Part shown: positions 1-54,354 of the stretch, piece after piece | How positions within the stretch are numbered: the first letter of the stretch is position 1 | Layout of the letters: each line of letters begins with the position of its first letter | Position numbers and translations under genes: made by a program | Source: Ferroacidibacillus organovorans | GTDB taxonomy: Bacteria > Bacillota > Bacilli > Alicyclobacillales > SLC66 | DNA: 54,354 nucleotides | Direction: 5' to 3' | Assembly (NCBI RefSeq): GCF_001642725.1 | Contig: NZ_LSUQ01000014.1 | Span: 1-54,354 of the forward strand | Notes under the pieces: model-generated | The model's database searches: none | What the model was told of the DNA's origin: nothing | Seen by the model: only the letters and a program-made list of their open reading frames with translations

Positions 1-132
1 GTACAGTTCAAGCCCCACCTTCACACAGCGGCACGCGTCACCTAGCTTCTCGAGAAGTTCAAACGCCCGACGGCGATTCTCCACGTCGAGCGCGACGTAG
101 ATCGGCACATCGACAACATGCTGCTCGCTCAC
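1..132 (-). CDS. pyrF: Orotidine-5'-phosphate decarboxylase, N-terminal part (runs off window start)
   Basis: Manual translation from GTG at 132 gives [44 protein letters not shown], with the VALD and KVGLEL motifs. GTGA overlap with the pyrD stop. Confidence 0.93.
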
Positions 133-1058
133 AAAAATCGCCCTTTCGCGTGAGGTTTTGCCGCGCCAATCAGCGTGTTGATATCCTTAACGCCTGCCTC
201 GTCACAGTACGCGTGAAGCTCTTCGATGATCCGTTTGCATGCGAGCGGATCCGTGAAGTTGGCCGTCCCCACCTGGATCGCCTGTGCGCCTGCGAGCAAA
301 AATTCCACAACATCCTCACCCGTTGTGATTCCACCGATGCCAATGACCGGAATCTTTACATGTGAGGTAACCTCGTACACCATGCGCACGGCGATCGGCT
401 TGATCGCAGGACCTGAGAGACCGCCCTGGCCATTGGCCAAAAGGGGAGCGCGGCGGGCGATGTCGATTTTCATGCCGATCAACGTATTAATGAGGGAGAT
501 CGCATCGGCGCCTGCCTCCTCCACCGCGAGCGCCATTTCGGAGATGCTCGTCACATTGGGCGACAGTTTGACGATCACTGGCGTGCGCGACGCGCGCTTT
601 ACGGCGCGCACCATCGATGCGGCCATCTCCGGGTCTGTGCCAAACTGAATCCCACCACACTTGACGTTTGGACAGGAAATGTTCAGTTCGATCGCCGACA
701 CGTCAGGGCTGTCATTCAAACGCTCAACCACCTGCACGTAGTCTTCCATTGCATTGCCGGCGACGTTTACGATGATCGGGATCCCGTATTTGCGAAGCGG
801 TGGAAGTTCTGTCTCTATGACGCGCTCAACGCCCGGATTTTGTAGTCCAATGGCGTTTAACATCCCCGCCGCCGTCTCCGCCAGGCGCGGCGTCTTATTG
901 CCCTGCCGTTCATCAAGCGTCGTCGCCTTCACAACGATTGCACCAAGCACGCTTAGATCATAGAATGCGGCGACCTCTTTCCCGAAAGAAAAGCAGCCGG
1001 ATGCTGGCATCACCGGATTTTTGAGGTGAAGCGAACCCACCTTAACTGCGAGATTCAC
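129..1058 (-). CDS. pyrD: Dihydroorotate dehydrogenase family 1B, catalytic subunit
   Basis: [27 protein letters not shown] and [10 protein letters not shown] motifs; follows pyrK. Confidence 0.97.
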
Positions 1059-1834
1059 GAAAAGACCACCTCCTCAGCCGGAAAGACGGGGCCTTCGACA
1101 CACGTCTTGACATACGACTCGCGCCCCTCGCGCCGCACCTTGTGCACACACCCCACACAGATGCCGATGCCACATCCCATGCGCTCTTCAAGCGAGAGAT
1201 AGCCCGGAATGTCGCGCTCACGCAACACCGTCTGCACCGCGCGCAGCATTGGCGTCGGCCCACACGCATAATAGCGCGTCACGCCTTCACACTGTTCGGG
1301 CGTGAGTACGTCTGTCACACGCCCACGCACACCTTCTGTCCCGTCATCCGTCACGAGATGGACCTGTCCATACGCTTTGAGCTCCTCGCGCAGGATGATT
1401 TGATCAGCCGTTTGAAAGCCGATGACGGAGACCACCTCACTGCCCTGCGCGTGAAGATGGCGCGCTAACTCGACGAGCGGCGGCACACCGATGCCCCCCC
1501 CGATGAGAAGCGCCCGACGATCCCCCGCGTGAAGCGGGAATCCCTTTCCGAGTGGCCCCAGCACATCAATCGCATCCCCGGCTCGCAAGCGCGCAAGCCG
1601 CCGCGTGCCCGCACCCTGCGCGCGATACATCACCGTAAGCGCGTTTCGCTCAACGTGCACCTGACAGAGTGAAAGCGGACGACGCAACACAAAATCGAAC
1701 GAGTCCGTGACGCGCAGATGCAAAAACTGTCCCGGCTCATAGCCTCCTTCGCTCAGTTTTAACGGCGCTGAAAACGTGAGTGCGTAAAGTTCAGGACCGA
1801 TGACACGCTGCTCAAGCACGCGCTGTACTGCCAT
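1055..1834 (-). CDS. pyrK: Dihydroorotate dehydrogenase electron transfer subunit
   Basis: LRRPLS FAD motif, GGGIGVPP, and [11 protein letters not shown]...C 2Fe-2S motif. ATG at 1834 has SD GGAGGTGG. Confidence 0.96.
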
Positions 1835-4800
1835 TCGCGCCACCTCCCTGTATGGGGAGTGCCAACGGCTCTGTTTGAAAGCGAATGCTTGTGAGCACCT
1901 CATAGACGGCGCGCGCGGTGTCGAGAGACGTGAGACAAGGAATTGCGTTTTCCACTGCCTCACGCCGAATGCGAAACCCATCACGCTCAGGCGCCCGCCC
2001 GCGCGTCAGGGTATTGATGACCATTGTCGCCTCGCCGCTGCGAATCAAATCGAGCAGTGACGTTTCCTGCCCGGCTGACAGCTTGTTCACGAGTTGCGCG
2101 CGAATGCCATAGCGTTCCAGGAAGTTGGCTGTGCCTTCCGTCGCATAGATGAAAAATCCGAGCTTTGCAAAACCGCGCAGGATGGGAAGCGCCTCTTCTT
2201 TATCCTTGTCTGCAATCGTCGCGATCAGCGCCCCTTGCGTCGGCAGGCGAAACCCTGCCGCGAGCAACCCTTTGTAGAGTGCCTTTGGAAAACTCTGATC
2301 TGTCCCCATCACTTCACCGGTTGACTTCATCTCGGGACCAAGTTCCACATCGACATCGCGCAATTTAGCAAACGAGAAGACAGGAACCTTGACTGAAACC
2401 GTCTGCGCTTCGCGAACCAACCCTGTCTCATAGCCGATGTCTTTTAATTTGCCACCCATCACAGCGTGCATCGCGACATCCACCATCGGGATGCGTGTGA
2501 TCTTGCTTAAAAACGGGACCGTTCGCGATGAGCGAGGATTCACCTCAATCACATAGACGCGTTCATCCTGAATGACGAACTGTATGTTCACGAGACCCAA
2601 GACACCGAGTTCGCGCGCGATCTTGATCGTGATCAAAGCGATGCGCTCGCGCACGCCGCTTGACAGCGACTGTGCCGGATAGACTGCAATCGAGTCGCCT
2701 GAGTGAACGCCTGAGCGCTCGACATGCTCCATGATCCCCGGAATCACGACCGTCTCCCCGTCTGAGATCGCGTCGACTTCCACTTCTGTTCCAAGCATAT
2801 AGCGATCAATCAACACAGGTTGATCCTTTGACACGCTGACGGCCTCGCGCATATAGCGGGTGAGCTCTGCCACCGAGTCGACTATTTGCATGGCGCGACC
2901 GCCAAGCACGTAGGAGGGGCGCACGAGCAGCGGGAACGCCAGCTTCTCTGCCGCCACAATTGCCTCTTGCTCGCTCGTCACCGAAACGCCCTGCGGACGC
3001 TCGATCGAGAGTTTCGTAAGCATTTCGTCGAACCGTTCACGGTTCTCCGCGCGATCAATATCATCGACCGTTGTACCGAGAATGCGGATTCCGCGCTCTG
3101 TGAGCGGTTTGGCCAGATTGATTGCCGTTTGCCCACCGTATTGAACGATGACGCCAAGCGGCTTCTCCCGCTCAATCACGTGCATGACATCCTCAATATG
3201 AAGCGGTTCGAAATAGAGGCGATCGGACATGTTGAAATCCGTCGAGACCGTCTCCGGGTTATTGTTAATGACCACCGCGTCATACCCTTGTGCGCGCAAC
3301 GCGAGCGATGCGTGCACGGAACAGTAGTCAAACTCGATGCCTTGCCCGATGCGAATCGGACCTGACCCAAGAACGAGCACCGCGCGATTCTCACCGCGCG
3401 CCACCTCATCTTCCTGCTCATAGGTTGAGTAAAAATAGGGCGTCACCGCCTCAAACTCGGCGGCACACGTATCGACCATTTTATAGACAGGGCGCAGCTT
3501 TTGCGCCATGCGCAGCGCATAGATTTTCGTCTCATCCTGGCCTGTCAAGCGTGCGATCCACGCATCGGTAAAGCCGAGCCGCTTTGCTTCATAGAGCGTC
3601 TCATTATCCAACATTTTCGCGATGCGCTCCGCCATCTCGGCGATGTGCAACAGTTTATCAAGAAAGAAACAGTCGATCTTGGTGATCTCGTGAAGCGTTT
3701 GCGGAGTTTCCCCGCGCGTCAGAAGTTCATAGAGCACAAAGAGCCGCTCGTCATCCGCATGCGCGATGCGCGCGAGAAGATCTCCGGTCTTTGTCGCCGC
3801 ATACGCGCGTGAATCGAGGCCGTCCTGCCCGATCTCAAGCGAGCGCACCGCTTTTTGCAGCGACTCTTCAAACGAGCGCCCAAGCGCCATCACCTCACCC
3901 GTCGCCTTCATCTGCGTGCCCAAGCGACGGTTGGCCGACGCAAACTTGTCAAACGGCCAGCGCGGAATTTTCGTGACGACATAGTCGAGCGCCGGTTCAA
4001 AACTCGCGTACGTTTTTCCCGTGATCGGATTCATCAGTTCATTGAGCGTGTACCCGAGCGCAATCTTTGCCGCCATTTTGGCAATCGGATAACCTGTCGC
4101 CTTTGACGCGAGCGCGCTGCTGCGGCTGACGCGCGGGTTCACTTCGATCACATAGTACTGTAGGCTGTGCGGGTCCAGCGCAAACTGGATGTTACAGCCC
4201 CCCTCGATACCGAGCGCGCGAATGATGCGCAAGCTCGCCGAGCGCAGCATCTGATACTCTGTGTCAGAGAGTGTCTGGCTCGGCGCCACCACGATACTGT
4301 CGCCCGTGTGCACACCGACTGGGTCAAAGTTTTCCATGTTACAAATCACGATGCAGTTGTCTGCGCCGTCGCGCATCACTTCGTACTCTACTTCCTTGCA
4401 CCCCGCGATGCTTCGCTCAAGCAGCACCTGTGAGATCGGCGAGAGATTGAGTCCGAGTTCCGTGAGTGCACGAAATTCTTCGTACGTCGCTGCAATGCCT
4501 CCACCTGTCCCGCCAAGCGTGTACGCCGGACGAATGATGACAGGCAGTCCCACGCGTTCGACAAATGCACTTGCCTCGCCCATCGTCGTGACAATTTGGC
4601 TGTCCGGGATCGGTTCGCCGAGCTTTTGCATCAATGCCTTAAACTCCGCGCGATCTTCCGCCATTTTGATGGAAGGAAGCTTAGTGCCGAGCAGTTTAAC
4701 ACCCGTCTGCTCAAGCACGCCCGCTTCAGCGAGCGCGACGGCAAGGTTCAGTCCCGTCTGCCCGCCAAGCGTCGCCAGCACCCCATCTGGGCGCTCATAG

Positions 4801-5036
4801 CGGATAATCTGCGCCAAGAAATCAACGGTCAACGGCTCGACATAGACGCGATCCGCCATATCCGGATCGGTCATAATGGTTGCCGGGTTTGAGTTGACGA
4901 GAATCACGCGCACGCCTTCCTCGCGCAGCGCCTGACAAGCCTGCGTACCCGCATAGTCAAACTCAGCCGCCTGTCCAATGACAATCGGTCCTGAGCCGAT
5001 CACGAGAACGGTCTGAATCCCATCCAATTTAGGCAT
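1812..5036 (-). CDS. carB: Carbamoyl-phosphate synthase large subunit
   Basis: [18 protein letters not shown], two ATP-grasp halves and a C-terminal MGS domain. Start MPKLDG at 5036 has SD GGAGG. Confidence 0.98.
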
Positions 5037-6120
5037 GTGCGGCACCTCCACGCTGCTCATCAATCATTTTCATAAACTCGTCAAAGAGATATTCACTGTC
5101 ATCCGGTCCGGGCTTTGCCTCAGGGTGAAACTGTACAGAAAACGCGCGCAGTTCACGGTGCGTGACACCTTCAATTGATCCGTCGTTTTGGTTCACGTGC
5201 GTGACATCAAGCGGCGAGTCGCCAAGCGATTCATCAGCGACAACGTAGCCGTGATTCTGTGATGTGATGTACACCCGCTGATCTCGCAAATCGCGCACGG
5301 GATGATTCACACCGCGATGGCCAAAGCGCAACTTCTCCGTCTTTGCGCCGCACGCCAGACTGAGTAACTGATGCCCCATACAAATTCCAAAAATTGGGAT
5401 GACACCAAGCAGTGAACGGATCGTCTCGACAATCACGCCCAGATCCGCCGGATCTCCCGGACCGTTTGACATCATGAGTCCCTCTGGCTGCCAGGCGAGG
5501 ATTTCCTCGCGCGAGCTGTACGCGGGCATGACGATCAAATCGCAACCGCGCGCAGTCAGCGAGCGCACTGTGTTCATCTTGACGCCAAGATCAAGCAGCA
5601 CGACGCGGCGCAAAGGGCCCGGGATACGATAGGGTGTGTCCGTTGTCACTTGCGCCACTTGGTCGCGCAACGTCGCCGTTTCACTCAATTGAAGCAGCAA
5701 GTCACGCGTAGACTCATCTGAGGTGGTGATCATACCGCGCATCGTCCCATGCTTGCGAAGCGTACGCGTAAGCTGTCGCGTATCGATGCCCTCGATGCCA
5801 ACGACGTGATGCTCCTTCAGATACGCATCAAGCGTCATCTGCATCTGATGATGACTCGGGTGGGTCGCCGCCTCGCGTACGACAAAGCCGCTCGCCCATG
5901 GACGCAGGGACTCGCTGTCATTGACGCTCACACCGTAGTTTCCAATGAGTGGATAGGTCATCGTCACGATCTGACCGCAGTAGGACGGATCCGTCAACAC
6001 TTCCTGGTACCCGGTCATGCCCGTATTAAAGACCACCTCACCGAGCGCCGTGCCTTCGCTGCCAACACTCTTTCCTACAAACTCTGTTCCGTCTTCAAGA
6101 ATCAACCGCGCTTTATTCAC
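5029..6120 (-). CDS. carA: Carbamoyl-phosphate synthase small subunit
   Basis: [28 protein letters not shown] and QFHPE glutaminase motifs. Confidence 0.98.
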
Positions 6121-7412
6121 CTTATTGACTCCTCCTTCGCTGCACGCGTAAATACAATCTTACCGCGATGGATGGTAAGTGTCGGCCAACCAGTCAGTTC
6201 CCGTCCTGCAAACGGCGTCGCCCGCCCTTTTGAATAAAAGGTTTCCGGGTCGACACGCCGAAAAGCGTGAGGATCAATGAGCGTCAAGTCTGCATATCCG
6301 CCCACGTTAAGAATGCCCGCATGCAGCTTAAAACGCTCCGCCGGTATGCGCGCCATCGAATCAACCAATTTGCCAAGCGCCATAATTCCGCTGTGCACAA
6401 ACGCGGTATACATCAGCGGGAAACTGATCTCAAGGCCAACAAACCCAAAAGGGGACGCTTCAATCGGTCGCGCCTTCTCTTCCGCAGTATGCGGCGCGTG
6501 ATCGGTTGCGATCATCGAGAGTGTTCCGTCGATCAACCCTTCAACGCAGGCGGCGCGATCTGTCGCAGCGCGAAGTGGGGGATTCACCTTTCCCCACGCG
6601 CCAACGCGCAACGCTTCTTCTTGCGTGAGCAGGAGGTGGTGAGGCGTAACCTCTGCCGTGACAGGAATTCCCGCGCGAATCGCGTCGCGAATCACGCGGA
6701 CAGCACTTTTCGGGCTCACGTGGCAAAAATGAACCGCGCCGCCTGTCGCCTCGCTGAGCACAATGTCCCGCGCGATCATCACGGCTTCTGCCTCACTCGG
6801 AATTCCTTTGATTGAAAGCTCCTTTGCGACTTCTCCATCGTGCAAGTGTCCGTCGCGAGAAAGCGTCTCGTCTTCTGCGTGCACGACAATCGGCACAGCG
6901 AGTTCCTTTGCGCAAAGTAGCGCCTGGCGCATAACATCCGCGCGCTGTACACCTTTCCCGTCATCCGTAAATCCGACTGCGCCCGCCGCGATGAGCGCCG
7001 CAAAATCGGTCAGTGTCTCGCCGCGCAATCCATGCGTGATCGCCGCAATCGGATGAACCTTTGCATAGCCATAGGAATCCGCTTTTTCAATGATCGCTTC
7101 GACAATCTCTTTCGTGTCGATGACAGGGGAGGTGTTTGGCATACAACAGACATGGGCGAAACCACCCGCGGCTGCCGCCTTTGTGCCCGTCTCGATCGTT
7201 TCTTTGGCGGTCTGCCCCGGTTCTCTCAGGTGCACATGCGGATCGACCAACCCTGGTAAAACGATGCGATCACGCGCGTCGATCACCTGGCTGTCCGTCA
7301 AAGGCAAGTGTGCCCCCATTTCCACAATGCGATCTCCGTCAATGCGCAGATCGAGTTCCTCGAGTGAACCATCGGGACACAATACGCGTCCTCCGCGAAT
7401 CAAGTAACGCAT
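6117..7412 (-). CDS. pyrC: Dihydroorotase
   Basis: DPHVHLREPG, MPNT, KVNPPLR and ATDHAPH motifs. Start MRYLIRGG at 7412 has SD GAGGTG. Confidence 0.97.
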   Translation of the reverse strand: MRYLIRGGRVLCPDGSLEELDLRIDGDRIVEMGAHLPLTDSQVIDARDRIVLPGLVDPHVHLREPGQTAKETIETGTKAAAAGGFAHVCCMPNTSPVIDTKEIVEAIIEKADSYGYAKVHPIAAITHGLRGETLTDFAALIAAGAVGFTDDGKGVQRADVMRQALLCAKELAVPIVVHAEDETLSRDGHLHDGEVAKELSIKGIPSEAEAVMIARDIVLSEATGGAVHFCHVSPKSAVRVIRDAIRAGIPVTAEVTPHHLLLTQEEALRVGAWGKVNPPLRAATDRAACVEGLIDGTLSMIATDHAPHTAEEKARPIEASPFGFVGLEISFPLMYTAFVHSGIMALGKLVDSMARIPAERFKLHAGILNVGGYADLTLIDPHAFRRVDPETFYSKGRATPFAGRELTGWPTLTIHRGKIVFTRAAKEESIR

Positions 7413-7430
7413 TCTACGACACACCTCACT

Positions 7431-7459
7431 TTTATACAATATAATGAATAAAAATTCAA
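7431..7459 (-). promoter_or_regulatory. Candidate internal sigmaA promoter upstream of pyrC
   Basis: TTGAAT-17 nt-TATAAA on the minus strand in an unusually AT-rich spacer. Confidence 0.4.
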
Positions 7460-8373
7460 TCGGTTGTTAGGCATTCTTTTAAGACAGCCATGCGCACAGG
7501 GACACCATAGTGAGACTGACGGAAATACGCAGCGCGCGCATCGCGGTCGACCACTGGGTCGATCTCACCGGCGCGCGGAAGCGGGTGCATGATGATACTG
7601 CGCGCAGGAAGCTTGTCGAGTATGCGTGCGTCGATCACATACTTTGAGCGTAACGCTTCATAGTGTTCGACACTCGGAAAACGTTCTTTTTGCACGCGCG
7701 TCTGGTAAAGCACATCCGCCTTTGCGGCGGCGCGCGCCAAATCTGGCTCAAACGAGACGTGTACGCCGCGCGCCTCCGCGTATGCAATCACATCCGCCGG
7801 AAGCGGGATCGACTCTGGCGCCGTACAGACAATGCGCACGCCGCGAAACAAGCTGAGCAGATAGACCAGCGAGTGGACTGTACGTCCGTAGAGCAGATCG
7901 CCAACAAGCGTCACCGTGAGATCGTCGAGCCGTCCCACTTCTGTCAGAATCGTGAACATGTCAAGCAGCGCCTGGGTTGGGTGTTCGCCCGCCCCATCGC
8001 CCGCGGAAAGCACTGGGATCGAGCTCACATCTGCCGCGCGCGCGGCCGCTCCGATCTCCGGATGGCGCAAAACAATCACATCGGCGTATCCAGCGACGAC
8101 GCGAATCGTATCCTCAAGCGTTTCACCCTTTACGGCCGAGGAAAACTCCTTGGCGTTCTCTGTGCTGACAACACGCCCATTGAGGCGCAGCATCGCCGTC
8201 TCAAAAGAGAGTCGCGTCCGCGTAGACGGTTCAAAAAACAGCGCCGCCATGACCTTGCGAGAGAGCAAATCAGCCCCCCCGCGCGCTTGAATCAAGCGCA
8301 TCTCCCCCGCTACAGAAAGAAGAGATTCGAGCGCGTCACGCGAGAACGATTTTGCACTGATCACATGTTTCAT
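7456..8373 (-). CDS. pyrB: Aspartate carbamoyltransferase catalytic subunit (HPLPR/plant-like type)
   Basis: FFEPSTRTRLSFE, HPTQALLD, YQTRVQKERF and MHPLPR motifs. Confidence 0.97.
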   Translation of the reverse strand: MKHVISAKSFSRDALESLLSVAGEMRLIQARGGADLLSRKVMAALFFEPSTRTRLSFETAMLRLNGRVVSTENAKEFSSAVKGETLEDTIRVVAGYADVIVLRHPEIGAAARAADVSSIPVLSAGDGAGEHPTQALLDMFTILTEVGRLDDLTVTLVGDLLYGRTVHSLVYLLSLFRGVRIVCTAPESIPLPADVIAYAEARGVHVSFEPDLARAAAKADVLYQTRVQKERFPSVEHYEALRSKYVIDARILDKLPARSIIMHPLPRAGEIDPVVDRDARAAYFRQSHYGVPVRMAVLKECLTTD

Positions 8374-8969
8374 TTCATCACGCCTCCCGAAACTTCTGCA
8401 CGCGCATCCGTCTGTTTGAGAAGAATCACCTGTTCTTCGCTGTCGAATTCCCGAAGTCGGACAAGCACGCGCTCGCTTCTTGCCGTCGGAATATTTTTGC
8501 CGACATAGTCCGGTCGTATCGGAAGTTCACGATGACCGCGATCAATCAATACCGCCAGTTGAATGACGGGTGGCCGCGCATGGCTCAAAAGCGCGTCAAG
8601 CGCCGCGCGCACCGTGCGCCCCGTATAGAGGACGTCATCCACGAGCAGGACTCGGCTTCTCCCAAGCTCTGGTACCCCTGCGAGCGCCGAGGGCTCAAAC
8701 GAACCAGAGGCAGCGAATGCAGTCGCGCCTTCACGCTGCTTTTGATCATCGCGATACGCTGTCACGTCCAGTGAGTACACGTTCACCTTCCGTTTTTCGA
8801 TCGCTTCAATCCGCTCAGCGAGTCGTCTTGCCAAAGGTAGGCCTTTTCGCATGATGCCGACGATGGCGAGCGGCCAATCATCTTCTGTCTTTTCCACCAC
8901 TTCATGCGCGATGCGCGTAAGCGCCCGCCGAATCGCCTGCTCGTCCAAAAGCGAGACCGATTGCACCAC
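8370..8969 (-). CDS. pyrR: Bifunctional pyr operon attenuation regulator / uracil phosphoribosyltransferase
   Basis: RRALTRIAHE, VDDVLYTGRTVRAALDAL and DRGHRELPIRPDYVGKN motifs. GTG start at 8969 or 8966 after SD GGAGAGGG. Confidence 0.96.
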   Translation of the reverse strand: MVQSVSLLDEQAIRRALTRIAHEVVEKTEDDWPLAIVGIMRKGLPLARRLAERIEAIEKRKVNVYSLDVTAYRDDQKQREGATAFAASGSFEPSALAGVPELGRSRVLLVDDVLYTGRTVRAALDALLSHARPPVIQLAVLIDRGHRELPIRPDYVGKNIPTARSERVLVRLREFDSEEQVILLKQTDARAEVSGGVMK

Positions 8970-8987
8970 AGTGCTCACCCTCTCCAC

Positions 8988-9018
8988 AAAAAAATGCTCA
9001 CCTGCGGGCAGGTGAGCA
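8988..9018 (-). terminator. pyr leader attenuator terminator
   Basis: Stem TGCTCACCTG/CAGGTGAGCA followed by a T7 run on the minus strand, just upstream of pyrR. Confidence 0.88.
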
Positions 9019-9048
9019 CATCGGCATGAGCATGCCGAATTCATTCGC

Positions 9049-9084
9049 TTCCTTACCAGCCTCACAGGACTGATTTAAAGGACT
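9049..9084 (-). promoter_or_regulatory. PyrR binding loop (pyr attenuator RNA element)
   Basis: Minus strand GTCCTTTAAATCAGTCCTGTGAGGCTGGTAAGGAA matches the CUUUAA...AGUCCnGnGAGGCU consensus. Confidence 0.93.
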
Positions 9085-9099
9085 ATTCAATTCCATCTC

Positions 9100-9129
9100 A
9101 GTGTACGTAAGTTTGCTGTCCGCTGTCAA
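9100..9129 (-). promoter_or_regulatory. sigmaA promoter of the pyr operon
   Basis: TTGACA-18 nt-TACACT directly upstream of the PyrR binding loop. Confidence 0.8.
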
Positions 9130-9130
9130 G

Positions 9131-10069
9131 CTAGAGCAGTGTTCGTCGCAGCGTCGCGAGCGTCTCTTCATAATAAGCGGGCGGATCGGCGTGAAACGTC
9201 AGCGCCTCCGTCGTGACGGGATGCATAAACGACAGCGATTTTGCGTGAAGCGCCTGCCCGTGAAGGCGAAGCGGATTTGAGCGCGCATAGAGCGGATCTC
9301 CTGCGACGGGACAGTGCATCGCTGCCATGTGAACGCGAATCTGATGTGTTCGTCCCGTTTCGAGTTGACACTCTACCCGTGTAAAACCACGAAAGGTTTC
9401 CAGTACCTTGAAATGCGTGACTGCCCGCTTCCCACCGCGGTAGGTCACTGCCATTTTTTTGCGATCATGAGGATCACGCCCAATCGGTGCGTCGATCGTT
9501 CCACTCGACGATTCCGGTTTCCCGTGGAGGATTGCGTCATAGACGCGGCGCACCGCGTGGGATTTCATCTGCTCGGAGAGCGCCTGGTGTGCGCGATCGG
9601 TCTTTGCAACAACCAAAAGCCCACTCGTATCCTTGTCGATGCGATGCACGATGCCGGGACGTTCTACACCGCCGATTCCAGAGAGTCCGCGCACATGAAA
9701 CAGGAGCGCCGACACAAGCGTTCCCCGCTCGTGTCCGGGCGCCGGGTGTACGACCATCCCTTGGGCTTTGTTGACAACGACGAGATCATCGTCTTCAAAG
9801 AGGATGTCAAGCGGAATGTTCTCCGGTTCTAATTGCAGTTCCCGGGGCTTTGGGGGATTCGCCGCAATGAGATCCCCCTCCCACACCTTCTTGCTGGCCT
9901 GGTCTGCAGTTTTACCGTTTATAGAAATAAACCCGGCTTCGATCCACTGCTGAATCTGCGTGCGCGAAACTTCGAGTCGCTCGCTAAGACAGCGGTCGAG
10001 GCGCTGCCCGCTTGAAGCTTGTAGAATCTCAAACTCTGACGTTTGGGACTGCACTTCATGTTCAGTCAC
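9131..10069 (-). CDS. rluD: RluA-family 23S rRNA pseudouridine synthase (RluD/YlyB)
   Basis: N-terminal S4 domain, VHRIDKDTSG catalytic motif and LETGRTHQIRVH. Probable GTG start at 10069 with SD AGAGGTG. Confidence 0.93.
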   Translation of the reverse strand: MTEHEVQSQTSEFEILQASSGQRLDRCLSERLEVSRTQIQQWIEAGFISINGKTADQASKKVWEGDLIAANPPKPRELQLEPENIPLDILFEDDDLVVVNKAQGMVVHPAPGHERGTLVSALLFHVRGLSGIGGVERPGIVHRIDKDTSGLLVVAKTDRAHQALSEQMKSHAVRRVYDAILHGKPESSSGTIDAPIGRDPHDRKKMAVTYRGGKRAVTHFKVLETFRGFTRVECQLETGRTHQIRVHMAAMHCPVAGDPLYARSNPLRLHGQALHAKSLSFMHPVTTEALTFHADPPAYYEETLATLRRTLL

Positions 10070-10544
10070 TGTGCACCTCTTCTGCATTTTCAGCGACGCT
10101 GCTTGTCGATTCTTTGCGAAACCACGCTCGCCACACCATATAGAACACGGAGAGAACGATCGCGCTGTCCGCGATATTAAACACAGGATAGTGAATGACC
10201 GACACATAGATATAATCGATGACATACCCGTGCAAAATGCGATCCAGCAAATTTCCCGTCGCCCCACCCATGAGACACCCAAGCGCGATTTGAAGCGACC
10301 GTTTTCCGCGTGCATAAGTGCGATTCGCATAGATGATCGCGGCGACGACGACCAGCGCAATGCCGATCAAGAGTGCGCGTTGATTCAGAAGCATGCTAAA
10401 CGCGGCGCCGCGATTCTGAATGTAGAGCCACTCCAATATCCCTGGAATGACGGGAATCGCCTGATTGACCGCCATATGTGTCACGACGATCCACTTTACA
10501 AATTGATCAAAAAAGACCACAAGGGCCGCAACAAGAAAGATCAC
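10062..10544 (-). CDS. lspA: Lipoprotein signal peptidase II
   Basis: DQFVK, NRGAAFS, GNLLDR and FNIAD motifs. GTG start at 10544 lies 7 nt after SD GGAGG. Confidence 0.96.
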   Translation of the reverse strand: MIFLVAALVVFFDQFVKWIVVTHMAVNQAIPVIPGILEWLYIQNRGAAFSMLLNQRALLIGIALVVVAAIIYANRTYARGKRSLQIALGCLMGGATGNLLDRILHGYVIDYIYVSVIHYPVFNIADSAIVLSVFYMVWRAWFRKESTSSVAENAEEVHSD

Positions 10545-10618
10545 AATCACGCCTCCTACGCATCTCATCGTACCACGATTTGCTGCGTAGAACCAAAACC
10601 ATCAAGAGCACCACGGAT

Positions 10619-11239
10619 TCAGTCTGGCAGTTGCGCCTTGTATTGCTGATTGGATACCTGATCCAGCGCATCAACGTATCCGTTGTTCTCGCGATGAAGG
10701 TGCTGGTCCTCACTCGCGCTACGATCGACGACATTGTTCATGCTGGCGAGCGCCTGCCAGGTGTCTTCACCGTCAAAAAAGGTTGCGTCAGCGTCATCCA
10801 TGTTGGTTCGCGCAAACGGCACTTCTAACACCTCTTCTTCGACAGGACGGCGCGCCAAAACATCACGAAGCGGTTCATCGATCGCTCGCTGGCACGCGAT
10901 GCAGTTGAGCGCCGCCGGTTCTGCCTCAAGCCGTGCCGCTTCGATTGGCTGTTGACAGCGCTCGCACGTGCCGTAGGTCCCGTCTGCAAAGTGGGAGAGT
11001 GCACGCTCCACTTGAAACAGACGGTTCATCTCGTGCTGTGACAGGCCCAGATCCTTCTCGCGCTCAAACAGTTCTGTCGCCTGATCCGCCGGGTGCTGAT
11101 CATAGCTGCTGAGCTCTCCCGTCATATTCATCATGCCCGTCTCTACGCCGAAGTGGCGCGTCTCCGTCATGATGTGCTGGATCTGATTTCGCTCTTTAAT
11201 CAGTTGCCTACGCTGTGCGTCAAACGCCACGTCGCTCAC
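10619..11239 (-). CDS. yteA: YteA-family sporulation protein (TraR/DksA C4 zinc finger)
   Basis: GELSSYDQHPADQATELFEREKD, CERC...CIAC and RPVEEEVL, typical of YteA. Confidence 0.85.
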   Translation of the reverse strand: MSDVAFDAQRRQLIKERNQIQHIMTETRHFGVETGMMNMTGELSSYDQHPADQATELFEREKDLGLSQHEMNRLFQVERALSHFADGTYGTCERCQQPIEAARLEAEPAALNCIACQRAIDEPLRDVLARRPVEEEVLEVPFARTNMDDADATFFDGEDTWQALASMNNVVDRSASEDQHLHRENNGYVDALDQVSNQQYKAQLPD

Positions 11240-11251
11240 TCCTGTGTTCTC

Positions 11252-11551
11252 TCAGATGGTCGGCGTTCGCAGTTGAGCCTGTACGATGCGCACGATATCT
11301 GCGATGTACGCGCCGATGAAAGGGAGGTTCCAGACGGATATCTTTTGCAAAATGATCACCAACAGCGCCGCGAGCATCGTAAATCCAATGCCAATTCCGA
11401 CACCGCGTGCGAGACCGCCAATAAAATTAAGCCAGATCATATACCACGGCCGCTGTAAAAGCGTTACGTATGCGCCGTAATTGACGCGCTCGAAATAATT
11501 TTTGAGCCACGCGATGCCAGCCTCTTCCCGATCCTTTTTGGCGTCATCCAC
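11252..11551 (-). CDS. DUF5665-like small membrane protein
   Basis: NFIGGLARGVGIGIG and LPFIGAYIADIV. GTG at 11551 with SD AAGGAGGGG. Confidence 0.75.
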   Translation of the reverse strand: MDDAKKDREEAGIAWLKNYFERVNYGAYVTLLQRPWYMIWLNFIGGLARGVGIGIGFTMLAALLVIILQKISVWNLPFIGAYIADIVRIVQAQLRTPTI

Positions 11552-11657
11552 AAAAGACCCCCCTCCTTTCACCAGTATTCGCCAAGCGCAACGCGTTCAT
11601 CCAAAAGACAGAGGCGAGAGTGCCCGACGATTGCAGGCGATGAACGTGACGATGAAC

Positions 11658-14390
11658 TTACGCGATGGATTCGCGCACGATCGGCGCGCAACGCGCGCAC
11701 AGTTCCGGGTGATCTTCATCAAGCCCGACATCTTCGCGGTAGTGCCAGCAGCGCGCGCATTTTTCACCTGACGCGCGAGCAACAGCAGCGTGAATTGCGA
11801 CACCCTCTTGAAGCGACAACTTTGAGACGATGAACCACTCTTGCAATTCTGCCGCGTAGGGCAAAAAGCGAGCAATCGCTTCGCGCGGCAGTGTCAGTGT
11901 GACGTGCGCCTCGAGCGATTGTCCAATCTGCTTATCTTGGCGCGCAGCTTCAAGGGCGCTAAGCGTCACATCGCGTAACGCCATTGCTTCATCGAGGCGA
12001 GTGCGTGTCGGCGCGTCGAGCAAGTGCTCTGTGCGAAAGTTCCAATTTGACAATTGGGCGCTTGATTCAGAAACCGCAGGGATGTAAGACCACACCTCAT
12101 CTGCCGTGAACGTCAGAATGGGCGCAATCAATTGCGTCAACCCGCGCAGGATCTCGTAGAGCACCGTTTGCACCGCGCGTCTTCGCGGATCGTTTGCCCG
12201 TTCGACGTAGAGCACGTCTTTCGTCACGTCGAGATAGAAGCTGGACAATTGCACCGCGCAGAAGTTTTGAATCGCGTGAAACACAGTGTGAAACTCATAC
12301 GCTTCATAGGCTTCCTGACAGCGCACGCAAAGCTCTGCGAACTGATCGAGCACATACTGATCGAGTGGCCGCAGCGTTACAGCAGCGCCTGCATCCGGAT
12401 TAAAATCATACAAATTACCAAGCAGAAAGCGCAGTGTATTGCGGATCTTCCGGTAGACTTCGGCAACCTGTTTTAGAATCGCATCCGAAATCCGCACGTC
12501 GGCGCGATAATCGACCGATGAGACCCATAGACGCAGGATATCTGCGCCCAATTGTTGAATGACTTTGAGCGGATCGATCCCATTGCCGAGGCTCTTTGAC
12601 ATCTTGCGTCCTTCTCCGTCAAGCGTAAATCCGTGAGACAATACCTGACGATAAGGAGCTTGCCCCGTTACCGCGACGGCAGTTGAGAGTGACGAGTTAA
12701 ACCAACCGCGATACTGATCCGACCCTTCCACGTACAAATCAGCAGGCCACCTGAGCTCCGGCCTCGTCGCCAGCACTGCGAGATGACTCGAACCGGAGTC
12801 AAACCACACGTCCATGATGTCGGTCTCTTTGCGAAAACGCGAACTACCACAAGCACACACGGTTCCTTGGGGGAGCAATTCTGCCGCGTCACGTGCAAAC
12901 CACGCCTGTGACCCGTCTTTTGCGAACACGTCTGCAACGTGATCGATCGTCTCTTGCGTCATCAGCACCTCGCCACAGTCCTCACAATAAAACGCCGGAA
13001 TCGGAACGCCCCAGGAGCGTTGCCGCGAGATGCACCAATCCGTGCGATCCGCGACCATGTTGTGAAGTCTGATTTTACCCCAAGAGACGGCCCAATCCAC
13101 CTTGTCAATCTCTTCGAGCATTTGCTCGCGAAACGCGGCGATCGAAGCGAACCACTGTTCTGTTGCCCGATAGATGACTGGGTTTTTACAGCGCCAGCAG
13201 TGCGGGTATTGATGTTTGAAGCGACTTGTCGCAAGCAGTGCGCCCGCATCGCGCAGCGCGTCTACGATCACAGGGTTTGCCTTTTCGTAAAACATTCCTG
13301 TGAAGGGTGTAGCGTCTTCTGTAAAACGCGCCTTGTGGTCGAGCGGCGCAAAAATGGGGAGACCATACGTAAGTCCAACCAGATAGTCATCCATCCCGTG
13401 ACCGGGCGCCGTGTGGACGGCACCTGACCCAGAGTCAAGTGTGACATGATCGCCAAGGATCACAAGTGAATCTCGACCATAGAGCGGATGCTTTGCGACG
13501 AGTCGCTCAAGTTCGCGCCCCTTGTGTGTCGCGAGCACCTGATACGAACCTTTTTCCCAGTGAACGTCGCTCGCAACTTCAGCCAGACGATCAGACGCTA
13601 TCACGTATACCTGTCCATCGTGTGAAACGACGCTGTAGGAGAAGTCTGGTCCAACCGCGATGCCATAGTTAGCTGGGATCGTCCACGGCGTCGTCGTCCA
13701 GATGACCATTTGCGCGCCGTCGGGAATCACGCCGCGGCCGTCAGGTACAACAAAGCTGACATAGATGGAAAACGACTCTTTTTCTTCATACTCGATTTCC
13801 GCCTCGGCAAGCGCAGTCTCGCACGACGGACACCAGTAGACCGGTTTCAACCCTTTGTAGATATAGCCGCGCTCAACCATCGTGCCAAACACGCGGATTT
13901 GCGCCGCCTCGTAAGAAGGGTCAAGGGTGCGGTACGGGTGATCAAAATCGCCGCGTACGCCAAAGCGCTTAAACTGCTCAATCTGGAGCGCAATATATTT
14001 TTTTGCATACTCCGCGCACGCCTCGCGAAATGCAACCGCGCTGAACCCGTGCCGATCGAGCTTCTGCGCCTTGATGATCGCATTCTCGATCGGCAGTCCG
14101 TGTGTATCCCACCCTGGTACATAGGGCGCGTCGTATCCAGCCATCGTTTTTGACTTTACGATCATGTCCTTGAGCATTTTATTGAGCGCGTGACCAAGAT
14201 GCGTGTCGCCATTCGCATAAGGGGGCCCATCGTGAAGAATAAACTTTGGCTTACCTGCCTGATTCGCTTGAACCTTTTCATAAAGATCCATGTCTTCCCA
14301 CTGACGCAAGATCTCAGGTTCTCGTTTGGGGAGGTTTCCCCGCATCGGAAAGTCTGTTTTCATTAAATTGAGGGTTTGATCGTAATCCAT
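11658..14390 (-). CDS. ileS: Isoleucine--tRNA ligase (type 1)
   Basis: HDGPPYANG, HLGH (HIGH), WTTTPWT, KMSKS and C-terminal CARC...CARC zinc finger. Start MDYDQ at 14390 has SD AAGGAG. Confidence 0.98.
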   Translation of the reverse strand: MDYDQTLNLMKTDFPMRGNLPKREPEILRQWEDMDLYEKVQANQAGKPKFILHDGPPYANGDTHLGHALNKMLKDMIVKSKTMAGYDAPYVPGWDTHGLPIENAIIKAQKLDRHGFSAVAFREACAEYAKKYIALQIEQFKRFGVRGDFDHPYRTLDPSYEAAQIRVFGTMVERGYIYKGLKPVYWCPSCETALAEAEIEYEEKESFSIYVSFVVPDGRGVIPDGAQMVIWTTTPWTIPANYGIAVGPDFSYSVVSHDGQVYVIASDRLAEVASDVHWEKGSYQVLATHKGRELERLVAKHPLYGRDSLVILGDHVTLDSGSGAVHTAPGHGMDDYLVGLTYGLPIFAPLDHKARFTEDATPFTGMFYEKANPVIVDALRDAGALLATSRFKHQYPHCWRCKNPVIYRATEQWFASIAAFREQMLEEIDKVDWAVSWGKIRLHNMVADRTDWCISRQRSWGVPIPAFYCEDCGEVLMTQETIDHVADVFAKDGSQAWFARDAAELLPQGTVCACGSSRFRKETDIMDVWFDSGSSHLAVLATRPELRWPADLYVEGSDQYRGWFNSSLSTAVAVTGQAPYRQVLSHGFTLDGEGRKMSKSLGNGIDPLKVIQQLGADILRLWVSSVDYRADVRISDAILKQVAEVYRKIRNTLRFLLGNLYDFNPDAGAAVTLRPLDQYVLDQFAELCVRCQEAYEAYEFHTVFHAIQNFCAVQLSSFYLDVTKDVLYVERANDPRRRAVQTVLYEILRGLTQLIAPILTFTADEVWSYIPAVSESSAQLSNWNFRTEHLLDAPTRTRLDEAMALRDVTLSALEAARQDKQIGQSLEAHVTLTLPREAIARFLPYAAELQEWFIVSKLSLQEGVAIHAAVARASGEKCARCWHYREDVGLDEDHPELCARCAPIVRESIA

Positions 14391-14418
14391 CTTATCCATC
14401 TCCTTCTTTAAATACGAC

Positions 14419-14680
14419 AAAAAATCCACATCCCACAGGGACGCAGATCGTTTTGCGCGGTACCACCCTTGTTGATTGTGGCGACAAAAGCGCGCCACAA
14501 TCCTCTCAAAGCGCAGATAACGGCTGCGCACCGGCTACGCTACTCAGGCTTTCGCCCTTCACATCGCCTCTATAAGGGGATTCTCCTGCCATTTGCCACA
14601 CCCCACTTTCAGCGCGTCAGAAACGACGGCAGGGCTCTCTTTGAGGCGCATCGGCAAGACGGTCCTTGTCAATGAGTTTA
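14419..14680 (-). promoter_or_regulatory. T-box riboswitch (Ile specifier) with terminator
   Basis: Minus strand shows AGAGAGC and GCTGAAAG stem-I loops, specifier AUC (14579-14581), AGTA box, GCCGTTA F-box, T-box AGGGTGGTACCGCG (14456-14469), and a terminator hairpin plus T6 (14419-14448). Confidence 0.93.
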
Positions 14681-14761
14681 TTGATTTACATGCCATTTCT
14701 CTATACTGTACGTGAAATAAAGCGAGAATGCGATCCCACCACGAAAGTCACACTCGAGTCA

Positions 14762-15241
14762 TCAGAACTCTTCGATCGGTTCAGGCGCAATTTTATCCCA
14801 CTCTGTTGACTCAAGCATCTCGGTTTGCGCCTGCATCAGCGAGCGAAAACGCGCGCGAAAGACGGCCGCCTGCTTCTTTACCTCATCAAGCTCAAGCGCC
14901 GTTCGCCGCGCTTTGTTCAATGCGTCCTGAACGATGCGATCCGCGTTCTTCTCAGCTTCGCGAATCACCAGTTGCGCCTCTTTGCGGGCGTTTACTTTCA
15001 AATCTTCCGCGGTTTCTTGCGCGAGCATGATGGATTTACTGAGCGATTCTTCCATCGACTTAAAGTGGCGAACCTGTTCTTCCATTTGCGAGCAGCGCTC
15101 TTCGAGCTCCTTGTTTTGACGAATCAGCGCTTCATAGTCTTTTATGACGCGATCCAAAAAATCATTGACCTCATCTTCGTTATATCCACGCAAGGAACGT
15201 TTAAACTCTTTATTGTGAATATCCAGTGGGGTAAGCGGCAT
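14762..15241 (-). CDS. divIVA: Cell division initiation protein DivIVA
   Basis: MPLTPLDIHNKEF...RGYNEDEVNDFLD and a coiled coil. SD AGGAGG. Confidence 0.96.
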   Translation of the reverse strand: MPLTPLDIHNKEFKRSLRGYNEDEVNDFLDRVIKDYEALIRQNKELEERCSQMEEQVRHFKSMEESLSKSIMLAQETAEDLKVNARKEAQLVIREAEKNADRIVQDALNKARRTALELDEVKKQAAVFRARFRSLMQAQTEMLESTEWDKIAPEPIEEF

Positions 15242-15334
15242 CGATAATCCTCCTATCACGTCAAAGCACTGACAACTCTTCTTTTTTCTAATGATCAAAT
15301 CGCTCCATAAAGCACGCGGAGCAAAAAAATCCGA

Positions 15335-16111
15335 TCAGTTCGACCGCAATCGACCCGCCCGAATCACGAGACGCCCCTTTTTCGACGTTCCCGCGAGTTC
15401 GATCACCTTCGCTCGACCAAACCCGCGTAGCGAGATTACATCCCCCTCGCGAAGCGTGAAGGCCGGATCAACCCTTACGCGATGATTCACTTGAACCAAA
15501 CCCGCGTGAATCGGTTCCACTGCCTTACTTCTCGACATCGAAAACGCATGCGCGAGAAACGCGTCAAGACGCAGGGACGAAACGGTAAACTGATGTTCCT
15601 CCCAATTTTCAAAAGTGCCTTGAAGCACAAGCGATTCGCGCGCCTCTACCACATGCACCGCGTGCGGCCCCACGCGAGAAAGCGTTGAAAGAAGAAATGG
15701 CTTGATCGCTTCAGTACAAAAAACATGCGCCGTATTGCCCGTCACCAAAAGATCGCCAAGAACATCGCGGTTGAGTCCCAGCCCAAGGATAGAGCCGAGA
15801 ACCTGTCCGTGCGTCATGTGATCCTGAACACTACACGTGACGGTAAGACACGCGATCTCATACGCGTCGTGCGCCACGTCCGGCGCGTCTGCAAACAGTA
15901 CACGCACGCGTTCTGCGCCGGGAAATCCGCCATACGCGTGTACCGACATCGACTCGCGTTTTGCCGCAATTCGCGCGAGTTCTGTTTCGCGCGGCGAACC
16001 AAAAGCGGAGAGTGTCCAAATGCCTTTTTGCGATGCGCGTCGAGCCAAATCGGCCATCCGTTTTAAAAACACCTGTTCATCGGCCGCAAGACCCTGTCCA
16101 TTTTGTTGCAT
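15335..16111 (-). CDS. ylmH: YlmH/Sll1252-family S4 RNA-binding protein
   Basis: GGFPGAER, LGSILGLGL, VSSLRLD and ISLRGFGR...SKKGR; synteny between ylmG and divIVA. Confidence 0.9.
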   Translation of the reverse strand: MQQNGQGLAADEQVFLKRMADLARRASQKGIWTLSAFGSPRETELARIAAKRESMSVHAYGGFPGAERVRVLFADAPDVAHDAYEIACLTVTCSVQDHMTHGQVLGSILGLGLNRDVLGDLLVTGNTAHVFCTEAIKPFLLSTLSRVGPHAVHVVEARESLVLQGTFENWEEHQFTVSSLRLDAFLAHAFSMSRSKAVEPIHAGLVQVNHRVRVDPAFTLREGDVISLRGFGRAKVIELAGTSKKGRLVIRAGRLRSN

Positions 16112-16124
16112 CTGACAGTCTCCC

Positions 16125-16421
16125 CTAGCCAAGCCCTATGGCATTAAACAGCCATATCACCACGGCAAGCAACCCGCTTCGGATAAAAGTATACGCAATC
16201 AGCGCGACAATAGAGGAAAGATCAATATACGCGCCGCCGAGCGAGACCATAGGGATCATGCGGCGGAACAGTCCGAAGTAAGGTTCTGTGATCGTATACA
16301 GATAGCGACCAAAAGATGATCGTTGTGCATCAGGAAAGTAACTCAGGATGATACGCGCGAGCAGCACGTACCAGTACACTTCAAGGATCCAACTCAAGAG
16401 ATTTAAAATCGTAACCGCCAC
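16125..16421 (-). CDS. ylmG: YggT-family membrane protein
   Basis: ITEPYFGLFRRMIP and IDLS motifs; synteny. Confidence 0.9.
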   Translation of the reverse strand: MAVTILNLLSWILEVYWYVLLARIILSYFPDAQRSSFGRYLYTITEPYFGLFRRMIPMVSLGGAYIDLSSIVALIAYTFIRSGLLAVVIWLFNAIGLG

Positions 16422-16425
16422 ATAC

Positions 16426-16851
16426 TCACCTCAACTGTGCTCGACTCTCATTCGCCAAATACTCACTGATCGTTCCTTGCACGTCTACATTGTCCGGCGC
16501 GCACAGAAAAATGAGGTGCCCCAACTTTTGCATTATGCCGCCAACCGCATAGACACATCCACTCATAAAGTCTACCACACGCGCCGATTGATCATACGGA
16601 CAGCGGTGAAGATTAATGATCACGGAGCGGTGCGCTTTTAAATGATCGGCAATTCCCTGCGAATCTTCATAGTTCGTCGGTTCTACGAGTACAACGCGCA
16701 CTTGTTTTTGCGTGTGAAGACTCACAACGGTCGCGCGTTTCCCCTGGGTCAACGGCTCAATCTCCGGTTCGGGAGCATGTTCTTCAAACAAGCTCTCATC
16801 CTCCTCTTCTTCGTCGGCGAGTCCGAGAAATTGCCACATTCTGCGCAACAC
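16426..16851 (-). CDS. sepF: Cell division protein SepF
   Basis: EPTNYED, IADHLK, RVVDFMSGCVYAVGG and FLCAPDNVDV. Confidence 0.95.
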   Translation of the reverse strand: MLRRMWQFLGLADEEEEDESLFEEHAPEPEIEPLTQGKRATVVSLHTQKQVRVVLVEPTNYEDSQGIADHLKAHRSVIINLHRCPYDQSARVVDFMSGCVYAVGGIMQKLGHLIFLCAPDNVDVQGTISEYLANESRAQLR

Positions 16852-16943
16852 GATCTCACGTCCTTTTATCCTTATGATAGCTCATCTTCTAAGATACACC
16901 ATCTCGTAGAATTGTTCGAGAGGAAAACGCGATTTATGGGAAA

Positions 16944-17666
16944 TCAAATCGAATCCTGCAGGTTTTTGCCATCTCCCGTGAGTTCGCGTCCCACGCGCAC
17001 CATGGTGGCTCCCTCTTCAATCGCCCACAAAAAATCGGCTGACATCCCCATCGACAGTTCGGGTAGCTTTATGTCAAAGCGCGCCTCTACGCGGTCGCGC
17101 AGAGCGCGTAGTCGTGCGAATGTGGATCGCGCAGCGTGTTCGTCCGCGCCTTGTACACCGATGGTCATAAGCCCTGCAACTTCGATTTCGCCTTGTTTAA
17201 GCACATGTTCGAGTAGCCCGTCAATCTGCTCTGGCGCTATGCCTGATTTTTGCGACTCTCTGGTCACATTGACTTGGATCAACACGCGCACCGAAATTCC
17301 AGCATTCTGCGCCTCACTTGCAAGCGCGTCAGCCAGCTTCACGCGATCCAAAGAGTGTACATAGGAGACGTGACGCAGAACCTCTTTAACCTTATTGGTT
17401 TGCAGCGGTCCAATAAAATGCCACGATACAGGAAGGTCAGCGACAAGCTTTTGCTTTAATACTTGCCAGCGATTCTCGCCCATATCCCGCAGTCCCTGCT
17501 TATAGAGTTCCGCCGTTTCCTCTTTTGAAACATATTTTGTCACCGCGATCAATCGCACAGAATCGGTTGGCCTACCTGCGCGCGCGCACGCCTGTTCAAT
17601 GCGCTCTCGCACGCGCAAAACGCGCGCCGTGCGCAGAATTGCCTGTACGTCCATTTCATCGCTCAT
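16944..17666 (-). CDS. ylmE: Pyridoxal phosphate homeostasis protein (YggS/PLPBP)
   Basis: LIAVTK, GENR, WHFIGPLQTNK and LSMGMS...EEGATMVRVG. Start MSDEM at 17666. Confidence 0.95.
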   Translation of the reverse strand: MSDEMDVQAILRTARVLRVRERIEQACARAGRPTDSVRLIAVTKYVSKEETAELYKQGLRDMGENRWQVLKQKLVADLPVSWHFIGPLQTNKVKEVLRHVSYVHSLDRVKLADALASEAQNAGISVRVLIQVNVTRESQKSGIAPEQIDGLLEHVLKQGEIEVAGLMTIGVQGADEHAARSTFARLRALRDRVEARFDIKLPELSMGMSADFLWAIEEGATMVRVGRELTGDGKNLQDSI

Positions 17667-18493
17667 CGCATTCTCCCCCGAAGCGACAATCGACGCGGCT
17701 TTATCGCGATGAACCCCGCGTGCCGTCCCGCTTTGCCACGAAGCTTTCGATGCGAAAAAAAACCGGGCATACAGTGTGTGCAAATGCTGGTATCAATCAC
17801 TTGCCCATGCGGAACACCGAGCTGTTCTGCCTGCAACCGCGCAAGCGTCGGCAAATCAACCATCGTCCGTTCTGCCGCACGCTCCGACACGCGAAACGGG
17901 ATTGGCTCTCGCGTCGCCAGCTTGCGATACATGTCTTCAAGCGCGTCAGTGACCGGCTGGTCGACCTCATAGCAGCAGCCGCGGATCGCCGGTCCCAGCG
18001 CGACGAGCATGTCCTCTGGGTTTGCCCCCAGTTTTTTCATCTCTTTAATCGTCTCCATCACCACACCTTGCGCAGTGCCTTTCCAACCTGCATGCGCCGC
18101 TCCGATCACACCCGCGTATGGATCATAGAAGAGAACCGGCGTGCAATCCGCCGCGAGAATGGCGAGCAAAAGTCCGCGCGCCGTCGAGACGAGCCCATCC
18201 ACCCCTTTGATCGCATCCGCCGTGTCAAAAGCGCCGCGCCCCGCGTCATCCGCGTGAACCACCGCAACGCGCGCGCCGTGAACCTGCTCGGCATACACGA
18301 TGCGCGTTTCTGAAATCCCTGCAATGTCCGCCGCGATTCGTCGGTTTTTCTGAACCACTTCTGGATCGTCCCCGACATGAAGCCCCAAATTGAGCGAGGA
18401 AAACGAGTCACAACTCGCACCCGGCGCGTCCGAACGCGTAAACTGCGCGATCGCGCCATACTCTTCAAACTGCAATAGGCGTAGCGCGTCCAT
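17663..18493 (-). CDS. pgeF: Peptidoglycan editing factor PgeF / YlmD (purine nucleoside phosphorylase-like)
   Basis: LNLGLHVGDD, QVHG, ADCTP, HAGWKG and FFSHR motifs. SD GGAGG before 18493. Confidence 0.93.
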   Translation of the reverse strand: MDALRLLQFEEYGAIAQFTRSDAPGASCDSFSSLNLGLHVGDDPEVVQKNRRIAADIAGISETRIVYAEQVHGARVAVVHADDAGRGAFDTADAIKGVDGLVSTARGLLLAILAADCTPVLFYDPYAGVIGAAHAGWKGTAQGVVMETIKEMKKLGANPEDMLVALGPAIRGCCYEVDQPVTDALEDMYRKLATREPIPFRVSERAAERTMVDLPTLARLQAEQLGVPHGQVIDTSICTHCMPGFFSHRKLRGKAGRHAGFIAIKPRRLSLRGRMR

Positions 18494-18531
18494 AAATCCC
18501 TCCATCAAAGATTACCCTTCCTGATGGTATC

Positions 18532-18569
18532 AAAAAAACGCAGATGGGTCACCCCTCTCCCATCTGCGT
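18532..18569 (-). terminator. Intrinsic terminator after ylmC
   Basis: ACGCAGATGGG/CCCATCTGCGT stem followed by a T-run on the minus strand. Confidence 0.85.
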
Positions 18570-18584
18570 AATGGATGCAGTGCG

Positions 18585-18872
18585 TCAATATCCGTTTGAT
18601 GTGTGTGAAGTGTGGGAAGAGAGCAGTGGGGACTCACGCTGCGCGCGCAGATCCACCAAAACCACATCTGATCCAATCTTTACGATTTGTGTAAAGGAGA
18701 TCACCACCTCTTCGCCGCTTGCAAACATGCCAAAAAATTTTCCAGCAGGAGGGATGATCAGCGTTTTAATCATTCCCGAATCGAGATCGATATCGAGATC
18801 CCCAATCGATCCGAGTCGCCTTCCATCCCCAATATTAATCACATCTTTCGCTTGCAGTTCCGAAGCCCTCAT
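18585..18872 (-). CDS. ylmC: YlmC/YmxH-family sporulation PRC-barrel protein
   Basis: MRASELQAKDVINIGDGRRLG...IVKIGSDVVLV; downstream of sigG. Confidence 0.92.
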   Translation of the reverse strand: MRASELQAKDVINIGDGRRLGSIGDLDIDLDSGMIKTLIIPPAGKFFGMFASGEEVVISFTQIVKIGSDVVLVDLRAQRESPLLSSHTSHTSNGY

Positions 18873-19026
18873 CAAAGCGCCCCCCGGTCCCGCCATCTGA
18901 GCCGTGCAACGACCGCTTGTCGCTGTGTTGGCGCTGGTCCACTACAAGCCTATGTACGTCCTGCCTTATTCTTTCCACCTTTCTGACACCTGGACGCACG
19001 CGTTTTATATTTCTGTCGACTGCCCA

Positions 19027-19803
19027 CTACGTAATGAACTTTTGCATATGCGAAATGGCCGCCTTTTCTAATCGAGAAACTTGCGCCTGCGAGATGCCTA
19101 TCTCATCCGCAACTTCCATTTGCGTCTTTCCCTCAAAAAATCGCATGGACAAAATCCGTTTTTCCCGCATCGAGAGTCGACGCATCGCTTCGCGGATTGC
19201 GATCCCTTCCACCCACGTGACATCCTGTTGTTTGTCATCGCTGATCTGATCCATCACAAAAATGGGATCGCCGCCATCGTGGTAAATCGGCTCAAACAGC
19301 GAGACCGGATCCTGGATCGCATCGAGCGCGAAGACCACATCTTCTTTGGGCACTTCCATGGCCGAAGAGATCTCGGCGATCGTAGGCTCACGCAGATTCC
19401 GATTTGTGAGCTGATCGCGAATTTGAAGCGCGCGATACGCAATATCGCGCAGCGATCGACTTACGCGTATGGGATTGTTATCACGAAGATAGCGTCTGAT
19501 TTCACCAATAATCATGGGGACAGCATAGGTCGAGAATTTTACATTTTGACCGAGATCAAAATTGTCGATCGCCTTCATGAGACCAATGCATCCAACTTGA
19601 AAGAGATCATCTACATACTCACCGCGATTGTTAAAGCGCTGAATCACGGAGAGCACGAGACGAAGATTACCGCTGACCAGTTTTTCGCGCGCGGGTCGCT
19701 CCCCCGCTTGCATGCGGGCAAACAGATCGCGCATCTCAGCGTTTGTGAGCACGGGAAGTTGCGAAGTGTTGACACCGCAAATCTCGACTTTGTTGCGCTT
19801 CAA
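19027..19803 (-). CDS. sigG: Forespore sigma factor SigG
   Basis: NKVEICGVNTSQLPVL, DDLFQVGCIGLMK and RDNNPIRVSRSLRD. TTG start with SD GGAGG. Confidence 0.98.
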   Translation of the reverse strand: MKRNKVEICGVNTSQLPVLTNAEMRDLFARMQAGERPAREKLVSGNLRLVLSVIQRFNNRGEYVDDLFQVGCIGLMKAIDNFDLGQNVKFSTYAVPMIIGEIRRYLRDNNPIRVSRSLRDIAYRALQIRDQLTNRNLREPTIAEISSAMEVPKEDVVFALDAIQDPVSLFEPIYHDGGDPIFVMDQISDDKQQDVTWVEGIAIREAMRRLSMREKRILSMRFFEGKTQMEVADEIGISQAQVSRLEKAAISHMQKFIT

Positions 19804-19844
19804 GGCTGTCCCTCCAGACGAGCATTCCGGTACAACTTGAGTAC

Positions 19845-19873
19845 CAGTATGTCCCGGCGGAGGGGAAATATGC
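19845..19873 (-). promoter_or_regulatory. sigmaF/sigmaG promoter of sigG
   Basis: GCATA-17 nt-CATACTG (GGACATACTG) between sigE and sigG, the expected position. Confidence 0.8.
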
Positions 19874-19884
19874 AGACCGGTCGC

Positions 19885-20613
19885 CTATGTCAGCTTGTGA
19901 AACTCTTTACGCAAACGTTTGATAATTCGCTTTTCCAGGCGAGAGATATAGGACTGTGAAATTCCCAGAAGATCGGCCACGTCTTTTTGTGTCATATCCT
20001 TTTCACCCGTCAAGCCAAAACGCATTTCCATGATCTTTCTCTCGCGCTCCGTCAATTTCTCAAGCGCGCTATAGAGTAGGTTGCGATCCACTTGGTCTTC
20101 GATATCTCTGTAGATGGTGTCGCTCTCTGTCCCGAGAACATCAGACAAGAGGAGTTCGTTTCCATCCCAATCCACATTGAGTGGTTCATCAAAGGATACT
20201 TCGATTCGAATCTTGCTGTTCCTGCGCAGGAACATGAGAATCTCATTCTCAATGCAGCGAGAGGCGTACGTTGCCAGTTTAATCTTTTTCTCTACATCAA
20301 ACGTATTTACCGCTTTGATGAGTCCGATCGTTCCAATGGAAACGAGATCTTCAATATGAATTCCCGTATTCTCAAACTTTCTCGCAATGTAGACGACGAG
20401 CCGCAAATTGCGTTCAATGAGCATGGCGCGCACCGCTTCGTCGCCGCTTGGCAAGCGAGAGAGAAGATATTCTTCCTCATCGCGCGAGAGCGGAGGCGGT
20501 AGTGCCTCACTTCCTCCAACGTACCAAATGGACTCCGGGGCGCGCCCGATGCTAAGCAGGATGCGAAGGACGAAGAGGCGCGTCTGCATTCGGACGCGGA
20601 TGGGAATGTTCAT
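19885..20613 (-). CDS. sigE: Pro-sigma-E, mother cell sigma factor
   Basis: Pro-sequence then [32 protein letters not shown] and [25 protein letters not shown]. Confidence 0.98.
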
Positions 20614-21562
20614 GCTGTGCGCTCCTTTCCCCAAACGCTGTTGCGGGCAATATACCATCATAGTGATCTTTGTCTGACATCGGCTGAATCCGCAGTGCGA
20701 TGACCAGCGGCATGAGCGACATGTTGCCCTGGCGCGCCTGATACGTCACATCGGTCGGCCGAAACGCCAGGAGCATCCCTTGCTCTGCGCCAATGCCGCG
20801 ATAAGGCACCATCGTGAAATGCATGTTGCCTTCTCCTAACCCGATCGGCGCTTTGTAGAGTGCTTTGACAGGATCCTCCCCGCGCGCCACCACCTCACAA
20901 AGCCATGGGGGCAAGAGGCTCTTTATGCTCTGCGCTGTGACGACGGCAACAGGCGCATGCGTGATTGGATCGATCAAGGCGTTACCTGTATCGACAAGAC
21001 AAAGCGCTTCAACCGACTCTTCATGTACGGTGATGGTCACGCGCACCGTCTCGCGATTCATCTGCTGTCGCCGTTTTACCGTCGATGTTGCATAGCGCAC
21101 ACTAAAGAGTACGATTGGGGCAAGCGCCACCGTGAGCCAAGCCGGAATGCTAGTCCACCAGGCAATGCGGCCACGCACGAGTTCAAGCCCAGGCATTACG
21201 CTTGTCTTACCAAAAAAACTGTAGCTTCCATACACGGCGCCAGCCAGACAGAACGCTGTGAGATAAAAAACGGCGAGCGTTCGCGCGAGTGACCCCCCAT
21301 AGCGAAGCCGCCCTAATTGAAAGGAGCCGCGCGGTTGCAAAAAGGCGAGAAACAATACAGAAAATACGGTTTTGCACCACGCTGCGTTTAGCTCTGTACC
21401 CCACGGAAAGAGCGACAAAACTGAGTAGAGCGAACCGAGACTCGCCGCCAATCCTATCCTGCTTGGTCGCGCACGCAATCTCAAGAGATATGACGTCAAC
21501 CAAAGAAGCATCGAATCAACCAACAAATTCACGAGGAAGGTGAGATCGAGATAGACAACCAC
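20552..21562 (-). CDS. spoIIGA: Sigma-E processing peptidase SpoIIGA
   Basis: VYLD...N N-terminus, several TM segments, [10 protein letters not shown] aspartic protease motif; upstream of sigE. Confidence 0.93.
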
Positions 21563-21591
21563 TAGCGCACCTCCCTCGGGAATGTGCCCAA

Positions 21592-21659
21592 AGTATAGTA
21601 CATATGTATTGCAAAGGTTGTCGATTTAGCCCGCTTGCAAGAGGATTTTTCCTGTCGAA
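21592..21659 (-). promoter_or_regulatory. Spo0A-activated spoIIG promoter with 0A boxes
   Basis: Minus strand TCGACA-21 nt-TATACT, an over-long spacer as in PspoIIG. 0A boxes TGTCGAT (21619-21625, over the -35) and TGTCGAA (21653-21659). Confidence 0.75.
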
Positions 21660-21729
21660 AACCCGCGATAAACACGGATGTCCCCAAAGCGCCGCGCTTT
21701 CTGCACTTAAACGTGAGGGGTGGGATCAG

Positions 21730-21810
21730 ATGGTTCTTTGGCTTCGCATCGTGCGGGACATCGCGGCCCTCATCCTCGCCTTCGCGGATCGCCTTTTGCT
21801 GCGAAGGTAA
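21730..21810 (+). CDS. Putative 26-aa hydrophobic peptide (type I toxin-like)
   Basis: SD GAGGGG(T) then ATG; MVLWLRIVRDIAALILAFADRLLLRR*; followed by terminator-like hairpins. Confidence 0.5.
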   Translation: MVLWLRIVRDIAALILAFADRLLLRR

Positions 21811-21813
21811 CGC

Positions 21814-21841
21814 AAAAAACCGTCAAGGTTCACCTTGACGG
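21814..21841 (-). terminator. Intrinsic terminator for minus-strand transcript (ftsZ and/or antisense RNA)
   Basis: CCGTCAAGG-ttca-CCTTGACGG perfect 9-bp stem, with T6 on the minus strand. Confidence 0.85.
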
Positions 21842-21879
21842 CGTGAGGACCTCCCTGCGGGGTCCTCCTTTTCACATCG

Positions 21880-21902
21880 CACGTGATCGCATCACGTGTT
21901 TT
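21880..21902 (+). terminator. Candidate plus-strand terminator
   Basis: CACGTGAT-cgc-ATCACGTG followed by TTTT. Confidence 0.5.
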
Positions 21903-21920
21903 CAAACCTCAGGGGAAAGA

Positions 21921-22997
21921 TCAAACGCGGCCCGAAGGGCGATTACGCAAAAATGCAGGAATTTCCAAGTTATCTGTTCCAGATACAGTAGCAGGGCGCG
22001 GATCAACACGCTGCGCAATCGGTCGCGGTGTAGACGTCCCCGCCCGGTGCTCAAAACCAGTCGCGATTACCGTGACAATGAGTTCGTCTTTTAGTTCCGG
22101 TTTGATCACCGCACCAAAGATAAAGTTCACTTCCGGATCTGCCGCCTCTGCGACAATATTTGCCGCCTCGTTAACTTCAAACAAGCTGAGGTTCTCGCCA
22201 CCCGCGACATGAATCAATACGCCGCGCGCACCATCGATCGGCGTATCGAGAAGGGGGCTGCGGATCGCCTTTTGCGCAGCTTCTGCCGCACGCTTTTCGC
22301 CACTCGCGACGCCAATCCCCATAAGCGCTGACCCGCGCTCCGTCATGATCGCCTTCACGTCTGCAAAGTCGACGTTGATCAGTCCCGTTTCTGCGATCAA
22401 GTCAGAAATGCCGGATACGCCTTGACGAAGCACATTGTCCGCTTCGCGAAACGCCTCAAGCATCGGTGTATTCTTCTCGACAATCTCAAGTAATCGATCG
22501 TTCGGGATGACAATCAGCGTATCCACTTTTTCTTTGAGCGCGGTGATGCCGCTCTCTGCCTGGTTAAGGCGGCGTCTTCCCTCAAAGGTAAACGGTTTTG
22601 TAACGACACCAACCGTTAGAGCGCCGAGTTCCTTTGCAATTTCGGCAACGACCGGCGCGGCGCCCGTTCCGGTGCCGCCCCCCATTCCAGCCGTGACAAA
22701 CACCATATCGGCGCCTTTTAGCGCCATCATGATCTGCTCGCGACTCTCTTCTGCCGCGCGTTTTCCGATATCTGGATTCGCGCCCGCACCCAAACCGCGC
22801 GTCAATTTTTCGCCAATCTGAATTCGTTCGCGCGCTTTAGAGAGATGTAACGCCTGCGCATCCGTATTGACCGTGATAAAATCGACGCCTTGAATGCCGC
22901 CTTCAATCATACGGTTCACTGCGTTGCATCCGCCGCCGCCGACACCAATCACTTTGATGTGTGCGAGCGAATCCATTTCATAATCAAACTCGAGCAT
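21921..22997 (-). CDS. ftsZ: Cell division protein FtsZ
   Basis: [19 protein letters not shown] and C-terminal LEIPAFLR. Confidence 0.99.
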
Positions 22998-23030
22998 TTC
23001 ATGTCCTCCTTGACGAAATCGACGCTACAA

Positions 23031-24254
23031 TCAAATAAAATCCTGAAGCCAATTTTTTAGGCGTGAAAATGCCGATCCTGACGATTTGCGTTTGATACTA
23101 GAGGATGCGGCAACCATTTGTTTGCCAAACATGCGCGAAACGTACTGCACCATACTGACACAGCTCACATAGGACGGATCGCGAACACCGACAAAGTCAG
23201 GAACTGCGATGCGCACTTGCGCATCCAATTCTTTTGCCGCCAAGCGATCAGCCCCGCGCAAAAGCATCCCACCGCCAGTCAATACATAACCGCCTGGCAA
23301 CCCTTTTGGGTAGCCTTGGCGTTCCAATTCAAGTTTTACCAGCGCATAAATCTCTTGCATGCGAGATTCGATAATATATTCGAGCTTTTGTACCGTAAAT
23401 TCTTGCTCTTCCTGACTACCTATTCGATGCGCCTTAAACTTTTCCTCTTCTTTCACAAGAGAAATATCGGCGATTCCGTAGCGCAGTTTGACCATCTCCG
23501 CCGTGTCATACCCGAGTTCCAGTCCGACAGAGATGTCATTCGTGACACTGTCGCTGCCAATCGGGATGATCGCGTACCGCTCAAGGAGTCCATTTTCAAA
23601 AACGGACACGGTCGTCGAGCCTGCGCCCACATCGACAAGCGTAACGCCAAGACGGCGCTCATCCGGCGATAAGATCATTCCAGCCGCCGCAAGCGGTGTG
23701 AACACCGTCCCCGCCACTTCCAGTCCCGCGCGCTCGACACAGCGCAGCAGGTTATGAAGCACCGTGCGCGAACCGGTCACCACATAAACGTCAACTTCAA
23801 GTCGAACGCCAATCATGCCGCGCGGATCAGAAACTTCGGAAAGGCCATCCACCGTGTATTCGCGCGGTACCACATCGACAATCTCACGATCAGGCGGAAG
23901 GTTGATCACGCGCGTCGCCGCGATGACGCGCTCTACATCTTCGTCGCCAATTTCCCGATCTTCCGATGAGACGGCGACAATTCCGTGACTCGGTTGCAAT
24001 GCGATGTGATTCCCAGACACGGAAATATAAGCCGATTGAATATCAATGCCCACCATTCGCTCTGCGTGATTCACTGCCTCACGAATCGCGACAACTGTTT
24101 TATCGATATCAACAATCGCACCTTTTTTAATTCCGTCACTTTTGGCAGTTCCCACACCAATGACACTAATCCCTGAATGTTCGACTTCCCCAATGATCGC
24201 CCGGATAATTGACGTGCCAATATCCAAGCCAACGATAATATCTCCTTTGGTCAA
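23031..24254 (-). CDS. ftsA: Cell division protein FtsA
   Basis: GLDIGTS, GMIGVRLE, DVGAGST and LTGGG motifs. TTG start at 24254 with SD AAGGGAG. Confidence 0.97.
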   Translation of the reverse strand: MTKGDIIVGLDIGTSIIRAIIGEVEHSGISVIGVGTAKSDGIKKGAIVDIDKTVVAIREAVNHAERMVGIDIQSAYISVSGNHIALQPSHGIVAVSSEDREIGDEDVERVIAATRVINLPPDREIVDVVPREYTVDGLSEVSDPRGMIGVRLEVDVYVVTGSRTVLHNLLRCVERAGLEVAGTVFTPLAAAGMILSPDERRLGVTLVDVGAGSTTVSVFENGLLERYAIIPIGSDSVTNDISVGLELGYDTAEMVKLRYGIADISLVKEEEKFKAHRIGSQEEQEFTVQKLEYIIESRMQEIYALVKLELERQGYPKGLPGGYVLTGGGMLLRGADRLAAKELDAQVRIAVPDFVGVRDPSYVSCVSMVQYVSRMFGKQMVAASSSIKRKSSGSAFSRLKNWLQDFI

Positions 24255-24289
24255 GGAGCGGCACTCCCTTCTGTTGCACACCCGTTGCT

Positions 24290-24316
24290 ATTCTAACAAA
24301 ATCGTAATTATTCCCG
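24290..24316 (-). promoter_or_regulatory. Candidate ftsAZ promoter (sigmaH-like, overlapping an extended -10)
   Basis: GGGAATA...GAAT at sigmaH-like spacing; also TGnTAGAAT. Confidence 0.5.
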
Positions 24317-24336
24317 AATATCTTAGCATGAAAAGA

Positions 24337-24693
24337 CTAGTTTGGGGATGCAATTTTTGTTTTTCCTAAGATTTGGTGACGAATCGCGGCAAGATTGTTA
24401 AAGATCCTCACGCCAAACGCGACAACCGCGGCGAGCGCGAGATCAAGACCGAGGTAAGAACCGACAAAAGCGAGCGCGGCGGAAAGCACTGCATTAAAGA
24501 AAAATCCAGTCAAAAAGACACGCGCGTCAAATTGTCGGAGTAGAGACGATTTGATGCCGCCAAAAACGGTATCGACCGCGGCGAGAATCGCAACGGAAAG
24601 ATAGGATGCATACTGCAAAGAAAGATGAATCGGAATGGCCAACCCAAGCGCAATTCCGACAAGCAATCCGACAAGTGGCAATGTACGCCTCAT
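24337..24693 (-). CDS. sbp: Small basic protein (DUF1290)
   Basis: YLSVAILAAVDTVFGG, GFFFN and FGVRIFNNLA; synteny upstream of ftsA. Confidence 0.9.
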   Translation of the reverse strand: MRRTLPLVGLLVGIALGLAIPIHLSLQYASYLSVAILAAVDTVFGGIKSSLLRQFDARVFLTGFFFNAVLSAALAFVGSYLGLDLALAAVVAFGVRIFNNLAAIRHQILGKTKIASPN

Positions 24694-25430
24694 GCGTTTA
24701 ATGACTCCTTTGCGTATGCACCTGGGAGTGGACCCGTGTACGCGGGCAACGTGAGGAGATGCGGTGCGCGAAACAGCGTGACGCGAAACGCTTGATCAAG
24801 AATGCGAAACTGGTCGGCAAATCCTTCTGCAGAGAGCACACTTGCTAACTGCGTCGGGTTACCTGCAGCCTGAATCACATAAGGCGCGTCAACCGGTTGC
24901 TCATTGATTTGAACGGCTGACGAAAATGGCCCTTGCGCCGCGTTCAGCCCCATCACCGAGCGGATGCTCGACGTGGTTACCAGGCGCTGTCCGTTGATCG
25001 CAATCGCTTGCGCGCCTGCCGATTCAAGAATGTTCACAACCATGCGCAACTGGGTCGCCTCGTCGACAAAGCGCAAACCTGGAATCACAGGAAGGTTCGG
25101 ATCATAGGCAATTTGAATCGCTATGCCTGATCCCACCCACGACGTCAACCCAGACTGTTTCTCAACGCTTCTTAATTCGCTTTGCAGCTTCAAATATCCT
25201 TTCGCGGTATGCTCCGATGCGTCTTCCAATGTTTTCAATTGCGCGCGCGCCGCCGCGAGTTGCCGAGATACGATCGGCGTTCGTTGGATCGCTTGGGAGA
25301 GCGCATCTGTCGCGTTTAGATAGCTGCTGTAAGCGATCGCTGGACTCGTTCGGTTCATGTGAAATTCAAGTCCAATCATCACGCCGAGCAGGACTGCGAC
25401 GCCTGTCACGGAATACCTTTGAAACGGCAT
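24690..25430 (-). CDS. DUF881-family protein (YlxX-like)
   Basis: N-terminal TM, coiled coil, GAQAIAINGQRLVTTSSIR and PYVIQAAG. Confidence 0.85.
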   Translation of the reverse strand: MPFQRYSVTGVAVLLGVMIGLEFHMNRTSPAIAYSSYLNATDALSQAIQRTPIVSRQLAAARAQLKTLEDASEHTAKGYLKLQSELRSVEKQSGLTSWVGSGIAIQIAYDPNLPVIPGLRFVDEATQLRMVVNILESAGAQAIAINGQRLVTTSSIRSVMGLNAAQGPFSSAVQINEQPVDAPYVIQAAGNPTQLASVLSAEGFADQFRILDQAFRVTLFRAPHLLTLPAYTGPLPGAYAKESLNA

Positions 25431-26125
25431 CAGCCCACCCCTCCCGCAGCCAGGATCTGCACATCGCTGTGGGCGACCGGCTTTGACACCTGTAACCCGC
25501 GATTCGCCGCACGCAATGCGTCGAGCACCCCACCGGGTAGATTAAGCGCATCCGTCAAGAGCGTTTTGTTGCCAATCGCGCGAATGACAAATGGCGGTCC
25601 GAGTTTTGCACTGCCGACGCGGATCAGCGGCCCGATGCAAAAGATCCCCGTCTGCATCGTGATTCGCACTTGATTGATCGAGACGGCGTCCGCCCCTGCG
25701 AGGAATAGTTCATTGACTACAGACCGCAAATCCCAGTCGTGCGTCAAAAACTGTTCATAGGCAAAGCCTGTCAGATGCCCGTCGCGAATTGTCAGGGTCA
25801 CTCCGGGTCCGTGCACGTTCGTCGAACCGTTCAAGAGCGCAGCCGAACGCATGAGGAGCAGCGCTTGCGAGGAAGCCCCCCCCTCTTGAATCATTTGCGA
25901 TTCCAGTTTATTGATTTTTTGCTCTGTCACGCGCGTCTGTTCAAGAAGCCGATGATTCTCAGCATCCACCGCATCAAGTCGCGATACTGCCCCTGATATA
26001 TCAGGCATCGTCGAAAAAAGGGCGGCGCCGCCAAGGGTTACGTCGCGATATTGAACGGCGAGCATCATTCCGAGCACAGAGAGCACGACCGTAAACGCCG
26101 CAATCTGGCGAGACGCTGATTCCAT
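25430..26125 (-). CDS. DUF881-family protein (YlxW-like)
   Basis: GPGVTLTIRD, HDWDLRSVVNELFLAGADAVSIN and PPFVIRAIG. ATG at 26125 with SD GAGGTG. Confidence 0.87.
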   Translation of the reverse strand: MESASRQIAAFTVVLSVLGMMLAVQYRDVTLGGAALFSTMPDISGAVSRLDAVDAENHRLLEQTRVTEQKINKLESQMIQEGGASSQALLLMRSAALLNGSTNVHGPGVTLTIRDGHLTGFAYEQFLTHDWDLRSVVNELFLAGADAVSINQVRITMQTGIFCIGPLIRVGSAKLGPPFVIRAIGNKTLLTDALNLPGGVLDALRAANRGLQVSKPVAHSDVQILAAGGVG

Positions 26126-26154
26126 TGCTTCAAACACCTCACCACGAGCAAAAA

Positions 26155-26991
26155 TCAATATGGTTTATATACGCCTTCTTGACTTGAGATCAGATCGACA
26201 AGACCAGGTGCCACTCTTGAACTGAGCAGCTTCGCGTGAATCGCTTCGAACATTTGCAGCGCTACTGCCAGGCGGTCGATCGGGAGAAGGACCTCAAAGC
26301 GATCCTTGGTATACCCGACAATCGCCAGCTTTCCTTGATACGGCTCGACGTTAAACTCAGAAAAAGGCGAGATCAACCCCGCAGGAACGTTCCCAATCGT
26401 GTGACAGAGCGCGAGCAGACCGGGATTTGTCACGCGCGTCCCAGGACTGACACTGAGGTTCCCTGTCACCGAGAGAATCGGAGCATTCGCGCCAATTCCC
26501 GTTGGATCCTGTGTTAATACCGTACCGTCTGAGAGGATCTGATAGAACGAGTGATTCGCGTCAAGGATGCCAACGAGACGCTTTTGCGTGATCGTCACGC
26601 GCACTGTCTGTGTCACAAAGCTGCGTGTCACATCGACCGACTGCACAATCGGAAAATCAGACAAAATCCGGTGCTCCGCCGCTGTGGCAGAGATTTGCCA
26701 CAGGTTGTCCCCCACTTGAATGCCAAGATCGCGCGCGACAAGGGAAGCAGGAACATCGATTGTTCCGTTAATCTGTATCGACTTGACGACCGAAAGTGGA
26801 GATTTTAAGTAGGTGACAACCGCAGCAGATAAAAGGAATAGAAAAATAAAGAAGAGATAAAAAAACCTATGGCTCCGTTTCGGAGACGCCACCTCGACTG
26901 CCAACGCGTACTCCATCTCCCTTGATCTCATCCATTTAGCGTGCGGTGTGGCGTGTGCCGCGCCTCTCCTCTCGGATGTGGTGCGCGACAC
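26155..26991 (-). CDS. divIB: Cell division protein DivIB/FtsQ (start uncertain; could be 26916 or 26904)
   Basis: Single TM then YLKSPLSVVKSIQING POTRA domain; dcw position. Confidence 0.85.
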   Translation of the reverse strand: MSRTTSERRGAAHATPHAKWMRSREMEYALAVEVASPKRSHRFFYLFFIFLFLLSAAVVTYLKSPLSVVKSIQINGTIDVPASLVARDLGIQVGDNLWQISATAAEHRILSDFPIVQSVDVTRSFVTQTVRVTITQKRLVGILDANHSFYQILSDGTVLTQDPTGIGANAPILSVTGNLSVSPGTRVTNPGLLALCHTIGNVPAGLISPFSEFNVEPYQGKLAIVGYTKDRFEVLLPIDRLAVALQMFEAIHAKLLSSRVAPGLVDLISSQEGVYKPY

Positions 26992-27012
26992 ACGCTCGTG
27001 ACTGTCACCGCG

Positions 27013-28314
27013 TTACGCGTGTGCAGTAAGTCCCTGCGCCCGCCGTTCTGGTTCACGGACGCGAATGATCTCGGCCCCAAGCGCGCGCAACTGCAACTCG
27101 ATGCTCTCATATCCACGATCAATGTGAAAGACGCGGTCAATCACTGTACTTCCGCTTGCAGCGAGTCCTGCCACGACAAGCGCCGCGCCCGCCCGCAAGT
27201 CAGTCGCAGAGACAGGCGCACCTGACAACTCTTTGACACCGCGCACAAACGCTGTGCGCAGATCCACCTTGATTGACGCACCCATGCGCAGCAGTTCGGG
27301 CACGTGTCGGAAGCGATCTTCAAAAACGGTCTCCGATACGATGCTCGTGCCTTTCGCCATGGAGAGAAGCGCCATCAACGGTGCCTGGAGATCTGTTGGA
27401 AACCCTGGGAAGGGCGCCGTTTGAACGCGGTCGATCGCCCGCAACTCGCTCGATTCTCTGACTTCCAGTATATCACGGGAAGCAGAAATCTGAACACCGG
27501 CTTCACGCAGTTTCATGATGACAGCCGTAGAGTCACTCGGGCGCACGTTCGTTAATACAACATGGCCACCTGTCACCGCACCGGCGATCAGGAGCGTCCC
27601 TGTGACGATTCGATCAGGTGACACGTCAAACTGTCCGCCGTGTAGCCTACGGACACCTTCGATGACAATCGTGTCATCTCCGGCACCGCTGATGCGTGCC
27701 CCAAGTGTTGTCAAAAATGCGGCGAGATCGCGAATTTCAGGCTCGCGCGCGGCATTCCCGATCACCGTCTCCCCTTCTGCAAGGCACGCGGCCATCATCA
27801 GGTTTTCCGTCGCGCCGACACTCGGAAAATCTAGAAAAATAGCGCCGCCGCGCAGACGATTTGCTCGACACTCAATATAACCGTGGCGATCAATGACCTC
27901 TGCACCCAATTGTTCGAGCCCTTTTAAATGAAAATCAATAGGCCGACTGCCAATGGAGCACCCCCCTGGTTTACTGATTCGCACCATACCAAAGCGGGCG
28001 AGCAGCGGGCCCATAAGAAAAATGCTCGACCGCATCTGACTCATCAGATGGTCAGGAATGACGGTGGTCTCAATGCTCGTCGGATCAATGTACACTTGAT
28101 GATCGACATAGCGCACTTTTGCGCCCACCGAGCGAAGAATATCGAGCATGACATGAATGTCTTCCAGATTGGGGACATCGCGAATGAGTGTCTCTTCATC
28201 CGCCATCGTCACTGCGGCGAGAATTGGCAATGCCGCATTTTTAGAACCATGCACACGAAGTGAGCCTGCTAAACGGCGTCCACCTTCGATCACTAAACGC
28301 TCCACATCGTTCAC
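27013..28314 (-). CDS. murA: UDP-N-acetylglucosamine 1-carboxyvinyltransferase
   Basis: GSKNAALP, PGGCSIGSRP (active-site Cys kept), SVGATEN, PGFPTDLQ and DLRAGA. Confidence 0.97.
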   Translation of the reverse strand: MNDVERLVIEGGRRLAGSLRVHGSKNAALPILAAVTMADEETLIRDVPNLEDIHVMLDILRSVGAKVRYVDHQVYIDPTSIETTVIPDHLMSQMRSSIFLMGPLLARFGMVRISKPGGCSIGSRPIDFHLKGLEQLGAEVIDRHGYIECRANRLRGGAIFLDFPSVGATENLMMAACLAEGETVIGNAAREPEIRDLAAFLTTLGARISGAGDDTIVIEGVRRLHGGQFDVSPDRIVTGTLLIAGAVTGGHVVLTNVRPSDSTAVIMKLREAGVQISASRDILEVRESSELRAIDRVQTAPFPGFPTDLQAPLMALLSMAKGTSIVSETVFEDRFRHVPELLRMGASIKVDLRTAFVRGVKELSGAPVSATDLRAGAALVVAGLAASGSTVIDRVFHIDRGYESIELQLRALGAEIIRVREPERRAQGLTAHA

Positions 28315-29234
28315 CCCTGCGTCTTCGCCTCACCGACAACACGCACCTCTGGGATGAGTTCCACGGCAAAGCGAGTTTGAATCGCTTCTTGCGCGCGCGA
28401 CATCAATTCCAGTACGTCCTCTGCCGTTGCTGCTCCTAAATTCACAATAAAATTCGCGTGTACATCAGAGATCATCGCATCCCCGACCCGCGTATTTTTG
28501 AGCCCTGCCGCCTCGATTAGACGCGCCGAGTAATCGCCCGGCGGATTGCGAAAAACACTTCCGCAGTTCGGTTGAGACAAAGGTTGCGTCAAACGTCGAC
28601 GCTGACTCCAAGCGCCCGTCCGCTCGCGCATTTCCATCACATCGCCTGCGCGCAGTGAGAAGGTGGCGCGCACGACCGTCCACGCATTTTCTGGCACCGC
28701 GCTGTGTCGGTAAGAGAACGCGAGATCCTGTGATGAGACATGTTTTAACGCTCCTTCGCGCGTCAAAACGAGCGCATCTTTCAAGACATCCTTGATTTCT
28801 CCGCCGTGCGCCCCCGCGTTCATCGTGACAGCGCCACCGACGGAGCCTGGAATTCCTGTTGCAAATTCCAATCCGGACAGACCCTCGCGCATGGATCGGT
28901 TCGCCGCCGAGACAATCGAGCGTCCCGCGAGCGCCGTCAGTGTTTGCCCCTCAATCCTAAGCTCTGAAAATGCATCGCCTAATTTGATGACAAGCCCGCG
29001 AATCCCTCCGTCGCGTATGAGCAGGTTACTCCCGCGCCCCAAAATAAAATAGGGGATTCCCGCGTCATAGGCGCACGCGATACACGCTTGCAGCGACTCA
29101 AGATCGCGCGGCGCGACGAGGACGTCTGCCGGTCCGCCAATCCGCCACGAGGTGTGCCGTTTTAAGGGTTCATCGATTCGCACATCGTCTGCCAGTGGCG
29201 CAAACAGAGCGTAGAGAGCTTGAGGATTCAACAC
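28311..29234 (-). CDS. murB: UDP-N-acetylenolpyruvoylglucosamine reductase
   Basis: IGGPAD, GRGSNLL, GIPGSVGGAVTMNAGA, GSVFRNP and HANFIVN. SD AAGGAG. Confidence 0.97.
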   Translation of the reverse strand: MLNPQALYALFAPLADDVRIDEPLKRHTSWRIGGPADVLVAPRDLESLQACIACAYDAGIPYFILGRGSNLLIRDGGIRGLVIKLGDAFSELRIEGQTLTALAGRSIVSAANRSMREGLSGLEFATGIPGSVGGAVTMNAGAHGGEIKDVLKDALVLTREGALKHVSSQDLAFSYRHSAVPENAWTVVRATFSLRAGDVMEMRERTGAWSQRRRLTQPLSQPNCGSVFRNPPGDYSARLIEAAGLKNTRVGDAMISDVHANFIVNLGAATAEDVLELMSRAQEAIQTRFAVELIPEVRVVGEAKTQG

Positions 29235-29291
29235 AAACGACTCCTTTTTTAGGAAACGCACCGATCAGGGGCAGGTCTTGTTCGGTAACCT

Positions 29292-29321
29292 ATCTTATGG
29301 CGATCCGCCCTCTCGCGTGAC
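29292..29321 (-). promoter_or_regulatory. Candidate mother-cell (sigmaE/sigmaK) promoter upstream of murB
   Basis: GTCAC-17 nt-CATAAGAT in the murG-murB spacer. Confidence 0.4.
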
Positions 29322-29327
29322 AATCGC

Positions 29328-30431
29328 CTACGCGAGCAAGCGTTCGATCTCATCGGCAATGCGCGTGAGAGCATCCGGTTTTCCCATGCGCTGGCTCGCC
29401 TTATGCATCCCTTCAAGGCGGATAGGATTCGCGAGCAGTGCGCTTAATTGGGTGGCAAGCATACCTTGCGCCAAACTCGCCTCAGAGAGCACGACGGCCG
29501 CGCCCTGCGCTTCCAGCGCCTGCGCATTATAGTCCTGATGGTGATGCGTCACATAGGGAGAAGGTATGAGTATCGCCGGAACACCGAGCGCGGTCAGCTC
29601 TGCAAGGATGGTCGCCCCCGCACGGCTAATCAAGACGGTCGTCGCCGAAAGCAGTGCCGGCATCTCATCCATGTAAGGAAGAATAAAGACATCTTTTTGC
29701 ACAGGCATCGTAGAGCGTCGCTGACAGATCGCTTCATAGTGCACCTGTCCTGTGATCCACACAATCTGTTCGCGATGAGCGCGCGGCTTTTCAAGCAGTT
29801 CAAACACCGCATCATTGATCGGCCGCGCGCCGCGGCTACCTCCGAGAATCGTGACAATCGGACGGCTGCGATCGAGCCCGAGCGTGCGACATACGCGCGC
29901 AATTTCATCTTCGCAGACAGCGAGAACTTCTGTCGCGCGTGGATTGCCGGTCACCACGACGCGTGGCGCCTTTTGGAAAAAAGCCTTTCCCGCCTCCATG
30001 CCGAGTAGTACAGTGTTTACAAACCGGCCTGAGAGGCGGTTTGAGAGACCTGCAAACGCGTCCAATTCAAGAACGGCTGAAGGAACGCCAAGCGTTCGCG
30101 CCGCAAGCAAAACCGGGAGTACCACATAGCCGCCTGTCCCGATGACTACATCGGGGCGAAACCGTTTCAAGATGCGTCGCGCTGAAAAAAAACTTGTTCC
30201 GGCGAGAAACATTGTCTTGAATGCGCGCGCGGAGACGCGTCGCTGCAAGCCCTCTACACGCAAAAAGGCACACGGAACGCCCGACTTTGGCGCGAGTTCG
30301 CGCTCCAGCCCGCGCTCTGTCCCTATGTATAACACTTCAGCCGAAGGATGGCGCTCTTTCATGCGTTTGATAATTGAGAACGCTGGATAGATATGCCCAC
30401 CTGTCCCTCCACCTGTTACGACAATGCGCAC
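29328..30431 (-). CDS. murG: Lipid I N-acetylglucosaminyltransferase MurG
   Basis: GGGTGGHIYP, GTGGYV, TGNP, GGSRGA and RAGAT...HQDYNA. GTG at 30431 with SD AGGAGG. Confidence 0.97.
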   Translation of the reverse strand: MRIVVTGGGTGGHIYPAFSIIKRMKERHPSAEVLYIGTERGLERELAPKSGVPCAFLRVEGLQRRVSARAFKTMFLAGTSFFSARRILKRFRPDVVIGTGGYVVLPVLLAARTLGVPSAVLELDAFAGLSNRLSGRFVNTVLLGMEAGKAFFQKAPRVVVTGNPRATEVLAVCEDEIARVCRTLGLDRSRPIVTILGGSRGARPINDAVFELLEKPRAHREQIVWITGQVHYEAICQRRSTMPVQKDVFILPYMDEMPALLSATTVLISRAGATILAELTALGVPAILIPSPYVTHHHQDYNAQALEAQGAAVVLSEASLAQGMLATQLSALLANPIRLEGMHKASQRMGKPDALTRIADEIERLLA

Positions 30432-30471
30432 GTTATCCCTCCTGAAGGTTCGCACGACGCAAAGATTTGCT

Positions 30472-31563
30472 CTACGTCGTGCGGGAAATGGACATGAGAA
30501 TTCCGACGGCCGAAAGCAAGAGCATGAGTGATGATCCGCCATAGCTGATAAACGGGAGAGTGATCCCAGTCACAGGAAGAATTCCTGTCACAACCCCGAT
30601 ATTTATAAACACTTGGATGCCGATAACGCCTGTGAATGCGGCCGCGAGATACGCCCCAAATCGGTCGCGCGCCTGCATCGCAACGCGCAGTCCCCGCCAA
30701 ATCAAAACGCCAAACAGGAAAAGCGTCAACAGTGCGCCGAGGAATCCTAACTCCTCTGTGAGAATCGCAAAAATAAAATCGGTTTGTGGCTCTGGCAGAT
30801 ACAAAAACTTTTGCGTGCTGTTGCCAAGCCCTTGCCCTAAAAAAGAACCCCGACCGACAGCAATGAGCGACATGATAATATGATAGCCGATTCCGCGCGG
30901 ATATTTCCACGGATCGAGAAAAGAAAGAATGCGCATGAGGCGATAAGGCGCCGCCGCGATCAACCCGGCAAACAGCACCAGGCCAACTGCGAGAAGGCTT
31001 AAAAGGTGTCGCGCGCGCGCGCCTGCCACGAAAACGAGCAGGAGTGTCGCACCCGCGATGACTGCGCTCTGCCCGAGGTCAGGCTCAAGCATGATCAGTC
31101 CGATAAACAGCGTCATGATGAGCAGCGGAGGAACGAGTCCTCTTTTAAAAGAGAGCATACGATCAGGCTCATCGCTCAAGTATGCGCTAAGAAAAATCAA
31201 CAAACCAAACTTCGCAAACTCTGACGGCTGAATGCCAAAGGTTCCGATGCCGAGCCACGCGCGCGACCCACCGCGCACCTGACCAACGTGTGGAACGAGC
31301 ACGAGCGCCAGAAAGACGAGACAAAAAAAGAGGATCGAGCGCGCATACTTCAAAAAAATCCGATAATCAACGCGACTCAGGCCAAACATGAAAAGCAAGC
31401 CGATGCCCGCCCACATCAACTGTCGCTTAAAATAATAGAATGCGTCCGCGTGCCGCTCGGCTGATAGGTACGTGCTGGCGCTGTGCACCATGAGCAGTCC
31501 GATCACCAGTAGACTGATGGTGGTGATCGGAATCATCCAGTCTGTCGTTTTTGCGCTTTGCAC
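30472..31563 (-). CDS. spoVE: SEDS peptidoglycan glycosyltransferase SpoVE/FtsW
   Basis: IQPSEFAK, YLPEPQTDFIF and GITLPFISYGGSS; located between murD and murG. Confidence 0.92.
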   Translation of the reverse strand: MQSAKTTDWMIPITTISLLVIGLLMVHSASTYLSAERHADAFYYFKRQLMWAGIGLLFMFGLSRVDYRIFLKYARSILFFCLVFLALVLVPHVGQVRGGSRAWLGIGTFGIQPSEFAKFGLLIFLSAYLSDEPDRMLSFKRGLVPPLLIMTLFIGLIMLEPDLGQSAVIAGATLLLVFVAGARARHLLSLLAVGLVLFAGLIAAAPYRLMRILSFLDPWKYPRGIGYHIIMSLIAVGRGSFLGQGLGNSTQKFLYLPEPQTDFIFAILTEELGFLGALLTLFLFGVLIWRGLRVAMQARDRFGAYLAAAFTGVIGIQVFINIGVVTGILPVTGITLPFISYGGSSLMLLLSAVGILMSISRTT

Positions 31564-31593
31564 AAACAGCCCTCCCGGGAGAACTCGTCCATG

Positions 31594-32973
31594 CTACAGC
31601 TTATTCACCAGCTCCTTAAAGATGCTCCCGCGCTCTTCAAACGACTTGAATTGATCCCAACTCGCCGCGGCAGGCGATAATAGAACCGCATCTCCGCGCT
31701 GTGCCGCACCAGCGGCAAGCGCGACCGCCTCGGCAAACGATGCCGCGATGTGTACGTTTGGCACACTGGCCTGACGCGCCGCGTCCGCCATCCGCTCGCG
31801 CGATTGCCCAAGCGCAATGACGGCTTTGACGCATCCGCGCATACCGTCGCTCAATTCCTTCAGATCATCACCGCGTTCAAGCCCGCCTAACAGCACAACA
31901 AGCGGTTTGTCGAGCGCGCGGATTGCCGAGAGCGCCGCTTTTGGATTCGTCGCTTTCGAGTCGTTATAATAGTCGACGCCATTTACGCTTCGGACGTACT
32001 CAAGGCGATGTTCGACGCCGCGAAACGTCTGCAGAGTCGCCGTGATCGCATCGATGGGAACCCCTGCATAGAAGGCCGTGGCCGTCGCTGCGAGTATATT
32101 TTCAAGATTATGGGAACCAGGAAGCTGAATTTTATCTATGGATAAGAGGCAGATTGGCTCCACCCCTTCTGCCTCACGCACATAAATGTGATTTTCATAC
32201 GCATAAACGCCGCACGGCACGGGAGCAAGACGGCTGAACCAGGCCACCTTTGCACGCGAATGATCTGCGAAGTGGCGAACATGCTCATTGTCCATGTTCA
32301 AGATCAATCGATCCATCGGGCCCTGACGCGTGCAAATGTTTTCTTTTGCGCGCGCGTACGCCTCAAAGCTTCCGTGGTAATCGAGATGTGCCGGATACAG
32401 ATTGAGGACCGTCGCGATGCGCGGACGGAATTCGCTCGTGCCTTGCAGCTGAAAACTCGATAATTCGACAATCAGCACCGTTTCATCCTGCGCCGTCAGC
32501 ACTGCCTCACTCAGTGGCAGTCCGATATTGCCAGCCACGCGCGCGGGTATGTCCGCCTCTAAAAACATAGCGCCGACGAGCGTCGTGGTCGTCGTCTTGC
32601 CATTTGAACCTGTGATCCCGATGATCGGCGCAGTGGTCGATTGAAAGGCGAGTTCTACCTCTGTAATAATCGGGATGCTACGCGCAAGCGCTTCTGCGAT
32701 CAGCGGCATGTGATAAGGGATGCCTGGGTTTTTAACGATGAGTGACACGCTGTCAAGCAGCGTGAAAGGGTGTCCATCCGAAACCACCGGTATCCCCAAA
32801 GGCTGAAGCGTTTCGATCGCAGAACGAAGCGATTCACGGGGAGAAGCGTCATTGGCGACTACCTGCGCCCCCTTTTTGTGGAGCAATTTTGCCGCAGCTA
32901 CGCCGCTGCGCGCAAGTCCCACCACAAGGACGCGCTGATTCTTTAGGTCCATGCCGTTCAACCTTTCCGTCAT
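31594..32973 (-). CDS. murD: UDP-MurNAc-L-Ala--D-glutamate ligase
   Basis: GLARSG, NPGIP, ITGSNGKTT, ELSSFQL, NDSKATN and LLSPAAASWDQF. Confidence 0.97.
   Translation of the reverse strand: MTERLNGMDLKNQRVLVVGLARSGVAAAKLLHKKGAQVVANDASPRESLRSAIETLQPLGIPVVSDGHPFTLLDSVSLIVKNPGIPYHMPLIAEALARSIPIITEVELAFQSTTAPIIGITGSNGKTTTTTLVGAMFLEADIPARVAGNIGLPLSEAVLTAQDETVLIVELSSFQLQGTSEFRPRIATVLNLYPAHLDYHGSFEAYARAKENICTRQGPMDRLILNMDNEHVRHFADHSRAKVAWFSRLAPVPCGVYAYENHIYVREAEGVEPICLLSIDKIQLPGSHNLENILAATATAFYAGVPIDAITATLQTFRGVEHRLEYVRSVNGVDYYNDSKATNPKAALSAIRALDKPLVVLLGGLERGDDLKELSDGMRGCVKAVIALGQSRERMADAARQASVPNVHIAASFAEAVALAAGAAQRGDAVLLSPAAASWDQFKSFEERGSIFKELVNKL
31598..31625 (-). promoter_or_regulatory. Candidate sigmaE promoter for spoVE inside the 3' end of murD
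   Basis: GCATCTTT-12 nt-AATAAGCT, resembling a sigmaE site at the murD end. Confidence 0.35.
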
Positions 32974-32987
32974 GTCGAATCAAGCTG

Positions 32988-33953
32988 TTAGGGGCGAATC
33001 ACAAAGTACAATGCAGTCAGACTACACAGAATGCCAGCCAGCCAAAAGACGGTGACCACCTTCCACTCTGACCAGCCGACAAGCTCAAAATGATGATGAA
33101 GCGGACTCATTTTGAAAATTCGCTTGCCTGTCGATTGAAACGAAATTACCTGGAGGATGACGGAGAGTGTCTCTACGACGAACACGCCGCCAATCAGGAT
33201 GAGCCACACTTCTGAGCGAGAGAGTACGGCGACTGCGGCGAGCGCGCCGCCAAGCGCCAGAGACCCCGTATCCCCCATGAACAGTCGCGCGGGATGACGA
33301 TTATAGTATAAGAAGCCAAGCAGGGATCCAACCACTGCGGTTGAAAAAGCGGATACGTTCCACTGACTATTCCACCACGCTAGCACAGCAAATGCCGCGA
33401 ATGCAACCAAGCTTGTCCCCGCAGCCAATCCGTCGAGTCCATCCGTAAGATTGACCGCGTTAGCCGTCCCGATCATAAAGAGAGCGAGGAAAGGGAGATA
33501 AAAAATGCCGAGGGTTAATGGATGTGCAAGCCCCGGCAGATTCAACTCAAAATGCCAACCGCGCGCATAGAGAACGAGATAGAATATCACCGCAACCGTG
33601 ACTTGACCCAGCAGTTTTTGGCGCGCCGTAAGTCCGAGATTGCGTTTGCGCACAATTTTCAGCGCATCGTCTAGCATGCCCACAAATCCAAATCCTAGCA
33701 TCGCAAGAAGCAGAATCCATGTGGTGGGGGAGTTTGAAAAGCGCCAGGCGGTAAACGTCGTGGCAAGGACAAAGAGGATGCCCCCCATCGTCGGCGTGCC
33801 TGATTTTGCCTGGTGACGAGCCGGCCCCTCTGAGCGGATCGATTGGCCGAATTTAAAGCGGTGAAGGAGTGGAATCGCAAGCGGTCCCAGAAACATGACG
33901 ATTAAAAATGAAACCACCAGAATGAAGGTGAGTGATTTTGCGTCCAATGTCAT
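32988..33953 (-). CDS. mraY: Phospho-N-acetylmuramoyl-pentapeptide transferase
   Basis: KSGTPTMGG, NAVNLTDGLDGL, FMGDTGS and PLHHHFE. Confidence 0.98.
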   Translation of the reverse strand: MTLDAKSLTFILVVSFLIVMFLGPLAIPLLHRFKFGQSIRSEGPARHQAKSGTPTMGGILFVLATTFTAWRFSNSPTTWILLLAMLGFGFVGMLDDALKIVRKRNLGLTARQKLLGQVTVAVIFYLVLYARGWHFELNLPGLAHPLTLGIFYLPFLALFMIGTANAVNLTDGLDGLAAGTSLVAFAAFAVLAWWNSQWNVSAFSTAVVGSLLGFLYYNRHPARLFMGDTGSLALGGALAAVAVLSRSEVWLILIGGVFVVETLSVILQVISFQSTGKRIFKMSPLHHHFELVGWSEWKVVTVFWLAGILCSLTALYFVIRP

Positions 33954-35353
33954 TCCCCCTTAAGCGCGGCAAACGCTTCTCGCAACGCTGTTGACACGCA
34001 CTCAAGACCTACCGCGCGCGACGCTTTGACCAAAATGACGATGTCACTGCGCGCTGCGTGTGCGCACTGTACGTTTTGCACGACGCGTTCCACCGCTTCC
34101 TGCGCAGATGCAAAAATCTCCACATCCGCAATCTTCGCCTGACGCGCGCCACGCTCCATCGCGGCGCTGTGGCAACCGATTGCCATCAACTGCGTGACGC
34201 CAAACGCGGCGAGCGATTCCCCAAGCGCAACATGCTTTTCAGCTTCCGGTTCGCCAATCTCGCGCATGTCCCCGAGCACGGCAAGCTTCTTTTTGTGTGG
34301 CATGTCGCGCAAAACTTCGAGTGCGCGCGCCATGGAGGTAGGGGATGCATTGTACGCATCATCGATCAAGAGAACGCCTGGGGCGAGTTCCTCCAACGCT
34401 TGACGTCCCGCCGAACTGACATACGACCCGAGCGCCTCTACAATCACCTCGTCAGCCATGCCGAGTTCTCGCGCGATCGCATAAACGAGCGCGCCGTTTC
34501 TCGCCAAGTGAATACCTGGCGCGGCGAGTTGCACGACACACCCTGGTGGGTCGAGGACAAACTGCGCACCGCCGACGCCGCGACTCTCATACGCCGACAC
34601 ACGCACATCCGCCTGTTCTGACTCACCGAACGTAATGACGCGAACACCCGTTGGCGGCGCACGTTTTAAGAGCGGCTCATCATCCGGAAGAACTGCGAAG
34701 CTCCCTTTTGGGAGCGCCTCGACCAATTCCCATTTGGCGTCCGCAATCGCGCTACGCGAGCCAAGGAGTTCCAGATGTGCCTCGCCGATCAGCGTAATTG
34801 CTCCGATGTCAGGCTGTGCGATGCGACACAGTGCCGCGATCTGGCCTGGTCCGCGCATCCCCATTTCAAGAATCGCCACCTCTGTATTCTTCGACCACGC
34901 AAGGATCGAGAGAGGTAAGCCAAACTCATTGTTCAAATTTCCAACGGTGGCAGCCGTCTTGAAACGTTTTTGCAAAACGGTCGCCAACATGTCCTTTGTC
35001 GTCGTTTTTCCATTGCTACCGGTGACTCCAATGACACGCGCGTTACACTGCACGCGATACGCCGTCGCAAGCGCCTGCAGCGCATCGACACCACTCTCGA
35101 CGAGTACGTGCGGATCATCGCGCAGCGCAGCCGGAAGTGGTCTGTGCCGTTCCCACAAAAAAGCGACACAACCGCGCGCAAGCGCGTCTTTCACAAACGC
35201 GTGACCGTCAAACGTCTCGCCGGCAATCGGAATGAAGAGTTGTCGGTTTCCCGCCGTACGCGAATCGATGGAGACGCCTGAAATTAGAACATCCGCGCCG
35301 GAGCGTTCACCACCTACAGCTTCTGCCACAAACGAGAGTTGCGCTTCAATCAT
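33950..35353 (-). CDS. murF: UDP-MurNAc-tripeptide--D-Ala-D-Ala ligase
   Basis: IDSR, VTGSNGKTTTK, NNEFGLP, DAYNASP, LGDMREIG and KASR. Confidence 0.97.
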   Translation of the reverse strand: MIEAQLSFVAEAVGGERSGADVLISGVSIDSRTAGNRQLFIPIAGETFDGHAFVKDALARGCVAFLWERHRPLPAALRDDPHVLVESGVDALQALATAYRVQCNARVIGVTGSNGKTTTKDMLATVLQKRFKTAATVGNLNNEFGLPLSILAWSKNTEVAILEMGMRGPGQIAALCRIAQPDIGAITLIGEAHLELLGSRSAIADAKWELVEALPKGSFAVLPDDEPLLKRAPPTGVRVITFGESEQADVRVSAYESRGVGGAQFVLDPPGCVVQLAAPGIHLARNGALVYAIARELGMADEVIVEALGSYVSSAGRQALEELAPGVLLIDDAYNASPTSMARALEVLRDMPHKKKLAVLGDMREIGEPEAEKHVALGESLAAFGVTQLMAIGCHSAAMERGARQAKIADVEIFASAQEAVERVVQNVQCAHAARSDIVILVKASRAVGLECVSTALREAFAALKGE

Positions 35354-36840
35354 CGCATCTGTTCCTCCACGATCTTTTTCGCGACCTGTCGATCATCAAA
35401 GTCGTGATATGTCGTCCCAAGGATCTGATAGGTCTCGTGCCCTTTTCCCGCAATCAGCACAACGTCGCCCGGCTTTGCTTCACGCAAGGCGGCGCGGATC
35501 CCTTCCTCGCGAAGGGTGATCCGCGCATAGCGCTCATCCGCTACATCGCGAATCCCAGCTTCCATATCGTCGAGAATCTTTTCAGGATCTTCTGTGCGCG
35601 GATTATCTGATGTGAGCACAAAAAAGTCGCTGCGCTGCGCCGCGACACGCGCCATGATAGGCCGTTTGGTGCGATCGCGATCGCCGCCACAGCCAACGAC
35701 TGTGATCACTCGTCCACTGCAAAACTCGTGTATCGTTTCGAGCGCATTTTGCAGGCTGTCCGGCGTGTGTGAGTAGTCGACGAGAATCGCATACGGTTGG
35801 CCGGCGCGCACGGGCTCAAAGCGACCTGCCACACCGGGAAGCGCTGAGAGCGTGCGCGCGATGTCTTGTAGCGAGAGCCCTAGTGCGAGACAACTCGCCG
35901 TCGCGCAAAGCGCATTGTAGGCGCTAAAGCGACCCGGAGTCGCTAAATGCACTTCTGCGCTGCCAGCCCATGAATCGATGACAAACTGTGTTCCTTCCGC
36001 GCGAATCACGACATCGCGACCACGCACGTCCGCCGGATGGTCGATGCCATACGTGACGACTTGCTGAACGGTGTCGGCCGCGTAGGTGATCGCTTGCGCG
36101 TCATCCACATTCAACACCGCGACTGGCAAACCGCCGTCTGCGAGCGTGTTGAAGCGATTGCCTAGCCGAGAGAACAGCTTCCCTTTGGCACGCGCATACG
36201 CATCCATCGTTTTGTGAAAGTCCAGATGATCCTGCGTTAAATTGGTAAATGCGGCGACGCGATACGAGAGCCCGGCCACCCGCGCCAGTTCCATCGCGTG
36301 CGATGACGCTTCCATTACGACATACCGCGTCCCGAGATCACGCATCTCGCGCAAGACGTTGGCCAGTTCTACTGCTTCAGGCGTGGTCATCCCCGACTCT
36401 CGCACAACGCCGCCACTGCAACGCTGTGCAATCGTGCCAATCAGGCCAGTCGGATGCCCCGCCGCGAGCAGAATTTGCTCAATGAGCGTTGCGGTTGTCG
36501 TCTTCCCATTCGTGCCCGTCACAGCGATCATGACCATATCATCGGCAGGATCGCCGAGTACCCACTGCGCCGCAATCGGCGCGATGCGTCTCGTCGATGG
36601 CACGACCAACTGCGGGACTGAAACGGAACACGCCTCTTCGACCAGGAGTGCAACCGCGCCACGCGCAACCGCCTGTTCTGCATAAGCGTGCCCATCCACT
36701 CGATTGCCGCGAATCGCGACAAACAGCCCGCCCGGTTTCACTTTTCGCGAGTCATCCGCAATGCTGCTGATCTGTACGTCAAGCGATCCGGTCGTTTTGA
36801 CAAGAACGAGACGATCTGCCAATTGCCGTAGTTGTTTCAC
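35350..36840 (-). CDS. murE: UDP-MurNAc-dipeptide--meso-diaminopimelate ligase
   Basis: VTGTNGKTT, MEASSH, TNLTQDHLDFH, DNPR (mDAP specificity) and AGKGHE. Confidence 0.97.
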   Translation of the reverse strand: MKQLRQLADRLVLVKTTGSLDVQISSIADDSRKVKPGGLFVAIRGNRVDGHAYAEQAVARGAVALLVEEACSVSVPQLVVPSTRRIAPIAAQWVLGDPADDMVMIAVTGTNGKTTTATLIEQILLAAGHPTGLIGTIAQRCSGGVVRESGMTTPEAVELANVLREMRDLGTRYVVMEASSHAMELARVAGLSYRVAAFTNLTQDHLDFHKTMDAYARAKGKLFSRLGNRFNTLADGGLPVAVLNVDDAQAITYAADTVQQVVTYGIDHPADVRGRDVVIRAEGTQFVIDSWAGSAEVHLATPGRFSAYNALCATASCLALGLSLQDIARTLSALPGVAGRFEPVRAGQPYAILVDYSHTPDSLQNALETIHEFCSGRVITVVGCGGDRDRTKRPIMARVAAQRSDFFVLTSDNPRTEDPEKILDDMEAGIRDVADERYARITLREEGIRAALREAKPGDVVLIAGKGHETYQILGTTYHDFDDRQVAKKIVEEQMR

Positions 36841-36925
36841 GAGCGATCCCCCACTTGGTCTATATCCTAAATTTCTACGCTTTGTCTCCGTGAATGTGTA
36901 TGCTTTCTATCGGTTTTGACAACCC

Positions 36926-36954
36926 AGTTTGAACCGCCCTCAAGCGGTTGTCAA
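36926..36954 (-). promoter_or_regulatory. Candidate sigmaA promoter for murE
   Basis: TTGACA-17 nt-CAAACT just after the spoVD stop; the -35 lies in an inverted repeat. Confidence 0.4.
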
Positions 36955-36956
36955 CT

Positions 36957-38924
36957 CTATGAACCACCGGTCGCCTTGCCGTCCGTCTGCGGTCCTGGAC
37001 CTAACATCAGACGGACTGTCGCGCCCTGTTCAAGTTTTGTACCCGCCGCTGGAGCTTGACCGATCACATACGGCCCGCTCCCCGTGACTGCAATACGCAG
37101 AATGGAGCCGCTTTGCGTGATCGCCTGCACCGCGCTCTGATAGGTCTGACCGGCAAGACTTGGGACGACCGTAAGCACAGGATCGATGCCATAGCGATAC
37201 TTTTTGGGGATCCCCGTCACTTGTGGTTTAACGCCAAGCGCCTGCAGACTGTCTGCCAGCACACGCCCAACGACCGGGGCTGCGATCACGCCGCCAAAGA
37301 CAGGCGAACCTTTTGGCCGCGGATAGTCGATCGCAACATAGGCCACGAGCGATGGGTTGTTCGCCGGGGCCATCCCGATAAAAGAGACGATGTAGTGAGT
37401 GCCTGAATAGCGACCATGCTCGACCACCTGTGCCGTCCCCGTTTTGCCAGCGATTCGATAGCCTTCATGATACGCGTTTGCGCCCGTACCCTGCGCGACT
37501 ACGCTCTCAAGTGCGCTTCTCACTTCGCTCGCGGTCTGCGTACTGATGACACGGCGAACCGCTACCGGATTCACCATCTGAACATGGCCGTTTGTCGGGT
37601 CGAGAAACTCTTTAACGATCTGCGGTTTCATCAAAACGCCACCGTTAGCCACAGCGCCAACCGCCATCACCTGCTGAATCGGGGTCACCGAAACACCTTG
37701 GCCAAACGCAGTCGTCGCCAGTTCCAACGGACCGACGCGCGCTGGTGAAAAGAGAATCCCTTTTCCTTCCCCCGGAAGCGCAATGCCCGTTTTCTTTCCA
37801 AAACCAAATGCGCGAATAAACGAAAAGAGCGACTGCTTTCCCAATCGCTCGCCCAGTTGAACGAACCCTGGATTGCATGAGTTTTCCACGACATTTAAAT
37901 AGGCTTGACTGCCGTGGCCGCCTGCTTTCCAACAGCGAATCTTGTGACCTGCCACTTCATAGTAACCCGGATCGTAAAACTTTTCTTTAAGGTTTACCTT
38001 TTTTTCTTGAAGCGCCGCGGCGAGTGTCACAATTTTAAAGGTTGATCCAGGTTCAAATGTCTGCCAAATCGCCAGATTGCGATTATAGACGTCTGGCGGA
38101 ACATGCCGCCAGTTGTTCGGTTGAAACGATGGGTAATTTCCCATTGCGAGAATTTGTCCCGTCTTTGGATCTTCAACGATCATCGTCACGTGATCAGGGC
38201 TGTACGTCGCCACGACACGCTCAATCTCCCGATCGACAAACTGTTGAATCTGACGATCAAGCGTAAGCTCTACATCGAGTCCAGGGACAGGCGGGACATA
38301 ATTGTCATTCGTATTCGGAATCTCTTGTCCGCGGGCATTCGCGATAAATTGAAGCGCGCCTTTACGACCTTCGAGCTCTTTGTTGAACTGCTTTTCGATT
38401 CCGCTAAGCCCTTGACCGTCGCCACCCGTAAAACCGAGGACTTGCGCCGCCATACTACCGAACGGGTATGTGCGCGTCCCTTCTTCAACGAGATAGATGC
38501 CCGGCATGCGAAGTGCGCGCACGGCGCGCGCTTTCGCCTCGGACAGTCGCATCCCGTATGGCTTAATGTAGCGCGTCAGTTTTCCAGGGAGTAGTCCCTT
38601 TTCAATCGATTTCAGGGGACCGCCTAAAATTGCGTGAAGGCGCAGCGCCGTCTCTTTTGGATTCTTGATTTGACGTGGCACCACAATGATCGTCGCAGCG
38701 GTGGCCGTATAGACGAGCGGCGTGCCGTTGCGGTCAAGAATTTCACCGCGCACCGCTGAGATGGGTAAATCTCGCACAAGCACAGCGTTTCCTCTCGTGC
38801 GATAAAACTCGTTAGCGGCAATCGTGATGTGAAATACACGGCCGAGCAGCAATCCGATTGCGGCCAATAGACCGATCAGCGCAAAAAAGATTCTGCGGCG
38901 AATTTTTGACTGTGTGATGCGCAT
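36957..38924 (-). CDS. spoVD: Spore cortex class B PBP SpoVD
   Basis: STFK, SCN and KTG motifs; the IRCWK/SCN cysteine pair typical of SpoVD; one PASTA domain. Start MRITQS at 38924. Confidence 0.92.
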   Translation of the reverse strand: MRITQSKIRRRIFFALIGLLAAIGLLLGRVFHITIAANEFYRTRGNAVLVRDLPISAVRGEILDRNGTPLVYTATAATIIVVPRQIKNPKETALRLHAILGGPLKSIEKGLLPGKLTRYIKPYGMRLSEAKARAVRALRMPGIYLVEEGTRTYPFGSMAAQVLGFTGGDGQGLSGIEKQFNKELEGRKGALQFIANARGQEIPNTNDNYVPPVPGLDVELTLDRQIQQFVDREIERVVATYSPDHVTMIVEDPKTGQILAMGNYPSFQPNNWRHVPPDVYNRNLAIWQTFEPGSTFKIVTLAAALQEKKVNLKEKFYDPGYYEVAGHKIRCWKAGGHGSQAYLNVVENSCNPGFVQLGERLGKQSLFSFIRAFGFGKKTGIALPGEGKGILFSPARVGPLELATTAFGQGVSVTPIQQVMAVGAVANGGVLMKPQIVKEFLDPTNGHVQMVNPVAVRRVISTQTASEVRSALESVVAQGTGANAYHEGYRIAGKTGTAQVVEHGRYSGTHYIVSFIGMAPANNPSLVAYVAIDYPRPKGSPVFGGVIAAPVVGRVLADSLQALGVKPQVTGIPKKYRYGIDPVLTVVPSLAGQTYQSAVQAITQSGSILRIAVTGSGPYVIGQAPAAGTKLEQGATVRLMLGPGPQTDGKATGGS

Positions 38925-38962
38925 GACGTTCCCCTCGAATCGCTGGACTGTCTGTCCACACG

Positions 38963-38990
38963 ATTCTATGCAGGAAATCATCGTTTAGAC
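38963..38990 (-). promoter_or_regulatory. Candidate sigmaE promoter of spoVD
   Basis: GTCTAAA-13 nt-CATAGAAT upstream of spoVD. Confidence 0.6.
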
Positions 38991-39000
38991 CGCTCCGCCA

Positions 39001-41154
39001 CTAGTTGCCACCTAGCGCAAGTGCCGGAGTAAACTTGACCGTGATCACAGAACCAATCGGTGTGACTGTCCCTGCCTTGATCGATTGCGCACTCGCGTAC
39101 CCAGATCCGCTCGGTTCGAGCGTAAGCCCGAGAATCGCGCAGAGATTCACCGCTTCTTGCATGGGCACCCCACTAAAGTTGGGGACGCGCACACTCCCTG
39201 CTTTGGCGATCGATTGATTACTTGCGAAGGCGACAGCTGAACCGCTGGCGACGCGCTGACCAGCGGCCGGCCACTGGCGAACCACCCGACCTGCGCTGTC
39301 AATCACATCCGGATGCAGGCCGAGCTTTTGTAGCGTCGACGCTGCGGCAGTAACGGTCATCCCTTGCAGATCGGGCACTGCGCGAAAGGAGGTAAGAGAG
39401 ACTTGTGCGAACGGAGTACTCGGGTTCGCACCGACCTGCGGAACGCGCAAAGCGCGCAGAGCCTGTCCAATAATAATCTTAGCCTGCGGTGATGATACAT
39501 CGTTTCCGTACTGAATCGCATGGTGCGGCTCGCTGACCGTGACATAGATGTCAAGTGCCGGGTGATTGGCGGGCGCAAATCCGATAAAAGAAAGGTTGTA
39601 CTTATTCGCATAGTATCCGCCTTGTGGGCTCGGAATTTGCGCGGTTCCCGTCTTACCGGCAACGTCATAGCCTGGCACGTAGGCGGAAAGCGTCGGATCT
39701 TGACTCACATCCTGCACCATGATGTTGGTGATCGTCTTCATGATGCTCTGTGGCGCAACCCTGCGCACGACATCCGGTTTGCGATAATACACCACGCGTC
39801 CATCTGGCGCGACAATTTTTTGAACCACATACGGTTTCATCAAAAGGCCGCCGTTTGCCACAGCACCGACTTCTGCAACCTGCTGAATCGGCGTCACCGC
39901 GAGTCCCTGACCGAACGTCGTCGTCGCAAAATCGACTGCGTTGATATGTTTAGGGTCAAAGAGGATCGAGGTGCCTTCCCCTGGCAGATCAATACCCGTC
40001 GGCTTGTTCATGCCATAGAGTGCAATGTAGCGAGCGAGCGTTATCGGACCTTCCGCCTGTCCGATGTGAATAAACCCGGTATTACTCGAAACGATCATCG
40101 CCTGCCGATACGTGATGCGGCCCCAGCCCCAAAGATTCCAATCGCGAATCGGCACGCCGTTTACATAGTCAACCCCTGACATATACGTTTGATTGAGATT
40201 GATCGCGTGCGTTGCAAGCGCACCGGTCAACGTCACAATTTTAAAAGTTGATCCCGGTTCAAACGGATCAGAAATCGCCCAGTTTGTGTCAAGCGTGGAG
40301 GCTGGATACTTCCAGTACGTATTCGGATTAAACGTTGGCAAGGCGCCCATGCCAAGAATTGCGCCTGTTGTAGGGTCAGCGACAATAATTGCCGCGTGCG
40401 CCGGATGAAACCGTTTCTGAATGCGAACAAGCGCCTGATCAACCGATTGCTGAATGGAGGCATTAAGCGTGAGATACACGCTGTCCCCGTTTTGAACAGG
40501 TTTGGTCACGACCGGCTTAAACGGAATCGGATTTCCTGACGCATCCGAGACAAAGGTGCTCATCCCTGGTTTCCCGGCGAGGTAGCTGTTGTATTCAAGC
40601 TCTGTTCCGGCGACGCCCGTCCCGGTCTGATCGACAAATCCGAGCACGTGCGACGCGAATGTGCCTGCCGGATACTCGCGCAGGTACGTTTTGTTCGGAT
40701 TGACATCTTGGCTTACGCTCAACGCTTGAAATACGTTTACAACCGCATTCTTTTTCGTCAGCGTGAGATTGACCATTGTTGGATACCAACGCAGCCAAGT
40801 GACACCTTTGCGTTCGATTTGCGCGGTGATCGCGCTCGCTGAGACACCGAGAATCGGACTTAGGCGATTGGCGATTTTTGCGACAAACGCAGGCCCGCGC
40901 GACGCGAGATCTTGAATGTCCATATCGAGGTTGTAAGCGGGGACGTCAAACGCGAGCTGATCGCCATTGCTGTCATAGATCGACCCGCGCATCGGTTTAA
41001 TAATCGAATGAGAATACCATTCACTTTGTGACCATTGTTTAAAACGTGCGTACGCGTGCTGAACAGCAAACAAACGCACGAGAAACAATGTAAAAATTAA
41101 CGAAAAAAAGATCCGCAAGAGCATCGAGCGACGGTTCGTTGTTCGCTCATTCAA
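39001..41154 (-). CDS. pbpB: Division class B penicillin-binding protein (PBP2B/FtsI-like)
   Basis: N-terminal TM, RGSIYD, STFK/SSN/KTG motifs and two PASTA domains; follows ftsL. Confidence 0.85.
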   Translation of the reverse strand: MNERTTNRRSMLLRIFFSLIFTLFLVRLFAVQHAYARFKQWSQSEWYSHSIIKPMRGSIYDSNGDQLAFDVPAYNLDMDIQDLASRGPAFVAKIANRLSPILGVSASAITAQIERKGVTWLRWYPTMVNLTLTKKNAVVNVFQALSVSQDVNPNKTYLREYPAGTFASHVLGFVDQTGTGVAGTELEYNSYLAGKPGMSTFVSDASGNPIPFKPVVTKPVQNGDSVYLTLNASIQQSVDQALVRIQKRFHPAHAAIIVADPTTGAILGMGALPTFNPNTYWKYPASTLDTNWAISDPFEPGSTFKIVTLTGALATHAINLNQTYMSGVDYVNGVPIRDWNLWGWGRITYRQAMIVSSNTGFIHIGQAEGPITLARYIALYGMNKPTGIDLPGEGTSILFDPKHINAVDFATTTFGQGLAVTPIQQVAEVGAVANGGLLMKPYVVQKIVAPDGRVVYYRKPDVVRRVAPQSIMKTITNIMVQDVSQDPTLSAYVPGYDVAGKTGTAQIPSPQGGYYANKYNLSFIGFAPANHPALDIYVTVSEPHHAIQYGNDVSSPQAKIIIGQALRALRVPQVGANPSTPFAQVSLTSFRAVPDLQGMTVTAAASTLQKLGLHPDVIDSAGRVVRQWPAAGQRVASGSAVAFASNQSIAKAGSVRVPNFSGVPMQEAVNLCAILGLTLEPSGSGYASAQSIKAGTVTPIGSVITVKFTPALALGGN

Positions 41155-41528
41155 GGGTGTGCCGCTCCAATCACAACTGGCGTCGCAGCCTTCATGTGAA
41201 GTGATTTTTCTGCGATTGTAAGAATGCGCTCTGGGGACGACAGTTGAAGAACCTGTCCCTGTAGCGATGCGTCAAGCGCATTTTGCTGTGTGAGTGTCTG
41301 CTTGATCTGATTGATGTCCTCGCTTTGCGTGACGAGCGTCGCATAGCGGCTCACTAAAAAAACACCGACCAAGGCGCATAAGAGTAAGCTTCCAATAAGC
41401 CCGAGGCGATCCTTTACCTCGCGCTTTGCGTGCAGATCGGGCCTCTTTGGTTGCAGGGGCTGCTCGATTGCTTTAGAACGTGGAATCGGCGCATAAGCCG
41501 AGTGATTCGATAATGGTTCAATCGCCAT
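41151..41528 (-). CDS. ftsL: Cell division protein FtsL
   Basis: TM plus leucine zipper and LSSPERILTIAEKSLHM; between rsmH and the PBP gene. Confidence 0.88.
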   Translation of the reverse strand: MAIEPLSNHSAYAPIPRSKAIEQPLQPKRPDLHAKREVKDRLGLIGSLLLCALVGVFLVSRYATLVTQSEDINQIKQTLTQQNALDASLQGQVLQLSSPERILTIAEKSLHMKAATPVVIGAAHP

Positions 41529-41563
41529 TTATGCTAGCTCCTCATGATCCATCGATCTATGGT

Positions 41564-42517
41564 TTAGGGCGCACTTTCTATTCGCTCAATGATCCGCAAT
41601 CGCGCCGAACGCGAGCGCGGATTCTCTTCTTGCTCGCGTTCGGACGGAACAATTCCCTTTTTCGTAATGACGCGAAACTGCGCCACCCTGCCGCAGACAC
41701 ATTGTGGAAACTGTGGCGGACAGACACATCCTTTTGCCGCCTCTAAAAATTGTTGTTTAATGATGCGGTCCTCAAGTGAGTGAAATGAGATCAGCGCGAG
41801 CCGCCCGCCTTCAGACAGGCGCGCGAGCGCCATAGGAATCAGTCGCTCCAAGGAACCCAACTCATCATTGATCGCGATGCGCAGTGCCTGAAAAACGCGT
41901 TTTGCCGGATGCGGCCCTGTTCTGCGCGTCGACGCCGGAATCGCTTCCTTGATAATTTCTGCCAGTTGTCCTGTCGTGCGAATCGGCGTCTGTTGACGCG
42001 TTGTGACAATTCGCTCAGCGATGCGGCGAGAAAACCGCTCTTCACCATAGGTAAAAAAAATGTGCATTAGTTCTTGCAAAGAACGCGTTGCGATCCATTC
42101 TTCTGCCGTTTCCCCACGCGTTTGATCCATACGCATGTCAAGTGGTGCGTCAGATTGATAGGAAAAACCCCGCTCGCGACGATCGAGCTGTACAGAAGAG
42201 ACGCCGAGATCACAGAGGATTCCAGCGACGCGCTCGATGCCTAGCTGTGTCAAGTGATCATCTAAATTCGAAAAATTGTCGTGTACAAGGGTCACGCGAT
42301 TTGGGTACGCCTGAGCCCACTGCGCCGCGTATTGAAGTGCGGTTTGATCGCGGTCAAAACCGATCAGTCTCCCGGTTGGATTTGACGCGTCAAGTATTGC
42401 GCGGGCGTGACCACCGCCGCCAAGTGTCCCGTCAACATAGAGTCCACCCGGATGAACAGCGAGCAATGTGACCGCTTCTTCACATAACACCGTGCGGTGA
42501 ACAAACGTGCTTTCCAT
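41564..42517 (-). CDS. rsmH: 16S rRNA m4C1402 methyltransferase
   Basis: DGTLGGGGH, DLGVSS, LDMRMD, FQALRIAIN, SFHSLEDR and NPRSRSA. Start 42517 with SD AGGAG. Confidence 0.97.
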   Translation of the reverse strand: MESTFVHRTVLCEEAVTLLAVHPGGLYVDGTLGGGGHARAILDASNPTGRLIGFDRDQTALQYAAQWAQAYPNRVTLVHDNFSNLDDHLTQLGIERVAGILCDLGVSSVQLDRRERGFSYQSDAPLDMRMDQTRGETAEEWIATRSLQELMHIFFTYGEERFSRRIAERIVTTRQQTPIRTTGQLAEIIKEAIPASTRRTGPHPAKRVFQALRIAINDELGSLERLIPMALARLSEGGRLALISFHSLEDRIIKQQFLEAAKGCVCPPQFPQCVCGRVAQFRVITKKGIVPSEREQEENPRSRSARLRIIERIESAP

Positions 42518-42533
42518 GCGTGACCATCTCCTG

Positions 42534-42965
42534 TTAAAGATTGAGATCCATAAGGCTCTCCGCCAATTCGTTAAAGGACGATTCCGCCCCTTCGCTATAG
42601 GCTTTCCAGCGCTCACCGCTCCAAATCTCCACACGAGGCCCCACGCCTACCACAAAACAATCTTGCTTCAGGGAAGCATACTCTCGTAAATTGGCCGGAA
42701 TGAGGACTCGCCCCTGTTTATCAAGGTCACACTCCGTCGCTCCACTGAAGAGAAAACGAACAAACTGCCTTGCATCACCGCGCGAGAGTGGCATCGCTCG
42801 GAGCCTTTCTTCAAGCGCCTCAAAGTCCGCTCGGGGAAAAACAAAAAGACACTGATCGAGCCCCCGTGTAAGAATAAATGAGCCGCCGAGACCGTCGCGA
42901 AACTTTGCAGGAATCGTTAAGCGTGCTTTATCATCCAGGCTGTGTTGAAACTCACCTAGAAACAT
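42534..42965 (-). CDS. mraZ: dcw cluster transcriptional repressor MraZ
   Basis: MFLGEFQHSLDDKARL, DKQGRVLIP and RVEIW. Confidence 0.98.
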   Translation of the reverse strand: MFLGEFQHSLDDKARLTIPAKFRDGLGGSFILTRGLDQCLFVFPRADFEALEERLRAMPLSRGDARQFVRFLFSGATECDLDKQGRVLIPANLREYASLKQDCFVVGVGPRVEIWSGERWKAYSEGAESSFNELAESLMDLNL

Positions 42966-42995
42966 ATCAGCACACCCTCTTCCTCACAAAGTAAC

Positions 42996-43019
42996 CCACA
43001 ACGCCCCACTTTTCACCAC
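42996..43019 (-). promoter_or_regulatory. MraZ-binding repeats
   Basis: Three GTGG units at exact 10-nt period: GTGGtgaaaaGTGGggcgttGTGG. Confidence 0.8.
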
Positions 43020-43029
43020 TTTCTTTTGA

Positions 43030-43056
43030 ATTCGTGACGTAAATTAAAAATCCTGC
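43030..43056 (-). promoter_or_regulatory. sigmaH-like promoter upstream of mraZ
   Basis: GCAGGATTT...GAAT, with 17 nt between GGA and GAAT. Confidence 0.6.
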
Positions 43057-43085
43057 CTCCATTTGTCATGGGGACAGGATTTTTT
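43046..43085. terminator. Bidirectional-type terminator after bshC
   Basis: AAAAATCCTG...CAGGATTTTT inverted repeat with an internal stem. Confidence 0.7.
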
Positions 43086-43120
43086 ATCATTCTAACAAGC
43101 TTTATTCCATTTCTGATCGT

Positions 43121-44737
43121 TTAAATTTCGAGATAGATCATGTCGTTCATATCCGTCGCGTCCAAGTCAGCGAGGCTATGCATCCACGATGTTCCAAAGT
43201 GTGCAATAACAGACAGTGGAGAAAGGAGACGCTCTTGCTCTCCTCCCTTTGGTTCGAGCCACGATATCATCCGCTCACTGAGCGCTGCGTGTTCCACATG
43301 TTTTTTTCGAAGCACTCGCTCCGAACGCAGCGCCAGGCGCTCCATCTCGCGTATAAACGAATCCTGCGCTTTGTGCAGATCGCGTCTGGCGCGCCCACCC
43401 ACTTTTTCAAAATAAGATTCGCGACCGCCGAGCAAATCACGGATCTCCTGTTTCATCTCTTCCACCACGCGACGAAGCGGCGGATCCATACTTTGCGCCA
43501 CTTTTTCCTGCAGTGCCGCGTGCACATCATCACGCCACGATAGCCCTAGTTTTTTTGCAGACCGCACAATCGACGGTGGTACGAGTGTCACCCGCTGACG
43601 CAAAAAAAGAGGTGGTATGGTCCTCCCTGCTTCGTGGAAAATACCTCCCATCATGGCGTGATATGAAACCTCCGCCGCGCCGCCCACATAGGCGAGAACT
43701 GGCAACAGATAATCCTGAACAACTGGCCTGTAGAGTACACCCGCCGAAAAAGCTTCCGGTTCATCGCGCAACCGTTTTTTTAACGTATCGATCGAAATCG
43801 ATTCACCAGAGTCACGCAGTTTTAGCGCATCTTCTCGCTCGCACAAATCAAGCGGTGAGCGGACACGATCCTGAATGAAATAGAGCAGCGAGTGTTCCGC
43901 ACTAACGTCCACTTGCGCTTTAAAAGAGGCGTCGCGCAACCGCTTTGCGCCCGCAAGCGCCGCATCGCGAAAAACGCGCGGGCGATCCAGAACCTGTGCG
44001 AATGCGGCGGCCGCCGCCCGTCTCATCGCGCGCGTTGTAGGATCAATCACGAGGATCGGAAACTCTCCCAGCCATGCTTGCAACGTCTTTTGAAAAAGTG
44101 TCCCCATTCGCGAATGCGCCGCATGAAGCGTGTTCAGCTCTGCGACGAGATCTGCCGTATAGAGCCCATCGCGCAAATCTGCAGAGATCTGCTCAAGCAT
44201 TCCTCTCATTTCGCGCGCGGGCACGTCGTGAATTCCTACAGGCGTACGCGGAACGGGTCGGGTCTTTAGCGAAACGCGCCGCAGCGTCCCTTCATCCGAA
44301 ACATAGTGCGCGCTAGCCACTTCGTCAAAATCGTGATCTTCAGCCGCAACCCAGAACACCGGGATAACGGGGACATTCATCTCCTGTTCCATTTGTCTTG
44401 CCAGCGCCACGGTCGAGAGCGCCTTGTGAATCGTATAGAGCGGTCCTGTAAATAGTCCTGCTTGTTGGCCTGTGACAACGACGAGCGCGCGTGGATCGCG
44501 CAATCGCTCCCACTGCGCACGCTGAATCTCTGTCGCATTGCTGAGTTGTTCGCGAATTGCCTCAAGCAAGAGGTCACGCTGCGTCTCATCGTAGTGCTGA
44601 GCGACATCGAACGATCTACGTTTTAAGCTCGCTTGATCAAACCCATAGTCATAAAATGCGCGGATGCGCGCGTCTCCCTCAAGATAAGCGTCAGTCACAT
44701 CGTTGCCGGTTCTACATCGAAGTCGGGACAGTTTCAT
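43121..44737 (-). CDS. bshC: Bacillithiol biosynthesis cysteine-adding enzyme BshC
   Basis: VVTGQQAGLFTGPLYTIHK, FWVAAEDHDFDE, RPVVQDYLLP...YVGG and QER; upstream of mraZ. Confidence 0.95.
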   Translation of the reverse strand: MKLSRLRCRTGNDVTDAYLEGDARIRAFYDYGFDQASLKRRSFDVAQHYDETQRDLLLEAIREQLSNATEIQRAQWERLRDPRALVVVTGQQAGLFTGPLYTIHKALSTVALARQMEQEMNVPVIPVFWVAAEDHDFDEVASAHYVSDEGTLRRVSLKTRPVPRTPVGIHDVPAREMRGMLEQISADLRDGLYTADLVAELNTLHAAHSRMGTLFQKTLQAWLGEFPILVIDPTTRAMRRAAAAAFAQVLDRPRVFRDAALAGAKRLRDASFKAQVDVSAEHSLLYFIQDRVRSPLDLCEREDALKLRDSGESISIDTLKKRLRDEPEAFSAGVLYRPVVQDYLLPVLAYVGGAAEVSYHAMMGGIFHEAGRTIPPLFLRQRVTLVPPSIVRSAKKLGLSWRDDVHAALQEKVAQSMDPPLRRVVEEMKQEIRDLLGGRESYFEKVGGRARRDLHKAQDSFIREMERLALRSERVLRKKHVEHAALSERMISWLEPKGGEQERLLSPLSVIAHFGTSWMHSLADLDATDMNDMIYLEI

Positions 44738-44872
44738 AACGTTACGATCTCCTCGCCAATCTGGACAAATCAAAGAGTAAGGGTCATCGACTTCACAGCG
44801 ACGATGAGCCTTACTTATTGTACATGAACTCACTCACTAAGGAAAGTAAAGCGTCTATACGTATCGTTTAAG

Positions 44873-45148
44873 TCACGCGTGCTTGCAATTCTCATGAACA
44901 ATCCAAATCGCCTTTGTCAACTCGCGAATCAAATCGACACGCGCCTGATCAAACTGCATACCTGCCTTTGAATACGCCTGTCCATCTGGTCGCGAACTGT
45001 AGTGTGGCGTCAAATGGTTGAGCGCAATCGCCAACATGTCCGTTTTACAAATATCACACGCACACACGTCGTCCATGCGTGTCAGCATGTCATCAAGCGT
45101 AAAGCGCGCAACTTCTTCTACAACATTGACAAGCAACTCATCCACCAC
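44873..45148 (-). CDS. comFB: ComFB-family protein
   Basis: NVVEE...CACDICKTDMLAIALNHLTPHY...V.ENCKH pattern of the ComFB domain. Confidence 0.85.
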   Translation of the reverse strand: MVDELLVNVVEEVARFTLDDMLTRMDDVCACDICKTDMLAIALNHLTPHYSSRPDGQAYSKAGMQFDQARVDLIRELTKAIWIVHENCKHA

Positions 45149-45268
45149 ACTTTCCGATCATCAACACCTTGTTTCACCCTATCACACAAGTTTAGCCGAT
45201 TCAATCCTCGCTTTGGACATACTGTAAGTAAAATCGACTGCGCAAAGGTTTGAAGGAGGAACCCATTT

Positions 45269-46624
45269 GTGACACAAACGTGTAACCAACGCATGCGCGT
45301 GAAAATGAGCGGACTCGGAGATCCTGACGCACGCGCGCAGATCGAAGCGCTGCTCAGCATGGTCGAAGGCATTTTATCTGCCAAGGGAAACCCACACACA
45401 GGCAGAATGCTTATCCAATACGACGATCGATTTTTGCGCGCCTGGCAAATCAGCGCACTTTGTGGTCGGCTGGATCGCTCTAACAAAGACATCCGTCGCG
45501 CCGCAACCTATGTGATGTCGGCGCAAAAAGTCGCCGTTGCACTGCCCCTTCTGACGATCGCGGGAACCCTTTTGCGCAGGGTCATCTTTGGCCGAAGCAA
45601 TGCGGCAGACAGTCTGATCGCATTCGAACTCTCCACCGCCGTCTCTGTGGCGAGCGGATACACGCCCGTGCGCAGGCGCATCCATCTACTCGGACAGCGT
45701 CTTCATGTCAGCGACGACGCACTGCTCACTGCGGCGGCGCTCTTTGTCGCAGCACTGCGCGAATCTTACATCGTTCTTGCGGCGCTCTTTTTACTTAACT
45801 TTAGCGGCTATGTTCGCCGCCACCATACACTCTCTGCCGCCGCCAAAGCGGGTGAGGCAATTGTACGCATCGACCAAGAGAACGTCGAGCCGCTCGCTTT
45901 GACTGCAATCTCTGACCGATTGTCAAAAACCGCGCTTTTCTCCGCGCTCACCTACGCTGTCGTCACGCGTCACCCACTGCGCGCGCAAGGGTTATTAATC
46001 GCTCTTAACCCGCGCATTCTACTTTTGTGTTCGCGCTATCTCTTCAATATCGCTGAGCGCGTAACCCATGAAAACTGCCTGATGATTCCAATGTATACAG
46101 GGATGGATCTCTATGAGATGACGCAGGCAAAGACGATTGTCTGCGCGTGGAATTCTGAGGATGATCTCGCCGCCTATGCGCGGCTATGCCATTTTGCAGA
46201 CACGCGAAACCTACGGGTTTCCTGCAACGCAACCATTTCTCGCGTCAAATTGCTTGAAACGGTGACACGCGATGCGACAATCCATACGATCGTTCTACTG
46301 AAAAAAGAGGATGAACCACTGGAAATGCATCAGCGCCACGGAACTCATCTCTTTTTACAAGGTACGCCAGATCAATTCATCGAGACATACATCCTCGCTG
46401 AGCACACCGCAACGCGCATCACGTGGATTACTTGGATGGGACCACTCTTAAACGGGGTCCAACTTGCCCAGTTCTTCTTCGGAGTGCCCCTGACACGCCT
46501 GAATCGGACAAACGACTATGCAACCTTCTTTTTGCTCGCCGCGTGTGACCACGCGATGAAAGCAGTCCAGCCCCCACCGCATTTCGGAAAGAAGGAGCAT
46601 CGAAGTGATGAACTTAGACTTTGA
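45269..46624 (+). CDS. HMA2-domain, degenerate P1B-type ATPase-like membrane protein lacking catalytic motifs
   Basis: SD AAGGAGG and GTG start. N-terminal RMRVK...GILSAKGNPHTGRMLIQYD (HMA2-like). TM pattern of P1B ATPases, but no TGES, DKTGT or GDGxND. Confidence 0.7.
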   Translation: MTQTCNQRMRVKMSGLGDPDARAQIEALLSMVEGILSAKGNPHTGRMLIQYDDRFLRAWQISALCGRLDRSNKDIRRAATYVMSAQKVAVALPLLTIAGTLLRRVIFGRSNAADSLIAFELSTAVSVASGYTPVRRRIHLLGQRLHVSDDALLTAAALFVAALRESYIVLAALFLLNFSGYVRRHHTLSAAAKAGEAIVRIDQENVEPLALTAISDRLSKTALFSALTYAVVTRHPLRAQGLLIALNPRILLLCSRYLFNIAERVTHENCLMIPMYTGMDLYEMTQAKTIVCAWNSEDDLAAYARLCHFADTRNLRVSCNATISRVKLLETVTRDATIHTIVLLKKEDEPLEMHQRHGTHLFLQGTPDQFIETYILAEHTATRITWITWMGPLLNGVQLAQFFFGVPLTRLNRTNDYATFFLLAACDHAMKAVQPPPHFGKKEHRSDELRL

Positions 46625-46643
46625 CTTCTGGTCAAATGCCATC

Positions 46644-46682
46644 AAAAACGGCGTGTGAATGGGACCCCATTCACACGCCGTT
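46644..46682 (-). terminator. Strong terminator between convergent genes
   Basis: Perfect 16-bp stem AACGGCGTGTGAATGG/CCATTCACACGCCGTT with a T-run on the minus strand. Confidence 0.85.
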
Positions 46683-46786
46683 CCTCGTGTCATCGCCGAG
46701 TTACTACCCGACCCATCACGTGTTACAAAAAGGCAGATCTCCTAGTCTTGCAAGCTGCATACCGTTGCCGTTCGCCAAGCGCTCAC

Positions 46787-47452
46787 TCAGTGCTGAGGTT
46801 CATTACCTTGGAGCAAATTGCGATACTGCGGCATGAGCGATGCTCCCACGTCACGCACATCCTCTTGAAACGCTTTTAATTGATCCTGATTGCGCAGCGC
46901 AAAATCACTCGGCACCCCGCCGCTCGCGCGCGGAGGTTCCTGATAAGCGCTCTGTGGCGGATTCTCCTGACTCGTCAGGGTGGACGCTTCCGGTTTTTGC
47001 TCAGCAACCGTATACGAATCCGCAACCGCCTGGCTCGACCATTCATTCGCGGCGCGCTGCGTCTTGTCATCCACAACTGGCATGCCGATCGCTCCCGTTT
47101 CAACGTCTACTTCTCGCTGATTAAGGACGGAGCGCACGCCGCGCGCAACCGAATCAGCCGCGTCAATCGTCGTCGCCACACCGTGTACAACCTTATCTCG
47201 CAGCCACGACCGCGGATCAATTGTTTCGTGTCGCATCGTTTCTCGCTCTGTCGACGCGTCTTCAAAAATTCGACGCGTTTCCGTCGTGACGCGTTGCCCC
47301 GCTGTGCGAACCGTGTCGCCAATGCGCATCGCGCCTACCACCGCGCTTACGGTTGCTGTTCGCAGTGCCCGACGTACAGGCGGAAGCGCGACGAGCGTCG
47401 CCACGCCAAGCGCAATCCAAGCCGTTGACGAACCCGAAAAAGGACGTCTCAT
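46787..47452 (-). CDS. DUF5132/FezA-like single-pass membrane protein with a repeated amphipathic helix
   Basis: ATG at 47452 with SD AGAGGGGG; WIALGVATLVALPPVRRALR...SAVVGAM...IFEDA. Confidence 0.6.
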   Translation of the reverse strand: MRRPFSGSSTAWIALGVATLVALPPVRRALRTATVSAVVGAMRIGDTVRTAGQRVTTETRRIFEDASTERETMRHETIDPRSWLRDKVVHGVATTIDAADSVARGVRSVLNQREVDVETGAIGMPVVDDKTQRAANEWSSQAVADSYTVAEQKPEASTLTSQENPPQSAYQEPPRASGGVPSDFALRNQDQLKAFQEDVRDVGASLMPQYRNLLQGNEPQH

Positions 47453-47514
47453 GCAGTTCTCCCCCTCTAGACCATGTTCCTCCCAAGCGAACGTTACGCG
47501 TGAGTTGCACAGCG

Positions 47515-47544
47515 TAGGGTTCCCGAAAACTGGGATGCGCATGC
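47515..47544 (-). promoter_or_regulatory. Candidate sigmaF/sigmaG promoter
   Basis: GCATG-15 nt-GGGAACCCTA. Confidence 0.5.
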
Positions 47545-47568
47545 AGGGAAAGAGACTGACGCACACTA
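47539..47568 (+). promoter_or_regulatory. Candidate sigmaG promoter
   Basis: GCATG-18 nt-CACACTA. Confidence 0.55.
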
Positions 47569-47631
47569 AGCGCACACGGGACAAAAATGCCGCTCGAAAC
47601 GAGCGCGACCTCTGCGAAAGGACGTGACCGC

Positions 47632-47901
47632 GTGAATCAACGGGTATCGACAGAAGGCATCCTCTTAGGCGCTGGAATTGCACTCTTTGCGACCGCCGTG
47701 CTGCCAACGCTTCGCGCGCACAGAGGCGACGTCTTTCAAGCCATCGGGCACACCTTCAGGCGCGCCACACGCATTCCAAGGCGACTGACCGCGACAGTGC
47801 GTGAAGATCTTGAAGATCTTCTTTTTGACATCCAGATGGAGCGCATGAAGCGATCTCTCGACCGCGAATTACAGGTCCATCCGCACGGAAACGCCCATTA
47901 A
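47632..47901 (+). CDS. DUF5132/FezA-like small membrane protein
   Basis: GTG start after AAGGACGTGA; GILLGAG (GxxxG) TM ending in P, amphipathic helix, then REDLEDLLFDIQMER. Confidence 0.65.
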   Translation: MNQRVSTEGILLGAGIALFATAVLPTLRAHRGDVFQAIGHTFRRATRIPRRLTATVREDLEDLLFDIQMERMKRSLDRELQVHPHGNAH

Positions 47902-47911
47902 AGCACATCAC

Positions 47912-49432
47912 TCAAACAGGGTACACGGCGTGTTTGCGCGTTGAGAAAACTTCATCTTTCGTCGCCAGCGCCGCAAAGCGAAGGATGAGTTCATCGCGCA
48001 ACTGTTCGGGTTGCACAATGTGATCGACAATCAGTTCTGAGGCGAGGCGTACAATCTCAATATCCTGACGGTACGCCTCACGCTTCTCTTCGACAAACGT
48101 TTGGCGCTCTTCACCCGAAAGCGTCTCGATCGTGTTACTGTACACCGCGTTAACAGCCGCTTCCGGTCCCATCACCGCGATTTGCGCAGTGGGCAGCGCA
48201 ATCACCACATCCGTCTCAAACGCGGGGCCCGCCATCGCATAAAGGCCTGCGCCATACGCCTTGCGCACAATGACAGAGATCTTCGGAACCACCGCCTCCG
48301 CCATTGCGGCGATCATCTTGGCGCCGTGACGAATAATGCCCGCCCTCTCAACTTTGGTTCCGATCATAAAGCCGGGGACATCGGCGAGAAACAATAGTGG
48401 AATCGAGAACGCATCGCAAAGGGTCATGAAACGTGCCGCTTTGTCAGCGCTATCGACAAACAGCACACCGCCTTTGACGCGCGGTTGGTTCGCGACGATG
48501 CCGACAACTCCCCCAGCGAGACGAGCAAATCCCGTGATGATCTCCTGTGCAAAACTTGCCTTGATCGGAAAAAAGCTGTCTTCATCCACCAGTTTCTCAA
48601 TCAATTCGTGCATGTCAAACGGCGTATTTTGCTGCTCAGGAATGATTTGTTCAAGCGTTTTTTCAAGCGGTTTCGGCGCTGCCGATTTTTTTGCGACTGG
48701 TTTGAGGCGAAAATTCTGTGGCATGTAGGAGAGGTACGCTTTTGCCACGCGCAATCCTTCCTGTTCTGTTTTAACAAGAATATCGCCACATCCACTCACA
48801 GAGCAGTGCATAAGCGCCCCGCCCATCTCTTCAAGCGTCACTTTTTCACCGATGACCATCTCTGCCATGCGCGGCGAGCCTAAGTACATACTGGCGTTAC
48901 CTTCTACCATGATGACCACGTCACAAAAAGCGGGTATGTATGCGCCGCCTGCCGCCGATGGCCCAAACAGGACGCAGATCTGTGGAATCATGCCGGACAT
49001 GCGCACCTGATGATAAAAAATGCGTCCTGCACCCCGCCGACCGGGAAACACCTCCAATTGATCCGTGATTCGCGCGCCTGCAGAATCGACGAGATAAATC
49101 ATGGGAACCTGTAACTTCATCGCCTGCTCCTGGATGCGCAAGATTTTTTCGACCGTTCGCATACCAAATGACCCAGCCTTAACCGTCGAGTCGTTCGCCA
49201 TGATACAAACGGTTCGCCCATCCATTTGCCCGAGTCCAGTAATGACACCGTCGGCTGGCAAATCTTCTTGTTTCGCATTCGCAAAAAGACCATCTTCCAC
49301 AAACGATCCCTGATCCACGAGAAGAGCAATTCGCTCACGGGCGAAAAGTTTTCCGGCTTCTTGATTCTTTACGTGATAACGAGGGTGCCCACCCTGCTCG
49401 ATCCGCGCGCGGATTGCTCGCACATCCTTCAT
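47912..49432 (-). CDS. Acyl-CoA carboxylase carboxyltransferase (beta) subunit, YngE/MCC-like
   Basis: PADGVITG, VDSAGARI, GPSAAGGAY, DVPGFMIG and RKAYGAG. SD AAGGGGA. Confidence 0.9.
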   Translation of the reverse strand: MKDVRAIRARIEQGGHPRYHVKNQEAGKLFARERIALLVDQGSFVEDGLFANAKQEDLPADGVITGLGQMDGRTVCIMANDSTVKAGSFGMRTVEKILRIQEQAMKLQVPMIYLVDSAGARITDQLEVFPGRRGAGRIFYHQVRMSGMIPQICVLFGPSAAGGAYIPAFCDVVIMVEGNASMYLGSPRMAEMVIGEKVTLEEMGGALMHCSVSGCGDILVKTEQEGLRVAKAYLSYMPQNFRLKPVAKKSAAPKPLEKTLEQIIPEQQNTPFDMHELIEKLVDEDSFFPIKASFAQEIITGFARLAGGVVGIVANQPRVKGGVLFVDSADKAARFMTLCDAFSIPLLFLADVPGFMIGTKVERAGIIRHGAKMIAAMAEAVVPKISVIVRKAYGAGLYAMAGPAFETDVVIALPTAQIAVMGPEAAVNAVYSNTIETLSGEERQTFVEEKREAYRQDIEIVRLASELIVDHIVQPEQLRDELILRFAALATKDEVFSTRKHAVYPV

Positions 49433-49443
49433 AACCATTCCCC

Positions 49444-49665
49444 TTATCTCAGTGGCTCTAGCGTCAGGATGGGATCTCCCTCATTGACAAAATCACCTGG
49501 ATTTTTATGAATCGTTGCGACACGACCTGCGACAGGCGATGAAAAAGGGACTTCCATTTTCATCGATTCGAGTATGTACAGATCTTCACCCGCGGAAACG
49601 GTCTGCCCTACAGTCACCAGAACCTGATACAATGTCCCCGCCATTTCGGCTGTAAACGCCTGCAT
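49444..49665 (-). CDS. Stand-alone biotin carboxyl carrier protein
   Basis: LESMKME biotinylation motif, 73 aa. SD GGAGG. Confidence 0.92.
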   Translation of the reverse strand: MQAFTAEMAGTLYQVLVTVGQTVSAGEDLYILESMKMEVPFSSPVAGRVATIHKNPGDFVNEGDPILTLEPLR

Positions 49666-49820
49666 CGAAATACCTCCCTCGCCATCTTTTTTCTCCCGAC
49701 CGTTTGTTTGATACTCCCACCACGAGCAACGACGCAGCTTGCCCGGGGAATGACATCTTCACTTGGAGTGTAGCGAACCTTTGGTGTATTGTACAGGAGG
49801 TAACCATTGGGAGTGATGAA

Positions 49821-50588
49821 ATGAGTCAGACCCTGTCAACAACGAGACCCTTGTTCGGTCAGACCGCCATCGTCACAGGCGCATCGCGAGGCATCGGTCG
49901 CGCCATCGCGCTCGCGCTCGCCAAAGCAGGCGCGAATGTAGCCGTGAATTACTTGACACGCGAAAAAAACGCGCGCGAAGTGGTACTGCACTGCCGCAGT
50001 TACGGCAGTAATGCCTTAGCGATTCAGGGAAATGTGACCCTAAAGCCGGATGTTACTCGCTTGTTTGAGGAGGCGTCAATGGAACTCGGCCCCGTGACGA
50101 TCCTCATCAACAATGCGGGTATTGCACAATCACAACTGTTTCTTGACACGACAGAAACCGATTGGGATCAACTGATGAACGCGAATTTAAAAGCACCATT
50201 TTATTGCATTCAGGCGGCGCTCCCCACGATGCTTCGCAAACAATACGGACGCATCATCAACATCAGTTCGATTTGGGGCATTGCAGGCGGCTCCTGTGAA
50301 GTCGCCTATTCAGCCTCAAAAGGCGGATTGATCGCGCTGACCAAGGCGCTCGCAAAGGAACTCGGCACAACCGGAATTACGGTCAACGCGGTCGCACCTG
50401 GCGCGATTGACACAGAGATGATCCAGGCGCTCACAGAGGAGGACCGCGCGCGAATCAGCGCAGATACACCTGTAGGGCGTCTCGGTACGCCTGACGACAT
50501 TGCAAACACGGTGCTCTTTCTGGCAAGCCCACAGACGTCCTTTTTGACAGGACAAATTATCAGCCCAAACGGCGGTCTGCTCACCTAG
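49821..50588 (+). CDS. ymfI: SDR oxidoreductase, probable EF-P 5-aminopentanone reductase YmfI (FabG-like)
   Basis: TGASRGIG, NNAG, and ISSIWG...SCEVAYSASK, a YmfI-like signature. Confidence 0.72.
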   Translation: MSQTLSTTRPLFGQTAIVTGASRGIGRAIALALAKAGANVAVNYLTREKNAREVVLHCRSYGSNALAIQGNVTLKPDVTRLFEEASMELGPVTILINNAGIAQSQLFLDTTETDWDQLMNANLKAPFYCIQAALPTMLRKQYGRIINISSIWGIAGGSCEVAYSASKGGLIALTKALAKELGTTGITVNAVAPGAIDTEMIQALTEEDRARISADTPVGRLGTPDDIANTVLFLASPQTSFLTGQIISPNGGLLT

Positions 50589-50595
50589 ACATGAC

Positions 50596-50633
50596 AAAAC
50601 GGCTCCCCGCACCATGTGACGGAGAGCCGTTTT
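50596..50633. terminator. Bidirectional terminator between ymfI and typA
   Basis: AAAACGGCTC...GAGCCGTTTT inverted repeat. Confidence 0.85.
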
Positions 50634-50662
50634 CTGCCTTTTTCAAAGCTGTAACCTGCGCG

Positions 50663-52483
50663 TTAGACGCGCTGTGAGGACATCTTCTGCGCCTTTTCAC
50701 GATCTGATTTCTTAAGCACACGCTTGCGAATTCGCACAAAGTGCGGCGTAATTTCACACAATTCGTCCTCCGCGAGATACTCAAGCGCTTCTTCGAGTGA
50801 CAGGGTGCGCGGTGTCTTGAGTCGCACGGTGTCATCTTTTGTCGCTGAGCGAACGTTTGACATGTGCTTCTCCCGACAGACGTTGACGACCAAATCCTGA
50901 TCACGCGAATTCTCGCCAATAACCATACCTTCATAGATCTCGGCGCCAGGTCCGATAAAAAGAGTACCGCGCTCTTCGGCTGAACTAATCGCATACGCCG
51001 TTGAGGTGCCCGCCTCACTCGCAACCAGAACCCCATTTTGTCGCTCTGGAATGTCTCCGCGATACGGCTCGTGCCCGTGGTACGTGTGATGCATGATCCC
51101 GTAGCCGCGCGTCGCTGAGAGAAGCTCGTTGCGAAACCCGATCAAACCACGCGCCGGAACATAGAACTCAAGTCGCGTGTTCGAATCGCTCGGCACCATC
51201 TGCACCATCTCCGCGCGCCGCGAACCGAGTTTCTCCATCACGGTACCCACGTACTCTTCCGGTACATCAATGACCAAGTGTTCAATCGGCTCGAGCAGTT
51301 CGCCCGCCTCATTGCGTCGGAAAATCACGCGCGGTTTGGAAACTTGCATCTCGTAGCCCTCGCGACGCATCGTTTCAATGAGAATCGAGAGATGCAACTC
51401 ACCGCGCCCCGAAACGAGCAGCGAATCAGGGCTCTCTGTATCCTCGACGCGGAGGCTGACATCTCGCTCAAGTTCCGCGTAAAGACGACTGCGCAATTTG
51501 CGGGATGTGACATGTTGACCATCCTGCCCGATAAATGGGCTGTCATTCACCGAGAACGTCATTTGCAGCGATGGTTCCTCAATCGAAAGACTCGGCAGCG
51601 CCTCCGGAAAGTTGACGTCCGCCACCGTGTCACCCACCATCAAATCGCCGAGACCCGCGATCGCGACGATGTCTCCCGCCTCAGCTTCCGCCCACTCCAC
51701 TCTGCGCAATCCTTGAAACCCATACAACTTGCTGATGCGCTGATTGACAGACGTTCCATCTGCTTTGAGAACAACCACCGTTTGCCCAGACTGCACCTTA
51801 CCTCGAGCAATGCGCCCAATCCCAATGCGTCCCATAAATTCGTTATAGTCAAGGATGCTCGCCTGCCACTGAAGAGGAGCGAACTCATCCACATTTGGCG
51901 CTGGAATCGTTTCAAGAATGGTGTCAAACAGCGGGCGAAAATCCGTTCCCTCAACTTCCGTATCGAGCGTTGAGATGCCGCGAATCGCCGATGCGAATAC
52001 GACAGGAAAATTAATCTGTTCGTCGTTTGCGCCGAGTTCCATAAAGAGTTCGAGCACCTCGTCGACCACTTCAAGCGGGCGCGCCATTGGACGGTCGATC
52101 TTGTTGACGACGACGACCGGCTTTAGCTCCTGTTCAAGCGCTTTACGCAAAACAAACTTCGTCTGGGGCATACAGCCTTCAAACGCGTCGACGACCAGCA
52201 ACACGCCGTCTACCATCTTCAAGATGCGTTCAACTTCACCGCTAAAGTCAGCGTGTCCAGGCGTATCGACAATGTTTAGAAGCGTGTCTTGATACGTGAT
52301 GGCCGTGTTTTTTGCAAGAATCGTGATCCCGCGTTCGCGCTCTAGATCATTCGAATCCATCACGCGCTCAACCAGATGCTCATTGTCGCGAAAAACACCG
52401 GACTGCCGCAACATTTGGTCGACGAGTGTTGTTTTTCCGTGGTCTACGTGTGCAATAATGGCCAAATTTCTCATCAATTTCAA
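50663..52483 (-). CDS. typA: Translational GTPase TypA/BipA
   Basis: [40 protein letters not shown] and EITP..VRIRK. Confidence 0.98.
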
Positions 52484-52552
52484 CGGAAGATTCCACCTTC
52501 ATTAAAGTTGCCAATGGAGATTGACACTTCATTGTATCATAGAATTCTCAAA

Positions 52553-52657
52553 TTAACGAGCCCCTGAACCAAATTTAAACCCATACCATATGCTGATGGA
52601 AAGGAGCAGTACCGCAAGGGTGTAGACGATGACGCGCAAGCGTTGATTCGTTCTCAT
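52553..52657 (-). CDS. 34-aa single-TM mini-protein (Prli42/DUF4044-like)
   Basis: MRTNQRLRVIVYTLAVLLLSISIWYGFKFGSGAR: basic N-terminus plus one hydrophobic helix. Confidence 0.5.
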   Translation of the reverse strand: MRTNQRLRVIVYTLAVLLLSISIWYGFKFGSGAR

Positions 52658-52731
52658 CTCCTTGCGCTCGTCGAGCTTGCTGGAATACACCACGTGTAGA
52701 CGATGACGCGCAAGCGTTGATTCGTTCTCAT
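52620..52731. repeat. Perfect 38-bp direct repeat pair separated by a 36-bp unique spacer
   Basis: GTGTAGACGATGACGCGCAAGCGTTGATTCGTTCTCAT at 52620-52657 and 52694-52731. Confidence 0.95.
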
Positions 52732-52799
52732 ACTTTATGCCCCCCATCATAACGTAACATCACGTATCCACGGTGCATACCGCGGGCTTGAGGTGTCGA

Positions 52800-53273
52800 A
52801 TGAAAACAAACGTACGAAAGAAAAAAAAACAACCCGCCGCACTGTCCCATACTGCTCGAAAGCGACTCGTCTCAGAGAGTCGCGCGCTCGGGCTCACGCA
52901 GCGCGAGTATCTCGAACTGATCACCCAGTTGGCTGCCACGCTGCGCCAAAATGTATGGCCCAAACCGATTAAAAACAGTGAAATTTTGCGCACAATCGTT
53001 GAGAATCCTGCCCTGTTACAGATGATGGTGTCACTCGCTGGAACCCTTTATCGTTCAACGAGAGACGATGAGGAAACGAAGATTGAAGCCACTTCTGACA
53101 AACCAGATGCGGGAACCAGCACAGAGCGCGATGCAACTGCTGAGCGCGCGCATTCTCTCAATACGGTGCGTTCGGCGGCGCCCGCACCCTCACCCGAACG
53201 CGCTCGCTATGTTCGTGATCCCTTGACAGGAAGACCTATCGCCATTCACGCTCCAACCCATTCTCCACAGTAA
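52800..53273 (+). CDS. Hypothetical protein, possible N-terminal ribbon-helix-helix-like segment
   Basis: SD GAGGTG and ATG at 52800; basic N-terminus, LSHTARKRLVSESRALGLTQREYLELI; low-complexity C-terminus. Confidence 0.6.
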   Translation: MKTNVRKKKKQPAALSHTARKRLVSESRALGLTQREYLELITQLAATLRQNVWPKPIKNSEILRTIVENPALLQMMVSLAGTLYRSTRDDEETKIEATSDKPDAGTSTERDATAERAHSLNTVRSAAPAPSPERARYVRDPLTGRPIAIHAPTHSPQ

Positions 53274-53317
53274 CAGGATGTTCAAAACGGGAGTAAAGCA
53301 TTTGTGCGTTCGCTGCG

Positions 53318-54354
53318 TCACGGAATGGAAGGCGGCGCAAGCTGGGTGCCCAGCCTGCGCACATTGGTCTCGACGCTTAATCGAATCTTCACAGTAGGGA
53401 GTTGCTTATGCCAATCATAGGCCAGAAGTGCCTGATTGGTCGGAAACTGTGCGCGCGCATAGCGGAAAAAGCGAAATGGATCTGCGCGATCACGAGCGAA
53501 CACGCGCTGCATCAGAAGCATTTCTCTCGAATGGATCATGGCACTCATCGCGCTCGCCAGTTTGCGACGATTGGCCGGCGGGACAAAATTTCCGTTTGAC
53601 TCATCGCCAAGCAATTCCGCCTCGAAAGACTGTTTGATCGATAGCACGGGATGCGGACGAAGTGTCAGGCTCACATGCATAGGTTTCGCATAGCGAATCG
53701 CAAGCGCAACATACCCGCCTTTGCGAATCGGTGAAGGAACGCTCAATACCAAACGCTTTATCGAACCAGATAACAACTGGAGACTGCGCGTTTGCTCTCC
53801 TGTCAATAAATCCACCATCTTGTCGCCGCGAAAGACCGCGGTTCCCACATCTTCGACAGGATTGCCGCCGCTTCGATTCACCCCCCCCGGCGTGTCACCA
53901 ATCTCTCGACGAGACAAACCATTTGCTGACCCAGCCGTCTTCTTTTTTTGCGCAGCCACTCGCTCATTCACTGAGAGCACGGGTGCGACCGGATCTTCAT
54001 TCGGCGTTTCCATTTCCGTAAGAAACTGATGAACCTGCATCGACGGCGCAAGCCCTGTGCGTTTTGTCGTGGATTGAAAATCTTCAATCACACGCGTAGC
54101 GGACGTTTCCAAGACCGGTTTATCGTGTAAAAAGATATTAGAGATCGCACCTTTTGTAATAAAAAGAAACAGTGTTCTGCGAAATTCACGATACCGTGTA
54201 AGCGTGTTTAAATAAGGGAGCATCCCTTCACGCGCGACATTTTCGCTCACCATGACAGCGGCCAAATGAGAGAGGTTGATCGTTCGCTCCACCCCGGCGT
54301 TCATGACGTTTAGCGCTTCATTCAGCGTGTATCCACTCGCTGAGACAATCGGGG
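53318..54354 (-). CDS. Ger(x)C-family spore germination receptor lipoprotein (5' end beyond window)
   Basis: Frame is open to the window edge (..SASGYTLNEALNVMN..RTINLSHL..VAREG); GTAVFRGDKMV; DPF..YAR..F...DW C-terminal pattern. Confidence 0.85.
   Translation of the reverse strand, partial: PIVSASGYTLNEALNVMNAGVERTINLSHLAAVMVSENVAREGMLPYLNTLTRYREFRRTLFLFITKGAISNIFLHDKPVLETSATRVIEDFQSTTKRTGLAPSMQVHQFLTEMETPNEDPVAPVLSVNERVAAQKKKTAGSANGLSRREIGDTPGGVNRSGGNPVEDVGTAVFRGDKMVDLLTGEQTRSLQLLSGSIKRLVLSVPSPIRKGGYVALAIRYAKPMHVSLTLRPHPVLSIKQSFEAELLGDESNGNFVPPANRRKLASAMSAMIHSREMLLMQRVFARDRADPFRFFRYARAQFPTNQALLAYDWHKQLPTVKIRLSVETNVRRLGTQLAPPSIP

Follow-up and report, generated by a model that had tools for sequence, protein, structure and literature searches.

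The window analysed here is a stretch of 54,354 nucleotides from Ferroacidibacillus organovorans, contig C14 of its assembly, and all positions given without a contig name refer to it. Two identical 38-mers (100%) lie at 52620-52657 and 52694-52731 with a start-to-start spacing of 74, and a unique 36-mer fills 52658-52693 between them. This arrangement had been noticed in a sequence-only reading and was confirmed by direct reading and by a scan of the whole 3.03-Mb assembly. With up to 3 mismatches allowed, the 38-mer occurs there exactly 2 times with no copy on the reverse strand, and the reversed-pattern control gave 0 matches. Chance is very far from accounting for a perfect pair of 38-mers.

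The two copies have different neighbouring bases, G versus C before them and C versus A after them. Because of these differences on both sides, and because the donor match described below covers exactly the 36 bp of 52658-52693, the lengths are 38 and 36, and the division into 37/37 that the sequence-only reading had allowed for is dismissed. Each copy contains the hairpin TGACGC-GCAA-GCGTTG, whose core GACGC-GCAA-GCGTT had been pointed out before and is present in both. A promoter and terminator scan of the locus gave nothing besides this hairpin in each copy, and in Rfam, 52300-52950 matched nothing but a snoRNA by chance (E 0.63).

Read as its reverse complement, the 38-mer begins with ATG, the start of a hydrophobic ORF of 34 aa (MRTNQRLRVIVYTLAVLLLSISIWYGFKFGSGAR), which runs from 52657 to 52553 on the minus strand. 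The first copy of the duplication (52620-52657, no strand assigned) is, in the minus-strand reading, the first 38 nt of this mini-gene from its ATG, just as had been proposed. The mini-gene survives, its downstream copy being intact. The second copy (52694-52731, no strand assigned) keeps the native upstream context in the minus-strand reading and opens a new ORF of 25 aa. Downstream of the mini-gene, and on its strand, follows typA/bipA (50666-52474; TIGR01394, 923.9 bits), encoding a translational GTPase.

The counterpart of the mini-gene in a genome of the same genus (G001) has 34 aa and the same C-terminal half, and is located upstream of typA; none was seen in genome G002. Pfam and NCBIfam assigned the mini-gene to no family. 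Beyond the second 38-mer copy, a 157-aa ORF with a lysine-rich N-terminus and no Pfam family occupies 52800-53273 on the plus strand, and its neighbour at 53321-54304 on the minus strand encodes a Ger(x)C-family spore germination protein (TIGR02887).

A 38-nt repeat exceeds common k-mer sizes and a de Bruijn graph then leaves its copy number unfixed, so the structure could in principle be an assembly artefact, or otherwise a slippage duplication of local sequence. For the probable source sample (run X1), we used the independent contigs of Logan, which are contigs and not raw reads. A 96-nt unitig in X1 spans 52628-52723, leading from inside the first copy through the 36-mer into the second copy, and provides the junction-spanning sequence that had been sought. 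The 38-nt unitig has a depth of 37.2 versus 22.5, 14.7 and 8.2 in the neighbouring unitigs, about double because this sequence is traversed twice, as expected.

The structure is thus not an assembly artefact. The X1 contigs show that the junctions are present, and they make no statement on an empty allele in the source sample. Slippage on local sequence cannot create the insert either, since the 36-mer is missing from the empty site and originates elsewhere. Both the artefact and the slippage are therefore hardly credible.

The site without the insert is found in relatives. In G001, both flanks match (87% and 76% identity) around a single 38-mer homologue with no insert. The stretch or a part of it appears in 14 sequencing-run rows, four of which (X1, X5, X7 and X8) were compared. 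The empty site is present in 3 of 3 independent metagenome runs from three studies (X5, X7 and X8), on one long conspecific contig each. Their joint goes from 52619 to 52694, skipping 74 positions, with 38 letters fitting either side.

These bridging contigs of 2013, 13205 and 4217 nt have 3-4 other letters across about 550-730 aligned bases, and represent the unfilled site in conspecific populations. The prediction that relatives should hold one 38-mer and no insert is thereby borne out. As the empty site is found both in the same-genus genome and on the conspecific contigs, the event is recent and strain-specific.

The same sites bear on two further points. The 38-mer had been taken for a duplicated chromosomal target, and it indeed forms the 5′ end of a small gene that is conserved, and is single in relatives. 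It had also been asked whether the 36-mer is ancestral here; the empty sites lack it, and it derives from a foreign IS1634-family transposase gene. Tandem duplication by slippage was considered and rejected, because it needs all the duplicated material to be present once at the ancestral site and the empty sites do not contain the 36-mer.

The insert (52658-52693) reads on the minus strand as VVYSSKLDERKE, and is identical to an internal stretch of the foreign transposase gene. It corresponds to residues ~343-354 of the 604-aa relative P0002, a mid-gene position in an IS1634-family transposase and not an IS end. Full-length relatives of the donor include P0002 and P0003 (558 aa, 'IS1634 family transposase', from an Alicyclobacillus MAG), and the protein P0014 has the exact peptide context of the insert.

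The donor itself is visible in run X8, where three small contigs of 126, 212 and 78 nt agree with 52658/52659-52688 and 52659-52693 at 0 differences. In both directions these contigs lead into unrelated sequence, the change falling exactly on the insert borders. Two donor variants are present in X8, and the three differences in or beside the insert are all at third codon positions and synonymous in the minus-strand reading; hence the donor is a protein-coding gene. When the degenerate pattern of the insert's 12 codons was searched for, a single metagenome contig came up (locus L011), in which the 36-mer is present at 35/36 in the same flanking context. The ORF fragments of L011 match the IS1634-family transposase model NF033559.

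Thus the 36-mer comes from foreign mobile DNA with discrete borders in X8 and L011. An att-site scar was among the candidates and was rejected, as the 36-mer is flanked in the donor by transposase coding sequence on either side and by no copy of the 38-mer. The L011 element is an IS relic (1646-2630 of that locus) with several internal deletions, in which P0002 residues 55-102, 254-366 and 475-600 are still represented. Near 2614-2629 there is a candidate for the right terminal repeat; the left end was not found. Deleted IS relics like that of L011 occur also in L028/L045 and L044.

Other searches for the insert gave nothing closer. The own assembly contains no second copy of the 36-mer at up to 12 mismatches, the nearest others having 13 mismatches. 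The exact 36-mer and the degenerate coding pattern both had 0 matches in the viral contigs, and the exact 30-mer core had 0 in the metagenome contigs and 0 in the species-representative genomes. In the phage collection, partial matches to the 36-mer reached at most 23 nt and 0 records covered at least 80% of the query.

The donor IS is missing from the own assembly (G000), where tblastn with P0002 gives only a relic on contig C15. This C-terminal transposase relic (C15:52100-52305, residues ~521-587) is 55% identical to the donor IS clade, and hence the clade visited this genome earlier. A different IS1634-family transposase is found at the end of another contig (C68:11270-11822). The last 67-69 nt of C68 are common to the end of C2 and the start of C3, indicating an assembly branch point at a repeated element.

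The junctions are clean. Comparison of the window with the empty site and the donor revealed no shared base at either junction, and 0 bases were lost or added at the four ends. Such junctions without microhomology would fit integrase-type transesterification or blunt ligation, rather than slippage or microhomology-driven template switching.

Blunt ligation could have occurred in a repair accident with neither Cas1-Cas2 nor an IS transposase. Nicks on opposite strands 38 nt apart would have given long overhangs, and once these were filled in, their ends would have been ligated to a stray piece of degraded foreign DNA, 36 bp long, lying between them. The junctions without microhomology are compatible with this, and the assembly is missing a matching integrase. 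However, no Ku was found, no known process sets nicks 38 nt apart, and all four ends are intact to the nucleotide, with neither loss nor addition. Moreover, both lengths would fall within the CRISPR repeat and spacer ranges of the lineage only by coincidence. A repair accident is therefore an unlikely origin.

The source of the insert brings in the insertion sequences. An IS1634-family element may have inserted with a target duplication of at least 38 bp and then been nearly all lost. The loss would have been either by two internal deletions ending inside the duplicated copies, or by excision and rejoining of the break with a 36-bp filler from the element. The insert does derive from a transposase gene of this family, and long variable direct repeats of 8-514 bp are reported for IS1549/IS1634, for which that account, where it describes these repeats, gives no mechanistic model (PMC2266710).

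The coincidence that the donor comes from the one IS family for which long target duplications are reported favours an IS-linked route, a rival that the sequence-only reading had not listed. In related genomes and in L011, relics of this clade have undergone several internal deletions. Were the deletions to end within the long duplicated copies, a clean duplication with an insert would result, and flush borders would be unneeded.

Several observations argue against this course. The 36-mer is from the middle of the gene, and the terminal inverted repeats of relatives are absent from it. The absence of microhomology at either junction is unusual for two spontaneous deletions, and three events would be needed within a very recent, strain-specific history. 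In 0 of the 4 runs compared does a contig join the 38-mer to an IS end. No Ku gene for end joining was found in the 96.8%-complete assembly, which bears on the rejoining here as well.

The target duplications of related elements are short, too. The norm given for the IS1634 family is 5-6 bp (PMC2266710), and a Geobacillus member is reported with a 6-bp duplication (PMC8024623). Duplications of 5-6 bp were read in 7 of 11 related full-length copies: GTCCAG (L031), TTAAAG (L046), CTGGAA (L056), TAGAGA (L032), CCTAA with an uncertainty of +/-1 (L049), ATTTAC (L022) and ATCAAA (L020). The other four (L047, L057, L039 and L016) have no recognisable duplication, and a long duplication is absent from the inspected flanks of all 11.

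These 11 copies, read at both ends, are only 39-60% identical to the donor transposase and none is from the donor clade. Left out of the count are L021, L023 and L027 with no usable ends and L058 with no alignment to sister copies. The resident IS1634-family element on C68 branches into C2 and C3 with unpaired flanks and is likewise outside the count. For two Paenibacillus copies of a nearer clade (68% identical over the matched part), the 400-nt left flanks have no second identical copy in their genome.

On balance, insertion of a whole element followed by its loss is improbable, to a degree similar to the repair accident. Still less probable is a direct action of the transposase, in which an IS1634-family enzyme would have made cuts 38 bp apart in the target and inserted a short piece from inside its own element, with no Cas1-Cas2 involved. 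If true, this would be a transposase-driven way to CRISPR-like units.

The remaining candidate for an integrase is the Cas1-Cas2 adaptation complex. Cas1 was found in 19 of the 21 genomes searched, the own genome included. The sequence-only reading had noted no cas genes in the window, and the sole Cas1 match in the own assembly is on contig C25. The C25 locus is of type II-C, with cas9 (1117 aa, TIGR01865), a type II Cas1 gene (TIGR03639) and cas2 followed by an array. This array has 47 full 36-nt repeats and one degenerate repeat, and its 46 spacers are 40 of 30 nt and 6 of 29 nt.

The type II-C locus (C25:1532-9340; loci L097 and L096, outside the window) is apparently intact, and one 30-nt spacer is present twice in its array (6922 and 7448). 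A k-mer scan of the own genome revealed no second CRISPR-like array. The resident-array spacers have no phage match and two irrelevant short plasmid matches. Of 309 array spacers compared with the own genome and the collected loci, 0 have a full protospacer and nine partial matches cover 17-20 nt, so that these comparisons yielded no PAM.

The relatives have other systems. G001 has two Cas1 loci, one of which is a type I locus of cas3, cas8a1/cmx1, cas7 (DevR), cas5 (DevS), a 563-aa Cas4-Cas1 fusion (TIGR03983) and cas2. Its adjoining array has a 37-nt repeat, 37 being an upper bound from two full repeats at a contig end, and a 38-nt spacer. Repeats of 37 nt are found also in G006 of the same family (8 copies, spacers of 34-37 nt). 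In the sister family, four genomes have such repeats too, with spacers of 34-42 nt. Also common among the relatives are type I-C-like arrays, whose repeats measure 32 nt and whose spacers measure 32-41 nt.

For the region of the type I locus of G001 (L080:10914-19001, contig C30), the syntenic counterpart in the own genome (G000) is C4:13895-23327, which is 85-86% identical and ends before the locus is reached. The locus is absent from this syntenic region of C4. In tblastn, the six G001 cas proteins have no match in the own genome at 1e-3, where no relic of the 37-nt or 32-nt repeats was found either.

Thus the comparison with Cas1-Cas2 lengths is divided. The resident II-C system, at 36/29-30 for repeat and spacer, does not fit the 38/36 here, the duplication being 2 nt and the insert 6 nt too long. 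The systems of the same genus and family, at 37/34-38, nearly fit and were not found in the assembly, and the period of 74 is within the range of the lineage's 37-nt-repeat systems (71-79). The insert length is matched only in the relatives' 37-nt-repeat arrays, with 34-38 nt in the genus and family and 34-42 nt in the sister family.

The target sequence does not resemble a repeat or a leader-repeat junction, as the scores are not above those of shuffles. The 38-mer compares with the G001 repeat at chance level (673 and 1402 of 5000 shuffles score as high) and with the resident II-C repeat likewise (775 and 3006 of 5000).

The form of repeat, spacer and repeat with CRISPR-like lengths, a small hairpin in the repeat and a spacer matching a mobile element might suggest that this is a real and functional mini-CRISPR array, with two repeats and one spacer. 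Nevertheless, its 'repeat' belongs to a conserved small gene as the 5′ end, is single in relatives, is nowhere else in the genome and has no likeness to the resident repeat. Also, no cas gene is adjacent and the sole Cas1 is on another contig. Such a functional array is very improbable, only slightly less so than an artefact. The type II-C system cannot use the unit because the 'repeat' is unrelated to its CRISPR repeat, and the unit is presumably not processed.

We tentatively favour, with a probability of roughly 0.45, that the scar was left by off-target integration of the Cas1-Cas2 type and does not work as a CRISPR array. The starting substrate would be a 36-bp double-stranded fragment from foreign DNA with an IS1634-family insertion sequence. 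An integrase-type staggered attack would have joined it to one phosphodiester bond on each strand, the two lying 38 bp apart, at the first 38 bp of the small membrane-protein gene upstream of typA. Gap filling would then duplicate the 38 bp.

The likeliest catalyst would be a Cas1-Cas2 adaptation complex acting off-target, in a 'neo-CRISPR' event. Judging by the lengths, it may have been a type I module like the same-genus Cas4-Cas1/Cas2 and not the resident II-C one. Such a module may have been lost, may reside on unassembled or lost DNA, or may have acted in a conspecific, with the allele later inherited or recombined.

The locus shows what an off-target product should, namely a direct target duplication, a single-copy empty site and a foreign insert with discrete borders. 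The suggestion of a natural off-target acquisition, made in the sequence-only reading, therefore holds for the empty site, the insert and the junctions, and fails on the lengths of the resident Cas1-Cas2. Against the Cas1-Cas2 origin, even the best-fitting module is 1 bp off, with 37 nt versus 38.

Deviation of this size has precedents. In the type I-B system of Haloarcula hispanica, the duplicated length is reported as 29, 31, 32 or 33 bp instead of 30 when the anchor motifs are moved (PMC4872114), and a two-ruler model is described for type I-E of E. coli (PMC5039180). As the drift is 1-3 bp with displaced anchor motifs, a deviation of 1-2 bp at a foreign target is plausible. By this analogy, displaced anchor motifs would explain 38 instead of 37. 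A 6-bp deviation of the insert length by a type II-C module is unsupported by anything seen.

The insertion has changed the start region of the mini-gene. It puts AAGGAG directly against the ATG of the mini-gene (52658-52663, minus strand), and in the sequence ATGA (52657-52660, minus strand) the start codon of the intact copy shares bases with the TGA stop of the new 25-aa ORF upstream. By this layout, the intact mini-gene might still be translated by coupling, and such coupled translation would explain the tolerance of the scar.

Off-target spacer integration is reported mainly from E. coli with induced Cas1-Cas2, and the natural cases are described as circumstantial (bioRxiv 10.1101/148544). 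Here the filled site, the conspecific empty site and the donor in a species-holding community are all visible, and this makes the locus a clean natural test case for the origin of a repeat-spacer unit. The event is of a known kind, and for a natural one its documentation is unusually good.

The interest of the locus lies in its mismatch with the resident II-C lengths, for which there are three readings. One is that an adaptation module was once present and is since gone, which would bear on CRISPR-Cas turnover within a species. Another is that an integrase is active beyond its usual length limits. The third is that another enzyme makes such units, possibly linked to the IS family with the unexplained long duplications. 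If none of the three holds, the locus is a neutral 74-bp scar before a small gene.

Compared with known systems, the unit shares its repeat-spacer periodicity with the resident II-C array on C25, where cas9, cas1 and cas2 are resident and apparently intact. It differs in having a period of 74 versus 65-66 (36 + 29-30) and an unrelated repeat, the 38-mer being coding sequence. With the long duplications reported for IS1634/IS1549 (PMC2266710), it shares an IS1634-family donor, and 38 bp lies within 8-514 bp. However, there are no IS ends here, the 36 bp is from mid-transposase, and the related copies inspected make duplications of 5-6 bp.

The displaced-anchor duplications of H. hispanica I-B and E. 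coli I-E are alike in that the duplicated length is off the repeat length by 1-3 bp. Those reported were made with engineered repeats inside a CRISPR locus, whereas a chromosomal gene is the target here.

Off-target integration has been reported to found new repeat-spacer units in E. coli, with circumstantial cases in two other species (PMC6698737, bioRxiv 10.1101/148544). Our locus resembles the neo-CRISPR integration of Nivala, Shipman and Church (2018), as far as it is described there, in that a spacer-sized foreign insert lies between duplicated copies of a chromosomal target outside CRISPR, with a one-copy empty site and clean junctions. It differs in being a natural event in a Bacillota strain, whose 38/36 lengths depart from the resident 36/29-30 and come near to the relatives' 37/34-38.
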